Under the pieces are notes generated by a model that made no database searches, was not told the DNA's origin, and saw only the letters and a program-made list of their open reading frames with translations. From contig CAVZRV010000035.1 in the NCBI GenBank assembly GCA_963777605.1, positions 96,001 through 160,000 on the forward strand: a DNA stretch of 64,000 bases, read 5' to 3'. The first letter of the stretch is position 1, and each line of letters starts with the position of its first letter. This DNA is from an uncultured Acidobacteriota bacterium (GTDB lineage: Bacteria; Acidobacteriota; UBA6911; RPQK01; JAPXNP01). The position numbers and the translations under genes were made by a program. This document shows, piece after piece, positions 1 to 64,000 of the stretch.

Positions 1-343
1 ACTCATCCAATGATGCAATTGTGGCTCATACAGCCTCCGCCGGGTGATCCGGGCTGTGGGTTCGAAGGGTCCGAAGGTGTTCCCCCGTATCCGAGTTCGG
101 TAACCCGTCACCCGTTTGTCACCCACTCTGATTCCGAGGTGTCCCTAATCTTCCGGTTTCTCGGTCGGTGGTCATCGAGAACTGATAAAGCAGTTCCCTT
201 CCCTCGTGTGTGAATCTGTGTGTGAAAAAATATCCAAAATCTGCCAAAACGTGGAAAATCGACCAAAATCGGCAAAACGGCAACCCGCTTGATTTCAGCA
301 ACTTATTGAAAATGAGGAGGTTGTGAAACACGAGGGTTCCTGT

Positions 344-388
344 CTTCTAATCCGTAGGCCGCGCGTTCGAATCGCGCCGGGCGCGCCA
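344..388 (+). tRNA. 3' half of tRNA-Arg(TCT); att-site relic, not a full tRNA
   Basis: CTTCTAA anticodon loop, T-arm GCGCG-TTCGAAT-CGCGC, ends GCGCGCCA; no D-arm or acceptor 5' strand upstream. Confidence 0.8.
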
Positions 389-403
389 TTTTCTCCTTTC
401 TTT

Positions 404-712
404 TCAATATTTTCCAGCATTCCCATGAGCCCTCTCGTACAGGGAAACTGACAACTGTGTGAGAAAACTCCTTTCAAGACGTCTAAAATAATTCTTCGGA
501 TCGAACCAAAAGAACTTGTCGGACATGACAACGGTTACGTTGATGATTTTCGGCAGATCAACCAGACGGCGTGGCGGTTCATGAAGGTTAAGAGCTGTGA
601 AGGTTTTTTGAATCGCCTCTGCCAGAATTTCGCCGGTGAGATTGACTGAACTTGCGAAGAGATGGAGATCGTAGAAATCTTTCATCCGGCTGTTCAGTTC
701 ACCCAACTTCAC
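404..712 (-). pseudogene. C-terminal fragment of an AbiEii-type nucleotidyltransferase toxin
   Basis: NSRMKDFYDL motif typical of AbiEii/AbiGii; N-terminus absent. Confidence 0.65.
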
Positions 713-816
713 CGTTTCGGCTCAAGTGAAGAGCGCTTCGAGTATCTGGTTCGCGGGCAGTTCATCGAAGTCTGGCTCGACGAGAGCGCTTCCGGGACGG
801 AACCTACACTGTTTCA

Positions 817-1929
817 GTGAAGACGGCTATGCTGAACACCAACCGCCCCATTGCATTGACGGGGGCAGAGCCTTCGGGAGAGACTGAATCGAGGCCGTAT
901 GCTATGCGATATATCCAGCTAATGGTTTTGTTGCTGCTTCCCTCCACTGCACTCAGTGCCGAAATCAGTATCTGTGTCTCCTATCCGGATGGTGAGCCTG
1001 CCCAGCGAATCAAGGTTCAGGAGGTGGGCCTGGAAAGAGCTAATATTCACAGTGACCTTCTTGGAACTACTGACAACCGGGGGAGGATCGAAACTTCTAT
1101 TAGAATAAAGCCACGAACCATCCCTGACGATTTGAGAGGCAATTACGTGTACGCCTATAGATATGTCGTGATGCCAGATGAATTTCAATGGGAAGTGTCA
1201 GATATCTATTGGACCGTCTTCCCGGATCAAGACGCTGAATCGTTTGGAAAACACTTTTCAAACAGGGAGAATTGGTCGATCGGGAAAAAGGTAAAGATCT
1301 CACAAAGTACTCGAATAGAGTGGAATGTTATCCTAAAGAAGAGCGCCGACACTGAAGTTGGCTTTAGAGATCAATCCAATAACCCAATAAAGAATTTGAG
1401 GGTATCGGTTGAGCTCGATTTGCAGGCTCAAAGTCATACCGGGTTCGGAGGGAGCATCACGGTAGCTGATACCTATACAGACGACAACGGAAATATTACT
1501 CTCCATAATCCAGGAGACTTCTTCTACAGCTTTTCACTACCATATCAACGTCAATACATGACGCCTGATCTTGATTATTGGTCAGATACCATAACCAAGA
1601 GGCTCACAGATGGAGACAATTTAATCACATTCCATAGATGCGTTGAGAAGCCACTCAGAGTTGTTGTATGGGACACAGTCACGGGAGAGCCTGTTTCTGG
1701 AGCAAGCATCATGGCAACGATGAAATTCGCAGGCGCGGTACAAGGAGGCCCGCTGGGGGCTGGTATTGTCACGGATGCAAACGGGATTTACATGTCGAAT
1801 GACTTTTGTACAGAGCACCTGGTTGAGTTTGGGGTAGCCAAGAAGGGTTACAGGCCTTCCTTGATAAGCATTGACAACTATATACCCGGCAATTTCTATA
1901 GGTTTCGATTAGAACCGGAAAGCAAATAG
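817..1929 (+). CDS. Secreted hypothetical protein with carboxypeptidase-regulatory-like beta-sandwich repeats
   Basis: Signal peptide from the internal Met (MRYIQLMVLLLLPSTALSA); repeated TDxxG and DTVTGEPVSGA motifs. Confidence 0.7.
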   Translation: MKTAMLNTNRPIALTGAEPSGETESRPYAMRYIQLMVLLLLPSTALSAEISICVSYPDGEPAQRIKVQEVGLERANIHSDLLGTTDNRGRIETSIRIKPRTIPDDLRGNYVYAYRYVVMPDEFQWEVSDIYWTVFPDQDAESFGKHFSNRENWSIGKKVKISQSTRIEWNVILKKSADTEVGFRDQSNNPIKNLRVSVELDLQAQSHTGFGGSITVADTYTDDNGNITLHNPGDFFYSFSLPYQRQYMTPDLDYWSDTITKRLTDGDNLITFHRCVEKPLRVVVWDTVTGEPVSGASIMATMKFAGAVQGGPLGAGIVTDANGIYMSNDFCTEHLVEFGVAKKGYRPSLISIDNYIPGNFYRFRLEPESK

Positions 1930-2133
1930 AACACCCGTCCAGTAGCGACCGTGTCCCGAGGAGATGTTTTCGTGGTCCCCGACAGGTGGATTCTGACTCC
2001 AGCTCCATTTCCACACCAGGGAAATGTCATCCTCGAGCAGGTGGACGACCGTTGGATGTTCAGTCTCCATGGCGGTTTCCCGAGACCGGCGCTATACTCG
2101 TTGAGACGTTAGGCATGTCTTGAGGGCAGAGCA

Positions 2134-2430
2134 ATGAACCAGGACGAGGTCATCGCCAGACTGAAACAACATCGCGATCGGTTGCGCCCGTACTCCGTCC
2201 AGGCGCTCTACCTCTTCGGCTCGGTCGCTCGGAACGAAGCTTCCGCAGCCAGCGATGTCGACCTGCTGGTCGAGTTTGAAGCGGGTGCTCACATCGGACT
2301 GTTCGACTTTGTCCGACTGCGCCGCCTTCTGGCAGAGATTCTCGGATGCGAAGTCGACCTGGTGACCCGCGATGCTCTCCATCCGGCGATGAAAGACAGC
2401 ATTCTCGAGGAGGCCATCCGTGCCGCGTAG
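2134..2430 (+). CDS. mntA: MNT minimal nucleotidyltransferase antitoxin
   Basis: LFGSVARNEA...SDVDLLVEF motif; overlaps the HEPN gene. Confidence 0.9.
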   Translation: MNQDEVIARLKQHRDRLRPYSVQALYLFGSVARNEASAASDVDLLVEFEAGAHIGLFDFVRLRRLLAEILGCEVDLVTRDALHPAMKDSILEEAIRAA

Positions 2431-2764
2431 GTCCTGGCGCTTGTGGGCCGAGGACATCCTTCAGGCGCTCGAGACGATTCACGACTATACCCGGGACATG
2501 GATCGCGACGACTTCATCCGCGACCGCAGAACGATCGATGCCGTGTTGAGAAACCTGATCGTCGTCGGGGAAGCCTCTCGAAAGATGCCGGCTGAAGTAC
2601 AACAAGCCAATCCTCAGATTCCCTGGCAGGAGATGTCGGACATGCGCAACGTGGTCGTCCATGAGTACTTCGGCGTCAGTGTTCCGATCATCTGGGACAC
2701 CATCGAACGGGATCTGCCTCCTCTCATTCCTGCGTTTCGCCGCCTCCTGGACGAGTCCGAGTGA
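2420..2764 (+). CDS. hepT: HEPN (DUF86) RNase toxin
   Basis: RNVVVHEY (RX4HXY) motif; paired with MNT. Confidence 0.9.
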   Translation: MPRRSWRLWAEDILQALETIHDYTRDMDRDDFIRDRRTIDAVLRNLIVVGEASRKMPAEVQQANPQIPWQEMSDMRNVVVHEYFGVSVPIIWDTIERDLPPLIPAFRRLLDESE

Positions 2765-3040
2765 TTGGCAACCTTGCACAGGCGCCCATGACTCTCATAA
2801 GTCCTTGGCCTACCCCCGTTCTTTGTACCAGGGCCTATGAGAGTCTGTGGTTCATGGTGACGGATTCCGGGGTTTCTGGCCCTATCCTGTCGTTCCCCCT
2901 TCGCCTCTCAACAGAAACGCCGAATCTGTCTCATTGATGGAGCAGCGCCGAAGCCGAATGCAACTGCCGACCTTGCCTGCCTGACCGATTGACCGGACGG
3001 GTGAGAGCCTGTACATTCGCTCATTCCCCCAGGGATCAAC

Positions 3041-5086
3041 ATGACCGGATTTGGCGCACGCAGATGGGGTCCAATCATAATAGCGGCATTTCTCAGCTTC
3101 GCTGCACCACATGCCGCTGATACCCTCCATCGCAGCGCGGCCCCCCAAAAGGTACAAAAACCTCCTGTAATCGACGGGCGCCTGGATGATGATGCCTGGA
3201 AAGAGGCCCCTGTACTCAGTGACTTCATCCAGTTTGAGCCGGACAAGGGAGCACCGGCCACTGTCCGGACTGAGGTGCGCGTTCTTTATGACGACACCCA
3301 TATCTATTTCGGATTCAAATGCTGGGATCCGGATCCCGACAAGATCGTACTGGGCACCGCGCGTGACGGTCTGAGAATGGGCACGGACAGTGTGGATGTC
3401 CTGGTGGACACATTCCACGACATGCGTACTGGTTACTACTTCCGCACGAATCCTCTCGGTGTCCAGCATGACGGACTCGTTTCGGACAACGGCCGGGTAG
3501 CGGACACGACCTGGGACGGAGTCTGGCAGTCGGAAGGCGCCTGGATACCGGAAGGATGGAGTGCGGAAATGGCGATTCCCCTGTCAACGGTCAAGTACCG
3601 GGAAGGCGAAGATCAGACCTGGGGCTTCCAGACCAGCCGCTACCTGCCTCGCAACCTTGAGAAGAGTTTCTGGACAGGGCCGCTTGAAGACTATAGAAAG
3701 ATGGATGGAAACGGGACCTTGACGGATCTCGATCTGTTGGCTCCTTCCCGGAGGCTGGAGCTGATCCCCCACCTACTCACCCAATTTGAGAAGGAAGGTA
3801 AAACACAGGTCGAAACAGGTCTGGACGCCCGCTATGATTTCACTCCCTCACTTTCGGGTCACCTAACCGTCAACCCGGACTTTGCCACGGTGGAAGCCGA
3901 CGACGAACAGGTGAACCTGACCCGTTTCGAGTTGGGCCTGCCGGAAAAGCGTCAATTCTTTATGGAGGGCAGTGCCGCATTCTCCCAGCGTATCCAGCTT
4001 TTCTATTCTCGGCGCATTTCGGATATCTTCGGCGGAGCCAAGCTATACGGCAAACTCGGGAACAACGAGATTTCCACGATAATCGTCCAGAGCAAGGAGG
4101 ATGACTACGGCCTGGATTCAGCCAATTACAGCGTCTTTCGGATCAAGCGCGACGTGTTGAGCAGCTCTTCGATCGGATTCTTGACAGCCAACCGCGTGGT
4201 CAATGGACGCGCACAGGGAACGGCGGGGCTGGACGCCGCACTCTTCTTCTCGGAAACTTTCAATCTGACCGGGCAATTCGCCGTCGGGTATGGAGAGGCC
4301 GGTAAGACGGACACCGCCTTCTTTATCCGACCCAGTCATGACACCTCGACTTTCCACATCCATCTCAGATTCACTCACCTGGGCGAGTACTTTGGCGACA
4401 ACGTCAACGCGGTGGGATACATCCAGGACGATAACCGAAACGAGCTCGACTCCGCGATATCCAAGACATTCTGGACCAACGGCTCTTTCCTCGACAAGAT
4501 CGACTACACGTCGAACTACAATGTTTACTGGGGCATGGACAAGGCACTTCGCTCCTGGGATGCGTGGAATGCCCTGACACTCGACCTCAGGAACAGATTC
4601 AGCTTCGATGTTCGCCATGAAGAGGAATTCAAACTGTTCGAAAAGGAATTCCGCAATCGTCAGACAACCTTCGGATCCGGATACAACACCCGCGAGTGGC
4701 AGTCCGCCGCAGTAAGCTGGACATTCGGGCGCAATTTCGATTCGGACTTCACCTTGATCGGCGCTGAACTGCGACGCAAACTGTCGGAGAATCTTTCCCT
4801 CGAGTACGGCCTCTCAAGGTTGACTCTCGACCCTGATCCCGAACTCGACAGTACGTGGATTCACTCGTTTCGTGCCACCCAGTATTTCCAAAAAGATCTT
4901 TACTTCAAGTTCTTTTACCAGACCAACTCCGCAATCGACAAACGGAATCTCCAGGCTGTATTCGCCTGGCGTTTTCAGCCTCCTTTCGGCCTGCTTCAAC
5001 TGGCCTATCAAAAGGGATCCTCCAGATTTGGAGAGCGTGGTGACCAGGGCGATATCCTCTTCATCAAGCTGGCTCTTGTGTTATGA
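3041..5086 (+). CDS. CBM9-like / DUF5916 secreted or outer-membrane protein
   Basis: PVIDGRLDDDAW, WSAEMAIP, TVNPDFATVEAD and LPEKRQFF motifs; signal peptide. Confidence 0.85.
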   Translation: MTGFGARRWGPIIIAAFLSFAAPHAADTLHRSAAPQKVQKPPVIDGRLDDDAWKEAPVLSDFIQFEPDKGAPATVRTEVRVLYDDTHIYFGFKCWDPDPDKIVLGTARDGLRMGTDSVDVLVDTFHDMRTGYYFRTNPLGVQHDGLVSDNGRVADTTWDGVWQSEGAWIPEGWSAEMAIPLSTVKYREGEDQTWGFQTSRYLPRNLEKSFWTGPLEDYRKMDGNGTLTDLDLLAPSRRLELIPHLLTQFEKEGKTQVETGLDARYDFTPSLSGHLTVNPDFATVEADDEQVNLTRFELGLPEKRQFFMEGSAAFSQRIQLFYSRRISDIFGGAKLYGKLGNNEISTIIVQSKEDDYGLDSANYSVFRIKRDVLSSSSIGFLTANRVVNGRAQGTAGLDAALFFSETFNLTGQFAVGYGEAGKTDTAFFIRPSHDTSTFHIHLRFTHLGEYFGDNVNAVGYIQDDNRNELDSAISKTFWTNGSFLDKIDYTSNYNVYWGMDKALRSWDAWNALTLDLRNRFSFDVRHEEEFKLFEKEFRNRQTTFGSGYNTREWQSAAVSWTFGRNFDSDFTLIGAELRRKLSENLSLEYGLSRLTLDPDPELDSTWIHSFRATQYFQKDLYFKFFYQTNSAIDKRNLQAVFAWRFQPPFGLLQLAYQKGSSRFGERGDQGDILFIKLALVL

Positions 5087-5494
5087 GGAGCTGCATCCGG
5101 GACCTCGTTCCAGAACCGTTAAATGCAGTGTCCCCGCACAGACGGTTTGCCAAAACATATACCCGGCTTGATCGAAATCCGGGCCCACAGATCTCCGCCT
5201 TTCATCTGCGAGCTTCGTCAGCGAAGAACAGCAGACAACCGTGGAACTGGGGCAGCAAATCAAGAAGTGAAGCTGAGCTCCGGTTGCTACTTTGCATCGT
5301 CCGTGAAATACGAGAAATTAACCAAGAACTGCTGCAGTACTGGCAGGGTGAAAGAGACTGAGTCAACATGCTCACTTATCAAATTCGGCCCCGTGTCTTT
5401 TCTACTCATGGAGATGATTCGCTACGCTTTCCTGCAGAGGGTGAAGTAAAGTTCCGGTTCTCCCCTCTTCAGCCGTTCGGTATGGAGGCCGGGA

Positions 5495-6301
5495 ATGGCC
5501 ATACGGCGGTGCGTTCGGTTCCAGAGACGGCCCTGTTCGATGCCAACACCGGTGCTCACACGATTAATAGTGGAACGGCTCCAGGAACACGCCATGCGTT
5601 ACAAGACAAACTTGGACCCATTTGCACGTAGAGAGGAAGGCTCCGAGACGAGGCAGAACAACGGAGGCGGAGAGCGGTCTTTCTTTATTTCTCGCTTGCT
5701 CACACTGCAGTACCTGGCCGCTGTCACGCTTTGCCTGGACGTGATCAGTCCAGACCAGATTTCGATCATTCCGAAGCTACTCATGGTGGGAATGCTGGTC
5801 GGTCTCGCCACGATTCTCCTCCTCTTGATGATCAAACCGGTCTTGCAAGTCGGGCCCCGGGGATTCAAATATCTCTGGCTCGAACCGTTTGAATGGGGTG
5901 ACATTGAGGAGATTGTCTACTTCAACGTCAGAGGTCTCGCCTCCATGAAAGTCACTCTCGATCGCGCGGTATTGAGCCGGACTCCATCCAGAATTGTCAG
6001 GATGATCTTCAAGGCCGGTGGGCGACACCTGTGGTTCAGAGGATGGCGGGGTATCGATCTGGAACAACTCACCGACGCGATTGGCGGATTTTCGAGATCA
6101 AAGAGGTCTTTTAGGGTGGAGTCCTTGCTTGGAGTATCGATGGTCGTAGGGATCGGGTTCACCCCCTTGGAAAAAGGCCTCATGTTTCTGTACGTGTCCG
6201 TTTTTCTCGTTTGGGCTGTGTCCGAATATCGCAAGCGATGGAAGAGACTGGCTCGGCGACGGCGCAAGCTCGAAAAGCTTCGAACTGACCAGCGTAACTA
6301 A
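5495..6301 (+). CDS. Hypothetical membrane protein
   Basis: About 4 hydrophobic segments; true start probably the ATG near 5594. Confidence 0.55.
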   Translation: MAIRRCVRFQRRPCSMPTPVLTRLIVERLQEHAMRYKTNLDPFARREEGSETRQNNGGGERSFFISRLLTLQYLAAVTLCLDVISPDQISIIPKLLMVGMLVGLATILLLLMIKPVLQVGPRGFKYLWLEPFEWGDIEEIVYFNVRGLASMKVTLDRAVLSRTPSRIVRMIFKAGGRHLWFRGWRGIDLEQLTDAIGGFSRSKRSFRVESLLGVSMVVGIGFTPLEKGLMFLYVSVFLVWAVSEYRKRWKRLARRRRKLEKLRTDQRN

Positions 6302-6408
6302 TGTTGCGCCTTCGGGAGGTAGAGTAGACAATGAACCTAAGAATCGGATTGGGTAACACCGCCTCGGTTAGTCGACACTGATCGGGTGAACAAAGGAGGC
6401 GCTCAACC

Positions 6409-7380
6409 ATGAATAGGGCCACCTGCCCGCTTTTGTACTTGCTACTCTTCTCAGGCCTCGCTTTGGGCGGTCAGGAGTACACAATAATTACCTGCAAAAT
6501 GGAGGAATTCCACCCGGGATTTTTTCGGATCACGGAAGACGGAATCAGTCGAACTCCACACTGTCGATGCGACTCGACTGACTTTCGTGCAGGTAAGCGA
6601 GATGGATTTCACATCCGAGTCGAACACTGGTCCAGTTCTGCACATCAACTCGTCTTCTATTTAGACGTGCCCGAGCCAGTTCGTATCCATCGGTTCGAAG
6701 TAAACTCTTCCTGGTCAAACTTCCGACACCTTGGGATGCACTCTTCGTTGCCGGTCCAAGTCGATGCCCAGAGAACATTTCGCTTGACCCCGACCAACTC
6801 TTGGGACTTCACCGCCGGAAATAGTTTCAACGTCCAGATTGAAGTCTCCCTACTTTCTGAAGCACCGGAGCGCCGCCACCTCATCGAGTTGTCCGGCGTT
6901 CTCGAGGAACGAAACGGATCGAAACCATTTAAGACGATTGAACTTAAGCCCGAGAAGACCGACAGACAGGTAGCCCCGGAAGAGTTTTCACGTGCGATTC
7001 GTGGAGGCCCATGTTCTGGCGTGCTCTTCTATGTCGCGAGCCGCGTACTGGATCGGGAGACCCTTATCCTTCGCCTGGAGGTAGGTCCTCCGATCGAGAT
7101 CCGTGGCATCAAGGTTCTGGGACCTTACAGCAACCCTGACGGGTTTCGCTCGCTTGTTTCCGTGTTTGGAACGAGAGTGGAGGAGGCGCTCCCGGCAAAG
7201 ACCGATCGACTCAACGATGTCTACTACCGTCTGAATCCCGAACATCGAATGCAGTCCTCAGGATCACTGGAGAACCTGGAGATCGAATTCGAAATTGAGA
7301 TCGGCGGATGCCCATCGACGCACGGAGAGGTGAACGAGGGAACCGAAACTCTTCGGTATCGAGCCCGCCCGATGAAATAG
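6409..7380 (+). CDS. Secreted hypothetical protein
   Basis: AGGAGG RBS; signal peptide; internally duplicated domain. Confidence 0.7.
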   Translation: MNRATCPLLYLLLFSGLALGGQEYTIITCKMEEFHPGFFRITEDGISRTPHCRCDSTDFRAGKRDGFHIRVEHWSSSAHQLVFYLDVPEPVRIHRFEVNSSWSNFRHLGMHSSLPVQVDAQRTFRLTPTNSWDFTAGNSFNVQIEVSLLSEAPERRHLIELSGVLEERNGSKPFKTIELKPEKTDRQVAPEEFSRAIRGGPCSGVLFYVASRVLDRETLILRLEVGPPIEIRGIKVLGPYSNPDGFRSLVSVFGTRVEEALPAKTDRLNDVYYRLNPEHRMQSSGSLENLEIEFEIEIGGCPSTHGEVNEGTETLRYRARPMK

Positions 7381-7422
7381 AGCAATCCATTCAGCAAAGG
7401 CGATGCCTCAGTCCGGATCTCT

Positions 7423-7986
7423 CTATTGCTCCTTGTCTCTAGCGACAAGTCGCATAATTCCCTCCACGATCAGACTGTGCTCAACTTGCGACTCACCACA
7501 GCGGAATGTAATCGCAAAATCGAACATGGCGCCAACCTTGAATTCGGAGGAGAGGGAAAAGTACATCTGTTCGCTCTTCTGAACGTGGTGTGGATACGCT
7601 GGACCGAAGACCCCTTCCCCGTCGACAGTGGCGAAAGCCGGACTTGGGCGATACCTCTGCGGTAGACGGACACCGCTGATCTCAGCTGGGTGCTCCGTAT
7701 CGAAGCGGAGATTGATCTGGCCCTCTTTGGCGGGCAGTCCGGACAGGGAAACTCGGCCGCAGGCGCCGACCGTCATCGTGGCAGTCTTTCCGTCGTCGGA
7801 AATTTTCGTCCTGACTCCAGAGATCGAAGCATTGCCGAACTCTGGTTCAATCGACCTGATGACATGGAAATCCTCGTTGGGAACCCCCTGATTCGGCTGA
7901 CCCAAAACCGGAGCCAGAAGTCCCACAAAAGCCAAAGCAAGGACCAGAACGAACGTGACCATCGGCCGCACCCCAGCTCCTACCAC
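7423..7986 (-). CDS. Secreted hypothetical protein
   Basis: N-terminal hydrophobic signal; 187 aa. Confidence 0.6.
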   Translation of the reverse strand: MVGAGVRPMVTFVLVLALAFVGLLAPVLGQPNQGVPNEDFHVIRSIEPEFGNASISGVRTKISDDGKTATMTVGACGRVSLSGLPAKEGQINLRFDTEHPAEISGVRLPQRYRPSPAFATVDGEGVFGPAYPHHVQKSEQMYFSLSSEFKVGAMFDFAITFRCGESQVEHSLIVEGIMRLVARDKEQ

Positions 7987-7996
7987 CTTGCTTCAG

Positions 7997-8596
7997 TTAC
8001 TTCGGATGTTCTAAGCGGTTAGTCCAAGGCGGTGTGAACACATAATCGCAATCGCTTTCGAGAGCCCCTTGGAAACGCTCCAGGCTCTGATACAGGGCCC
8101 AACGGACACCCCTCCAGGTCGAGGCTGTCTGAACGTAGTCGTCGTGTGAGAAGAACGTGGCCATACTCGAATTGAAGGCAAGCGGCATATAACGCTCAAC
8201 ACTCGGATCACGCTTGAGAATGACTTTGTCCCAATACTCGACGAAATACTTCACCTCGTACCAATAGGGCTCATTGTTTTTCGGCGTGACATTTGGCGAG
8301 ACCTCCCGAGTCCTGCTCGTAATCGAAATAGTAAGCTGCGGCAGCCACATCTCTCCTGCCGAGTCCGGATCGGATTCGACGACCGGCACCCCTAACTCGG
8401 CAAGCCTCTCGAGGCAGTAGTCTCGGGCGACCTCGGAACTGATCTGAGTCTCCAGCAGGTCAATTCTCACTTCGAGACGGATTCATTGATCATCTCTAAA
8501 CAGCTCGGAAAGTGCGCCCTGGCCGAAAGCGGAAGATAGAAGAGCAGAGCAAGGAACGAGTCCAAGACAGACCAGCACAATTTGACGGACTGTCAT
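7997..8596 (-). pseudogene. Secreted hypothetical protein interrupted by an in-frame TGA at 8483-8485
   Basis: ATG at 8596 gives signal peptide MTVRQIVLVCLGLVPCSALLSSAFG, in frame with ORF 7997-8470 across one TGA. Confidence 0.6.
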
Positions 8597-8764
8597 CGCA
8601 ATTTTAGATGTTACGCTAGGGACGATTGAGCGGCAACCATCTTTCGGAGCCGTTGGCGCCACAAGAGCGCGAGCTGTAATGACATCCCGTACAGATCTGA
8701 TTGAGCCCTTGGTGCCGTGCCTCCATCCGTTCTCCAGAATCTCGCGGCAACATCTGGTAACTTC

Positions 8765-8890
8765 TGGTAGGCACCGATCTGTCTTTGCTGGATCGTAACT
8801 GTTGATTTGGTTAGGGTTTGGTAGGAATTGGGAGAGCGTTTCCGCCTAGCTGCAAAACCTTTATTCAGCGGTTCGAATCCGCTCGCCGCC
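8765..8890 (+). repeat. ~126-bp direct repeat, copy 1 (flank plus tRNA-Cys 3' half)
   Basis: Near-identical to 10888-11013. Confidence 0.9.
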
Positions 8891-8894
8891 TCCA
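8850..8894 (+). tRNA. 3' half of tRNA-Cys(GCA); att-site relic
   Basis: CTGCAAA anticodon loop, AGCGG-TTCGAAT-CCGCT T-arm, ends GCCTCCA. Confidence 0.8.
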
Positions 8895-9002
8895 ACTTCT
8901 TGTCCACGGCAGCTATTGGGCGTCATTCATCATCTGGGGAAATGAGTTGCCCTCCCTGGGAATTCACAACGAGGGAAAACACCCCGCCCAGTCAACGATT
9001 CG

Positions 9003-9317
9003 TCACGCGACTTGCAGTGGCTTGATGCGTTCGACATCTTTCTCGATGGACTGCCCCGCGTCCCAGAGATCGACCGACCGCTGCGCGTTGAGCCAGAATT
9101 CGGGTGTATTGCCGAACAATCGGGCCAGGCGAAGCGCCATTTCCGGGCTCAAGGCCCGCCGCTCCCTCAGCAGCTCATTGACCGTCTGACGGGACACACC
9201 GATCGCCCGTGCAAGCGCGGATGCCGTCAGGTCGAAATCGGGGAGAAAGTCTTCCCTCAACATCTCGCCCGGATGGGTCGGTCGAACGGTCCTCTTTCCT
9301 GTGTTGTTAAAGCTCAT
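9003..9317 (-). CDS. higA: HigA antitoxin (XRE HTH)
   Basis: HPGEMLREDFL...PEMALRLARLFGNTPEFWLNAQ. Confidence 0.92.
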   Translation of the reverse strand: MSFNNTGKRTVRPTHPGEMLREDFLPDFDLTASALARAIGVSRQTVNELLRERRALSPEMALRLARLFGNTPEFWLNAQRSVDLWDAGQSIEKDVERIKPLQVA

Positions 9318-9330
9318 ATCGAACCGGCTC

Positions 9331-9612
9331 CTAGTGGTAGTCCGTGATCTCGACATCGTAGGCATCGCCATCGACGAATCGAAAACAAATTCTCCACTGG
9401 TCGTTGACTGCAATCGCATACTGGCCGCGCCGTTCACGCTCAAGGGCATGCAAACGATTGCCCGGCGGGACTCTCAGATCGTCCAAACAGGTCGCAAGGT
9501 CCACATACTCCAGCTTTCGGACAGCCCTCCTGCTTACGTCGGGCGGAATACGCCTCGATTTGCCAGTGACATACAGTGCCTGCGTTTGTCGATCGGCAAA
9601 CGTCTTGATCAC
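9331..9612 (-). CDS. higB: HigB (RelE-family) toxin
   Basis: MIKTFAD...PPGNRLHAL...VNDQWRICFRF...EITDYH. Confidence 0.92.
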   Translation of the reverse strand: MIKTFADRQTQALYVTGKSRRIPPDVSRRAVRKLEYVDLATCLDDLRVPPGNRLHALERERRGQYAIAVNDQWRICFRFVDGDAYDVEITDYH

Positions 9613-9619
9613 CGGCCAA

Positions 9620-9648
9620 ACTGTAACGCGTCACGTGACGCAAGTCAA
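9620..9648 (-). promoter_or_regulatory. Sigma70 promoter of higBA with a palindromic operator in the spacer
   Basis: TTGACT-N17-TACAGT; perfect palindrome GCGTCACGTGACGC at 9628-9641; GTG start 7 nt after the -10 box, so probably leaderless. Confidence 0.7.
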
Positions 9649-10026
9649 CCGCAATCCTTGCAGCCAGCACACTACCGTTGTGTTCTTCCACCGGCATTGA
9701 TTAATCGAGCACCTTCCAAAACTCCTCGATGGTGCAAGATTCACGATTCTGGCCGAAGAGGCTAGCTGGCCCAACCCAAAAGGGCCAAAGCGAAACCGAG
9801 ACAAGGACCCAAATCGCACGAGTGGCTGCTTCCAACCTTCAATGGCGTCTCATCGCAGCTTCAAATTCTGAGTCACATCAGACGAATAGACAACCAAATC
9901 CAAAAGGCCAAGAAATCATTGACCGGGAAACCGTCCAGTTCGGCCTCGATTTGTGCGGCCTGATGATATCTGGAAGACAGTCGGGTAGGGGGGATACAAT
10001 TCGACTCTGCTGGTGGCACAAATCGC

Positions 10027-10809
10027 GTGAGTATCAGAATACTGGCTTTGGCATTGTTTCTGGCGGGCATTGGAGTACCTGCAAGAGCCTCCTCCTGTGT
10101 AACCGTCGGTGAGGCTGAGATCCAGCGCCTGTGTAATGGTCCCCTTCTGAACCGATCGATCCCTTGCGAACGTCCCTCAGGACTCAGAGCCGACCTCGAC
10201 GGTGACGGGAGCTGGAGACGGTCATTGCATCGGCCAGCAATGACCTGGAAACCGGCTTCCTGACGGTTGTCTCGGAATCGGATACCGTGGTCTTCCAGCT
10301 TCCCTTCGGCGGTGCGAGTTATGGGTCTGACCCGTACAACCTTCGGTGCGTGAACCGTGGCAAGTCGATGCCACTCGGAATCGTGGCCCCGTTTGGCGTG
10401 CTCGGGAGTACCTTTGCAGGGACCTACAACGTCCTGCTGAGCTGGTCCAGGAGGATATTATGTCTACACAAGGATTTTCACGCCGGGTGGCGACGTCACG
10501 ACAGAAGACCTAAATGGCGACGGTATCGACGAGATCCTGGTCCAGAGTTACGTGAACGACTATCCACCGATGACCGTGTTCTGGTGGGACGTATACGAAT
10601 GGACGGATTCAGCGCCTCAACTCGCAAATGCTGCCTTCCCGGAGTTTTTCAAGAGAAAGATCGAAGAGTATTACCAACCCAACGTCGACAAGGCACAGTC
10701 TGTCCAGCCAGAATCCAAACTAGACAAACGCTTATGGAAGGAGTTCCTGGACGTCAATCGCAAGATGATTTCCCAGGCACAAGGGATCATCGAAGAAGCG
10801 GAGCAATAA
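10027..10809 (+). pseudogene. Frameshifted secreted protein with FG-GAP/VCBS-like Ca-binding motifs
   Basis: Signal peptide; DLDGDG and DLNGDGIDEILV motifs in different frames. Confidence 0.5.
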
Positions 10810-10887
10810 TCCAACGCAAAAAGGCCACCTTGAATCTGCCTCCCTCCGGCTCACCGCCACTCTCACGGGTGAAGAATTGGTCATGAA

Positions 10888-11013
10888 TGGTAGGTGCCGA
10901 TCTGTCTCGGCTGGATCGTAACTGGCGATTTGGTTAAGGTTTGGCAGGAATTGGGAGAGCGTTTCCGTCTAGCTGCAAAACCTTTATTCAGCGGTTCGAA
11001 TCCGCTCGCCGCC
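10888..11013 (+). repeat. ~126-bp direct repeat, copy 2, with tRNA-Cys 3' fragment (10973-11013, no CCA)
   Basis: Matches 8765-8890. Confidence 0.9.
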
Positions 11014-11522
11014 GCCGGCCACGTGATCCAACTTCGAAGCCTGAAGACCCACGAGTCGATCCGGAATTGGGCAGGCAAATGACGCGATCCCGAGAGTCGA
11101 CAGGCCCGTTGTTTCATCTGCCGGTTCCGGGGGCCAGATTCCGGACCTCCAAACCACTCGTCTTGGGGGGCTCGGTGCACGCAGCGAGTGTTGAGGGATT
11201 CTTCGCAATTTCCGGAAACCGTCGCAGCGGAGACAACAACGTAAAGGAATGGCTGAGCCGTGGTAGAGAAGACCGAGTTGGGCGCTGCAATCCCAACTCG
11301 TCCATTTAGCAGGCTCCCTCATCTAGATGCCGGGAGACGAAAAATCCAAGATTTGTTTTGAGGTTTTCCACCTTTGGACGCTCTTGACTAGTAGAAGGGA
11401 AGAACCTCGGTTTCCTGGTTATTTTCGGTTGGTATGTGCCGTCAGGGCTTTTTGGCCTCTGTGGCAGTAGTTTGCCTGCTGGTTTCAGGCATTGCTTTGA
11501 CGGGATTCTCTGCCCTTTGGGG

Positions 11523-11790
11523 GGCACTGTCAAGTCGATGGGCTCGTTGAGAAAATACAGGAATGAACTCGCTCTTCAAAGGTCATCGTTTTCCTGCTGA
11601 GATCATTGGTTATGAAGATTCAGGGCCAACAGTTCTATCTTTGGAGAGCAGTCGATCAGGATGGCGATGTTCTCGACATCCTGGCAACCAAGAGGCGAAA
11701 CACGAAAGCAGCTAAGCGGTTCTTCCGTAAGGTGTTGAAAGGACAAGGGGAACCGCCGTGGAAACTGATCACCGACAAGCTTAGCAGGCT
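11523..11790 (+). mobile_element. IS6-family relic with an internal deletion
   Basis: GGCACTGTCA end; MNSLFKGHRFPAEII start joined directly to YLWRAVDQDGDVLDIL. Confidence 0.8.
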
Positions 11791-11932
11791 ACTCCGCGAC
11801 AGAGCTTTCTCCCATTGGAGAGAGGTGACCTGCGCCCGCTGAGCAGCACTCTGCCTGGGCGTTTTCTGTCTTCAAATCTCATGGCCACCATTAACTTGAC
11901 AGCGCCCGACCTCAGTGAGTGATGAGCCGGCG

Positions 11933-11965
11933 TTGCACTTTGGTATACTTTTGCACTATAGTGCA
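11933..11965 (+). promoter_or_regulatory. tetR promoter/operator
   Basis: TTGCAC-N18-TATAGT; perfect palindrome TGCACTATAGTGCA at 11952-11965 over the -10 box. Confidence 0.6.
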
Positions 11966-11971
11966 TACCCA

Positions 11972-12571
11972 ATGAACCCGATTCCGACTCGGGCACCATC
12001 TTGGACGACGACATCAGATCGGATCTACAGGGCCGCGATCTCGTTGTTTCGGCGGAGGGACTTCACTGAAGTGACGATCGAAGACATCACTTCTGCGGCC
12101 AAGACCTGTCGACGTACCTTCTTCAACCATTTCCCCACGAAGGAGCACGTTCTGGCCCGCCTCCACCAGGAACTGACGGCAGACTGTCTGGCACGGGCGG
12201 AGAAGGCCACACCGCACGACGGCTGGGAACGCATCGATGCCGCCTTTGATGCCTTTGCTGTCGCGGTCATGGCCGAACCCATCCTGGGCAGATCACTGCT
12301 TCGGTTGGTCTTCGTGAGTGATGTCCTGGCCAGCCAGGACCAGCAGGACGTTCTGATTCTCGGCGACTGGTTGAGACGCCAACTGCACGCCGCCATTGCC
12401 GCGGGCACGCTCGGGCACTGGATCGACCTCGAGACTGCTGGCTCACTGCTGATGGGGATTCTCAGTTCCGGCACGACGCAGTGGCTGACCTCGTTTCCGA
12501 ACGCATCGGTGCCACTCGATCGGGATTTTCGGTCGAAGCTGCAATTGGTCCGCAAAGGAATGGAGACCTAA
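11972..12571 (+). CDS. TetR/AcrR family regulator
   Basis: VTIEDIT...RRTFFNHFPTKE HTH. Confidence 0.88.
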   Translation: MNPIPTRAPSWTTTSDRIYRAAISLFRRRDFTEVTIEDITSAAKTCRRTFFNHFPTKEHVLARLHQELTADCLARAEKATPHDGWERIDAAFDAFAVAVMAEPILGRSLLRLVFVSDVLASQDQQDVLILGDWLRRQLHAAIAAGTLGHWIDLETAGSLLMGILSSGTTQWLTSFPNASVPLDRDFRSKLQLVRKGMET

Positions 12572-13774
12572 GTGAGATTACTGTACCGACTCAGTTCGGC
12601 CCTCGCGATAGTAGTTCTGGTTCTCGGATGGGTCCTATACCTGGCGCGCAACTCGGCCGTGGCCGTCGTCATGGACCTGCTGCCCGTAGCCCTGACGCTC
12701 TTCGGCTTCAGCGTGTTGCTTTCGCTCGTGATCGTCCTGAGCTCGGCTCGAATGCGTTGGCCAACCGTCGTCGTGGCCATCGCTGCGCTGGTTGGGCTGG
12801 GATTCTCGCTTTGGAGCCTCGTCACCAGAGTTCCCAGCGAGGACGTGGTCTTCACGAGCGGATCCGTCGAACTCAGGGGCACGGTCTATTCTGCCCAGAC
12901 GGAGAGTCACCCTCCGGGGGTTGTCCTCGTCCATGGTTCGGGGCGGGAAACCCGGTCGGAGCACCGGTTTTACGCCCGTTTTCTGGCCCAGAGAGGAATC
13001 ACCACGCTGGCTTTCGACAAACGCGGAGCCGGGGCATCCGGTGGTAGCACGTACGAAGCGGACTACCTTGACTATGCCGACGATGTCGTGGCGGCGGTCG
13101 AATGCCTTTCACGGATGCCTAATGTGGATCCAAACCGGATTGGGCTGGTCGGCTTCAGCGAAGCGGAGTGGGTTGCCCCGGTTGCGGAGAACCGCTCGGA
13201 CTCGATCGCATTCATCGTGATCATTGGGGCGTCGGGGTTGCGGCCTGTCGACCAGGTCGAGGAAGAAATTCGACTTCGACTCGAAAGGAAGGGCTTTGCC
13301 GAAGCTGATGTGCAGAAGGCGGAAGCACTTTATCGCCTCTACTCAGACTATCTCCGCGGAAAGGCCGATGCCCCTCGAGTGCGGGCCGAGATTGAGAATG
13401 CCTCCCGAACCCCCTGGTTTGCGGCTGCAGAGGATCTCCCCGATCAGGTGTATCCACGCGGGGAGTACGCCTGGTGGCGTCGAGTGATGGATTTTGACCC
13501 GTCACCGTACTGGCGCCGGGTTGACGTGCCCGTCCTGCTACTCAAAGGAACGGAGGACGATCGCTCCGCGGCAGCGCCCTCCGCCCAACGCCTCGAGGCC
13601 ATGATTTCCGCTCCGTGCGATGTGCGCCTTTTCCAGGGAGCCGATCACATGCTGCTTCAGTGGCCCATCGCTCCAAGGGTTCCCCCTCCCGTTTTTGCTG
13701 ACGGATATCCCCAGATCGTAGCCGACTGGATCCTCAGGACCGTTCGGGGCCCGGAGGAGAATACTGGGCCATAG
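12572..13774 (+). CDS. Membrane-anchored alpha/beta hydrolase
   Basis: 3 N-terminal TM segments; VLVHGSG, FDKRGAG, nucleophile elbow GFSEA, Asp (GTEDD) and His (GADH). Confidence 0.85.
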   Translation: MRLLYRLSSALAIVVLVLGWVLYLARNSAVAVVMDLLPVALTLFGFSVLLSLVIVLSSARMRWPTVVVAIAALVGLGFSLWSLVTRVPSEDVVFTSGSVELRGTVYSAQTESHPPGVVLVHGSGRETRSEHRFYARFLAQRGITTLAFDKRGAGASGGSTYEADYLDYADDVVAAVECLSRMPNVDPNRIGLVGFSEAEWVAPVAENRSDSIAFIVIIGASGLRPVDQVEEEIRLRLERKGFAEADVQKAEALYRLYSDYLRGKADAPRVRAEIENASRTPWFAAAEDLPDQVYPRGEYAWWRRVMDFDPSPYWRRVDVPVLLLKGTEDDRSAAAPSAQRLEAMISAPCDVRLFQGADHMLLQWPIAPRVPPPVFADGYPQIVADWILRTVRGPEENTGP

Positions 13775-13869
13775 CCCTCCTCGGCGCGCAGGGTTTCTTC
13801 CAGGAGTCTTCCAGAAGCGGAGAGGAACGGAAGAAGGGCCGGCAGTGGCCACCGGCCCGGAGGGACGAC

Positions 13870-14109
13870 TCAGTCGGAAGCCGGGGGCTCCTGGAGTTCC
13901 AGGATTCGCGAGTAGGCGAGATCGGCGACCTTGGCGAGGACGAGCAGGTCATCGCGGCTGAAGCTGCGGGTGGTCTTCCACGAGTCGCCGTCCTTATAGA
14001 GGCGCTCGAAGGTGACCGAGTGTCGGATCCCTCCCGAGTTGTCGTTCGCCCAGATGGCGGCTTTGATGGAACCGATTCGGACCGTCGCTGTGGGTTTTGT
14101 GTTTGCCAT
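13870..14109 (-). CDS. Small mobile-element-associated protein, possibly PC4/Whirly-like ssDNA-binding
   Basis: RIGSIKAAIWAN...VTFERLYKDGDSWKTTRSF pattern; AGGAG RBS. Confidence 0.55.
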   Translation of the reverse strand: MANTKPTATVRIGSIKAAIWANDNSGGIRHSVTFERLYKDGDSWKTTRSFSRDDLLVLAKVADLAYSRILELQEPPASD

Positions 14110-14484
14110 GATTTGTTTCTCCTTTTCTGTGTGATTTTTCTTTCGCCCCGAACTTGAAGAAAAATCCACAGAACTCGAAGGGAGAAACCCGCACCCGGTC
14201 GGCGAGGGGCGAAAAGTCCGGACAGGCAACAGGAATGACAGGCTCGCCCCTGGCGTGACCGTTGCCCGGACCGCCCAACGTCGATCGGATAAAGAGCGGG
14301 CATGGCGGATCGGAAACCCAGACGACGTCCAGAGAAGTTCGAGGCGGGACAGACTGGGCTCATAACTCGAAGGGGGCGCCTACCGGTCCAGCGAAAGCGT
14401 CGATGAAACGGCGATAAAGGTGGACGAGCACGCTGTGTGGCTATTTGCGACACGAAGTCGTTTGATGAAGTTGTCCCCACGTAG

Positions 14485-15045
14485 TGTCGGGGGCCACCCG
14501 TACCAACGGGTGAATCTAGGGGCATGAATCAAGAGCTGCCCTGACAATGTAACGAAGCGCGACAGTTGGTCGCGCGGGACGCAAATCGCGAGAGGCGTGC
14601 CCTCCCGGCACCCACAAACCGGGTGAGTGCTAGATAGCGGGCCAAGGTGAAGATATCTAAATCTGTGATAAAGATCGTGAACCGCAGCAAGCGTAAGTGG
14701 TTGAGACGCTTGACCAAACGGTATTGGAGGCGGGTAGAACGTTTAGAGCCTGCGTTCTCGTGGTCCACACGCCTCTCGGTCAATAGCAGACACCTAACCC
14801 CGCGCACTTCTCAATCGGAACGTGGAAACCCGTATCGCTCCCTGACTAGCCGGGACAGCGGGCCGCGAAGTTCGCCTAGGCGGTGCGCGTTTGGGATGTC
14901 GGAAAAAGCGAAGGCCGCGACGTAATGTTGCGGATACAGGTTTCAACGTCACCCGGCACGAAAGTGACCCTACGTCCGACGGGTCTTTCGTCGCCAGAGA
15001 GTTTGGAGAACCGCCATCATGAGGAAAGGCAAATGACAGCCGTCC
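14485..15045 (+). mobile_element. Truncated group II intron (5' ribozyme domains; RT ORF and domains V-VI lost)
   Basis: Motif order GGAACGTGGAAACCCGTATC, GCGAAGGCCGCGACGTAATGTTGCGGATA, CGAAAG, CCGACGGGTC, GAGAGTTTGGAGAAC, GAGGAAAGGCAAATGAC resembles IIB/CL1-type introns from memory; boundaries approximate. Confidence 0.55.
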
Positions 15046-15184
15046 CATGAAGGTAAACTCCTTCAGCCGATCGCGCTGACCGTCAGACGGCGGTATATTC
15101 AGAGACACTGAAACCAGAAAGCTATCCGGGTTGGGCCGAAGGAGCAGCTCCGTACTCCGGATATTCGTCCAACAGGGGGAAAAC

Positions 15185-16159
15185 ATGCCTGCAGTCAATG
15201 ACACGCCACCCGAGTTCGTCGAACAAGACCTCAATCGTCTCCGGCAACATCTCGACGCTCAGCTGCCGGTCAAAGGAACGAACGAGAACGTTCTTCTCGC
15301 TACCTGGAATATCAGGGCGTTTGGCGATTTAACGAAGAAGTGGAGCAGCAGCCCGAACGACAGCCCCAAGAGGAATTTTCACGCTGTCGTCTGCATTGCC
15401 GAGATCATCTCTCGCTTTGACGTTGTCGCGGTCCAGGAGGTCAAAGGGAACATCCGAGCGTTGCGCTATCTGCTCAGGAAACTCGGCCCCCGGTGGGGAT
15501 TCCTCATGACCGACGTCACTCGCGGTGACCCGGGTAATGATGAGCGGATGGCGTTTCTTTTCGACACGGGGAGGGTCAAACCGTCCGGCCTGGCTTGCGA
15601 ACTCGTCGTTCCAGAACGAGTCCAAGGTGCCGTTCCTGACCCTGCTAGTGCTTTTCAACGCCAGTTCGTCCGAACCCCTTATGCCTGCAGTTTCCTGTCG
15701 GCGGGTAAAACCTTCATCCTCATTACACTACATGTCCTTTACGGCGAAACGCCCCGGGACCGAATTCCCGAACTCGAGGCAATCGCCAAATGGCTCCATG
15801 ACTGGGCCCGCGATTCCAACAGCTTCGATCACAGTCTGATCGCCCTTGGCGACTTCAATATTGATCGCGTGGGCGATCCGCTCTATCGGGCGTTCACATC
15901 CACCGGTTTGACGACACCCGCCGACCTGAATGCCGTCCCAAGGACGATCTTTGCCAAACCCGGCAAACCCCAACTGGACAAGCATTACGATCAGATTGCC
16001 TGGTTTGAAAACCGCCAGGGGATTGATCAGCTCTCGCTCACCTATCACCGCGGCGGATTCGTGGACTTCCGCGGCCTCGTCATGTCCGACATCTCCGACC
16101 AATCGCTTTCGTGGCGCATCTCCGATCACTTTCCGCTCTGGGCCGAGTTCACGGTCTGA
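15185..16159 (+). CDS. Endonuclease/exonuclease/phosphatase (EEP) family protein
   Basis: ATWNIR, AVQEV, LGDFN, YDQI and SDHFP motifs. Confidence 0.9.
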   Translation: MPAVNDTPPEFVEQDLNRLRQHLDAQLPVKGTNENVLLATWNIRAFGDLTKKWSSSPNDSPKRNFHAVVCIAEIISRFDVVAVQEVKGNIRALRYLLRKLGPRWGFLMTDVTRGDPGNDERMAFLFDTGRVKPSGLACELVVPERVQGAVPDPASAFQRQFVRTPYACSFLSAGKTFILITLHVLYGETPRDRIPELEAIAKWLHDWARDSNSFDHSLIALGDFNIDRVGDPLYRAFTSTGLTTPADLNAVPRTIFAKPGKPQLDKHYDQIAWFENRQGIDQLSLTYHRGGFVDFRGLVMSDISDQSLSWRISDHFPLWAEFTV

Positions 16160-16473
16160 TGGAACGTGTTGAAGGGAGCCGAATCCTGTTTCCACCTTTG
16201 CACCCGCCCAATACTGGCGCGGGACCTCAAACTCTCCAAGAATCTCATTTGAAACCAGATAATCGATATTATCCTTGAAGGTCTGCGAACCTCGAAGGGT
16301 GAACTTGACGGGCGCTTTGCTGTCTGAAATGGCTTTTGTATTCCTGTCTTGATACGATCTCAATAATTCAGAAAACGGCAGCCGACTCTGACATGGCGAA
16401 GATGAAGTTGGTGGACAGCACGGTGCCGTGCCGGGGCCAAGAGCGCGTCGAAGTTCAGTAAGGAGCCTGTCGA

Positions 16474-18141
16474 ATGCCCTTTCCTCTCGCCACGGTTCAG
16501 AGCGCACTGCAGGATCAATGGAATGTAGCCGTGATTGGTTCCGGCTACGGTGGTTCGATCATGGCGGCCCGGCTGGCCCAGGCGGGAGTCCCGCAGATCT
16601 GCGTGCTGGAACGGGGAAAGGAATGGCTGCCCGGCGACTTCCCGGACTCTCTTGGAGAGCTGGCAGACAACCTGCGATTGAGCAACCTGCCAGCCAACAG
16701 ATTGGGACTTTTCGACTACATGCTGAACAGCGAGATCGATGTGCTCCGGGGGAACGGCCTGGGTGGAACCTCCCTGATCAATGCCAATGTGGCGATTCGA
16801 CCGGACGACGAGTTCTTTGAAAAGGCCCACTGGCCCACCGAGATTCGGGAGCTTTTCAGCAGCGGCGAACTCTGGAACTACTACTCCCGGGCCGAGGTTG
16901 CCCTTGGTGTGATGCAACATCCCCGGGGAATGCAGCTTCGCAAGGTCCTGGCGATGAAGAGGAGAGCAGATCAGCTTCCTGGCAGTGACTTTCGACTTCT
17001 CAATCTGGCCGTAAACCATGACATCGATGGAGTGAACGATGAGGAGATCGAACAAAAGCCTTGCATCGATTGCGGCGACTGTTTTTCAGGCTGCAATGTC
17101 GGTGCCAAGAATACCCTGAACTTCAACTATCTTCCGATGGCCCGAAATGCCGGGGCGAGCATTTTCACCCGAATTGAGGTCTCTCACATCGAGGCGCGGG
17201 CAGATGGCAAGTATGTTGTCCATTACAACGCGAACGAAAACCATGGCCAGGGTCCGGAGCGCTTGCTGGTTGCCAATCATGTCATAGTCAGCGCCGGGGC
17301 TCTCGGCTCAACCGAGATTCTACTGCGATCAAAACAGAATGGCCTCGAGATTACCGGCCAGTTGGGTGCTCACTTTTCGGGCAACGCCGATTTCGTCGCG
17401 ATCGCATACAACAACAACGAACGCACGGATGTACTGGGGTATGGAAACCAGCCGGGAAGCATGCGCTCCGCAGTCAAGCCCGGACCCTCGATCGTGAGCG
17501 GGCTCAGCTATAACCGGAGCCTCGACTTTTCCCGCCGCTACATTGTGGAAGACTTTAGCTTTCCCCTCGCTCTGGTCGATGCCGCCCGACGCGCCTTTCC
17601 TTTCATTGTGGGACGCGACACGGACTCGGGAATCGCAGACAAGTTCCTGGAACTCCAACGCATGGGGATGGACCTGGTTTCCTGGAACCCGCTGGGAGCG
17701 CTGAATCGGACGATGGTCTACCTGGCGATGGGAGCCGATGACTCAGTCGGCAAGATCAGCCTCGATCCTTTGGGAAAGCTACGAATCGATTGGCCCGGGG
17801 TACCGGATCAGGCCATTTTTCGCGAAATGAACGCAGAGATTGAAAGGCATGCAGAGACACTCGGCGGGACCTTCATCGAGAACTTCCGATGGACTTTCCT
17901 GGGTGGCCGCAACCTGATCACGGTACATCCTCTGGGTGGTTGTCGGATGGCAAGAGATGCCGATCAGGGCGTGGTGGATGCCCGTGGAAGAGTCTACAAC
18001 GGCGAAGGAGGAGTGCACGCCGGGCTGTTCGTCGTCGACGGTTCGATGGTTCCGTCAGCTGCTGGGGTCAATCCTTTTCTAACGATTTCGGCTTTGTCCG
18101 AGAGAATCGCCGAGCAGTTGGCAGCCGAACTGACTTCGTGA
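16474..18141 (+). CDS. GMC oxidoreductase, cholesterol-oxidase-like
   Basis: GSGYGG, GGTSLINANV, CxxCxxCxxGC, AKNTL, VHPLGG and GVNP motifs. Confidence 0.9.
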   Translation: MPFPLATVQSALQDQWNVAVIGSGYGGSIMAARLAQAGVPQICVLERGKEWLPGDFPDSLGELADNLRLSNLPANRLGLFDYMLNSEIDVLRGNGLGGTSLINANVAIRPDDEFFEKAHWPTEIRELFSSGELWNYYSRAEVALGVMQHPRGMQLRKVLAMKRRADQLPGSDFRLLNLAVNHDIDGVNDEEIEQKPCIDCGDCFSGCNVGAKNTLNFNYLPMARNAGASIFTRIEVSHIEARADGKYVVHYNANENHGQGPERLLVANHVIVSAGALGSTEILLRSKQNGLEITGQLGAHFSGNADFVAIAYNNNERTDVLGYGNQPGSMRSAVKPGPSIVSGLSYNRSLDFSRRYIVEDFSFPLALVDAARRAFPFIVGRDTDSGIADKFLELQRMGMDLVSWNPLGALNRTMVYLAMGADDSVGKISLDPLGKLRIDWPGVPDQAIFREMNAEIERHAETLGGTFIENFRWTFLGGRNLITVHPLGGCRMARDADQGVVDARGRVYNGEGGVHAGLFVVDGSMVPSAAGVNPFLTISALSERIAEQLAAELTS

Positions 18142-18205
18142 TGGGGGAGAGAACAATCCGTGACAGGACCTGATGACTAGCGAACTGAGAAATCAACGGG
18201 TAGTC

Positions 18206-18595
18206 ATGCCTACTATCGATGAACCACCACCCGCCTTTGTTGAAGAAGACCTCGAGCAGTTTCGATCACAGCCTGATCGCACTCGGCGACTTCAACAACG
18301 ACCGGATAGGGGATCCGCTCTATCAGGCCCTAACCTCCACCGGCCTGTCAACGCCGGCCGACCTGAATGCCGTCCCGAGAACGATCTTCGCTCAACCCAA
18401 CCAGCCTGAACTCGACAAGCACTACGATCAGAACGCTGGGTTGAAAGCCATCAAGGAATCGACCAACTGTCCCTCCGATACCGGCGCGGTGTCCTCGTCG
18501 ACTTTCGCGACCTGGTCATGCAGTCACTGTCAAACCAGTCCCTTTCCTGGCGCATCTCAGATCATTTTCCTCTATGGGCCGAGTTCACCGTCTGA
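18206..18595 (+). pseudogene. Internally deleted duplicate of the EEP gene
   Basis: Start MPTIDEPPPAFVEEDL joined to FDHSLIALGDFN...SDHFPLWAEFTV; matches both ends of 15185-16159. Confidence 0.85.
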
Positions 18596-18854
18596 ATCAG
18601 TTCTCAGTAAGTTTCAGAGGAGAATTCAAAACCGGCAGGCTGCGTTCTTCTGGCGTTAAGTCAAGAGACCGGCGGATCTGTTTTGGGGACCAGGTCCTCG
18701 AAGCCTGCGTTCCCGCTGTCATTCCGGATGCCTCATTGACAGCGCGGCATCCCGGGCGTATACAGGAATCAACAGCTTTTTGCCTCTACTGCCCCACGGA
18801 ACTTAGTCAGCGATTCCGGGACAGAAGTCAGACCCCCGTAGGTGGAGGTGAGCC

Positions 18855-19460
18855 ATGGACTGGAGCGACCTGCGCGGTACTTGCACCGTCTTCCTTACGG
18901 TCACTACCTGGATTTCACTGTTTGTCTTCGGCGTGACGGTTAATTCCGATGCCTACCTGACCGCCATTTCCAGTAGCGGCACCGTCATGGGGGCAATCCC
19001 AAACCTGGCTGGTTACGTTCTTTCCGGGACCTGGACCAACGTCCTTTGCCTCTGCGTGATGGCCAGTCTCGCTGGCGAGTTCAGCCCGGATGCGATCGTA
19101 AGATCAAGATTGAAACCCGTGGTCCGTGCGGCCGTTGCGCTGGGTTTCCTGGTCTTTCTCGGGATCGCAACGGGGCAGTCGATCATCATGGGGAACATCT
19201 CCCTCCCCGAATCGGTTGCCGCGGCTGACGACGGGGGTGTCCCCACGGTCAGTCCCGGGCAGTACTTTCGGGTGGCTACTTTCGGTTCCCTTTTCAGTTT
19301 TCTGCTGGGCCTTCGACCGAGAGTCGTCGCCGGCCTGGTTGCGAAGATTCTAAGTCGGACTCCAGGCGAGGAGCAGGGTTCGAAGGCCGACCAGCAGTGG
19401 GTCATGGTTCGGAAGAGCCGGAATTTGTGGGAGGCTCCGACTTCCCCGGCCAGCCTGTGA
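18855..19460 (+). CDS. Hypothetical membrane protein (about 4 TM)
   Basis: GGAGG RBS; hydrophobic segments. Confidence 0.7.
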   Translation: MDWSDLRGTCTVFLTVTTWISLFVFGVTVNSDAYLTAISSSGTVMGAIPNLAGYVLSGTWTNVLCLCVMASLAGEFSPDAIVRSRLKPVVRAAVALGFLVFLGIATGQSIIMGNISLPESVAAADDGGVPTVSPGQYFRVATFGSLFSFLLGLRPRVVAGLVAKILSRTPGEEQGSKADQQWVMVRKSRNLWEAPTSPASL

Positions 19461-19578
19461 GCAGAAAATGCCCAGCCCACTCCGCGAGAAAGCCCGTCGG
19501 GCTGGTGAAGAGATTTGAAGCGCTGGTCCGAACGGGATCGTGTCGGGAACGGTCGGCCGAAACAACAGGAGGAAACGG

Positions 19579-20454
19579 ATGGAACGAGACGGGAAGCTCC
19601 GCTTAAAGCTAACGGATGTATATGGCGAAACGCTTAAGGAAAAGGTGGGGATTGGCCTACGCAATCAGACCCTCGGAGACCGGAGGAGAGTCAAAGCTGT
19701 CAGTGCCTCACGACGATTCACCATCACCGAACTTCTTGGCGCTCCCCAAGGCCTATACCAGGTGAAGGTCGATCCCCCCTCGTACCTTCCAATTCGGCAT
19801 TTCGTCAACCTCAGGGCGAGCGGGATCACCGACCATGAAATGACCTTCGCCATCGATCCCGGAAAGATCAAAAGCGTCAGATTTCCGCCCTACGAAGAGC
19901 TTGCAGCGGGCTCAAAGGACCTGTTGGATCGAAGCAGCAGCGTACTGTCCTTCGAGGGCCGGAGCGGCAAGACGCTCTACGAAGATCTTGACGATGTTCG
20001 GAGAGCCGGATTTCTGAACATCGCAACCAAGTGCAGCGCAACGCCTCTCGGAAACGAGCGGGCCGTGCTGCCTTACGTGGAGGAACTGCGGGAAATCCGG
20101 GGAGACCGCTTCTTCGTGCGGGTCCCCAAGGAGTTACGGGAAGAAGTCAAGAACAGCGTGGCGTTGGGTTTGTTTCGCTCGGTTGACGGTTCCCTGCACC
20201 ACCCGCCGGCCGGGTTCACGGATGCAGGGAGTTTCAAAACTGAGGATTCGTATGGCAATTTGCAGTTGACCTTCTTCATGAAAGAAAACGGGGAATGTGT
20301 GGCGGATATCGACATCGATGATGCCGCAGGGATCGGCCACGTCTTTCAAGTCCTCAAGAACACCCTCACCGGGCGGCCGACCCATCCCTACGATATCCAC
20401 GAAATTCTGGTCTTTCACCAGAAGCTCGACCCGGGATACCGATTTGTGGTCTGA
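19579..20454 (+). CDS. Hypothetical protein with a His/Asp-rich C-terminal motif set
   Basis: AGGAGG RBS; SFKT..YGNLQLTF, DIDID, HVFQVL, THPYDIHEIL. Confidence 0.75.
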   Translation: MERDGKLRLKLTDVYGETLKEKVGIGLRNQTLGDRRRVKAVSASRRFTITELLGAPQGLYQVKVDPPSYLPIRHFVNLRASGITDHEMTFAIDPGKIKSVRFPPYEELAAGSKDLLDRSSSVLSFEGRSGKTLYEDLDDVRRAGFLNIATKCSATPLGNERAVLPYVEELREIRGDRFFVRVPKELREEVKNSVALGLFRSVDGSLHHPPAGFTDAGSFKTEDSYGNLQLTFFMKENGECVADIDIDDAAGIGHVFQVLKNTLTGRPTHPYDIHEILVFHQKLDPGYRFVV

Positions 20455-20515
20455 CCGCACCTGTCATCGCACCCCGACTCTTCTCTGCGGGAGAACGGGA
20501 AAGGAGAGCAAACCA

Positions 20516-21030
20516 ATGAAAATCCTCCGTCACAGACTCGTCTTCGATGATGGCGAGCCTGGTTCGGGCGGGAGTTCCCCGACACGGAAGTCATCCAGGC
20601 GACCCACAAGCACGAGAGCGAACCGGCCGGCTGGCACGTCTTTACCGAAGCTCAGATCGATGCGGCCCTGAAAGCATCGCTTCTCCTGATCGAAAAGTAC
20701 GGCCTCAAAGATGTCCTCGGTCATGAAGACGTTTCTCCCGGCCGGAAACAGGACCCGGGACCGGCCTTCCCCATGTCCAGCTTCAAGGCCCGGCTGCTGG
20801 GTCGCCAGGAAGAGGGGTCCATGTCGTTGAAGACCACAACGAATCTGAACATCCGCACCGGCCCCGGGACCCAGTTCCCGACGATCGAAGGTGGCCCGCT
20901 GCCTCCAGGTACTTTGGTCGTCGTCCTCCGCCAGGATGGGAGCTGGCGGTTTGTCGACGTGCTCTCCACAATCAACGGGGTGATGGATCTCCAGGGGTGG
21001 GTTCATGGGCGGTTTTTGGGACCGGCTTGA
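20516..21030 (+). pseudogene. N-acetylmuramoyl-L-alanine amidase (Amidase_2)-SH3b fusion with an internal deletion
   Basis: MKILRHRL start; FTEAQI, LGHEDVSPGRKQDPGPAFP; C-terminal LNIRTGPGT...GWVH SH3b; N-terminal catalytic part missing. Confidence 0.75.
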
Positions 21031-21235
21031 AACGAAGACCCGCTCGGAGGGTTAAAGGAAGAAAGGGAGCGAGGCCATCCCTGAGCTTGATCTCCCGCGC
21101 CGGATCTGCTCGGAGAGAGGCAAGTTGCGGGGACCCAACTCCACCGAGTCGACCGATCCGCGGTTCACAGCTGTCGGCCAATGCGTGAGATCATCCGGTA
21201 TGGCCTGAACCGGGCCGAAAAAGGAGCGATCCGGC

Positions 21236-22760
21236 ATGCGAAGTCTCACAGCAAGGGCGCTTGCTCTTTCCGTTGTTCTCGTCACCCTTCTGACCGTCTT
21301 CGGCTTTCCGGCATATGGGCAGGCTGGGTTCGGGGACGATCGGGTCATGCTGCAGGGTTTCTACTGGGAATCGCACCGCCACGGCCATTCCGGATCGCTT
21401 CCCCCAGTATGGTGATAAGAGCTGGTATGAGATCGTGTCCGAGCAGGCGGAAACGATCCGGGACGGTCGATTCGATCTGATCTGGCTCCCCCCACCGTCA
21501 TTCGCCGGGGAAATCAGCGCCGGCTACAATCCCAAGGAATATTTCAACCTCAACAACAGCTACGGCCCTTTCGAGACACATCGTTCGATGCTGGAAACCC
21601 TGCTGGAACATGGAATCGAGCCGGTCGCCGACATCGTCGTCAACCATCGGGACGGATCCACGGGCTGGGCCGGATTTACAGACCCCGCCTGGGGCACATG
21701 GGCGATCACCCGATTCGACGAGGCCTTCACGAATCCCGCCTCGGAAGTGTTCGACACTCCCCTGGCGGAAAGGGGAGCCGAAGAAGAGAGCCCGGTCGAG
21801 TATGCCGGGCACGTTGGCACAACCTACCAATACCCTTCGTTCCGGGACCTGGATCACACCAATCCAACGGTTCGGCGAGACCTGATTCGGTATCTATTGC
21901 AGCTCAGATCGATGGGCTACCGGGGCTGGCGCTATGACATGGTCCACGGCTACCACGCCAGATGGGTGGCAGTCTACAACCGGGCGACGCGGCCGACCTT
22001 TTCCGTGGGCGAATACGACTGGGACAAACACGCGGCGCAACGGGGATGGAGCTGGTACACGGCTACAACCGCAGGGGATCTCACGACGGCGAGCGATGTC
22101 TTCGATTTCACCACCTTTGCGACGCTGAAAAACAACAAGGGGAACTACCTGGCTCTTTACGGATATGGGAACGGCATCGGAATGGTGGGAGACACGACCA
22201 ACGGGCAGGCCTGGAAAAACCGGGCGGTGACGTTTCTCGAGAATCACGACACGGGATACCGAACCAATGAAGATGGCTCAGCGGAGCTTCACCACGAGTT
22301 CGACAGCTTCATGAATGACTGGCAGGTCGAGCAGGGCTACGCCCACATCCTGACCCACCCCGGAGTCCCCTGCGTCTACTGGAAGCACTACTTCGACTGG
22401 GGGACCGACCTCCAGGCGAAGATCCGCGCCCTCATCAACGCGCGGAAAGTCGCCGGCATTCACTCGGGCAGCACGGTCTACACCCAGCAAAACGCACAGG
22501 CGCGCGGCGTCTATGCCGCCGCCGTTACCGGTTACTTCGGCGTCCTCTATGTGCGCATCGGAGGGAGCGACGCCGATTGGCAGCCCTCCTACTCAGACTA
22601 TCGGGACTATCGGGAATACGCCCGGGGGTCAGGGTGGACCGTCTGGGTCGGCCTTCCCGGTAATCCCGATTTCCAACAGGCTCCCCTCAAGACGGCCCTG
22701 CCGGTTCCCGAGTATCGAGGACCCGAGGAGATCGCAGTTCCCGACGAGTGGCTGAACTGA
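21236..22760 (+). CDS. Secreted GH13 alpha-amylase with one frameshift near 21388
   Basis: Signal peptide plus VMLQGFYWES in an upstream frame; DIVVNH, GWRYDMVHG, VGEYDW and FLENHDT conserved regions. Confidence 0.85.
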
Positions 22761-23256
22761 TCCTCATCCACAAACGCAATCAGGGGCATCTCTAAAGCTG
22801 AGTGGGTCGAGTGCACACGATGCGACGGGATTGCCCGTTTATCACCGAAGTCAGCAGTCTTCAGATGCCGGGGTTATTTGCTTGCGACTTATCACTCAGT
22901 CCGATAAAATTCCATGCAACTCACAACGCAATTACCGACTCTCGGTTACACACTGCGTCCAGTAGCGGCTTCCAATTGGATTATCGAGACGGAATCACGC
23001 CGAATCGTTTGGAGCTGCTGGAAAGGAGGTCAGTCATGCGTAGGTCGCCCCGGGTAATACCGGAAGCCAGACTGCAGTCCGTCCCTCCGTGATCGACATG
23101 GCTTCGATTCATCAGGCAAGAGTACGCACACCATAAACTGGCTGCGCAACCATAAGGCGCGAGCCCTTGGCGCTTGGAGGAGACCCCGAGGCACTCCAAT
23201 CGAGAACCTCCGATCATGTTCAACCCTTCAGACAATGTCTCAACAGAGGTCGCAGC

Positions 23257-23508
23257 GTGAGTGAAACAGAGAGAATTCGTGAAATCAAGGCGAGAGCCGA
23301 ATCCGACTTGCTCAAGATCCCGGGTGTGACCGGAATTGATATCGGTTACAAAAAGGTCGGAGGCCGGAAGACGGCGATTCTCGCGATCCGAGTCTATGTC
23401 GAGAAAAAGGGAGATGTCGCCGAGAACCAGTCTATACCTTCAGAAATTGAAGGCGTCCCGACCGATGTGATCGAGCGGAAGTTTGTCCTGCACGCCGATC
23501 AGCAGTGA
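23257..23508 (+). CDS. Stand-alone paralogue of the protease N-terminal prodomain (83 aa)
   Basis: GAGGT RBS and GTG start; PGVTG.D.G.K...[10 protein letters not shown]....IP....[12 protein letters not shown] shared with the N-terminus of the next gene. Confidence 0.8.
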   Translation: MSETERIREIKARAESDLLKIPGVTGIDIGYKKVGGRKTAILAIRVYVEKKGDVAENQSIPSEIEGVPTDVIERKFVLHADQQ

Positions 23509-23597
23509 CCGGTACCAGCGCTGCGCCTGGGCCGTTGGAGGGTGGGGCCGAAGCGTCGCTAAATCCGCGCGGAAGAGGACCAGAGAGGAGTCCATTA

Positions 23598-25004
23598 ATG
23601 AAGACACTGAGCGAGATTCGAAGGGTGAAGAAGTCCCTTGAGGAAGAGATCATGGGCCGCCCAGGAGTCACTGGGTGCGATGTCGGACCGAAGATCGTCA
23701 AGGGGAAGAAGACAGGCGACTTGTCCATTCGAGTTTACGTGGAGAAGAAGGAAGATGTGCCGAAGAAGGACCAGATACCGAAAGCTTTCCTGGGGGTGAA
23801 AAGCGACGTCATCGAACGGAAATTTGTGCTGCACCAGATGAAGGCGAAGCTCGAGGATTTGAAGCCGAGAGCCGACACCGGGACCTATGATCCCCTTGTC
23901 GGCGGCATCAGCCTTGGTCCCTGCCGGGTGATCGGGGGGTACGTCTACACCGGGACTTTGGGCGCTATCGTCCGGGACAATGCTTCCAATGCCCCGATGC
24001 TATTGAGCAACTTTCACGTCATGTGTGTGGACGATGCCTGGGGTGTGGGCGATACCATGGCCCAGCCGAGCCGAGTGGATACAGGGTCCTGTCCCGCTGA
24101 CGTTGTGGGCACACTTCAGCGTTCATCGCTCGGGGGTCAGGTCGACTGCGCTGTGGCAGATATCACCGCACGAAGCAATGCCTGTGAGATCGTGGATATC
24201 GGCGCCGTCAATGGCACCGGGACGGCCACTGTTGAGATGGCCGTCAGGAAGAGAGGGCGTACGACAGGCCTTACTTATGGAATCGTCGACACGGTCGACC
24301 TGACCGTCAGCATCGACTACGGGGACGGGCTCGGTTCGGTCACCTTGACCGATCAGATCGGCATCGACGTTGATCCCGCCCAGAGCGTGCAGTTCGGCAA
24401 CTCGGGCGATTCGGGTTCTGTCGTCGTCGATGACGACCGCAATATTGTTGGGCTCTACTTCGCCGGAACCGACGACGGATCGTACGGCGTCGCCAACCCG
24501 ATTCAGTCGGTCCTGGCTGCGCTGAATATCAGCGTGTGCGTTCCCAAGATCAAGGAGATCAAGGAGTTCAAGGAACCCAAAGAATTCAAGGAGTTCAAAG
24601 AGCTCAAGGAATTCAAGGAGCCGAAGGAGTTCAAGGAGTTCAAGGAGTTCCGAAAGGAATTCAAGGAGCCCAAGGAGTTCAAGGAGTCGAAGGAGAGATT
24701 CAAGGAGTTCAAGGAGAAGGATAAGGATATCTACGAAGATTTCCCAGGCGGTCCCTTCGATCCGGGTCCGTTCGATCCCGGGCCTTGGGGCCAGCGATCC
24801 CTGGAAGAGCGCTTGGCTCGTCTCGAGACGGTTGCCAACCAGTTGGTGCACTTCATCAATCCGGAGATGCGTCCCGAGCTTGCGCGCTCAGCGTTGGCCC
24901 AAGAACCAGATTTGAGGAAAACTCAGGAAAAGCTCCAGAAAGAGGCCTCGGACGCTAAACAGGCCAAGGACAGTAAGGACGTTGAAAAGCCTCGCGAGCA
25001 GTAA
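23598..25004 (+). CDS. Nal1-like trypsin-fold serine protease with a (KEx)18 repeat and C-terminal helical tail
   Basis: GAGGAG RBS; GTLGAIV, SNFHV (His), VDCA (Asp), KRGRTTG, GDSGS (Ser); no signal peptide. Confidence 0.88.
24552..24719 (+). repeat. Coding 9-bp tandem repeat (AAGGAGTTC consensus) encoding 18 Lys-Glu-X units
   Basis: [56 protein letters not shown]. Confidence 0.95.
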
Positions 25005-25049
25005 GGAATTGGCGTGGGACGGTGACCGAGCCTCTCGTCCGGGTCTCGC

Positions 25050-25790
25050 ATGTGGATAGTTTTGGGGAGTTTCAACGACGTCGGAGCGCTCTGGGCCTAC
25101 GAGGGACTGAAGGCGAGGGGACTTGAGCCGCTTGAGTTTGTCTCAAGTGAGTCCCTCGCCTACAGTCTCTTCTGGGAACATCGTGTCGGGCGAAGTGGCT
25201 CGACCTACACGGCATTTCGGCTGGCTGATGGCCGTTGCTTCACGAGCAAGGAAATCCGGGGGGTATTGAACCGCCTGGTCCATCTGCCGACGGACCATTT
25301 CGCCGTCGCGCAGCCTGGAGAGCGGGCCTACGCCGGCCAGGAATTGACGGCGTTCGTTCTGAGTTGGCTGACTTCCCTGGGGCCAAATGTGCTCAACCTG
25401 CCCTCACCCCAAGGGCTGTTTGGCCGCTGGCGAAGGCCGCTGGAATGGCTGCAACTGGCGTCACGGGCGGGTCTTTCAACCCGAGATTACCCGGATATCG
25501 CCTCTGAAATTTCCGGTGAGGAACCGGACCGTTTCTTGCGAGGCAGCCGATCAAACCGGATGGCCTTGGTGTTGGATGACACCGTCTACGGACCTGATCT
25601 TCCCGCCAGGGTGCGGTCTGGAGCAATCCGACTGGGCCGGCTTTCCGAAACGAGACTCCTGGGCGTTTCCTTCCATCCGGGATCGGAAAAGGATTGGGTT
25701 TTCGAAAGCGCGACACCTCTTCCTGACCTGCGGCCGGGCGGAAACATCTTTCTCGATGGACTCATGGAGGCTCTGACTCAAGAACGATGA
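25050..25790 (+). CDS. Degenerate ATP-grasp-like protein
   Basis: Pre-grasp-like N-terminus (IRGVLNRL, VLNLP, ASRAGL); lacks the K..G, QEF and EVN motifs (has FESATPLP). Confidence 0.6.
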   Translation: MWIVLGSFNDVGALWAYEGLKARGLEPLEFVSSESLAYSLFWEHRVGRSGSTYTAFRLADGRCFTSKEIRGVLNRLVHLPTDHFAVAQPGERAYAGQELTAFVLSWLTSLGPNVLNLPSPQGLFGRWRRPLEWLQLASRAGLSTRDYPDIASEISGEEPDRFLRGSRSNRMALVLDDTVYGPDLPARVRSGAIRLGRLSETRLLGVSFHPGSEKDWVFESATPLPDLRPGGNIFLDGLMEALTQER

Positions 25791-26713
25791 TTCTCTTGTG
25801 CGGCATTCCCACTGAAGGTCCCCTTGCGCTGCTTCGGGCGGAGGTGGAGAAGCTCGGCTATCCCTACGTCCTGTTCAATCAGCGGCACTTTGCCGACTCC
25901 GGGATCGACCTTCGCCTCTCATCCGGGAAGGTCGCTGGGACCATTTCTACGGCGGGACGAACCTATCGGCTCGAGGATATCTCAGGAATCTTTGTGCGCC
26001 TGATGGACGAAAGGGAGTTACCTGAGATCCTGGAGGAACCAGAGGACTCTCCACTGAAACGGCACTGCCGTAAGCTTCACGAGTCGCTTGTCGAGTGGTG
26101 TGAAATCAGTCCCGGTCGGGTCGTAAATCGAGTGGCTCCGATGGGCTCCAACTTCTCGAAGCCGTACCAGGCACAGCTGATTTGTCGGCAGGGATTCTTG
26201 ACTCCAGAGACGCTCATCACAAATGACCCGCTCCTCGCGCGAGAGTTCTACCAGACCCGAAGGAAAGTCATCTACAAATCGATCAGTGGGGTCCGCTCGA
26301 TCGTTCAGCTGATGAAACCGGAGGATCTGGATCGGCTGGATTCTTTACGCTGGTGCCCGACCCAGTTCCAGGAATTCGTCGAGGGCGAGAACGTGAGGGT
26401 CCACACGATTGGGCAGACGAACGTCTTTGCCACCCGGATTGTTGCAGAAGCGACCGACTACCGCTACAGTCGCGCGGGCCAGGACCGGGATACGGAACTC
26501 CAACCGTGGTCCATTCCCGACGAACTTGCCGAGCGTTGTTTGAGACTCGCCCAGTCGCTGGGATTGGCCTTTGCCGGAATCGACTTGAAAATCACTCGCG
26601 AAGACGAGGTCTTTTGTTTCGAGGTTAATCCCTGCCCCGCATTCAGCTACTACGAATCCTACACGGGCCAGCCGATTGCCCGGGCCCTGGCGGAATACCT
26701 GGTCGGGCAGTAA
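25787..26713 (+). CDS. RimK/graspetide-synthetase-like ATP-grasp ligase
   Basis: SKPYQ, TPETLITND, IYKSISG, QFQEFVEG, GIDLK and FEVNPCP motifs; ATGA overlap with the upstream gene. Confidence 0.9.
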   Translation: MILLCGIPTEGPLALLRAEVEKLGYPYVLFNQRHFADSGIDLRLSSGKVAGTISTAGRTYRLEDISGIFVRLMDERELPEILEEPEDSPLKRHCRKLHESLVEWCEISPGRVVNRVAPMGSNFSKPYQAQLICRQGFLTPETLITNDPLLAREFYQTRRKVIYKSISGVRSIVQLMKPEDLDRLDSLRWCPTQFQEFVEGENVRVHTIGQTNVFATRIVAEATDYRYSRAGQDRDTELQPWSIPDELAERCLRLAQSLGLAFAGIDLKITREDEVFCFEVNPCPAFSYYESYTGQPIARALAEYLVGQ

Positions 26714-26953
26714 CCCCAGCCGGCGCGGGCCGCCGGACTCTTTGCGGGCATTTTAGAAATCTCTTTCCGACTGAAGGGATCTCATGTTCCATTGAAAGAG
26801 AAACGTGTCGAAGCGAAGACGACCGTGCCCTGAATCGCCAGGGAGCAGGAGGCGATTTCCGGCGAGTTGTTGGGTGTGGAAGACCGCCTCGAAGGTGGAA
26901 CTGTGCTCTGTCCTGAACCAGCCTCGCGGTTTCACTGGAAGCAGCCACGAGGG

Positions 26954-27474
26954 GGCTTTGTCAAGTTGAGCCAAGGTCAGCGTGATCAGCCAGAATTGTT
27001 GAATGAGCACCAGCTATAAAGGCGTGTGTTTCCCTCCCGAGATCATCAGTCATGCGGTCTGGCTCTACCATCGTTTCGCCCTCAGCTTTCGGGATGTCGA
27101 GGATCTGCTGGCTGAGCGTGGAATCATTGTTTCGCACGAAGCCATCCGTTTCTGGTGTCTGAAGTTCGGACCGGAATACGCTCGAAGGCTCCGAAAGAAA
27201 CAAGGTCGATTGGGGGGACATCTGGCATGTCGATGAAGTCTTCGTCAAAGTCCAGGGACAGCAGAGGTATCTGTGGCGCGCCGTCGATCAAGACGGCGAT
27301 GTTCTCGACATTTTGGTGACGAAGAGACAAAATAAACAAGCTGCCACGCGGTTCTTTCGCAAGCTGTTGAAGGGACAGGGTTCGTCGCCCTGGAAACTGG
27401 TCACCGATAAACTCCGGAGCTATTCTGCCGCTCATGGCGATGTCTTTCCCTCGATCGAGCATCGAACAGGTTAG
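26954..27474 (+). mobile_element. IS6-family element, frameshifted and truncated by IS1634
   Basis: GGCTTTGTCA end; FPPEIISHAVWLYHRF, YLWRAVDQDG, VTDKLRSY. Confidence 0.85.
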
Positions 27475-29464
27475 CCCAAGTTCGACAGTTGAGCCTGTCC
27501 GGGAGGGATTTTTCGGCTTATTCTGCTGATAACTTCTCTGTTTTCAATGGCCATTTTCCGGCGAGTGCGTGTAGTGGAGACAACCCCGTTGCGGACGGGG
27601 GGTTGAGGGCCCGATACTGGGGTCATGTTCCTTCGACCCAATCGCCGGCGTCGCAAAGGGGAAACCTACGAGTACTGGACGCTGGTGGAATCGGTGCGCA
27701 CGGCGCGGGGGCCGCGGCAGCGGATCGTGGCAACGCTGGGAAAGCTGCCCGGGTTGGACGAGGAAGAGCGGGCCGGCTGGGAGGAGATTGCGCGGTTGCT
27801 GGACGGGGAACCACGCTCGGCGGCCCAGCGAAAGCTGTTTGAGGCCGATCCGGAAGACCCGCCGCAGTGGGCTCAGGTCAACCTGCGTGGAGTCCGGGTG
27901 GAACGGGTCCGCGAGTTCGGCAAGGTGTGGTTGGGGTTGGCGTTGTGGCGCCGGTTGGGGCTGCACCAGTTCTTTGCCGACCACAGCCACCAGGGACGTG
28001 AGCAGGTGGACTGGGCGACGGTGGCCTGCATTCTGACGCTGGGACGATTCTGTGCCCAGGCCTCGGAGTTGGCCTTGGGCGAGCGGTGGTATGCGACGAC
28101 GGCGTTGGAGGATCTGGTCGGGGTGTCGGCCGACGCGGTGTACGACAACCGCCTCTATCGGGGCCTGGATCAGATGCTGCCGCTGCGCGACACCCTGTTC
28201 AGCCACCTGCGGGAACGCTACCGGAGCCTGTACGGAAGCCGCTTCGAGTTTCTGCTCTACGATGTCACCAGTACCTATTTCGAAGGCCAGTGCGGGAGCA
28301 ATCCGCTGGCCCAGCGGGGCTACAGCCGGGACAGTCGTCCGGACTGCAAACAGGTCTGCATTGGACTGGTGGTGACTCCGGAAGGGTTGCCCCTGGCCTA
28401 CGAGGTGTTTGCGGGAAACCGTGCGGACGTGACCACGGTCGAGGACATTGTGGAGTTGATGGAACGCAAGTACGGGCGCGCGCAACGGATCTGGGCGATG
28501 GACCGGGGCATGGTCAGTGAAGACAATCTGGACCATCTGCGTCGGCGCAACGCCTGGTACATCGTGGGGACACCGAAAGCGAAACTGAAACAGTTCGGCC
28601 GGGAACTCGAGGAGAAGACCGAGTGGCAGGAGGTCCAGCCCGGGCTGGAGGTGAAGCTGATCGAGCATCCGGACGGGCGGGGCCAGGAGCGGTTCGTGCT
28701 GTGCCGCAGCCAGGCCCGGCAAGCCAAAGAAGCGGCCATGCTGGAGCGGCAGCGGGAGCGGTTGCGGGCACACCTGGCGGCGATTGACGCGTCGCTGAGA
28801 AAGCGGCCGCAGGATCCGGAGTCGGTGGGCCGGCGGATCGGCCGATGGCTGGGGCGCCACACGGCGGCGGAGAAACTGTTTCGGGTGGAGGTGATCGTCG
28901 AAAAGAGTCGTGCCGTCCGTTTGCAGATCGAGGAGGACGAAGGTCGACGGGACTGGGCGCAGGCCGCCCAGGGAGCCTATCTGTTGCGAACCAACTGCAC
29001 GGAGACGGATCCGGTCCAGCTCTGGAAGTGGTACATGCATCTGACCGAGGTCGAGGATGCCTTCCGGATCAGCAAGTCGGATCTGGGATTGAGACCGGTG
29101 TTTCATCAGCGGCAGGACCGGGTCGAGGCCCATTTGCTGATCTGCTTTCTGGCGTTGGCTCTGTGGCGAAGCCTCGAACAGTGGTTGAGCGCCAAAGGGT
29201 TGGGAGACTGTGCACGGCGAGTGCTGGAACAGATGTCGACGATCCGATCAATGGACGTGGTGCTGCCCATCAAAGACCGGGCAGAAGTCCGCCTGCGACT
29301 GGTGGGCAAACCCGAACAGCCCACGGCGGAGTTGATGACCCGCATGCGCCTGGGCCTGCCCACCCGACCGAAAGTGATTCAAAATGTAGTGGAGAAAACG
29401 TAAGACCGCGGACTGCATCTAAACGACTTACCGCGATTTATACCCCTTAACTGTCGAACTTGGG
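27475..29464 (+). mobile_element. IS1634-family element
   Basis: Perfect terminal inverted repeats CCCAAGTTCGACAGTT / AACTGTCGAACTTGGG. Confidence 0.9.
27625..29403 (+). CDS. tnp: IS1634 DDE transposase
   Basis: LYDVTSTYFEG, GYSRD.RPDCKQ, MDRGM, VEDAFR..KSDL.LRPVFH. Confidence 0.93.
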   Translation: MFLRPNRRRRKGETYEYWTLVESVRTARGPRQRIVATLGKLPGLDEEERAGWEEIARLLDGEPRSAAQRKLFEADPEDPPQWAQVNLRGVRVERVREFGKVWLGLALWRRLGLHQFFADHSHQGREQVDWATVACILTLGRFCAQASELALGERWYATTALEDLVGVSADAVYDNRLYRGLDQMLPLRDTLFSHLRERYRSLYGSRFEFLLYDVTSTYFEGQCGSNPLAQRGYSRDSRPDCKQVCIGLVVTPEGLPLAYEVFAGNRADVTTVEDIVELMERKYGRAQRIWAMDRGMVSEDNLDHLRRRNAWYIVGTPKAKLKQFGRELEEKTEWQEVQPGLEVKLIEHPDGRGQERFVLCRSQARQAKEAAMLERQRERLRAHLAAIDASLRKRPQDPESVGRRIGRWLGRHTAAEKLFRVEVIVEKSRAVRLQIEEDEGRRDWAQAAQGAYLLRTNCTETDPVQLWKWYMHLTEVEDAFRISKSDLGLRPVFHQRQDRVEAHLLICFLALALWRSLEQWLSAKGLGDCARRVLEQMSTIRSMDVVLPIKDRAEVRLRLVGKPEQPTAELMTRMRLGLPTRPKVIQNVVEKT

Positions 29465-29836
29465 CTAACATCCATCAGCTTCTGAATGGGGGGAGGACTC
29501 TCTTCTCCGGTCATCGGTTTCCACGCCAGATTCACTCTGCCGGGCCGCGAGGTTGGGCGCAGGCCCGTTTCGGCTTGGGTTCTTCAACAGCCATTCGCGC
29601 CTTTCCGCCTTCCAAATAGGAGTCAGTACCAACCCTGCAAAAGCAGCCCAGAAAGAGAATCCGCAAATGAGGATTATCAACGCCCTCAGGAGTTCACGTT
29701 GGCTCGATACATTCAACGCCAGCAGCGCACAACTCAAAAGGAAGAGAACTGCCCCAATGAACCGCAGCCGTTTCAGAAAGCGGATGATGCGGTCATACCC
29801 CTCCAAGGATCGTTGGGGTTCTTGGTGCCTGGCCAT
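29465..29836 (-). CDS. Hypothetical membrane protein (2 TM)
   Basis: Two hydrophobic helices; stop codon abuts the IS end. Confidence 0.5.
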   Translation of the reverse strand: MARHQEPQRSLEGYDRIIRFLKRLRFIGAVLFLLSCALLALNVSSQRELLRALIILICGFSFWAAFAGLVLTPIWKAERREWLLKNPSRNGPAPNLAARQSESGVETDDRRRESSPHSEADGC

Positions 29837-30205
29837 TACATTCCCGGACTCAGTTTACTCGCAATCTTCGGAGCCCGGCATCCGACTGCCGGCGACACTT
29901 GGCCTTTGCACGTTGTTCAGCCCTCTCACTGTTGACTTTGCACTGCCCATGGCGGGATTCACGACTACTCCAACTCGAAATAGCTGCACCCATCCAGACC
30001 AGTTGGCCTGGCCACAAGATTGAGACGCTGCTTATTCCCGGAATCCGGGTTGATACGGATCTTGACGCTTCCAGAACAGAAACCTTCAATGCCTCATGCA
30101 GCGCCGTGACGGAGGTCCTCCACAACAAGTCGTTTTCTGGATCGCTCATCGACTTTCGGCGTCTCAATTCAAGTGTTCTTTGGCACAGCATTTCTGAGCC
30201 CGGCC

Positions 30206-31503
30206 TTACCGGGCTTGTGAGGTAACCGATCTGCCCAGCGGGAGGCTGGAAGAGACGATGCCTCGGATCGTGCGAAGGCTGGTCGCGACGATCAGTTGAT
30301 CGGAGACGATTTCGATGGTTCCTTCCGTGTCCTGTTCCGCCAGATCGGGAAGCAACTCGTCCAGAAACCAGGCTCTCTGCTCGCCAGGTTCCAGGGTTCG
30401 CTCCACCTCCTGGAGAGGACTCGGCCGAGGAAAATAGAAACGGATCGACACCGTTGCGGTTTCGTCCCGAGAGATTGGCCAGCGCCAAACCGGTATTGGT
30501 CTCTTCCGCGACTTCCTTTTGGAAGACTCCGAAGAAGCGGTAACCCGGAGTCGCTGCCTCGATCCCGGCTTCGGACACCGGATGGTTGTCTGGACCAGGA
30601 TCCTGTAGACTGAGGCGAATTCAATCGGGTACCTGGAGGTCAGGCAAGCATACCCGTGATCCAGACCGGAGCCCGAATCCACCGTGCGAATGATCTTGGG
30701 TCTCAAGCCGACGAGCTCGAATTCGGCAGGATTGCCCAGTCCTCCGTCAAGTCCGATCGCCGACAATTCCCCGGAAGGGTCCAGGAACTCAAGTCGAAGA
30801 GGGGCATTGAATACCGTAGTCGGTAGGGCTGGTCAGGCTCAACTGGGTCTGCAATTTCAGATCGGTTCCCGCAATCGGGCCGTGGGCGACCTGAGTGACG
30901 CACCTCTGAAAGACCGGCTGTTCGACGAAGACCACCCAGATCATGAAACACTGTTTCGGGAACGGCCGGGTTGTCGTACTCGATCTCGACGCGTCGGATC
31001 CTGCCCTCCTCGTTCTCCACTGGGTACAGTAAAGTCCATCAGTAGTCATCCGAGAGGTCGTGTACTTGTTTCTCACCCAATTGGACCCATCCACATCGAG
31101 ATAGCGGATTGTCGCCTCGGTACTCACTGCGGCACCAAGTTCAGCGCAAGACTTCGGACCGGAGTGTCAAAGGAAATCACGAGGGCCCCGGCGTCCGTGC
31201 CGGACGGTGCCGTTTTGAATCACCGTTCGTCGACCTGCGATTCATATTCCTCTGGTGGAGAACAGCTAGAGTTCGACTGACAGGGCGCTTCCCGGAATGA
31301 CTGGTCAACTGGATTCCCCACTGCGAGAAGAGCTCGCCGGCGTCCGAGCCTTCGGGTTGCGGCGGAGGGACGAGTTCCACCCGGTCTTCGGAGTAGAAAA
31401 TGCCCTCGTCTTGTGCCAACGCCACCATCGTTCTCATCAGGATCCCAACCCACAGTAGTCCCCACAGCAACACTCGACTCGACGCGATCCTCCTCCGGTC
31501 CAT
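30206..31503 (-). pseudogene. Multiply frameshifted paralogue of the secreted protein at 38140-39468
   Basis: QRCVTQVAHG, GYACLTSRYPIE, TNTGLALAN and LRTIRGIVSSSLPL match the 38 kb gene across several frames. Confidence 0.8.
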
Positions 31504-32117
31504 TGAGCTTCTCCAATTCCCCCCCAGTCCGTTTCAGTTCACTTTCACTCGTAACAGGCTCGCGTCCTATATCCTGCCACTGGGACCCCGGGAGAGGAAG
31601 CAAAAAAGGCCGCTGTCTCCGCTCGTCCGGTTCCGCATGTTGCCGGAGGAGCGGCGCGGATTCCGGGTAATGAAATTGTGCGAAGAACGTGCCCTGGTGG
31701 AAGCCGTAGCGGGAGAAGATCCGATCATTGGGGTGTACACAGCCCTTCTCAGCTAAACGGGACTCCGGAAACAGTCAGGGCGGCGGCTTCGCTGGAGACA
31801 AGTCGATCTAAGCCGGCGGTTGGTTCGAGCAGAACAGACCAAGAGCAAACGCTCGTGGCCCGCACAGAGAGAAGAAAGTCCAAATTGCGAGGTGCGAAAG
31901 ACGACAGTGTCAAGTCCTGATTAAAAGTTGACAGTTTGTTTTGAGGTTTTGAGTTCGTCGTCGGGCCTGTGGGAAAGTGGGAAACGCCTGAACCATTGGG
32001 CGGTGCGAGGATGCTGAGCCGCGTTTTCCACTTTTCCATCAGGCCGAGTTCTTTTCTTTCTTTTTTGGCTCTTTTTTCTTTCTTTGCCATCCACACCGGT
32101 TTTCCACATCGTGTGGA

Positions 32118-32939
32118 TCAGGCCGCCTGCCGATGCACTTCTTCCGGGGTTCGATAGCCCAGACTCTGATGCGGCCTTCGGTGGTTGTACAGCCCGATCC
32201 CTTGCCGGATCGCTTCCCGCGCTTGCGCCTTCGTCCGGAAACAACCCCCGATCCCGTACTCCTGCTTGAGGATCCCGTTCAGTCGTTCCGCCTGCGCATT
32301 CTCATAACAGTGATTCTCCTCCGTCATGCTCACCTCCAGACCCCGCTTCTCCAGGATCCCGATGTAGTCCCGACAGCAGTACTGAATCCCCCGATCCGAG
32401 TGATGCAGCGGCCGTTTCCCTTTCGGCAATTGCCGCACCGCCTGGCGCAAGGCCCGGCAACTCCCCTCCGCACGCAGACTCTCACTGACTTCCCAGCCCA
32501 CGATCTTGCGGCTTACCTGGTCACTGATCAACGACAAATACAGAAACCCTTTGTCCGTCCGCACGTACGTCAGATCACTCACCCACGCCTCGTGCGGCCC
32601 TTCGATCCGACGTTCCTTCAACCGGTTGCGGTACACTCGAAATCCATGCCGGCTGGCCGTCGTCCGCACCGTTCGGCGCCGTCTCTCAACCAGCAGTCCA
32701 TGGCGGCGCAAGAGATCAAAAAACCGGTCCCGACCCAGTGCCACCCCCGCTTGTACCAGTTCCTTCTCCAGCAGGTGCAGCAGCTTGCGTCCTCCCAGTT
32801 GCGGCTGTTGCCGCCGCTCCCGCTGCACCAGTTCCACCACCAGCGCTTCGTTGACCTGCTCGCGCTGCCGCTGCCGCTTCTCCCGGTAGTAGTTCTGCCG
32901 GCTCATCCCTACTCGCCGGCACAACCCTGTCACCGTCAC
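32118..32939 (-). CDS. IS3 OrfB (rve integrase core)
   Basis: WVSDLTY, HHSDRGIQY, ENAQAERLNG.LKQE, YNHRRPH; -1 frame open from the A8 slippery site at 32991-32998. Confidence 0.92.
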   Translation of the reverse strand: MTVTGLCRRVGMSRQNYYREKRQRQREQVNEALVVELVQRERRQQPQLGGRKLLHLLEKELVQAGVALGRDRFFDLLRRHGLLVERRRRTVRTTASRHGFRVYRNRLKERRIEGPHEAWVSDLTYVRTDKGFLYLSLISDQVSRKIVGWEVSESLRAEGSCRALRQAVRQLPKGKRPLHHSDRGIQYCCRDYIGILEKRGLEVSMTEENHCYENAQAERLNGILKQEYGIGGCFRTKAQAREAIRQGIGLYNHRRPHQSLGYRTPEEVHRQAA

Positions 32940-33340
32940 CCCCGTCGCGTTCCCCCCTGCATGTCCTTTTCGAACAGCCGCCGATCGGCGTTTTTTTTAA
33001 ACTCTTCCACGTCCGTGATCCCAAACTCCTCACAGGCCAGTTCGAAGTACGCTTTACTCAACACCTTGTCCAGGTTCGCCTCCGTCAACGCCTTCTCCAG
33101 CTGCCTTACCCGTTTCTCCAATGCTTCGATTCGATCGCGTTCTCCCATGCGTTCCACCCTAACAACTTTCGGCAGCAGGTGTTCCCGTCCGTACTTCTTC
33201 AACCATTTCGGAACCGTATCGCCCCCCTTGATCCCGTACTTGCGCCTCACCTCCTGGATCGATCCATACCGCCCCGATTCCAGTTCCTCCACCACCTGCC
33301 GCTTGAACGCTTCGCTGTACCGGATGACTCGCTGCTCCAT
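32936..33340 (-). CDS. IS3 OrfA (HTH)
   Basis: RYSEAFKRQVV...W.KKYG plus leucine zipper. Confidence 0.9.
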   Translation of the reverse strand: MEQRVIRYSEAFKRQVVEELESGRYGSIQEVRRKYGIKGGDTVPKWLKKYGREHLLPKVVRVERMGERDRIEALEKRVRQLEKALTEANLDKVLSKAYFELACEEFGITDVEEFKKNADRRLFEKDMQGGTRRG

Positions 33341-33474
33341 GTCCTGTCCTTTCGTTTTCGTGTCAACCTATTTCAGGACAAGACAAAGACGACAGACATC
33401 GCACTTCACACTTCGAATTTCGCACTTTGGCCAACTGCCTGGGACGGATCCTCAGCACTCGTTGCCTACACGCC

Positions 33475-34332
33475 CTAATGGGGGTCCTGAAGCCCCTGAA
33501 GAAGGGCCTGAAGAAGGAGGAGGACATCGTCAAAGGCGGGCGCTGGCCGTCCCTTTCGCATCCCCAGTGCAAGCGCAAAATCGGACTTGGCGTCGATCTG
33601 GCCGGAGAGGACCCTTACAAGATCGCTCACCGTTGCCGCGGAAGCAACGGCAGAAATGTCACGACCGAGAAGGCGCGCCCCGACCCGCTCATAGTCAAAA
33701 TCATCTTCACTCGCCAGGTCCGGGTGCTGATCCCAGAGCCGCTCGGCGTTACCGGCATCAAGGTAGTTGCGGAGAATCAGGAATAGATCAATGGCATCTC
33801 GGTCCCGACCGGTCTCACGATCGCTCCAGGCCGAGAGCTTCAGGATGGCAAGTCCGACCAATGACGCCACAAAGATATCAATGGCTGGGTCATCCCTGAT
33901 CCGGACCAGATGGCAACAGGCGAAGGCATCCTCAAATCCCGTCACATCCATCCGAACCGCTTGATCAGGGGGCCAGGCGATTACGTCTTCAGGTTGGGCG
34001 ATCTCACCAAAGGGCACCAAATCGACGGGGAGGGTGTCCCTGAACCGGAGGCACTGCATCTGGCGAGTCTCCTGAAACTCTCCAAGTGCGAGTAGACCTC
34101 GGCGAAGATCTTCATACTCCGCCCAACTGGACACCTGGACTCCAAAATCGATGTCGACCGTGGCTCGGTGACTCTTGATGCCATGGGCGAAAGTGAGTAT
34201 GAGATCCCGAGCGTAGGCGCCGACCAGGAAGAAGGGGACATTCTGCTCCGACGCGACGTGGTGGAGCGCTGCCACGAGATCGACGGTCTCCCGGTCAATC
34301 TGTCCCGAGAGGTTCAGCAATTTCCTGTTCAT
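33475..34332 (-). CDS. AbiEii-like nucleotidyltransferase toxin (type IV TA)
   Basis: LVGAYARD, RATVDIDF, VDLVPFG, LKLSAW, RDAIDL. Confidence 0.85.
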   Translation of the reverse strand: MNRKLLNLSGQIDRETVDLVAALHHVASEQNVPFFLVGAYARDLILTFAHGIKSHRATVDIDFGVQVSSWAEYEDLRRGLLALGEFQETRQMQCLRFRDTLPVDLVPFGEIAQPEDVIAWPPDQAVRMDVTGFEDAFACCHLVRIRDDPAIDIFVASLVGLAILKLSAWSDRETGRDRDAIDLFLILRNYLDAGNAERLWDQHPDLASEDDFDYERVGARLLGRDISAVASAATVSDLVRVLSGQIDAKSDFALALGMRKGRPAPAFDDVLLLLQALLQGLQDPH

Positions 34333-35341
34333 AGAGAAGTTTCGCGATTTCGATATTTCTGGGGTCTCCAGTTGCCATTAGATCGGCGTAGGCCAAGATC
34401 GGCGGAACGAGTTCCTCGTCGTTGTAGTCTAGAGCCCCGTCCCAAAAGACCCGGAGGAGTTCCGTCTCACCATTCGGGTCCTTACGAAGCCGGTTCTTCA
34501 ATTGGATTTCCTGGAAAGCCTCCCTGCAGTAGACCGTCACCAACTCGGGGCGCAGGTGCCGGGTGAGTCGGGCAGCCGCAATCTCCCCTCCCCAATAGGT
34601 CTTACCTCGGTCCAGGGGCGTAGCGGTTTTCCACCAGTCGGGGTTCGCGGCGCGAAACCGCCCGAAAACGAGCTTCGGACGCAGTTGCTCGGGGTAGGCG
34701 GCAATCCAGCGGTCCAGCAGTTGCCTTCGATTGCGGAGTCTGCGCCTCCCCTTTTGAACTTCGACCACGAAACCGAGCGTTTTAAGATCCCGGATCACCC
34801 AGTTAATGGTTCCGAGGGCAACATCGGCAAGTTCAGCAATTTCGCGATAGGGCGCCGCGGCAAGGGTTGGTCGACAGAGAAAGGCAAACACCACCTTGAG
34901 GCCCGTTGTCTGAAACGCTCGGGCGTGTGTTGGAGTCTGCAGATCGCGCGGTGGCCGGTTCCCTTTGACATAGACATAGACCGGCGGGGCGTTGAGATAG
35001 GCATTTCCCACCGTGTCAATGAAAGCGATATTGAGCGTTCGGAAACGCTCGGCCATCTGCGGATTGACGTAGGTGGTCACCAGGCAGGCCGGTTTCTCCA
35101 GATGAGCAAATCGGTTCTTGATCGTCCCGAGCATGGCGGTGTTGATCCGGGCTTTGACCTCCACCAGGAACCCGCCCTCTAAATCTTGATCTGGAAGGAC
35201 CAGAGCGGCATCGACTTGGAGGGGAGGCGGGCCCAGCCGTTGATTCCTGCCCAGCTCTAGACGCAATCCGGTGGTGTCGTGGAAAGCCTCCAGGGCCCTC
35301 TCCAGCAGTCCTGCCTCGTCGGCAACTCGGTTCGTGTCCAT
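34295..35341 (-). CDS. AbiEi-like antitoxin/regulator (type IV TA)
   Basis: FIDTVGNAYL, HTH YREIAELADVALGT, WGGE.AA, YADL...DPR. Confidence 0.85.
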   Translation of the reverse strand: MDTNRVADEAGLLERALEAFHDTTGLRLELGRNQRLGPPPLQVDAALVLPDQDLEGGFLVEVKARINTAMLGTIKNRFAHLEKPACLVTTYVNPQMAERFRTLNIAFIDTVGNAYLNAPPVYVYVKGNRPPRDLQTPTHARAFQTTGLKVVFAFLCRPTLAAAPYREIAELADVALGTINWVIRDLKTLGFVVEVQKGRRRLRNRRQLLDRWIAAYPEQLRPKLVFGRFRAANPDWWKTATPLDRGKTYWGGEIAAARLTRHLRPELVTVYCREAFQEIQLKNRLRKDPNGETELLRVFWDGALDYNDEELVPPILAYADLMATGDPRNIEIAKLLYEQEIAEPLGTD

Positions 35342-35689
35342 TGTTGTTCATTTCCTGGCATCGTTCACGATCAGTGAACGCATGAGGAGAGTGAACACGC
35401 CTTTCTCGCAAGAACTCAAAATCGCGTGTTCACTATATTAGCTCGTTCATGAATAATGAACAATGATAAATTGTGCACATTCAAACACAGACCGCTGAGT
35501 TCCGTGGGAAACAGATGGGAGACAGTCTCCAGTTGGACCTGTAAGCGGTGAGCGAGAGATTGGCGTAAGACGTTGATTCTAAATGCCCGGAACGGGAAAG
35601 TGTCGAAGCCTCGCCCGACGGCATATCTCATGATTCTCCAGAAGCCATTGCACCAGGCAATCCACCGAACCAGTGAGCCGAAGGCGAAC

Positions 35690-35945
35690 ATTTGGGCGGT
35701 AGCTCCATCCGGCTGGATGCTCCAGCCAAATCTGCGGGCGAGTGCACGGGCCACCTGGTCCATCTCTGGAGACAGTCGCCGCTCCAAGAGCGCGCTCTCG
35801 CGAGGGTAGTCGTAAACCCCGCGCATCACCCTCCGAATCCGGCCCAGCTGCTCCAGGCGGTGGAGACTGAGGCGGGCCGCCTCACGGCTCCCGAAATGGG
35901 TGAAATCGATTCCGGAAAAAGCCCACCCCCTGCCCATCCCGCATA
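35690..35945 (-). pseudogene. Truncated DUF6088/AbiEi-like wHTH fragment
   Basis: L.RL...G.IRRV.RGVYDYP...PEMDQVARALARRFGWSIQP.G; sequence diverges afterwards. Confidence 0.6.
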
Positions 35946-36574
35946 TCTTTCTAAGCACCCTATTTATAACGGCTTCCACAATTTCCAACCGATGATCCTG
36001 TAACGAAAAGATTAGGTTTTTCGTTACAGGGAACCTCGCTTGCACCTAGGCTATCGCACGAAGGCCAGCCGGCAGGTCGCTCCAAACGTCGGCCAGATCG
36101 TCCGCCAGATCGCCAACCATGAACTCAAGGCTTTCGGATCGGTTCGAATGCATTCCACCGTTCCGGCACCCACCGACCGCCATCGATCGATCGAACCATC
36201 TCGAGAAGCGACGCTCCGCGCTCAGGCGACGCCAGACACCGCGTAGACCAGGCTTCGATTTCAAGCAACCTTCGCGTTCTTCGGCTCATCCAGGCTTCTC
36301 TTATTTCTCTGAATGGGAGGAAGATTCTCTTCCCCTGACGTCGGTTTCCATGCCGAATTCATTCTGCCGGACCGCGAGGGTGGACGCACGTCCATTTTCT
36401 CTTGAGTTCTCACCCTGGCTTTCCATGAAGCGGATGCGGACCGTTTGATCGGTGGCTCGATTAACTGAGATCTCCTGGATAAAGTCCGACAAAGGTCTGG
36501 TTTTTGGGAGTCGCGATTGCTATATTGAGCCCGCGACGGATTTGGGGGGAGATCGCAAGAGGAGGGTTTCTGCC

Positions 36575-37744
36575 ATGCGTGCCCCGCGAATCTTTGTACT
36601 GCCTGCGCTCCTGTGGATCCTGGTCCCGGGATCCGTCCTCCACGCCCAACTAGAGTTCATTGAAAGGAACAGGAAATTGACCAGTCGAACCTTCGGGCTC
36701 TTGATCTGCATTCTGGTTTTCTTTGCCCACTCCGCGCAGGGCCAGATAACCAAGTTCAGTTGCGACAACATTACCAATCGCGTGATTCACGTACCTCACA
36801 TGGTGGTGGGACGGGCCGCCGGTGTTGACTACAGCACAACCGTCACTATCTCCAACGCCGGGACGGAATCGGCCGACATTAAGGTGTCGCACGCATGGGA
36901 CATTCGCGGCACGGAACCCGTCGAGGATAATGAACTCGCGCCGGGAGCGACCCGGGTGATCGAGTTCCAGCCGGACGGGGAGGAACCGGTGGAGGGCGGC
37001 TGGCTGAGGGTCAAGACGGATGGAACCCTGTCCGTCGTGGCGCACATACAGGGGGAGGCTGCCGACGGATCGATCGTGAGCGAGGTCTCCGTACCGGGAG
37101 TCGAACCGGGCTCAAAATTCTCGTTTCCGGTTTTCCGCAACGACTTCCTGGCCGACAATACGGGCGTCGCGATCAGCAGCCCGGCCGGTGGACTCATCCT
37201 GGCGGAACTTCGCGACCTCGACGGTAACCTGATTGCGACCCGCGAGTTGGCGGCTCAATCGGAGAGTTGTGAGCCGAATCGGGAACCGCCCCTTCCTCCG
37301 ATCTGCTATCAGAGCCCCGACTTCTGGAGTCGCTACGCAGTCCTGTTACAGGAACTGTTCAACGACCTTCCGGAAGGATTCCAGCGAGGGTTTCTGACCC
37401 TGGAGCATACGTCCTACCTGGGAAGCGACGACATGAGGGTCGGTCCGCAGTTCCCCTTTGGCATGGCAGTCGTCGCGCTTTACACCAACGGGCTGGACCT
37501 GCGGGCCGCGCCGGCGACCCCGATAGACATCCCGGTTCGCTTCGAAGTGGCGATCCGTGCCCAGGCCGATGCCGCGGATCTGCTCTCATCTTATGGGCTT
37601 TCCATCGAGCGCCAGATAGAGTTTTCGTCGGTCACCCGCGCGTTCGTGGACAGCACCGTCGCAACAGCGAGGGTTCTGGCGGTAAATCCGCAGGTGAACT
37701 CGGTCTGCTTCGACCCTCTGGAACTGGATGAGGTGACGCCTTGA
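36575..37744 (+). CDS. Secreted protein, paralogous beta-sandwich family
   Basis: Signal peptide(s); VPHMVVG..YSTTVTISN, GWLRV, NTGVAI. Confidence 0.75.
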   Translation: MRAPRIFVLPALLWILVPGSVLHAQLEFIERNRKLTSRTFGLLICILVFFAHSAQGQITKFSCDNITNRVIHVPHMVVGRAAGVDYSTTVTISNAGTESADIKVSHAWDIRGTEPVEDNELAPGATRVIEFQPDGEEPVEGGWLRVKTDGTLSVVAHIQGEAADGSIVSEVSVPGVEPGSKFSFPVFRNDFLADNTGVAISSPAGGLILAELRDLDGNLIATRELAAQSESCEPNREPPLPPICYQSPDFWSRYAVLLQELFNDLPEGFQRGFLTLEHTSYLGSDDMRVGPQFPFGMAVVALYTNGLDLRAAPATPIDIPVRFEVAIRAQADAADLLSSYGLSIERQIEFSSVTRAFVDSTVATARVLAVNPQVNSVCFDPLELDEVTP

Positions 37745-38139
37745 AATCTGATCGGTGCCTTGGATTCAGGATTCAGGCGGCAAGAAGACCTTGTGGAATT
37801 GAATCTTTCGCGCTTTTGCAGGGCGAACACTGGGTCAGATTGGCGGGGCGGATTGTCCCGGCGGTGTGTCACTTGTAGGCCTTTGGAGTTGGAACGAATC
37901 GCAAGCATGGCTCCTTCTCAAGAAGCCCTGACAGAAATCAAGAGGTTGTATTTACAGGAATGGGTGTTTCGAAGCTCGCCCAAGTTGCTTTGGAATGCGA
38001 TGTACATAGAACGTAAGCTGGCGTTGGCACGGTCAGTCCGAAACGTTCCACTCGGGGCGCTGGAATCTTCTCTCGATGGCACGGATTGACCGCTTGCCGC
38101 CTGGGGCTTGGCGCCGGACAAAGGGAGGAGAATTTCACA

Positions 38140-39468
38140 ATGAAGCGATGGGGCAGATCTTTCACTTACGCATTTTTGGTTTTGGTATTGACCTTGCTCG
38201 GAGCGGTTCCAGCGATCGCCCAGCCCTATGATTGGGGACCGTTTGACTTCGGTGAGGACTGGGTTGCATTGGTACCTCCGCCCCTGCCTGCGGGCCTGAG
38301 TGCCAGGCATGTCTTTGAGGACTGGGGCGTGACGATTTCAAGCGAATCGGTCCAGGGCCCTCGGATGGGCACGCTCTCCGAGATCCCAGAGGTTAACTAC
38401 GAAGGTTGGATTGTGGCTCCAGTGATTCTCAACGGCTCGGAGTCAGAAGTCGGTGCGGGAAGCATGACCATCAATTTTGATGAACCCGTGCGACGAGTTT
38501 CTTTGAATATGGGAGCCGAGTCTGAAACCAACATAGTCGCACGGTTCTTCGATCGGAGTGGCGCTCTCCTCGGCGAGGTGACTCGTCCGCTATACGGCAT
38601 CTATCCGGGAGAGTTCGCCCTGGAGGACGCCGACGGATCCGGGATCGTTCGAGTTGAAGTGGAGAACGAGCAACCGGATGTCCCCGAGGCGCTCAATCTC
38701 ATTCTCGCCGAATATGTCGAACCGCGTCCGTTCCAGCGATGTGTCTCTCAGGTGGCGCAGGGTGCGCTGCCGTTCGGAGACCGAACCCTCCAAACACTGC
38801 TGACGATCACAGGGTCGTGGAACAGCACGTTTTTCAGGATCCCGGATGGACAGGCTCAGATCTACTCTCTTGAATTCCGAGATCCTGAGGGTGCTCCGTT
38901 AATAGTCAACCTCGATGGGACTGTGAACAGCGAGTTCGAGTTACTTTCTAGCGGTTATATGCATCGTTTCTTGGAATCACTCATTCTTCGGACTTTGGAC
39001 TCCGGCAAACCACTGGACCAGGGGTATGTCTGCGCCACTTCCAAATATCCCTTCGAACTGGCGACGGTTTACCGGATTCTCGATTCAACCAGGGCTCCTC
39101 TCGCAGAAGCGGGAATCGACAGCTCCATTCCCGGCCAAAGTTTTACCGGCGTTTTCGAAAAGACGATTGCCGAGGATACGAATACGGCGCTGGCGCTGGC
39201 AAATGTCTCGGACAGCGAGGCGACGGCAAGTGTCACGTTCTTCATGAGTCCCAACACGACAATGGAAGCGGACGTGGTCCTCGGTCCGGGAGAGCAGGGC
39301 GCCTGGTTTGCGGACGAACTGGCGGAAGCGTTGTCCGGCCGCGATACCGAAGGGACGGTCGAGATCGTCTCGGATCAGCCGGTCGCGGCGACGATCCTCC
39401 GGACCATTCAGGGCGTCGTCTCGGCCAGTCTTCCGCTACGAAGGGTCCCCGCTGGACCGGCGAAATGA
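38140..39468 (+). CDS. Secreted protein, paralogous beta-sandwich family
   Basis: GGAGGAG RBS; signal peptide; QVAQG..LQT, AEAGI, NTALALAN, GTVEIVS. Confidence 0.8.
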   Translation: MKRWGRSFTYAFLVLVLTLLGAVPAIAQPYDWGPFDFGEDWVALVPPPLPAGLSARHVFEDWGVTISSESVQGPRMGTLSEIPEVNYEGWIVAPVILNGSESEVGAGSMTINFDEPVRRVSLNMGAESETNIVARFFDRSGALLGEVTRPLYGIYPGEFALEDADGSGIVRVEVENEQPDVPEALNLILAEYVEPRPFQRCVSQVAQGALPFGDRTLQTLLTITGSWNSTFFRIPDGQAQIYSLEFRDPEGAPLIVNLDGTVNSEFELLSSGYMHRFLESLILRTLDSGKPLDQGYVCATSKYPFELATVYRILDSTRAPLAEAGIDSSIPGQSFTGVFEKTIAEDTNTALALANVSDSEATASVTFFMSPNTTMEADVVLGPGEQGAWFADELAEALSGRDTEGTVEIVSDQPVAATILRTIQGVVSASLPLRRVPAGPAK

Positions 39469-39500
39469 TTACGGGAGATGGAAGCAGCAAGGAGGTGTGT

Positions 39501-40387
39501 ATGGCACGCGGTATTTTCTGTTCACTGATGTTGATCTGCTTTTCTGGAGTTCCTCCGGCTCTGGCGCAAGAGACTGAGGAGTCGCCGATCGAGCTGATCT
39601 TTCCGATCGTCCACAGCCGGTTCGTTGAGGGTGCGGTCAACCTGCAGACGACATTCACCTTTCTCAACTTGTCTGACAGCACGGCTCAAGGAACGTTTCG
39701 AGCCTACGAGAGTAATGGGACTCCCAAACGTATCCTTGATATCTGTTCTCCAGACCCTTGGATAGACCCTGACCTCGACGATGTGGACAAGGAGATCGAA
39801 ATTCGGCCAGCCGGAAGCATCACCTTGAGACAATCGCGTTCAGTTCCGGCAAACTCCCGGAATTCTCCGGCTGGGCTCGGCTCATTCTGGACAAGTCCGT
39901 TCCGGTTCAAGGGACGGGCCAAGTGATCCTGCGCGATACCCCGAATGGTTGCCTGGTCCTCTCCGGATCTGCAGTTGACCTCTCTGTCTCTCAACTTGCC
40001 GACGGTGAAACCATTCTCTATCGAGAAGCCGTGGAAGTGCCCGCACTGGTGCCGGGGAAGCGGTTCAAGGCGGCGGTGACCAGCCGCGCGCGTGGGGAAA
40101 GCTCGTTCTCGATTGTGAATCCGTCTGAAACGGAAACTGCTCGTGTCACGATGAGGTTTACAAATGGAGGCGGCGAGGAAACGGGGACGAGGGCACTGAC
40201 GATACCCCCTCTCAACAGTACGGCGGGATACATCGGCGAGCTTGGGGACGGTCCCGAAATTCCCATTTATGGCGTGGGAACGGTCACGTTTGAAAGTGAG
40301 ATCCCGATTGCCGTCGGCGGGATCCTGAGTCTTCCCCTGGACGGGCTGTGGGTTGGAACGACGATCGCCCCCCTGCCGGCGGAGTAA
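39501..40387 (+). pseudogene. Secreted family paralogue, frameshifted
   Basis: AGGAGG RBS; signal peptide; QTTFTFLN and SFSIVNP, GTVTFES split across frames. Confidence 0.65.
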
Positions 40388-40496
40388 CGCTCATCAGGAT
40401 GGCAAGTCGGCTTAGATTGACTCGCCTTCCGAGTTCGGGAGAACAGAAAGCCTGCGCCGTGAAGAAGCTGTCGTCGAAAGAGAGTTCGGAGCACTC

Positions 40497-41831
40497 ATGA
40501 AGATTCACAAGGTTTTCTTTCTGGTGGGCAGTGTCTTTGCCCTGCTCTCAGCCGTTGCGCTAAGTCCCGTTCATGCCGAGGTCCGGACAACGACGCCCGA
40601 TGCCTTCGGTCAAGACTCTGTCAGCCTGGATTTCTCAAATGCCACGCTCCTGAACTTCGTCCAAGGGGGCGGGGAAGGTCCCGAGGCCACTGATCTCCTG
40701 GCGGACTGGGGGATTCGGCTGGCCGGATCTCAGGGGGTGAATCCAAGGGTGACCTGGTGGACTCCCAAGCCGCCACCGAACGTCCTGCCTCGCTATGATT
40801 TCGTTGCCGAGTTGGCGGCCGACAATGCTGAGGAGGATCCGGTTCTGGTCATCGAATCGGTCCACCCTTTGGTCCGGATCGGGTTGAATTTGGCGAACGA
40901 CTCGGAGGGGGAATCCGGAGGCCTGCTCCCGGTCACTTTCACGGTTCAGGACGCCGCAGGAGCGGAACTGGGCAGGATTGAGACGACCATTCCGCGAGGC
41001 TCCTCGTCTGTCGTTCTGGAAGACAGCAACCAGGTGCCTTTCTCCAGGGTGACGGTCGACTACGGAGACGGCGAGCCGGAGAAACTCCTCGGAGTCCAAC
41101 TGGACTTTGTCGACCGGCCTGTTTTCAAGACCTATCTGGCCCATATCGGCGACGGCAAGCTCCCGAGTGGGGAGAGCCTGAAAAGCTCGATCGTCATCAC
41201 CAATCTCAGCACCTCTACCGCCGAGGGATCCATCGAATTCTTCGACGACGAGGGGGAACCGCTCGACATGGAGACACCTTGGGGAACCTGGCGGAACCGG
41301 ATTGATTTTTCCATTTCAGAACGATCCTCGGCGTACTGGATAACGGCAGGCATGACCTATTCGATCCGGGCCGGCTCGGCTCACATCACGACCAATGTGC
41401 CGGTTTCGGCCGCGATCCGCTTTTCGAGCTTCCATCCCAACCAGGAGGTGATCGCCGAGGCCGGTATCGCGTCGAGTCGGGCGGAACAGGCTTTGCTCGC
41501 TCCGGTCTCCAAGCATTCCTTCTCAGGGTTCGTGGGAGGAGGCCTCCCACCTCCGAAGCCCTACTCCACCGCGATCGCGATCGCCAATCTTGCGGATGAA
41601 ACGGTTGAGATTCGGCTCTGGGGCCCCTTGGGCGGCTCGGACGTCGAGAGAGAACTCCCTCCCCGTGGTCATCTCGCCGAGTTTGTGGAGGAGCTGTTTC
41701 CCGCCATGGAGGATGCCGATCTGGACGGTGTCGTTCAGATCTGGGCCTCTCAACCGATCGCGGTCACCGTGCTTCACACTCGAGACGGCTATGCACACGC
41801 AAGTCTACCCGCTACGGGGAGGATCAGATGA
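40497..41831 (+). CDS. Secreted protein, paralogous beta-sandwich family
   Basis: Signal peptide; LAHIGDG, ITNL, FFDDEG.P, AEAGI, STAIAIAN. Confidence 0.8.
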   Translation: MKIHKVFFLVGSVFALLSAVALSPVHAEVRTTTPDAFGQDSVSLDFSNATLLNFVQGGGEGPEATDLLADWGIRLAGSQGVNPRVTWWTPKPPPNVLPRYDFVAELAADNAEEDPVLVIESVHPLVRIGLNLANDSEGESGGLLPVTFTVQDAAGAELGRIETTIPRGSSSVVLEDSNQVPFSRVTVDYGDGEPEKLLGVQLDFVDRPVFKTYLAHIGDGKLPSGESLKSSIVITNLSTSTAEGSIEFFDDEGEPLDMETPWGTWRNRIDFSISERSSAYWITAGMTYSIRAGSAHITTNVPVSAAIRFSSFHPNQEVIAEAGIASSRAEQALLAPVSKHSFSGFVGGGLPPPKPYSTAIAIANLADETVEIRLWGPLGGSDVERELPPRGHLAEFVEELFPAMEDADLDGVVQIWASQPIAVTVLHTRDGYAHASLPATGRIR

Positions 41832-43730
41832 ACAGGATACTGACTACCGCGCTTTTGACCACACTCCTGACCGGTGCCGCGCTGTTGGGACAGAATCTCG
41901 GTGACCAGGCGACCGCGGGTTTTAACGACTCGCGCACCTACCTCAATTCGGACGCCGGGGACTTCAAGCCTCCGCTCGAACTGAACCGGACCTTGAGCCT
42001 TCCGGAAGGGACGACGGCTCAAACCCTGTCGGTCTTCGAGGACTACGTGCTGATCGGCCAGGGGGGAGAGGCGGCGCACTACTCCTTGCTCGACAGCGAG
42101 ACGGGCGCGGAGGTCTGGAGATTCGATCTTCCAACCAATACCCCCGACACCCTCGATTACGTCCCGGCCATCAACGGAGACATCGTACTGCTGGGCGGGT
42201 CCACGAGCACGTCGGTGACGGCGGTTGAGGTCTCGACTGGAAACCTCCTCTGGCAGGACAACCGGGTTGGATCTTCGGACGGGCGCGGCACCGCTGCTCC
42301 TGGATGACTTGGCCCTGTATTCCGGTGAATGGGGCGTGGTTGCCGCCCGCCCCTGTGACGGGGCGGTCGTCTGGCAGTATCCGCCGAGTGCTGAAGTGGG
42401 AAGCATCCATCTGGCCAAGGCTCCCCTATCGAGAATTGGGAGCCGGGTCTATCTACTCACAGACGAGGGAAGCCTCACCGCACTCGATCTCCTGACGGGT
42501 GTACCGATCTGGTCGGCCCCTGAAATCGGCTCGGACGGCTCGAACATCATCGCCACCCGCAAGTTCGTCTACGTCAGCAATCAGTCCGAGGGGCGAGTAA
42601 ACGCGATCCGAACCAGCGATGGGTCGGTTGCATGGAGCGTCGAATTCGCTATCCCGTTCGCCGGTCACTCGACCTTCGGCAATCCAGGAATCGCGTTGGC
42701 CTACGATCAACTCTTTGTCTTCTATAGCACCCCGTTGTTCAGCAGCACCCTGGAGAATCGAGTGGCAGCACTCGCTCCCGAGACGGGAGACCTGCTCTGG
42801 GAGAGGATTGATTACAGATACGTGCAGCTAGATCTCGGCCCCCCTCCTCTCCCCCATCCTCCCCAGTTTGGTCAAATCGCAAATAGGGCTGTGTACTTCT
42901 ACAATTACTGGGCAGAAGACGGCGTTCGCACCCTGGATGCCTTCACCGGAAACGTGCACTGGAACTCGTCGCAGAGCGGCGCCGTGCAGAGTCTGGCGGT
43001 CGTGAAGGATACCCTCTACGTCCTTTTTGAGAACGAGCTGAATATCTATCGTCCTGCGAACACGATCTACCTCCCGCAATTTGCCGACGGCATGGGGGCC
43101 TCGACGCTGATTACCCTTGCCAACCTGACCAACGACCAGGCGACAGGGACTGTCGAGTTCTTGGACGATGACGGAAATCCTGCCGCTGTCGAGGTGGAAG
43201 GTTCCGTGGGAGCGGTATCCAGCCTGGACTTTGTACTCGAACGGTACGGGAGCCTGGCAATTCAGACGGCAGGAGCAGCGAACCCTCTTGTCACAGGTTG
43301 GGCTCGCGTGACCGCATCCCGGCCGATTCGGGGAACGGCCGTCTACCAGGTCCGTGAGTCCGACGACATCCTCTTCGAGGCCGGAGTCGGGGACGCGCAG
43401 CCGACGGGGTTGGCGAACGTCTTCGTCTCGACTCGTTCCTCAGCTGCCGGAGACAGGATTAGCACTGGAATTGCGATCGCGAATCCACTGAATGAGCGGG
43501 CGACCGTTGACCTGATATTTCCGGCCGGACCGATGGTGCACCTCGACGCTTCCATTACACTGGAACCCGGTCAGCATGTGGCCAAATTCATCGACGAGCT
43601 GTTTCCGGATCTGGCCAACACTGACGTTACCGGGACGCTGATCATCTCCTCTGAAGTACCGGTGGTCGTCACGGCATTGCGAACTCAAAACGGCTACCCC
43701 ATGTCGAGTTATCCGGTCGGAATCCCATGA
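41828..43730 (+). CDS. Secreted PQQ-like beta-propeller plus family domain (one frameshift near 42290)
   Basis: Repeated A(L/F)D..TG..xW blades; LPQFADG, STGIAIAN; ORFs 41828-42307 and 42225-43730 join. Confidence 0.75.
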
Positions 43731-43907
43731 TCCTCGATACTGCCTTTCACGATGGTGGCTCCGCTCCCGTCTCTGGGCGGCCCTACTGGTAATGGCCCAA
43801 CGATCGATGATCAGCTGGTTGATGCAGAAAAGAGACTCTCTCCGGGGAGCCAAGGGACAATTGGTAGCGAGCGCTGATCTGGGAGATTGAGCCAGGAGAA
43901 AAGAGAA

Positions 43908-44999
43908 ATGACTAATCACTGCCGAAGGACTTCTCGACGCCCGACTCGGAAGCGGGCACCCGCATGTCAGTACACTTTGCGGAGTCACCCTGTCAGAGCG
44001 CCCTTGCCGATTTTGGTTCTGTTCGTCACGCTGTTCTGTGTGGCCCTGTTATCCGGCCAAGATCGGCTCAACGATTTTGACAGGGTCCTGCCTCAGGTCG
44101 CCAAAGGCGGAAGCGACCCGAGCATCGAGACGACTCTCCAGGTAATTAACCCGAACGAAGAAGCCGTTTCAATTGACGTAACCAGTACAGACGAGGAATT
44201 GCTCCCCTCTACCTCCTTCGAATTGGGACCTCTCGCAACCAAGACCATCATTCTCAGTGGTGGCGAACTGCGAAAGGGCTCAATCCGGATCCACTGTACC
44301 AAGGCCCTTTCCGTCTCCGCTCTCATGGTTACCAGGCAGGAAGGCGAGATCCTCTCCCAGCTCAGCCTGCCGGCGGAGCCTCTCGAAGCGGGCGCCGTCA
44401 TCCCGGTGCTCTACCGCTCAGACCAGGTCGAAAACACCGGGCTGGCAGTCTTTTTCAATACGGGTGGACAATATCGCCTCAGGCTTTACGACGAGGACGG
44501 AACCCGACTGGCGGAACGAACGATCCTTCTGAGAAGCCCGTCCGATCCCCGCCATCTGGCCCAGTTCGCGGACGAGTTGTTCGACATCAATGTCCTTCCC
44601 GGCGGATTTCAGGGCTGGATCCACATGATCGCTTACGATTGGCAAGCCCGTGGCTTCTCGGCTACGGCGGTCTATACCAAAGGAACACAGTTCTGGCGGG
44701 CGCAAGTCTCGCGTACGAATCGCCCGGGGACCTATCGGCTGACTACGACAACCGGCTCCGAGGCGTTGTTCGAGGAACTACGCGACGAGTACGGGTTCAA
44801 TTCCGTAATCGAAGCCCTTGATTACTGGACGATCAGTTGCCCGGACTCGGTGGCAGAAGCACTCGAACGCGACCCGCGCGTGGCCCAGGTCGAGCCCTCC
44901 TCGAATCCACTCAACGTGTCCGCCGGAGAGGACGGCGGGCCAGTTCAAGTAGAAGGAATGGCAATAGCGAAGGGCCGGGCTGGATTCGTCCCAGTCTAA
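43908..44999 (+). CDS. Secreted protein, paralogous beta-sandwich family
   Basis: LPQVAKG..ETTLQVINP, NTGLAV, HLAQFADELF; C-terminal ALERDPRVAQVEP. Confidence 0.75.
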   Translation: MTNHCRRTSRRPTRKRAPACQYTLRSHPVRAPLPILVLFVTLFCVALLSGQDRLNDFDRVLPQVAKGGSDPSIETTLQVINPNEEAVSIDVTSTDEELLPSTSFELGPLATKTIILSGGELRKGSIRIHCTKALSVSALMVTRQEGEILSQLSLPAEPLEAGAVIPVLYRSDQVENTGLAVFFNTGGQYRLRLYDEDGTRLAERTILLRSPSDPRHLAQFADELFDINVLPGGFQGWIHMIAYDWQARGFSATAVYTKGTQFWRAQVSRTNRPGTYRLTTTTGSEALFEELRDEYGFNSVIEALDYWTISCPDSVAEALERDPRVAQVEPSSNPLNVSAGEDGGPVQVEGMAIAKGRAGFVPV

Positions 45000-45093
45000 T
45001 TCCGGTCCAGATCCCACCTGGTCGCGTCGGTTGGGAAGCGGAGAACCCCTTCTCTGCTTCTTACTCGGTCACACCGGTTCGGTGTCGCGCTAG

Positions 45094-45332
45094 CCCGCAT
45101 TTCTCAAGAATGACGCAAAAAAGGGCAGCCCTCTCTGATATAAGTCTTTTTGCTACAAGGATTTAGATCAGAAGAGGAAGCCGCCCTTATGAGTTCAGAG
45201 TGTAATCCCAACCGAGTCCATTTACAAGGTCCGAATCGACGCCAGATCACTGCCCAGTTCAACGGTGGAAGCATCGTCTCAGACGGGGGCGTTCTCCTGC
45301 TGGCCGAGACGGATCGCCGCAGCCTGGAGTAA
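45094..45332 (+). mobile_element. IS1380-family 5' fragment
   Basis: RQITAQFNGGSIVSDGGVLLLAETDRR is the typical IS1380 transposase N-terminus; left boundary approximate. Confidence 0.75.
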
Positions 45333-45488
45333 TGACTTGGTGACGGCTTCATCGAGGTAAGCCTCCCCGCAGTTATCACAAACCTCGGCTGGAACACCTC
45401 TGAACACGATCACCGTCTCGTCCCGCTCGAGAGTCACCGTCGTCTTTCCGGCAGCCCTATTCCCTCGTTTGCAGATTACGCACTTCAT
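45279..45488 (-). pseudogene. YgiT/MqsA-type zinc-finger protein truncated by the IS1380 fragment
   Basis: MKCVICK...VPAEVCDNCGE. Confidence 0.75.
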
Positions 45489-45676
45489 CGTCGTCTCCCA
45501 AGAGTATCTCCTGGCAGTCTACGAAAGGCGAGTTCCGCAAGGTTAGGGTGTGCCGGTAGGTGTGCCAGTTTTTGTTGCGGGGTTGTGTCGTCGCATGTCA
45601 CCCCCTGTCGGTCTTGGTCGTTAGTAAGTTGTTGTGATTACTTCGTTTGCCCAGCTTTTTCGGACTCTTGCAGCTT

Positions 45677-45723
45677 GCCTGTCACGCCGGAGGTCGCGAG
45701 TTCGAGTCTCGTCGACCCCGCCA
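45677..45723 (+). tRNA. 3' half of tRNA-Asp(GTC); probable attR at the island's right end
   Basis: GCCTGTCACGCCGGAGGTCGCGAGTTCGAGTCTCGTCGACCCCGCCA; no 5' half. Confidence 0.85.
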
Positions 45724-46201
45724 TTTCTTTTCAGGTCCCTAACCTCAATGCCAGTTTTCTCCCTTTTCAGACGCGAAACAGGTTCGCCGGTTTCCCGGGA
45801 GCAGGGCACCCGCATACTTCGAGCTCAACTCATTCGAGAACTCGTCCATGCCTGCGGGTACTGCAGTGTGCGTCGCGAGGACTTTGCTGCAGGCACTCAG
45901 TTCCGTGGCCTCTGCAGTTGATAGTCCGGAATCCTGAAGAACAACAGGGCAAGAGTGTCAAGTTGCGAGCTCCGTTTGATCTGGCAATGTCGATACATTA
46001 AAATCCAGCCAGTTGTGCTCCGCGGATCCCTGCGGGGAGGGTCGGTACAGTGATTCGCCTTTCCGGCCTGTACGGCAGAACATATAGATCAGGGCGGCAT
46101 CACGAGAATCTGGGTCCAACCCATTGGAGTAGCGGTGGGTGAGACCCTCCGATTCAGTTCCACTTGCCAATTCACATTACGAATTCGGAGGTAGCGTCGG
46201 T

Positions 46202-47635
46202 TTGAGCTTTCGTAGGTACGATCCCGGTGAGTTTTACGATGAACTCTTCGAATCGGTCGGTCGCCCCCGGCCAGGGGCGCGCATCCTGATCGATAAGTTC
46301 GAGAGACTGACTCAAGACGAACTCCGACTGAAACAGCAGGCCGCCGAGTTGGCTTTGCTGAACATGGGGATCACGTTCAACGTTTACGGGGATGCGGCCG
46401 GAGTCGAGAAGATATTTCCTTTCGACATCGTTCCGCGGATCCTGGAGAGGCCGGACTGGGAATTCATCGAGACCGGGCTCCGACAACGTATTACCGCCCT
46501 CAATCTGTTTCTGGACGACCTCTACCACGACCAGAAAATCATCAAAGACGGCGTCATCCCCAGGTTTGTCGTAGAGTCCTCGAAGGGACTGCTCGAAGCG
46601 TGCGCAGGCCTCAACCCTCCAGATGGCATCTGGTGCCACATCGCGGGAATAGACCTGGTCCGCGACGAGAGCGGCCAATTCCTCGTTCTGGAAGACAATC
46701 TTCGCTGTCCAAGCGGCGTTTCCTACGTTCTCGAGAACCGCCAGGTCCTCAAGCGGACGTTCCCGACGGTGTTCCATGAGTCCAAAGTGCGGCCCGTTGA
46801 TGAATATCCCGCACGTTTGCTCGACTGCCTGATGTCGATCGCACCGGAGCGACCCCAGAGGCCGACGGTAGTCGTATTGACTCCCGGAATCTACAATGCG
46901 GCCTACTTCGAGCACTCCTTTTTGGCGCAGCAGATGGGTGTCGAACTCGTCGAGGGCCGTGACCTGGTCGTGGATAACGGGCAGGTCTGGATGAGAACGA
47001 CCCGAGGCCTGCAGCGCGTTGACGTCATCTACCGGCGAATCGATGACGAATTTCTCGATCCGACCACGTTTCGGTCTGATTCGATGCTGGGCGTCCCCAA
47101 CTTGATGGAAGTCTACCGGAACGGGAGAGTGGCCATCGCCAATGCACCCGGCACCGGAGTGGCCGACGACAAGGTGGTCTATGCCTACGTGCCCGAAATC
47201 GTGAAGTACTACGTTGATGAGGACATCATTCTCCCAAACGTCCCGACCTTCCTCTGCTGGGAGGATTCACAACGGAAGCACGTCCTCCAAAACCTGGAGA
47301 AACTCGTTGTCAAAGCGGCCAACGAGTCCGGAGGGTATGGGATGCTGATCGGACCCCACTCGACCCGGGAACAGAGGGACGAGTTCAAGGGCAGGATTGA
47401 GGCCAATCCCCGCAACTACATCGCGCAGCCCACGATCGGCCTGTCAAGGGCACCCGTCCTGGTAGGGGAGCACTTCGAAGGCAGGCATGTCGATCTCAGA
47501 CCCTACGTTCTCTTCGGAAAAGAGGTCTACATACTGCCAGGAGGTCTGACTCGGGTCGCCCTGAAGAAAGGTTCCCTTGTGGTCAATTCCTCGCAGGGTG
47601 GCGGGAGCAAGGACACTTGGGTTTTGAGGGACTGA
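46202..47635 (+). CDS. Circularly permuted type 2 ATP-grasp protein (Anbu operon)
   Basis: GGAGGT RBS; LEDNLRCPSGVSY, DVIYRRIDD, NSSQGGGSKDTWV. Confidence 0.93.
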   Translation: MSFRRYDPGEFYDELFESVGRPRPGARILIDKFERLTQDELRLKQQAAELALLNMGITFNVYGDAAGVEKIFPFDIVPRILERPDWEFIETGLRQRITALNLFLDDLYHDQKIIKDGVIPRFVVESSKGLLEACAGLNPPDGIWCHIAGIDLVRDESGQFLVLEDNLRCPSGVSYVLENRQVLKRTFPTVFHESKVRPVDEYPARLLDCLMSIAPERPQRPTVVVLTPGIYNAAYFEHSFLAQQMGVELVEGRDLVVDNGQVWMRTTRGLQRVDVIYRRIDDEFLDPTTFRSDSMLGVPNLMEVYRNGRVAIANAPGTGVADDKVVYAYVPEIVKYYVDEDIILPNVPTFLCWEDSQRKHVLQNLEKLVVKAANESGGYGMLIGPHSTREQRDEFKGRIEANPRNYIAQPTIGLSRAPVLVGEHFEGRHVDLRPYVLFGKEVYILPGGLTRVALKKGSLVVNSSQGGGSKDTWVLRD

Positions 47636-47719
47636 AAGTGTCGCCGACGGACCAGCGGCCGGCAGTCCCGAATCAACCTGAGGGTCGGGCCGCGGATTCG
47701 ATCACTGATTGAAGGAGTT

Positions 47720-48679
47720 ATGCTAAGTCGAGCAGCGGATGCGATTTACTGGATGAATCGGTATGTGGAACGGGCGGAGAATGCCGCTCGCTTCATGGAA
47801 GTCAACCATCACCTTATGCTGGATCTTGCTGCTGTCGGCGAGGAACAGTGGGAACCGCTGGTGACGGCCGTGGGCGCCCGCGAACTGTTCTTCCGCAGTT
47901 TCGAGTCTGCAAGCCAGGAAAACGTGATCCAGTTTCTAACCTTCGACGACCGCAACCCCAACTCAATCGCCTCTTGCCTGTACAAAGCCCGGGAGAATGC
48001 ACGTTCCATTCGCGAGATCATCTCCTCGGAGATGTGGGAGCAGGTCAATCGCTTCTATCACATCGTCAGAGAAGGATCTCTCCCGAAAGTGCTCGAGTCG
48101 CCTCATCCTTTCTTCACCAGAATCAAGGTGAACTCGCACCTGCTTTACGGCATCACCGACGCGACCATGTCTCACAACGAGGCGTGGCAGTTCGGCCGCT
48201 TGGGTCGCTGCCTGGAGCGTGCTGATCAGACGTCTCGAATTCTGGATGTCAAGTATTTCATCCTCCTCCCGAATGTCGCCGATGTGGGAACGCATTTCGA
48301 CAAGATTCAGTGGTCGGCCCTTCTGAAATCTGCCAGTGCCCTGGAAATGTATCGAAAGCGCTATGGTCAGATCTCTCCCGAACAAGTGGCTGAATTCCTG
48401 ATTCTCGATCGCGCGTTCCCGCGGTCAATCCATTTCTCACTGATTGAGGCCGATAAATGCCTCCGCAACATAGGCGGGTCGAACGAGGGCACTTTCACGA
48501 ATGCTGCTGAGAAGGAGCTGGGCAGACTCCGGGCGGATCTCGGCTATCGTCAGATCGAGGACATCATGGCTTCGGGACTTCACCAGTTCCTTGACTCGCT
48601 TCAGGTCCGCCTGATCGCGGTGGGGGGCGCCATTGCATCAACCTTTCTTAATCTGCATACTGTCTCCGACAGATCCTGA
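47720..48679 (+). CDS. Alpha-E domain protein (DUF403)
   Basis: MLSR.A..IYWM.RYVERAE; second ERAD motif; FPRS. Confidence 0.93.
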   Translation: MLSRAADAIYWMNRYVERAENAARFMEVNHHLMLDLAAVGEEQWEPLVTAVGARELFFRSFESASQENVIQFLTFDDRNPNSIASCLYKARENARSIREIISSEMWEQVNRFYHIVREGSLPKVLESPHPFFTRIKVNSHLLYGITDATMSHNEAWQFGRLGRCLERADQTSRILDVKYFILLPNVADVGTHFDKIQWSALLKSASALEMYRKRYGQISPEQVAEFLILDRAFPRSIHFSLIEADKCLRNIGGSNEGTFTNAAEKELGRLRADLGYRQIEDIMASGLHQFLDSLQVRLIAVGGAIASTFLNLHTVSDRS

Positions 48680-48691
48680 GGACTTTGGGAC

Positions 48692-49453
48692 ATGAGCTTT
48701 TGTCTGGGGATGAAGGTAGCGGACGGACTGGTAGCGATCGCCGACACTCGGGTGACGACCGGGACTGAGCGCATTACCGCGCGAAAAGTGACGATCCATC
48801 AACATCGCCAGCACTCAATGTTCTTGATGACGTCCGGCCTTCGGTCGGTAAGGGACAAGGCATTGACCTATTTTGAAGAGGTCATCGATCAGAGCGATGA
48901 ATCTTTCGATCGGTTGTACAAGGCGGTCAACGCCTTCTCGTCCCAGATCCGGAGGGTCGCAAAGGAAGACAAGCGAGCCATTGAGGAGGGCGGACTGAGA
49001 TTCAACCTGCATGCCCTGGTTGGAGGACAACTGGAGAATGACGCGGAGCACAAGCTCTATCTCATTTACCCTCAGGCCAACTGGGTCGAAGTCGGGCAGG
49101 GCAGCCCTTACGTGATCATCGGCGAGACCGGCTACGGGAAACCCCTGCTGGACCGTGTGCTTCGATACGATACTCAGCTTGAAACCGCGCTCAAGGTCGG
49201 ATATCTCGCGTTTGACGCCACCCGGACCAGTGCTACCGATGTCGATTTCCCCCTCGATATCGTTCTCTATCGGGCAGGGACATTCATTATGGCTGAGCAG
49301 CGTTACACGGCCGAGGAATTGATGCCGACGTCTGACTGGTGGCAGAAAAACATGCAGAAGATCGTGGCCGAAGCTCCGGCAGAGTGGATGCAGAAAGCGC
49401 TTGACCGCCTCGAAAAGGGACAGGCCATGTCCGCCGTTGCATCTGTTCGATGA
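48692..49453 (+). CDS. Anbu proteasome-like Ntn protease
   Basis: MSFCLG...DTR, IGETGYGKPLLDR; operon context; N-terminal nucleophile position is Ser. Confidence 0.85.
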   Translation: MSFCLGMKVADGLVAIADTRVTTGTERITARKVTIHQHRQHSMFLMTSGLRSVRDKALTYFEEVIDQSDESFDRLYKAVNAFSSQIRRVAKEDKRAIEEGGLRFNLHALVGGQLENDAEHKLYLIYPQANWVEVGQGSPYVIIGETGYGKPLLDRVLRYDTQLETALKVGYLAFDATRTSATDVDFPLDIVLYRAGTFIMAEQRYTAEELMPTSDWWQKNMQKIVAEAPAEWMQKALDRLEKGQAMSAVASVR

Positions 49454-50284
49454 ACATTATTGTTGAGCACGTTCTCGAATATCGGTACAGCGAACCGGTT
49501 TGGCTCGATCCCACGGTGGTGCGGCTATGCCCACTGTCCAACTCCTTGCAACAGGTCGAGGCTTATCAACTCGACGTCATCCCCGAGCCGGTGGACTCAT
49601 CTTTCTTCGTCGATGCGGCGGGCAATAACGCCCAGAGACTCTGGTTTTCCGGGCTGCACACGAACCTGAAGTTGACGGCCCGGATCAGCGCCAGGACCAG
49701 TCTCGGGAACCCTTTCGGGTTTCTCCTGGAACCCGGAGCCGATTCGATTCCCTTCGCATATTCCGAGGGCGAAGATCGCCTGCTCCAACCCTACACTATG
49801 TCTACTACAGCCTCAGCGGTGAGGCGACTAGCCCAGCGAGCGGTCGACGAATCCAGTGGTCAAACAGTGCCGTTCCTGGTTCGTCTGTGTGAAATCATCC
49901 ACCAGGAAGTCCGCCTCCGCCGGCGCCCTCGAGGCGACCCTCGCCGCCCCGAGCAAACTCTCCTGCAGAAGGACGGTGCCTGTCGCGATCTCGCTGTCCT
50001 TTTTGCCCACGCGTGCAGGTCGGTCGGAATTGCCGCCCGATTTGTGAGTGGATACGCTTTCCAGCCGGAACTTTCGGTCCCTGAGTTGCACGCCTGGTGC
50101 GAAGTCTACCTGCCTGGGGCCGGCTGGAGGGGATTTGACCCGTCCAGCGGTCTCGCCATCGATTCAACATATCTCGCGCTGGCCACAGGTCCGACCCACG
50201 ACGAAGCCCGTCCTGCTTGCGGAAGCTTTCGAGGTAGCCGCGGTATCGAGGCTCAAGACCCAGCTTCGCATTGACGTGACTTAA
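49450..50284 (+). CDS. Transglutaminase-like protein (probable frameshift in the last codons)
   Basis: GACRDLA, ARFVSGY, HAWCEVYLPGAGW.GFDP. Confidence 0.9.
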
Positions 50285-51156
50285 GACTTAGGTCGAGCCA
50301 GGGCGAGCGCCTGCTCCCAGACCCGGTCCTCCACATTCTCCAGAAAGAGCTGCAGATGGGGGTAGGGAATCTCAATGCCGGCCTCATCGAGTGCCAATTT
50401 GCTGGCCTCAATCACGCGAAAGTAAACCGGCTGCTCCCGAGACGCATCCTTGATCCAGACACGCACGTCCAGATTGACACTGGAAGAATCCAGTTCGGTG
50501 ACCACGACGTCCGGCTCTGGCTTCTGCAGGACATCCTGAAGGTCCCTGACCGACCGGAGGATCACTTCCCGGGCCTGAGCGACCTTCTCCTTGTATGCGA
50601 TTCCGACGGGCACGTCGATCCTGGTCACCCCTTCCTTGGAGTGGTTCACCAAAACGGAGTCGATGATCGTCCGGTTGGGAATTACCACGTAGGTGTTCCG
50701 GTTTGTCCGGATTCTGGTTGATCGCATGGTGATGTGGTTCACCTCCCCGTATCGGTCAGCGACGGTCACCCACTCGCCGACCTGGAACGGCTTGTCAATG
50801 AAGATCAGGAATCCCGCAATGATGTTTGCCAGCGAATCCTGGGCGGCGAATCCGATTGCGATTCCAGCCACGCCGATCCCGGCCAGAGCCGCCCCGACAT
50901 TGATCCCGATCTGATCGGCGGCCATCACAAGACCAAAGATGAAAACAGTCAGGCGGTAGACATTGTCCACCAGCATGCCGACGACCGTTTTGTGTAAACC
51001 GGCACGCTCGAGAACCGCCTGAAGTGGGACCCGCGTCACGCGGTAGACGGCCCAGAAGAGTGCCAGAATGAACAAAGCAGCGATCAAGTCTGGAATGAAC
51101 CCCACGGCTCGGGTGACAAGCACTCCAATGTCCAGCTTTTCGAACAAGTCATTCAT
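50281..51156 (-). CDS. mscS: MscS small-conductance mechanosensitive channel
   Basis: AIGFAAQDSLANIIAG, KPFQVGE, IPN, IEIPYP. Confidence 0.9.
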   Translation of the reverse strand: MNDLFEKLDIGVLVTRAVGFIPDLIAALFILALFWAVYRVTRVPLQAVLERAGLHKTVVGMLVDNVYRLTVFIFGLVMAADQIGINVGAALAGIGVAGIAIGFAAQDSLANIIAGFLIFIDKPFQVGEWVTVADRYGEVNHITMRSTRIRTNRNTYVVIPNRTIIDSVLVNHSKEGVTRIDVPVGIAYKEKVAQAREVILRSVRDLQDVLQKPEPDVVVTELDSSSVNLDVRVWIKDASREQPVYFRVIEASKLALDEAGIEIPYPHLQLFLENVEDRVWEQALALARPKS

Positions 51157-51491
51157 CAATGCCTCCTGAATCATTCCGGCTCGTTGGCAGGGTCGGGTAT
51201 TTGCGTGCCTCAACGGAAATCATGGGACTGGTCTCGTCTGAGATTGAGACTCGAAGGGAGCGATTCCCTGACCGTCCGCGGGTTTCCCAAACCAGTGCCT
51301 GGCGCGGGCGCAACTCTGATCTGTGCCAATGCCCCGTTCCCACATGCCCCATGCACTCGGGGCGTGCACGTGCCGAATATCATAACCTATAAGATGGGAC
51401 CACAGAGAACTCAGATGCACGGGCCGGAGCGGCGACTCTGGGAAGCAGACGTCGGGCTGGTGGCAAGAAAACAGGAGAGGAGATCAAGGCG

Positions 51492-53463
51492 ATGCTTCAG
51501 CTAAAGAAGGGGGTCAACATTCTTTTCGAACTCGGGGGGATCAAGAGCCACCGCAGAGTTCACGAACTTTTCGAGGATCGCTTGGATGCGGAGAATCTTC
51601 GCAAACTGAAGTACATCGAAAACGACATCGCCTTGATGAAGATTGCCAACGCAATCGCCATGACGGAACCGGAGCACATCTTCATCAATACTGGTTCCCC
51701 GGAGGATCTGGAAACGATCCGCCGCTTCAGTTTGAAGAACGGCGAAGAGGAAGCTCTTGGGATAAAAGGCCATACTGTACATTTCGACCTTCCCGAAGAA
51801 CAGGCACGCATCGTTGATCGGACTTACTACATTATCAACGAGGGTTCCGACGTCAGCATCATGGCCCAGAAGATAGTCAGGGAAGAGGCACTCGAGTACA
51901 TCAGAGAGCATATGACGGGAATCGCCCGGGGGAAGACTCTCTTTGTCGGGTTCTACAGCCGAGGACCGATTGGAGCCCAGGCGGCCCTTCCGGCTTTGGA
52001 GATGAGTACCTCAGCCTACGTCATGCACTCGGCAAATATCCTGTACCGAAACGTCTACGAGCAGTTCGACGACGAGGTAGTCCGAGCCGGATATGTGATC
52101 ACCAATCTCCACTCCGAGGGACTGAACCGGCCGGAAGATCTGGCCAAAGCTCGGGTCTTCATGGACCGGAGTTGGCTGGTGACCTACTCGATGTACTGCA
52201 CCTATGCCGGCAATACGCTACTGCTCAAGAAGGGCAACCATCGTTTCGCCGTGGACCTGGCAACCTACTACAAGAAGGGATCCGAACTCTCCGAACACAT
52301 GTTCATTACAGGCCTGACTGGCCCCGGAGGAAGAAAAACCTATTTCGCAGGTGCGGCCCCCTCCGGCTGCGGAAAAACGACGACGGCAATGGTCGGCAGT
52401 GATTTCATCGGCGACGATTTGGCCCAACTTGTGGATCAATTCCACGGGGAGTCTGCGTGCCATCAACCCGGAATGCGGGATCTTCGGCATCGTCCGGGAC
52501 GTCAACAGGGAAGGCGATCCCAATCTCATAAAAGCTTTACGTGAGGAGGGAGCCGAGGTCATCTTCTCCAACATCCTGGTCAATGAGAACCGCGTGCCCC
52601 GTTGGGAAGGGGACGGCGATCCGCCTGCCAGTCGCGGCACCAATTTCCAGGGAGAATGGTGGGCAGGAAAGCAAGATGAGAGCGGGAATCCCGTCCCGAT
52701 TTCTCATCCCAACGCCCGCTGCACAGTTTCCTGCCAGGCAATCGGTAACTTCAACAGGGAGGCTGCCGAGGATCCGGAGGGGGTTGAAATCAAGATCGTA
52801 ACCTATAGCGGGCGTGACAGCGATACGATGCCTCCCATCGTCGTCGCCGAAAGCCCGGATCACGGCGTGGTTATCGGGGCCTCCATTCTTTCACAGGCCA
52901 CGGCAACGGAAGTCGGGGTTTCTGGAATCCGACGGCAACCCTGGGCGAACGAACCTTTCATTCCTGGTTCTCTGGCGGAGTACATGGACGCCCAGTTCAT
53001 GTTTTTCCACTCCTACAAGTTGAGACACAAACCGATCATAGCCGGCCTGAACTTCTTCCTGACCCGCGGCGCCCGCGGTGGGGAAGGATCGGGGTTGCTC
53101 GGTGAAAAGCGTGACGTCAGGGCATGGATGAACTGGCTCGAGCGGAGAGCTCACGGCGAAGTTGAAACGATTCGAACTCCCATCGGCCTGATTCCCAGAT
53201 ACGAGGACCTCAAGCCTCTCTTCGCAGAGATCGGCAAGGAGTATCCGGAAGAACTCTACGACAAGCAGTTCGCCCTCTACATTGACAATATTCTGGCCAA
53301 GATATCCCTGCAAAAGAAGGCGTGGGGTCAGGAAAGGGAAATCTCCTGGAGACTGTTCGAGATTTACGATGAACAGCGGATCGAACTGGAGGCCCTGAGG
53401 AAGCAATCCGGCCCGATCGTTTCGGCGGCTCAACTGCGGGGAGAAACGCACCGGGAGAACTGA
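51492..53463 (+). CDS. pckG: GTP-dependent PEP carboxykinase, split by a +1 base near 52429
   Basis: YAGN.L..KK, SEHMFI, APSGCGKT, IGDDLA, AINPE.G.FG, HPNAR. Confidence 0.85.
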
Positions 53464-53740
53464 CCAGAGGAAAGCAACGGGACGTTGCGAGACTCCAATA
53501 GCCGCAATCGAATCGCTTCGGGGGCTGGTTGTCCACAAGGTGTCCCAAGTAACATCCGAAAACAGCACCCTCACAGCTTGAGACTCTGGAAGAACGACCA
53601 GATCGATTCCAACGACCCGCTCGGTGAGCGGCTTCCCGAGCAATCCGGCATGGGCCACAACCGGGAACCCAATCTTGTCGGGGCTCTCCAGATACCTATC
53701 TCGATCTGTGCCGTCTGACCTTCAGCCATGGAGTTGCTTG

Positions 53741-54721
53741 ATGAATACGGACAGTGACCACGACACAGACCCGACAAAAGGTGGCGCGCCTCATAGCGGA
53801 GAGGACATCAATCGAGATCTCGGCCTCGGCAGCCGGGTGACTCAAGAGAGTCGACAGCGGTTCCTCAACCCCGACGGCAGTTTCAATGTCCAGCGCGAAG
53901 GGCTCTCATTCTTCCGATCCCTCAATCTGTACCACTGGCTCCTCAGAATCGGATGGGCGGTCTTCTTCACTTTGATTGGTCTCTCCTACCTGATTGCCAA
54001 CGTCTTCTTTGCCGTTGCGTATCTCCTCTGCGGGAACGGGTCCCTTCAGAATCTCAGTGATCCCCCGATGGGTAGTCGGTTTCTTGAGGCCTTTTTCTTC
54101 AGCGTTGAAACGATTTCGACCATCGGATACGGGACCCTGACCCCACACGGGCTGGCGGCGCATCTCCTCGTGACTCTCGAAGCGCTGGTCGGCCTGCTCG
54201 GTTTCGCACTGGCAACAGGACTGCTCTTCGCCAGATTCTCCAGGCCGAATGCCAAGATTCTGTACAGCAAGAAGGCAATCATCGCCCCCTACCAGGGCAT
54301 CACGGCATTGGAGGTCCGGATTGCAAACGCCCGCACAAGCCAGCTGGTCAACGTGAGAGCCACAGTCTCACTGAGTCGATTCGAGCTCACCGGGGACAGA
54401 GTGCGGCGGAAGTTCTATGACTTGGCTCTGGAGCGAAGGGAGGTCGTTTTCTTTCCGCTCCACTGGGTGATCGTGCATCCTATCGATGAATCGAGCCCCC
54501 TCTTCGGTGTCACGAAGGAGGAATTCGACAACTCTGATCCCGAAATCCTGATCCTGATCACAGCGATTGACGAGACCTTCTCGCAGACCGTCCACGCCCG
54601 CACGTCCTACAAACACACCGAAATCCTCTGGGGAGTCCGGTTCGCCGATATCTTTCTCCCGACCCATGACGGTCGTATCGCAGTCGATGTGCGAAGAATC
54701 AGCCAAGTCGAAGAAATCTGA
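53741..54721 (+). CDS. KirBac-type inward-rectifier K+ channel
   Basis: AFFFSVET.STIGYG, LFARFSRP, HPIDESSPL. Confidence 0.9.
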   Translation: MNTDSDHDTDPTKGGAPHSGEDINRDLGLGSRVTQESRQRFLNPDGSFNVQREGLSFFRSLNLYHWLLRIGWAVFFTLIGLSYLIANVFFAVAYLLCGNGSLQNLSDPPMGSRFLEAFFFSVETISTIGYGTLTPHGLAAHLLVTLEALVGLLGFALATGLLFARFSRPNAKILYSKKAIIAPYQGITALEVRIANARTSQLVNVRATVSLSRFELTGDRVRRKFYDLALERREVVFFPLHWVIVHPIDESSPLFGVTKEEFDNSDPEILILITAIDETFSQTVHARTSYKHTEILWGVRFADIFLPTHDGRIAVDVRRISQVEEI

Positions 54722-55110
54722 GGGAGCCATCGGGCACCTTTGCCGGCAGCCTGGAACTCGTCGTCAACGGTCAGGTCGTGGCACGTACCGCGGGGCGCGA
54801 TATGAGGGAGTTGCATTTGAGCCATTCGCTCCAGGTCGATCGAAGTTCCTGGGTGGCGCTTCGGACTTTTGAAAAGTACGCACTGGACAATGTCTTCGCT
54901 CACACCTCAAGAGTGGACGGCCCGATCCATTTTCGAACCTTTACTGGATTGAGTTGCTGAAAGTCGATCCGCAACAGGTCTCGACACACCCGATCTCAAT
55001 CGGTGACTACCGGATTCGACTTCGGGTCAGTTCTGTGGCGCCTGCCCAGTAGATGGTGAACTCTCGGCGGATGACAAGGACCGTGTTTCGACGGCCTGAG
55101 TCGAGCGAAT

Positions 55111-56715
55111 TCAGATTGGCCGGATGATTCCCATGGCCTTGATCTTCGAAGACAAGGTGGTCGGCTTCATCCCGAGTAAGGCGGCAGCGCCTTCAGTTCC
55201 GCTGATTTTCCATGAACATGCTCTCAGTCCCGCCACGATATTGTCCCGCTCAAACTGCCTTATCTCCCCGGCCGTAAGGATCTTCTCAGACCCGGAGAGC
55301 GGCCTGGAATCTGGACGTCTTTTAACTGTTTTGGAGGATGGATTCGTCGAGGCCAGTTCGAAGGACAACCGGGCTCCCCGCTGAGAAATCAGCGCTCGCT
55401 CGATGACGTTCTCCAACTCGCGTACGTTTCCCGGCCAATCATACGCTTCGAGCTCGTGAACGTGCCTTTTCTTCAGGCGAGGCTGAGCGACAGACAGGCG
55501 CGATGCGATGTGTTGAACGAAGTAGGCGGTGAGCAGGCCGATATCTTCTCGGTGTTCCCGAAGGGGCGGGGTTTCGATGGGAAAGACGCTCAGGCGATAG
55601 TAGAGATCTGCCCGGAATCGTCCCCTTGTCACTTCGGCGTGCAGGTCCCGGTTGGTCGCAGCGATGATCCGGACGTCTACTGATCGGGACCTCTCCTCAC
55701 CGACCGGTTCGAACTCGCCTTCCTGAAGCGCGCGGAGCAGCTTCGCCTGCAGGCTCAACGGAATCTCTCCGACTTCATCGAGGAACAGCGTGCCTCCGTC
55801 GGCGATTTGAAACCGCCCGACGCGATCTCGCACGGCGCCGGTGAACGACCCTTTCACATGCCCGAAGAATTCACTCTCGAAGAGCTCTTTGGGAATCGTC
55901 GCGCAGTTGACGCGCACCAGCGGTCGATTCCTGCGAGTGCTTTTCCGGTGGATTTCCCGGGCGACCAGTTCTTTGCCCGTTCCGGTCTCTCCATGAATGA
56001 GCACCGTTGAGTTCGTGGGCGCAACGAGGTCGATCTGCTGGAGAACCTTCTGGATCGCCGAACTATGTCCAATGATCTTCTCTGAAGACAGCGCCGCTTC
56101 CGCCTCCTCTCGCAGGTACTCATTCTCGGCTTCGAGTCGGCTTCGCAGCCGCTCTACCTCTTCGAAGGCTCGTGCATTGGCGATCGCGGCGGCGGCGTTG
56201 TCGGCGAACGTCCGGAGCATGGCGAGTTCGGACTTCGTGATGCGCGAGCGGCTGAAGATCGCCAAGACTCCCAGCACCTCGCCGCGAAAGATGAGGGGCT
56301 GGCCGGCGAAGCAGCGGACTCCCTCGCTTCGGACCCAGTCGGGATCCCTGGCCCATCGGAGTTCCGAATCCAGATTGCTGAGCAGCATCGATTCCCCTGT
56401 CGCTCCGACTCGTCCAACTTTCCGGACTCCGAGTGGGAATCGGCGGAATTGGCCGTCCAGTCGAGTCGGCCGGGGTGTCGCGGCCTGCAGCGGCCGTCCA
56501 TCCGATGCGACGAGGTGAAGGCAGCTGGTTCGATCCGGGCACTCCTGTCGGGCCGGACACTGCTCGCAGATATCTCCAGGTCCAACCAGCCAGATGCGAG
56601 CCAGCACCGTTTCCCCACTTTCGGCAAGCCCGCGGACAATCCGCTTCAGGATATCCCCGACCGACCGCTCATTGGCGACCGATAGGGCCACCGCCTGCAA
56701 GAATTCGACGTTCAT
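55111..56715 (-). CDS. GAF-domain sigma54-dependent activator (FhlA/HyfR-like)
   Basis: GETGTGKE, ESEFFGH..GSFTGA, LFLDEVGE, WPGNVRELEN, Fis-HTH. Confidence 0.93.
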   Translation of the reverse strand: MNVEFLQAVALSVANERSVGDILKRIVRGLAESGETVLARIWLVGPGDICEQCPARQECPDRTSCLHLVASDGRPLQAATPRPTRLDGQFRRFPLGVRKVGRVGATGESMLLSNLDSELRWARDPDWVRSEGVRCFAGQPLIFRGEVLGVLAIFSRSRITKSELAMLRTFADNAAAAIANARAFEEVERLRSRLEAENEYLREEAEAALSSEKIIGHSSAIQKVLQQIDLVAPTNSTVLIHGETGTGKELVAREIHRKSTRRNRPLVRVNCATIPKELFESEFFGHVKGSFTGAVRDRVGRFQIADGGTLFLDEVGEIPLSLQAKLLRALQEGEFEPVGEERSRSVDVRIIAATNRDLHAEVTRGRFRADLYYRLSVFPIETPPLREHREDIGLLTAYFVQHIASRLSVAQPRLKKRHVHELEAYDWPGNVRELENVIERALISQRGARLSFELASTNPSSKTVKRRPDSRPLSGSEKILTAGEIRQFERDNIVAGLRACSWKISGTEGAAALLGMKPTTLSSKIKAMGIIRPI

Positions 56716-56728
56716 CCGGTAAGTTTAG

Positions 56729-56779
56729 ACGAAATCTCGTTTAACTCAAACGACATTTCGTTATTCAACGAAATGTCGT
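56729..56779. promoter_or_regulatory. Probable enhancer (UAS) sites of the sigma54 activator
   Basis: Three ACGAnATnTCGT boxes, including the inverted pair ACGACATTTCGTT-N4-AACGAAATGTCGT. Confidence 0.65.
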
Positions 56780-56849
56780 CACTGAAAGCGTGTTCCTCCT
56801 CCAGATTCAAGTCTTTAAGATTGAATTGCATAGCGGTTCTCCGATCGAT

Positions 56850-56864
56850 TGGAACGCCTGTTGC
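56850..56864 (+). promoter_or_regulatory. Sigma54 -24/-12 promoter
   Basis: TGGAACGCCTGTTGC = GG-N10-GC; divergent from the activator. Confidence 0.75.
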
Positions 56865-56985
56865 GTTCTCCAGGGTCAACAGGTCACCTCCCGGGAAAGT
56901 AGCAACCCCTGGTCGAGGTGGCCGCCGGCGCTCAGAGATCAGCGCGCCAACCGCAAACACTCACGCAACGCAAAGGAGGATCACA

Positions 56986-57846
56986 ATGAATACGCAACAG
57001 AAACCCGGTCGTCCCACAGACTTCTCTCCCGTTCTGGTTTTGGGTTCCACAGGAAAAACCGGTCGGCGAATTGTCCGGCGTCTCCTGGAGACAGGGCACC
57101 CTGTACGCCAGGGCTCGCGCCGATCTGATCCGCCGTTCGACTGGAAGGATGCGGGCACCTGGGCCACGGTGCTTGACGGCGTCGGTTCGGTGTACATCAG
57201 CTACGCTCCCGATCTCGCTATCCCGGGGGCCACAGATGCCGTTCGTGCCTTCGTCGACTGTGCGAAGCGGCACGGGGTTCGCCGCCTGGTTCTGCTTTCG
57301 GGTCGCGGAGAAGAGGAGGCGCAACGGTGCGAGCGGATCGTCCAGCGTGCCGACGTCGAATGGACTATTGTTCGTTGCAGCTGGTTCAGTCAAAACTTCT
57401 CCGAAGGCGCCTTCCTCGACATGGTGCTTGCGGGCGAGCTGGCGCTCCCCGTCGGGAGAGTCCGAGAGCCGTTCGTTGATGCGGACGATATCGCTGATGT
57501 CGCTGTCGCTGCTTTGACCGAAGACGGTCATGCCGGGCAGGTATACGAACTCACCGGTCCGCGCCTGCTCACGTTCGCCGAAGCAGCGGGCGAAATTTCC
57601 AGCGCTGCCGGTCGCGAGCTCCGATATTTGAAAATCCCACAGGAGGCTTTCACGGCCGGTATCGCTGAGGCGGGCCTGCCCGAGGACCTTACGTGGCTCC
57701 TGAGCTACCTGTTTACCACCGTCCTGGACGGTCGAAACGCCTCGGTCGCCGATGGCGTTCAGAAGGCGCTCGGCCGTGAGCCGCGTGACTTTGCCGACTT
57801 CACCCGCGCCGCCGCCGCATCGGGCGTGTGGAATGTCCCCGCGTGA
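56986..57846 (+). CDS. NmrA-like NAD(P)H-binding protein (atypical SDR)
   Basis: AGGAGG RBS; VLGSTGKTG, FVDADDIA, YELTGP. Confidence 0.9.
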   Translation: MNTQQKPGRPTDFSPVLVLGSTGKTGRRIVRRLLETGHPVRQGSRRSDPPFDWKDAGTWATVLDGVGSVYISYAPDLAIPGATDAVRAFVDCAKRHGVRRLVLLSGRGEEEAQRCERIVQRADVEWTIVRCSWFSQNFSEGAFLDMVLAGELALPVGRVREPFVDADDIADVAVAALTEDGHAGQVYELTGPRLLTFAEAAGEISSAAGRELRYLKIPQEAFTAGIAEAGLPEDLTWLLSYLFTTVLDGRNASVADGVQKALGREPRDFADFTRAAAASGVWNVPA

Positions 57847-58242
57847 AGTCGATTGGTGGCGGGACCGGGCTGGCGGAGTAGCGGTTCTCGGGACGACGGC
57901 CGAACCCTCGAGAGCTGTACTGACTTAAAACTTCAATTAGGATGAACTGGAAATCCTGGATGATTTGGGCGCGTCTGGACGGAGATTGAGGCGATCGGTG
58001 GAGAGCCAGGGCGCGATTATCGGCTGGATCCTGGTTCCTGGTCCGGTGCCAGACGTGGATGAGTGAGGATCACGGGATCGGCGCCGGGCTGGCCCCTGAA
58101 GGGGGCCTGTTTCCAGCCCAGGCATTTGCCTGGGTTCACGGCCCACCCATCAAGAATCCAGCCCTGAAAGGGCGGCACAGCTCTCCGGACGTGAAGAATC
58201 GGCGCGACCTTACAGGCCGCAATCGAAGTGCAGGACCACGGA

Positions 58243-58360
58243 GGGGCTGTTGCAAAAGTCGTTTGGACCGCAAAACATACCCCATATCTTGGGTTCAGTA
58301 GGACGGCCTCCCTATATGTGGTACCTAAATTGGGCCTTTTTGGAGTTTTGCAACAGCCCC
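58243..58360. mobile_element. 118-bp MITE-like element
   Basis: 15-bp perfect TIRs GGGGCTGTTGCAAAA / TTTTGCAACAGCCCC; no ORF. Confidence 0.7.
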
Positions 58361-58660
58361 CTGAAACCAAGGCGCCTTGTCCAGTTTCACTCTTTGAATG
58401 ATCCGGCGGCCCTCGGCATGGGATTTCGGGCCGACGAGGTCCGGAGCCAGGTGATCCAATACACCAGCTTCCGGTGGAACTCCCGCCTGGTGATTCAAAT
58501 CCGCCGACCAGTCAAAGAGGATCCTCATGGCTCCGAAATCAGACTTAGTAGGCCGGAATTGTCCGGATTCTTCTGCTATTCTTGAACAAGCGATTCAACG
58601 TTGCTTGTCGCGCTCCGACAACGCGGATGATGTGAACAATCCTGAGAGGACGTGCTCCCC

Positions 58661-60064
58661 ATGAAAACGATGGCCCTTTTCCTGCTCGGTCTGGCGGTCA
58701 TATCGATCGCGGCGGCCGGGACTCCGAAGTCCTTTTCCTTCGACGTCGGCTCACCGTTTCCCGCAGTTGTGCTGCCCTCGATGGACGGCGGCAGCCCCCT
58801 GTCCGTCGAGGACTTCCGCGGAAGGAAGCTAGTCTTGCACATCTGGGCCTCGTGGTGAGCGGGCTGCCGAAAGCACGTGCCCGGGTGGCACGCCAAAACC
58901 GAATCGCTTCAGAACGAAGGACGCATCCAGATGCTCGGGATCGTCGAAGAGCAGCACCCCGACCGTACACGCCTCTTCATGCAATGGAAGCAGATGTCCT
59001 GGCCGGTGATGGTCGACTCCCTGAATCTGCTCGGAGTATCTGGTGTTCCGACGACCTTCCTGATCGACGAGGCCGGAATCATCAGGGCGGTGCAGCCGGA
59101 TGACTCGCAGTTCCAGAAATTTCTCAACCGGCCTGCTCCAGGCGACTATGCCGCAGGTCTGCACCGGGAGACACAAATCCCGAATCTCGAAGAACTCGAG
59201 AAGGCTGCATCCGCCGGCAACGAAGGAGCGGAGGTCGCACTGGCCGATGCTCTCTTCCTCTGGCGCAACGGGAAGGAATCGCTCGATCGAGCGATCGAAC
59301 TCTACTCAAGAGCGCTGGTGCAAGCTCCCGACGACGGGGCGATCCACTTCCGAAGAGGCGTCACCTACCGAAAACGGTCGGAGTTGAGCGGGAATGCCGG
59401 TGATTTCAAGTTGGCGATCGAAGAATGGAGCCACGCGCTGGGGATCAATCCCAACCAGTACATCTGGCGGCGCCGCATCCAGCAGTATGGTCCCCGGCTC
59501 GACAAGCCCTACTCTTTCTACGACTGGATCCACCAGGCCAGAAAGGAGATTGCAGACCGAGGCGAGACGCCGGAGGCTCTGTCGGTTGAACCGGGCGGAG
59601 CCGAGTTCGCCTACCCGGCGAAAAACGGTGACGGGGGCGGCGGCGAACCGGTGAAAAACCCCGATCCTCGGGGTCGCGTCTATCGCGACAGCGAAGGACT
59701 CATCCGCATCCAACAGATCCCCGTCCCCGACACCTCCCGGGGTAACCGGGTGGTGCGAATCCATCTCGAGTTAGAACCGAACCAGGCCATCAAGGCCCAC
59801 TGGAACAACGAGGCGGGAGACATGCAGATCTGGGTCGATCCCCCGAAGGGGTGGACGACCGATACTCAACTCCTTCGCTACGAGGTCCCGCCCGAACCGG
59901 TCTCAGTGGAGCGCCGGTCGGTCGAGTTTGAATTGCACGGTCCCGAAGACGTCACGGGGCCGGCTTCGGGAAGTGCGTACGCGCTCTACTACGTATGCGA
60001 AGACGTCAACGGCACCTGCCTCTACCGCAGGCAGGACGTGCCGATCCATCTGGAGGTCGAATAG
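58661..60064 (+). CDS. Selenoprotein: secreted TlpA-like thioredoxin (UxxC), TPR region and DsbD-N-like domain; Sec at TGA 58856-58858
   Basis: Two in-frame ORFs join as HIWASW-U-AGCR; hairpin CGTGCC-CGGGT-GGCACG 3' of the UGA; C-terminal YVCEDVNGTC. Confidence 0.85.
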
Positions 60065-60155
60065 CAGTTGGGACAACTGGAGAAAATCGAAGGTAAAGCA
60101 GTCGCCTTCCGTTGCGCCAACCCCGACTGCAAGGTCCGCCCCCAGACCGGCTCGC

Positions 60156-61667
60156 CTAGAGCGTCCAGGCAAGCCACTTCTTGAATACTTTCTTGACGAA
60201 TGGAGTCAGCCGGGTCCGGTTGTAGGCGTCCGCGGCCTTCCGGATCGCTTCGGCCTGGGTCGGGTATGGGTGGATGACCCCGGACAGCTTGCCCAGCCCG
60301 GCACCGAGGCTCATCGCCAGCGTCAGTTCGCTGATCATCTCGCCGGCATGCCGAGCCACGATCGTCCCTCCGAGAATCTGGTCGGTCCCCGCTTTCACGT
60401 GGATCTTGACGAACCCGTCCTCTTCTCCATCCGTGATCGCCCGGTCCACCGAATCGAACGGTTGGACATAGGTCTGCACCTCGATTCCCTGCTTCCGGGC
60501 GTCGGCTTCGTACATGCCGACATGGGCAATTTCCGGATCGGTATAAGTGCACCAGGGGATAATCAGGCTTCCGGTCCTTTTCCTGCCCAGGAACAGTGCA
60601 TTCTGGATAACAATCCGAGCCATCGCGTCGGCGGTGTGAGTAAACTTGTAGGGAAAGCAAACATCACCGGCCGCAAAGATCGACGGGTTGGTGGTCTGCA
60701 GCTTCTCGTTGACCCGGACCCCGGCCCGGGCCTCATAATCGACTCCGACCATCTCGAGGTTGAGATCGTCGACATTGGGGATCCGGCCCGCGCCAACCAG
60801 AATTTCGTCGACGTGCAGGTCGGCGCAGCCGTCTTCGAAGACAACAATCTTCTCCCCGTCGACCGACCGGACCTCCCGGATCCGACACCCCAGGACCAGA
60901 TTGATTCCGTCGCGCTTCATGGCATTTTGGACGATGAGGGCCGCATCGGGATCCTCGCGAGTGAGAATCTGTTGCTGCGCTTCCAGCACCGAGACCAGGG
61001 ATCCGAAGCGCTGGAAGGCCTGAGCGAGTTCGCAACCGATCGGGCCGGCCCCAATCACCGCCAAACGCTCGGGCAACCGGGTCAGGGAAAAGACGGTTTC
61101 GTTGGTCAGGTACCCGGCCTCGGCGAGCCCCGGTATCGGAGGGTGAGCCGCGCGGGCACCGGTCGCAATGACCGCCTTTTTGAAGTGGATCTTCCGGTCG
61201 CCGACTTCGATCGAGTCTTCGCTGTTGAAGCGGCCCTCGCCCAGGAAGACATCCACCCCGAGGTCGTGGAATCGCTTGACCGAGTCCTGCTTGCTGATCC
61301 CCGACCGAAGCCGCCGCATTCGTTCCATGACGGCTGGAAAATCGACTTCCACCGGTCCTCCGACGAGCACGCCGAAAGCCTTCCCGTCGCGCGCGTCAAA
61401 GGCCGCCCGCGCCGACCGGATCAGCGCTTTGGAAGGGACGCATCCCACGTTCAGGCAGTCGCCACCCATCAAGTGCCTTTCGATTAGCGCTACCCTGGCG
61501 CCAAGGCCGGCGGCACCGGCAGCGGTGACCAAACCCGCAGTGCCGGCGCCGACCACCACGAGGTTGTAGGCAGGGGCCGGCCGGGGGTTGACCCAATCGG
61601 GAGGATGGACGTTGGAGACCAGGGCCTGGTTGTATCGATCCTGCGGTTCGACGGTGACAGTTTGCAT
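60156..61667 (-). CDS. Mercuric-reductase-like pyridine nucleotide-disulfide oxidoreductase
   Basis: GAGTAG, GGDCLNVGCVPSK, GAGPIG.E, HPYPT; no C-terminal CC pair. Confidence 0.88.
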   Translation of the reverse strand: MQTVTVEPQDRYNQALVSNVHPPDWVNPRPAPAYNLVVVGAGTAGLVTAAGAAGLGARVALIERHLMGGDCLNVGCVPSKALIRSARAAFDARDGKAFGVLVGGPVEVDFPAVMERMRRLRSGISKQDSVKRFHDLGVDVFLGEGRFNSEDSIEVGDRKIHFKKAVIATGARAAHPPIPGLAEAGYLTNETVFSLTRLPERLAVIGAGPIGCELAQAFQRFGSLVSVLEAQQQILTREDPDAALIVQNAMKRDGINLVLGCRIREVRSVDGEKIVVFEDGCADLHVDEILVGAGRIPNVDDLNLEMVGVDYEARAGVRVNEKLQTTNPSIFAAGDVCFPYKFTHTADAMARIVIQNALFLGRKRTGSLIIPWCTYTDPEIAHVGMYEADARKQGIEVQTYVQPFDSVDRAITDGEEDGFVKIHVKAGTDQILGGTIVARHAGEMISELTLAMSLGAGLGKLSGVIHPYPTQAEAIRKAADAYNRTRLTPFVKKVFKKWLAWTL

Positions 61668-62155
61668 ATCGTACTCTTTACTTTCTCCCTGCATTCCATT
61701 GACTGATTCGGACCGCCCGGCACTTACACCCTACGGCACTGAAGGCCTCTCAGATGCTCCTGAAGGTCCAACTGCCTCCCGAACCAGAACGAGGCGACCC
61801 GGGCGAGCAGCACCATAAGCGCTCGCGCAAGCGGCTTCACGCTCTTCCGGTTAACGCTGCTTGCCATGACTGAAACTCCCTTGTCCGATCGTTCCCGGAT
61901 CTGCCCCGGGAACGCGTGTCTTTTCCGTGCGCGGTATGTTCTCGGCAAGTGAGTGCTCAAAGGTTTCCAGATTTTACAGGTTTCCGGGGTTAGCTATAAT
62001 GGCTCCCGCGCCGGCACCCAGATTTCTGTGAGCAAAGGCGAAGCCCGGCCTTGCCCGGGACGAACTGAGCGGATCGACTTCGCGACCTCGAACGGCATCG
62101 ATTGGCACATTGAGTCTCAGAGTTCCCGAAAAGATGACGTGGAAAGGTGGAAAGC

Positions 62156-63112
62156 ATGCAGGAAGAGACCTTCGAGGAAAGCTTTGAGGAATTCAAGGAC
62201 TCATTCTCTTACGGTTCCCGGACTAATTTGAACTTCAAGTTCCTCAAACATCTCAATCCTCAGGCAGCGGCCGGATTCTTTCAGGAACTCCTGGAGAAAC
62301 TGGGAACGTCAATGGACGACGGCCGTTTGGATCGCCTGGTCGATCACGTGACCGAATGGCAGGCTCGAGCCTATTCCGACGACCTCAAGTTTGATTACCC
62401 CGACGGCCCGTTTACGCGCCCGCGAAAGCCCGTGGCCCAGTCGCGGCTGGCGCTTTTGACTTCGAGCGGCCACTTTGTCGAAGGTGAGGATCCCGAGCCG
62501 TTCGGAGTCAAGGGAATGACGCAGGAGGAGGCAATCTCCCGGATCCGAGATTTCTTCAAGGTGGAGCCGGGGCTGTCCCGCATCCCGGCAGAGACCTCTC
62601 CAGGGAAGCTGAGAGTACGCCACGGCGGATACGACATCAGCGGGGCAACGGCCGACCCGAACGTGGTCTTCCCCCTGGAACGCCTGGTCGAGTTGCAGCG
62701 GGACGCAGTCATCGGAGAATTGGCTCGTCACGCCTATTCCTTCGTCGGAGCCGCCGCGCAGACCAGAATCCTCAAGGAAGCCGGACCCAAATGGGTCGTT
62801 CAACTCAAAAAGGAAAGCGTCGATTATGCGTTGCTCGTACCCGCCTGACCAGTCTGTCACGTGTCGGTCGGACACATTGCAAGGCTTCTTGAGGAGAGTG
62901 GGATCGCCACGGTGATCATCGCAGTCAAGGCATTCCGGCGCGTGCTCGACTCGATGGTCGTCCCCCGCGCCGTGTTAACGCCCTATCCGTTGGGGCGTCC
63001 GCTGGGCGCCCCGGGCGAAGTCGGCAGGCAACGTGCCGCAATCCTGGCCGCACTCGAACAGTTGGAGCGGGCGGAGCATCCCGGCACGATCGTTGACCTC
63101 CCCACGCACTGA
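62156..63112 (+). CDS. Selenoprotein: GrdB/PrdB-like reductase with UxxC; Sec at TGA 62846-62848
   Basis: LALLTSSG, HGGYD, DPNVVFP, LLVPA-U-PVCH, PRA..PLGRPLG; hairpin GTGTC-GGTCG-GACAC 3' of the UGA. Confidence 0.88.
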
Positions 63113-63356
63113 CCGCCGTGGAATCGAACTGAAGGAGACGTTCGGCGGGTGAGCTGAGTTCGCGTTCGCTGACCCTTCTCACTCTCTCACGGGCCATGGC
63201 CCGCTCGACCCGGCAGGACTCGTCTGACGCCCTTCCTTGAGGCCCATTTCTGGTTGGCTTTTTCCGGACCATTTGTTAGGCTGAATTTAACACTGCCTGG
63301 GTCGGGAACCTCCCGGCCGCCATCGAAATCTCCGTTAACTGCTGAGAGGAGTCGTG

Positions 63357-64000
63357 ATGAGCAAGCCTATTGCGGCGATTGCCGCCTCCACAGTTTTTGC
63401 GTGCTTCCGGTCTTGGCATTCGCCGCGGGATTCGAATCGAGCGAACCGGCAATGCGCAAACATCAGCTCAGAAGGCTGTGGAGAGCCTCCCGCTGAATGG
63501 AAGAGACCCGTTGAAGCTGGCTCTCCTGGTCCCTTCCTCGAGCGGAAACGAGCTCGTCCTGGCCGGGCCGGGTGGCGCACAGCCCAAGACCGTGATCGAA
63601 GCAGGCTCGAACTACTCCTTGGCGGGCGGATACGGAATCGGAGGAGATGTATTCCAGGTGGGATTGGTCCAAGGCACGAGTCCCGTCGTTATTGACATCA
63701 ATGCGGCTACGCAACAAGTCGAGGGCATCGTTCCCTTGACCGGGGAAACCGACTACTACAGTGTAGACCTCACGCGGGGTGCCGACGGAAACCGCTATGG
63801 GCTTGCCTACAATGCGGCATCGTTCAGTTTTGACGTCTTCGATCTCAATGGGCAGGCTCCCGAACTCGTCGAAATCGATCTGGGCGCGGTAAGCTACATC
63901 GACCCGATTTTCGGAGGATCCCGGGCCCGCCTTCTGGCCGACAGCGACCGGAACAGCCTGGGCTTCTTCGCCGAGAACAACGGAGGCCAGGTCTTTGCCC
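63357..64000 (+). CDS. Secreted hypothetical protein, 5' part frameshifted, runs off the window
   Basis: GAGAGGAG RBS; signal-like FCVLPVLAFA in a shifted frame; frame open from about 63496 to the window end. Confidence 0.45.

Follow-up and report, generated by a model that had tools for sequence, protein, structure and literature searches.

A putative graspetide-type modification cassette of a Lys/Glu array protein, a dead ligase twin and an intact ATP-grasp ligase in an uncultured Acidobacteriota bacterium

ORF analysis of the 64-kb window (i.e., the whole stretch of DNA analysed) revealed four closely set open reading frames on the + strand at 23257-26713, here termed g1 to g4:

23257..23508, + strand: g1, 83 aa, GTG start; free copy of the protease N-terminal (NAL1_N-like) domain
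23598..25004, + strand: g2, 468 aa; NAL1-like serine protease followed by KE array, spacer and docking tail
25050..25790, + strand: g3, 246 aa; truncated, catalytically dead graspetide-ligase paralogue (pseudo-enzyme partner)
25787..26713, + strand: g4, 308 aa; intact graspetide-type ATP-grasp ligase

The four co-oriented genes described in the initial annotation, including all of their ORFs and features, were found again. The ATG of g2 is preceded by a ribosome-binding-like stretch (AGAGAGGAG), the GTG start of g1 has AGAGG upstream, and the stop of g3 is joined to the start of g4 by an ATGA overlap. A 499-aa ORF from 23505 represents an upstream extension of g2. The carrier of the cassette is a soil bacterium.

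The N-terminal part of g2 comprises the following features:

23598..24545, + strand: g2 aa 1-316, N-domain and trypsin-fold protease domain
24015-24017, + strand: g2 H140, catalytic triad
24144-24146, + strand: g2 D183, catalytic triad
24411-24413, + strand: g2 S272, catalytic triad

The original reading of this part as a Nal1-like, trypsin-fold protease with intact H/D/S triad agrees with two observations: (i) rice NAL1 (8PMM, 7Y77) tops the PDB fold matches (Foldseek; E 2.5e-17, TM 0.69) of the AF2 model for aa 1-321 (pLDDT 88), bacterial S1 proteases ranking after it, and (ii) the triad motifs NFHV / VDxAV / GDSGS, corresponding to H140, D183 and S272 of g2, are retained in 13/13 aligned homologues. 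The rice structures (7Y77, 8PMM and related entries) match both the N-domain and the trypsin-fold domain and likewise possess the H/D/S triad; however, sequence identity to g2 is just 18-20 %, and the Pfam score of g2 for Nal1_C stays under the gathering cut-off (20.5 vs 26.1 bits). No N-terminal hydrophobic segment or signal peptide is visible by eye in g2, by which it may be regarded as cytoplasmic. Plant NAL1 is not known to carry a KE array or a docking tail, nor to have a partner of the ATP-grasp type.

The 83-aa product of g1 copies the N-terminal part of this protease, as had been recognized at the outset (54 % identity to g2 residues 5-80, E 6e-18), and matches Pfam weakly (PF25608, E 0.005, under the cut-off; NAL1_N score 16.9 vs a gathering cut-off of 27 bits). 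It may be regarded as a prodomain. In the related loci compared, separate g1-like copies are confined to those of the NAL1 type, being located either upstream (L005, L006, L007, L052, L057, L061, L063, L080) or downstream on the opposite strand (L060, L071, L078).

The C-terminal part of g2 consists of four segments:

24546..24728, + strand: g2 aa 317-377, (K-E-x) array of 61 aa; proposed site of modification by the ligase
24729..24794, + strand: g2 aa 378-399, Gly/Pro-rich spacer
24795..24911, + strand: g2 aa 400-438, helix and conserved docking ('follower') motif
24912..25004, + strand: g2 aa 439-468 and stop, K/D/E/Q-rich C-terminal extension

Tandem Repeats Finder resolves the array DNA (24550-24716) into 17.9 copies of a 9-bp unit (score 161), in keeping with the (KEx)18 repeat and short helical tail initially noticed on the protease; the 61 array residues include 21 K, 18 E and 2 D. 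The motif of the tail, HFIx4RPDLx2GALx2EpD, is conserved across the family, its F, I, R, P, L and E being invariant in 54/54 aligned tails. It lies a median of 33 aa (IQR 28.5-43) behind the array end and is followed by a median of 32 residues (146 of the 150 best representatives, which carry the motif), the K/D/E/Q-rich extension being kept mainly in protease-fused forms and absent from many others in the alignment. No other protein of the same genome bears such a tail.

Related loci place period-3 K/E arrays at the same position (median length ~98 aa, maximum 245), with 874 K-K pairs at lag 3 vs 21 at lag 1 and 1053 cases of K followed by E/D at lag 1. Lysines and acidic residues are present at near 1:1 in 190 proteins (median ratio 0.98, IQR 0.93-1.00, r 0.99), a balance somewhat inflated by the array definition, which demands both. 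The arrays are made, with period 3, of exactly those residues that graspetide ligases join. Since they occur in two phases (KEx 1009, EKx 673), no single ring register is evident. Under the definition used, 14 of 221 motif-bearing sequences have no array, some of them short and maybe fragments. Balance and charge pattern could also have been selected for solubility or disorder alone, and the conserved acidic residues of the motif itself (D/E after RP; ExD) could be the true sites of modification.

The best NCBIfam matches of g4 are graspetide maturase models, i.e., TIGR04187 (2.5e-37), MvdD (7.5e-27) and MvdC (2.2e-24). It nevertheless stays under the curated cut-offs of TIGR04187, TIGR04184 and TIGR04185 (128.8 vs 350, 94.3 vs 475 and 86.2 vs 425 bits, respectively) and falls outside all named NCBIfam maturase subfamilies tested. 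Since all curated graspetide cut-offs of NCBIfam are missed, the chemistry of g4 could differ. Sequence matches in the PDB at E<0.01 are graspetide macrocyclases only (PsnB 1e-22, MdnC 1e-20, AMdnB, MdnB, CdnC and PruB 1e-12), with no RimK among them. By similarity, g4 is thus nearer to characterised graspetide ligases than to other ATP-grasp families, as expected of a graspetide synthetase. The residues K164, Q195, R204, D266, E279 and N281, which we take to be the ATP-grasp nucleotide/Mg2+ and catalytic positions, are present in g4 and invariant in 16/16 homologues. As regards MdnC Gln207, an equivalence is suggested by the PsnB alignment alone.

The initial annotation had described g4 as an intact RimK-like ATP-grasp coupled to g3 by ATGA; intactness and coupling stand, while the closer kinship lies with graspetide maturases. 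An enzyme acting like RimK or a tubulin glutamylase would add Glu or another amino acid to the Glu side chains or Lys amines of the array. In favour of this, g4 passes the Pfam cut-off for RimK (36.2 vs 21 bits) and weakly matches rimK_fam, MptN and LysX. However, the match to rimK_fam (TIGR00768; 6.6e-12, 45.4 bits, under the cut-off of 143.4) is surpassed by graspetide maturase models by ~25 orders of magnitude, the solved structures matched are those of graspetide ligases, and equal numbers of Lys and acidic residues would be left unexplained, rendering such amino-acid addition very unlikely.

In case of g3, searches of Pfam, NCBIfam and the PDB yielded no sequence match. Profile-profile comparison with the g4 family is collinear (62 % probability, E 7e-5), most of the central domain being absent from g3. 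Its AF2 model (pLDDT 90) is best matched by PruB, PsnB, MdnC, MdnB and CdnC (E 1e-10 to 5e-8, TM 0.6-0.72), with RimK behind these graspetide ligases (2e-6). Profile match and fold bear out the earlier suggestion of a degenerate ATP-grasp.

Homologous proteins number more than 4,400, and GTDB species genomes contribute at least 581 confirmed loci; cultured, non-pathogenic carriers among the loci listed are Acidicapsa dinghuensis 4GSKX, Archangium minus Cbm 6 and Opitutaceae bacterium EW11. The genes for dead and live ligase adjoin in 80/80 related loci from many phyla, with g3 upstream of g4. Their 4-nt ATGA overlap is retained in 59 of 73 measurable loci, and in one locus (L041) both parts form a single ORF of 573 aa. 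Wherever upstream sequence was available (77/77 loci; 75 by regex and 2 variants from direct translation), g3 is preceded by a gene whose product terminates in a K/E(D) array, a Gly/Pro spacer and the motif, with a median of 64 nt between the two genes. An adjacent gene offering Lys donors and Asp/Glu acceptors, as expected for a graspetide ligase, is therefore present directly upstream. The check proposed in the initial annotation, i.e., whether genes next to the ATP-grasp pair carry K(E/D)x repeats on differing host domains, proved positive. A short precursor peptide with N-terminal leader is not what was found, the motif being C-terminal and some of the substrates carrying folded enzymes.

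The N-terminal part of the tail-bearing protein (58 to 1834 aa in size) varies between a NAL1-like protease (18/80 loci), a subtilase (Peptidase_S8 in 7 of 20 proteins scanned), another domain (e.g., one TIG-domain protein carrying array and motif) and, most often, none. Most loci lack a protease domain altogether; of the 150 best cluster representatives bearing the tail, 120 are shorter than 330 aa, and the stand-alone proteins are almost wholly array. Beyond the three-gene core, no cluster of protease, exporter, immunity or other genes reaches more than 11 of 81 loci. Since the N-terminal part varies while array, motif and ligase pair stay, the conserved core is made up of the ligase, its dead twin and the array-plus-motif protein, with the protease as an optional payload. 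Gene architecture, folds, conservation and co-occurrence form the level at which the cassette is established.

The protease had initially been taken for a self-processing precursor releasing cross-linked cores, which, as the principle of the system, is not supported in view of the optional nature of the protease. More generally, the array could represent a RiPP-style multi-core precursor, from which the fused or another protease releases small active cyclic Lys-Glu peptides after cross-linking. Multi-core graspetide precursors are known, as described in the available text of PMC5934393, the module occurs in fusion with two unrelated serine protease families (NAL1-like S1 and S8), and the accessible parts of published surveys record a strong peptidase link for such loci (PMC8939145; PMC13097080, 'group 32'). 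Arguing against such release are the prevalence of short members without protease domain, the lack of any protease, exporter or immunity gene conserved past the core, and the absence of a signal peptide (by eye) as well as of a conserved cleavage motif between the repeat units; moreover, a three-residue unit with variable third residue would make an odd 'core'. Release of small peptides is accordingly considered distinctly unlikely.

Complex prediction for the tail with g4 and g3 yielded a score of 0.62 (runs 0.63, 0.62 and 0.56), compared to 0.00 for the best of 3 controls; of 80 solved complexes, 58 attain the score mark applied, as do 2 of 110 mismatched pairs. The runs share at least 22 % of contacts. 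In the predicted complex, the tail contacts g4 at residues 6-11, 32-33, 71-79, 163-174 and 183-192 and g3 at residues 87, 91 and 94-95, the latter being only four confident residues. The predicted interface pairs invariant tail residues with the invariant G6-E10, Q32-R33, R71-D74 and P79 of g4. Thus, the motif is predicted to dock on the live ligase, although the score may partly reflect likeness to known complexes, since leader-ligase complexes are already solved. The motif alone is placed confidently, the array in the active site is not (partner pLDDT 41-46).

This difference in placement would agree with a model proposed for branches 7 and 8 of the ATP-grasps in the available text of PMC8939145, according to which the peptidase cuts other cellular proteins to feed the ligase; the array would then be a charged linker and the tail a tether for the peptidase. 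However, in the majority of loci the tail protein contains no peptidase and is almost entirely array, and neither the period-3 Lys/acid pattern nor the 1:1 ratio would be explained, making this model highly improbable for the present cassette. By contrast, the KE array as substrate of the ligase, postulated in the initial annotation, is well supported, since the 77/77 association, the proximity of g4 to graspetide maturases and the predicted docking of the tail all point to it.

We therefore propose, at about even chances, a three-part modification cassette in which g4, directed by a C-terminal follower, staples the array of g2 by Lys-Glu isopeptide links. Here, g4 would be the active graspetide-type ATP-grasp ligase, while the inactive g3 probably stands in for the second protomer and helps to hold the substrate. 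The C-terminal module of g2 would be the substrate, its helix and motif serving as natural 'follower' docking on g4, and the Gly/Pro spacer (~30-40 residues) presenting to the active site the (K-E/D-x)n array that lies upstream of it. ATP-dependent activation of Glu/Asp side-chain carboxylates by the ligase would allow attack by Lys epsilon-amines, so that the array would acquire numerous Lys-Glu isopeptide (macrolactam) links. Most likely, the product remains a protein with a charge-neutralised, stapled and protease-resistant segment, the payload of which would be a NAL1-like serine protease in the present case and absent in most relatives. Isopeptide chemistry, ring topology, intra- or inter-chain linkage and biological role are what we infer from the comparisons above.

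Alternatively, Lys may be linked to Glu/Asp on a different chain (or to the conserved acidic residues in the tail), yielding covalent oligomers or a gel-like network, e.g., a cytoplasmic scaffold or stress-protective matrix able to carry proteases. The arrays are indeed long polyampholytes with balanced charges, stand-alone proteins consist of little else, the solved structures of NAL1, whose fold is closest to that of the payload, are multi-chain assemblies, and an engineered graspetide synthetase cross-links protein dimers according to the accessible part of PMC13003496. On the other hand, natural graspetide ligases are reported to form intramolecular rings (available text of PMC13097080 and PMC12848669), and a reaction in cis is favoured, since docking motif and array share one chain; inter-chain linkage is thus decidedly improbable. 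In a broader view encompassing ring chains as well as inter-chain networks, one may speculate on a new protein material of the cytoplasm, for which follower and pseudo-enzyme twin steer an ATP-driven ligase along (Lys-Glu-x)n polyampholyte arrays, and which serves soil bacteria as stapled scaffold or stress-protective matrix, with unrelated proteases as cargo or held in check; this we regard as unlikely.

Precursors of classical graspetides are short, their leaders N-terminal and their ligases homodimeric. Among solved structures, their ligases of microviridin (MdnA/B/C) and plesiocin (PsnA/B) are nearest to g4 and g3 by sequence and fold, and there too a recognition sequence docks on the ligase; it is, however, a leader on a separate precursor peptide, in contrast to the C-terminal motif on proteins of up to 1834 aa in the present family. 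Similar in genetic organization is branch 8 of the ATP-grasps (Makarova et al. 2022, Biol Direct 17:7, PMC8939145), described in the available text as combining a truncated inactive ATP-grasp with peptidases of unrelated families. The present cassette fits this published description with respect to ligase, dead twin (80/80 loci) and peptidase association (S1 and S8, most loci having none). The designation as 'new system' was therefore overstated, since a graspetide-ligase branch with inactive twin and peptidases is already in print. As far as the available text goes, that survey considered only proteins of <=150 aa, reports no precursor for branch 8 and has peptidases supply substrates from elsewhere (PMC8939145), whereas the substrate proposed here is the C-terminal array and motif, located either on the peptidase itself or, more frequently, on a stand-alone protein of 180-330 aa. 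This assignment for branch 8-type ligases was not found in the literature searched.

Two further systems form products of the type proposed here, as judged from the accessible parts of the respective publications. Corallotide (CorA/CorB, graspetide group 15; PMC13097080) involves a TIGR04187-type ligase forming five KxxxD Lys-acid isopeptide rings on a precursor of unusual size (~22 kDa), and its product stays large and tends to aggregate. In contrast to the present cassette, a 2OG oxygenase and a beta-lactamase-fold protein, but no dead ATP-grasp twin, are encoded in the cor cluster, the modified repeats of CorA are preceded by an N-terminal domain, and the system, with 5 motifs vs 10-80 K/acid pairs here, is confined to Corallococcus (PMC13097080). 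In case of myxomiditide (MyxF / MyxD1-MyxD2; PMC12848669), tandem Lys-Glu lactams are formed processively on (KxxE)n and one ATP-grasp needs partner ATP-grasps; however, the spacing is KxxE vs period 3 here, the precursor is small, and the dependent MyxD2 has remained catalytic, in contrast to g3 with its loss of the ATP-binding part.

The cassette would supply the substrate that surveys of a widespread ligase branch, in their available text, did not find (PMC8939145), namely a portable C-terminal Lys/Glu array with docking motif, present on proteases of unrelated fold and most often standing alone. If true, it would represent the first natural graspetide-type system (i) steered by a C-terminal follower, an engineered C-terminal leader being described as functional in the accessible part of PMC13003496, (ii) requiring an obligatory dead-ligase partner, and (iii) with large folded proteins as substrates that offer tens of potential cross-links. 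The enzyme class would thereby shift away from 'peptide natural products' and closer to the post-translational modification of proteins. For protein engineering, an ATP-driven Lys-Glu stapling tag that can be genetically encoded would also become available.

ORF inspection of the window confirmed the four co-oriented genes proposed in the initial annotation, i.e., a small protein (g1), a protease carrying a Lys/Glu array and a C-terminal tail (g2) and a pair of ATP-grasp proteins (g3, g4), which are arranged as follows.

g1, 23257-23508, + strand: 83 aa, GTG start
g2, 23598-25004, + strand: 468 aa, ATG preceded by a AGAGAGGAG stretch
g2 array, aa 317-377, + strand: 61-residue K-E-x repeat with 21 K, 18 E and 2 D; its DNA consists of 17.9 copies of a 9-bp unit
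g2 spacer, aa 378-399, + strand: Gly/Pro segment after the array
g2 helix and motif, aa 400-438, + strand: followed by a K/D/E/Q-rich end
g3, 25050-25790, + strand: 246 aa
g4, 25787-26713, + strand: 308 aa, ATG overlapping the g3 TGA (ATGA)

A scan of 22700-27100 for promoter and terminator consensus sequences revealed nothing beyond shuffled expectation. Upstream of the cassette lie a small ORF with a bacterial SH3 domain (20773-21030) and an alpha-amylase family gene (21315-22760; PF00128, PF07821), neither of which is kept beside the cassette in other loci. Directly downstream are two remnants of mobile elements: a fragmented IS6/IS240-type transposase gene (27003-27474; PF13610 match at 27313-27474) is followed by an intact-looking one for a 592-aa IS4-type DDE transposase (27625-29403; PF01609).

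The g4 protein matches the RimK Pfam domain and scores much better on graspetide maturase models, i.e., TIGR04187 (2.5e-37), MvdD and MvdC, with all scores under the curated cut-offs. Among solved structures it retrieved graspetide ligases only (PsnB, MdnC, AMdnB, MdnB, CdnC and PruB), and residues K164, Q195, R204, D266, E279 and N281 are all retained in g4 and do not vary across the family alignment. No sequence-level match was obtained for g3 in Pfam, NCBIfam or, by phmmer, the PDB. Since phmmer searches of the PDB likewise yielded nothing significant for g2, the folds of both proteins were predicted. The g3 model (AF2, pLDDT 90) is best matched by graspetide ligases (TM up to 0.72), and the g3 family profile is collinear with that of g4 (62% probability, E 7e-5) and lacks the greater part of the central domain; the positions equivalent to E279 and N281 of g4 are replaced in the profile-profile alignment. 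Profile and predicted fold together identify g3 as a truncated, dead paralogue of g4.

The g4 gene is rare among close relatives: of 41 genomes, counting that of the window, 2 have it, and the second copy (99% identical) belongs to a relative from another GTDB genus (G014). The stretch 22125-26736 shares 98% DNA identity with positions 3339-7950 of the corresponding locus (L005) in that genome. This similarity stops just past g4, just short of the IS elements, and elsewhere only short matching pieces are found, suggesting either a recently shared island or closely related genomes. Because the 40 close relatives provided g4 in G014 only, a wider scan of genome contigs was adopted, in which at least 596 stretches matched g4 and at least 581 were confirmed. 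The g4 family comprises 4449 proteins at E<=1e-5 among 6588 candidates, the best 120 homologues sharing 57-64% identity except for one near-copy at 99%. From the confirmed matches listed, 80 loci were kept for comparison, originating from Acidobacteriota, Chloroflexota, Nitrospira, Gemmatimonadota, Verrucomicrobiota, Proteobacteria, Myxococcota, Actinomycetota, Bacteroidota, WOR-3 and Syntrophobacter. Carriers available in culture include Acidicapsa dinghuensis, Archangium minus and Opitutaceae EW11.

A g3 homologue is located directly 5' of g4 in all 80 loci, with the 4-nt overlap in 59 of the 73 measurable ones. In a Longimicrobium MAG (L041, 6002-7723), g3 and g4 form one 573-aa ORF without stop (RimK domain at aa 395-568), possibly a single natural fusion or else an assembly error. 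In 75 of 80 loci, as detected by regular expression, the ORF 5' of g3 closes with a Lys/Glu(Asp) array that is followed by a Gly/Pro spacer and then the motif HFIx4RPDLx2GALx2EpD. Two of the five misses carry variants (RPNL in L045, RPDV in L064) and three (L042, L055, L071) are without upstream sequence; the module is therefore present in 77 of the 77 loci for which this region is available. This bears out the anticipated occurrence of K(E/D)x repeats on varied hosts near ATP-grasp pairs, the hosts being NAL1-like, S8 and TIG-domain proteins as well as stand-alone proteins. When neighbouring genes were clustered in search of a fourth conserved one (for an exporter, a protease or immunity), no cluster exceeded 11 of 81 loci; gene calling here was crude (longest ORFs), and one "cluster" consisted of antisense ORFs across g4. 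Two separate tail-like matches precede a single ligase pair in L015 (4395-4610 and 5938-6171) and in L082 (4942-5046 and 5972-6097), suggesting that certain loci have two or more substrate genes.

In the window's genome, g2 is the only tail-bearing protein. A query with the 72-aa tail for longer homologues retrieved 6 proteins only; a motif profile search of cluster representatives was far more productive, yielding from 1.84 billion proteins 593 representatives at E<=0.001, of which 290 reached <=1e-10. Across 54 aligned tails, the F, I, R, P, L and E positions of the motif never vary, and its H, D, L and A are almost always kept. Among the best 150 of the 593 representatives, the motif was recognized by regular expression in 146, followed by a median of 32 residues, and in 117 of the 124 whose upstream sequence is long enough, K and D+E each account for at least 12% of that sequence. 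Most of these 150 (120) are shorter than 330 aa; the 30 longer ones include 19 with NAL1-like or trypsin-like matches, 1 with Peptidase_S8 and 1 with a weak lectin match, and 9 lack any match. Among 20 tail-bearing proteins scanned, 7 contain Peptidase_S8, and that of L041 is an 1834-aa TIG-domain protein with KE array and motif; outside these 20, a subtilase serine motif was seen by eye in L053, L059, L068 and L073. In the stand-alone proteins (about 180-330 aa) the repeats begin at the start, and no signal-like segment is visible by eye.

The arrays (31-245 aa, ending a median of 33 aa before the motif) have a period of 3, with 874 K-K pairs at lag 3 versus 21 at lag 1 and 1053 cases of E/D immediately after K. 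Both phases are represented (KEx 1009, EKx 673). The ratio of K to acidic residues is near 1:1 in 190 proteins (median 0.98, IQR 0.93-1.00, r 0.99), which is partly built in because the array definition demands both residue types. In L064 (Woeseiaceae MAG, about 60-870; array apparently frameshifted) and L075 (Bacteroidota MAG, 3-362), a 7-residue unit (EPDIKKN-like) replaces K-E-x and still pairs Lys with acidic residues. The tail-bearing proteins of L050, L060, L078 and L080 have short Cys-rich ends (..GCKGC, ..CGCGN) and TFI or PFI in place of HFI.

Complex prediction of the tail (131 aa, alignment A3) with g4 and g3 gave scores of 0.63, 0.62 and 0.56 (best of three controls, 0.00), a level that 58 of 80 solved complexes attained, as against 2 of 110 mismatched pairs; part of this pass may reflect likeness to the leader-ligase complexes already solved. 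The runs share at least 22% of contacts, with a partner pLDDT of at least 41. The confident interface comprises tail residues 79-102, i.e., the motif, predicted to contact residues 6-11, 32-33, 71-79, 163-174 and 183-192 of g4 and 87, 91 and 94-95 of g3, many of which are family invariants. The array has no confident placement in the complex model. The prediction supports the proposed binding of the tail to the putative g3·g4 pair.

The N-terminal part of g2 has only sub-threshold Pfam matches (Nal1_C, S7, S32). The AF2 model of aa 1-321 (pLDDT 88) is most similar to rice NAL1 structures (E 2.5e-17, TM 0.69), followed by bacterial S1 proteases, e.g., SGPB and alpha-lytic protease. The triad motifs NFHV, VDxAV and GDSGS (H140, D183 and S272 in g2) are kept in 13 of 13 homologues. 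Deduction of S1-pocket specificity from sequence was dropped as unreliable, the match to the Glu-specific protease 1HPG (E 0.49) not being significant. The g1 protein resembles residues 5-80 of g2 (54% identity, E 6e-18), and such copies are confined to NAL1-type loci among the 80. The initial annotation proposed the array as the ligase substrate and the protease as a self-processing precursor. The former view is supported, with an array before g3 in every locus with upstream sequence; the latter is not supported as the core logic of the system, since a NAL1-like domain occurs in only 18 of 80 loci. As a payload, the fused protease is optional; the stapled tail may regulate or protect it, or may be cut by it.

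Stapling of the array by g3·g4 docked on the tail is the best-supported reading, its chemistry being deduced from the proteins related to the ligase, from the residues that make up the array and from published precedents. The pair would dock on the motif as a natural C-terminal follower; g4 would then activate Glu/Asp carboxylates with ATP and join Lys amines to them along the array, forming isopeptide lactams, and the modified product would stay a protein. Among these precedents, MyxF acts on (KxxE)n, with MyxD2 being partner-dependent (PMC12848669), CorB acts on five KxxxD motifs in a ~22-kDa precursor (PMC13097080), and an engineered C-terminal leader is functional (PMC13003496).

By description rather than by tree placement, the present locus matches branch 8 of the ATP-grasp proteins of Makarova 2022 (PMC8939145). 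In that paper, branch 8 loci encode a truncated inactive ATP-grasp protein together with peptidases from several families unrelated to one another; its authors, who considered only proteins of <=150 aa, identified no precursor and suggested that the peptidases provide substrates from elsewhere. Among its newly listed RODEO groups, PMC13097080 describes diverse proteases as neighbours of group 32 and long repetitive precursors for groups 34 and 35. A literature search found no paper naming a Lys/Glu array with C-terminal motif as substrate; the supplements of PMC13097080 and PMC8939145 may hold relevant tables. In the literature searched, the association of ligase, dead twin and peptidase is already in print, and the substrate module and C-terminal follower appear not to be. 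Which precursor a widespread ligase branch acts on is a question already posed in print, and the proposed module offers a specific answer that can be tested; it also hints at graspetide chemistry on proteins rather than peptides.
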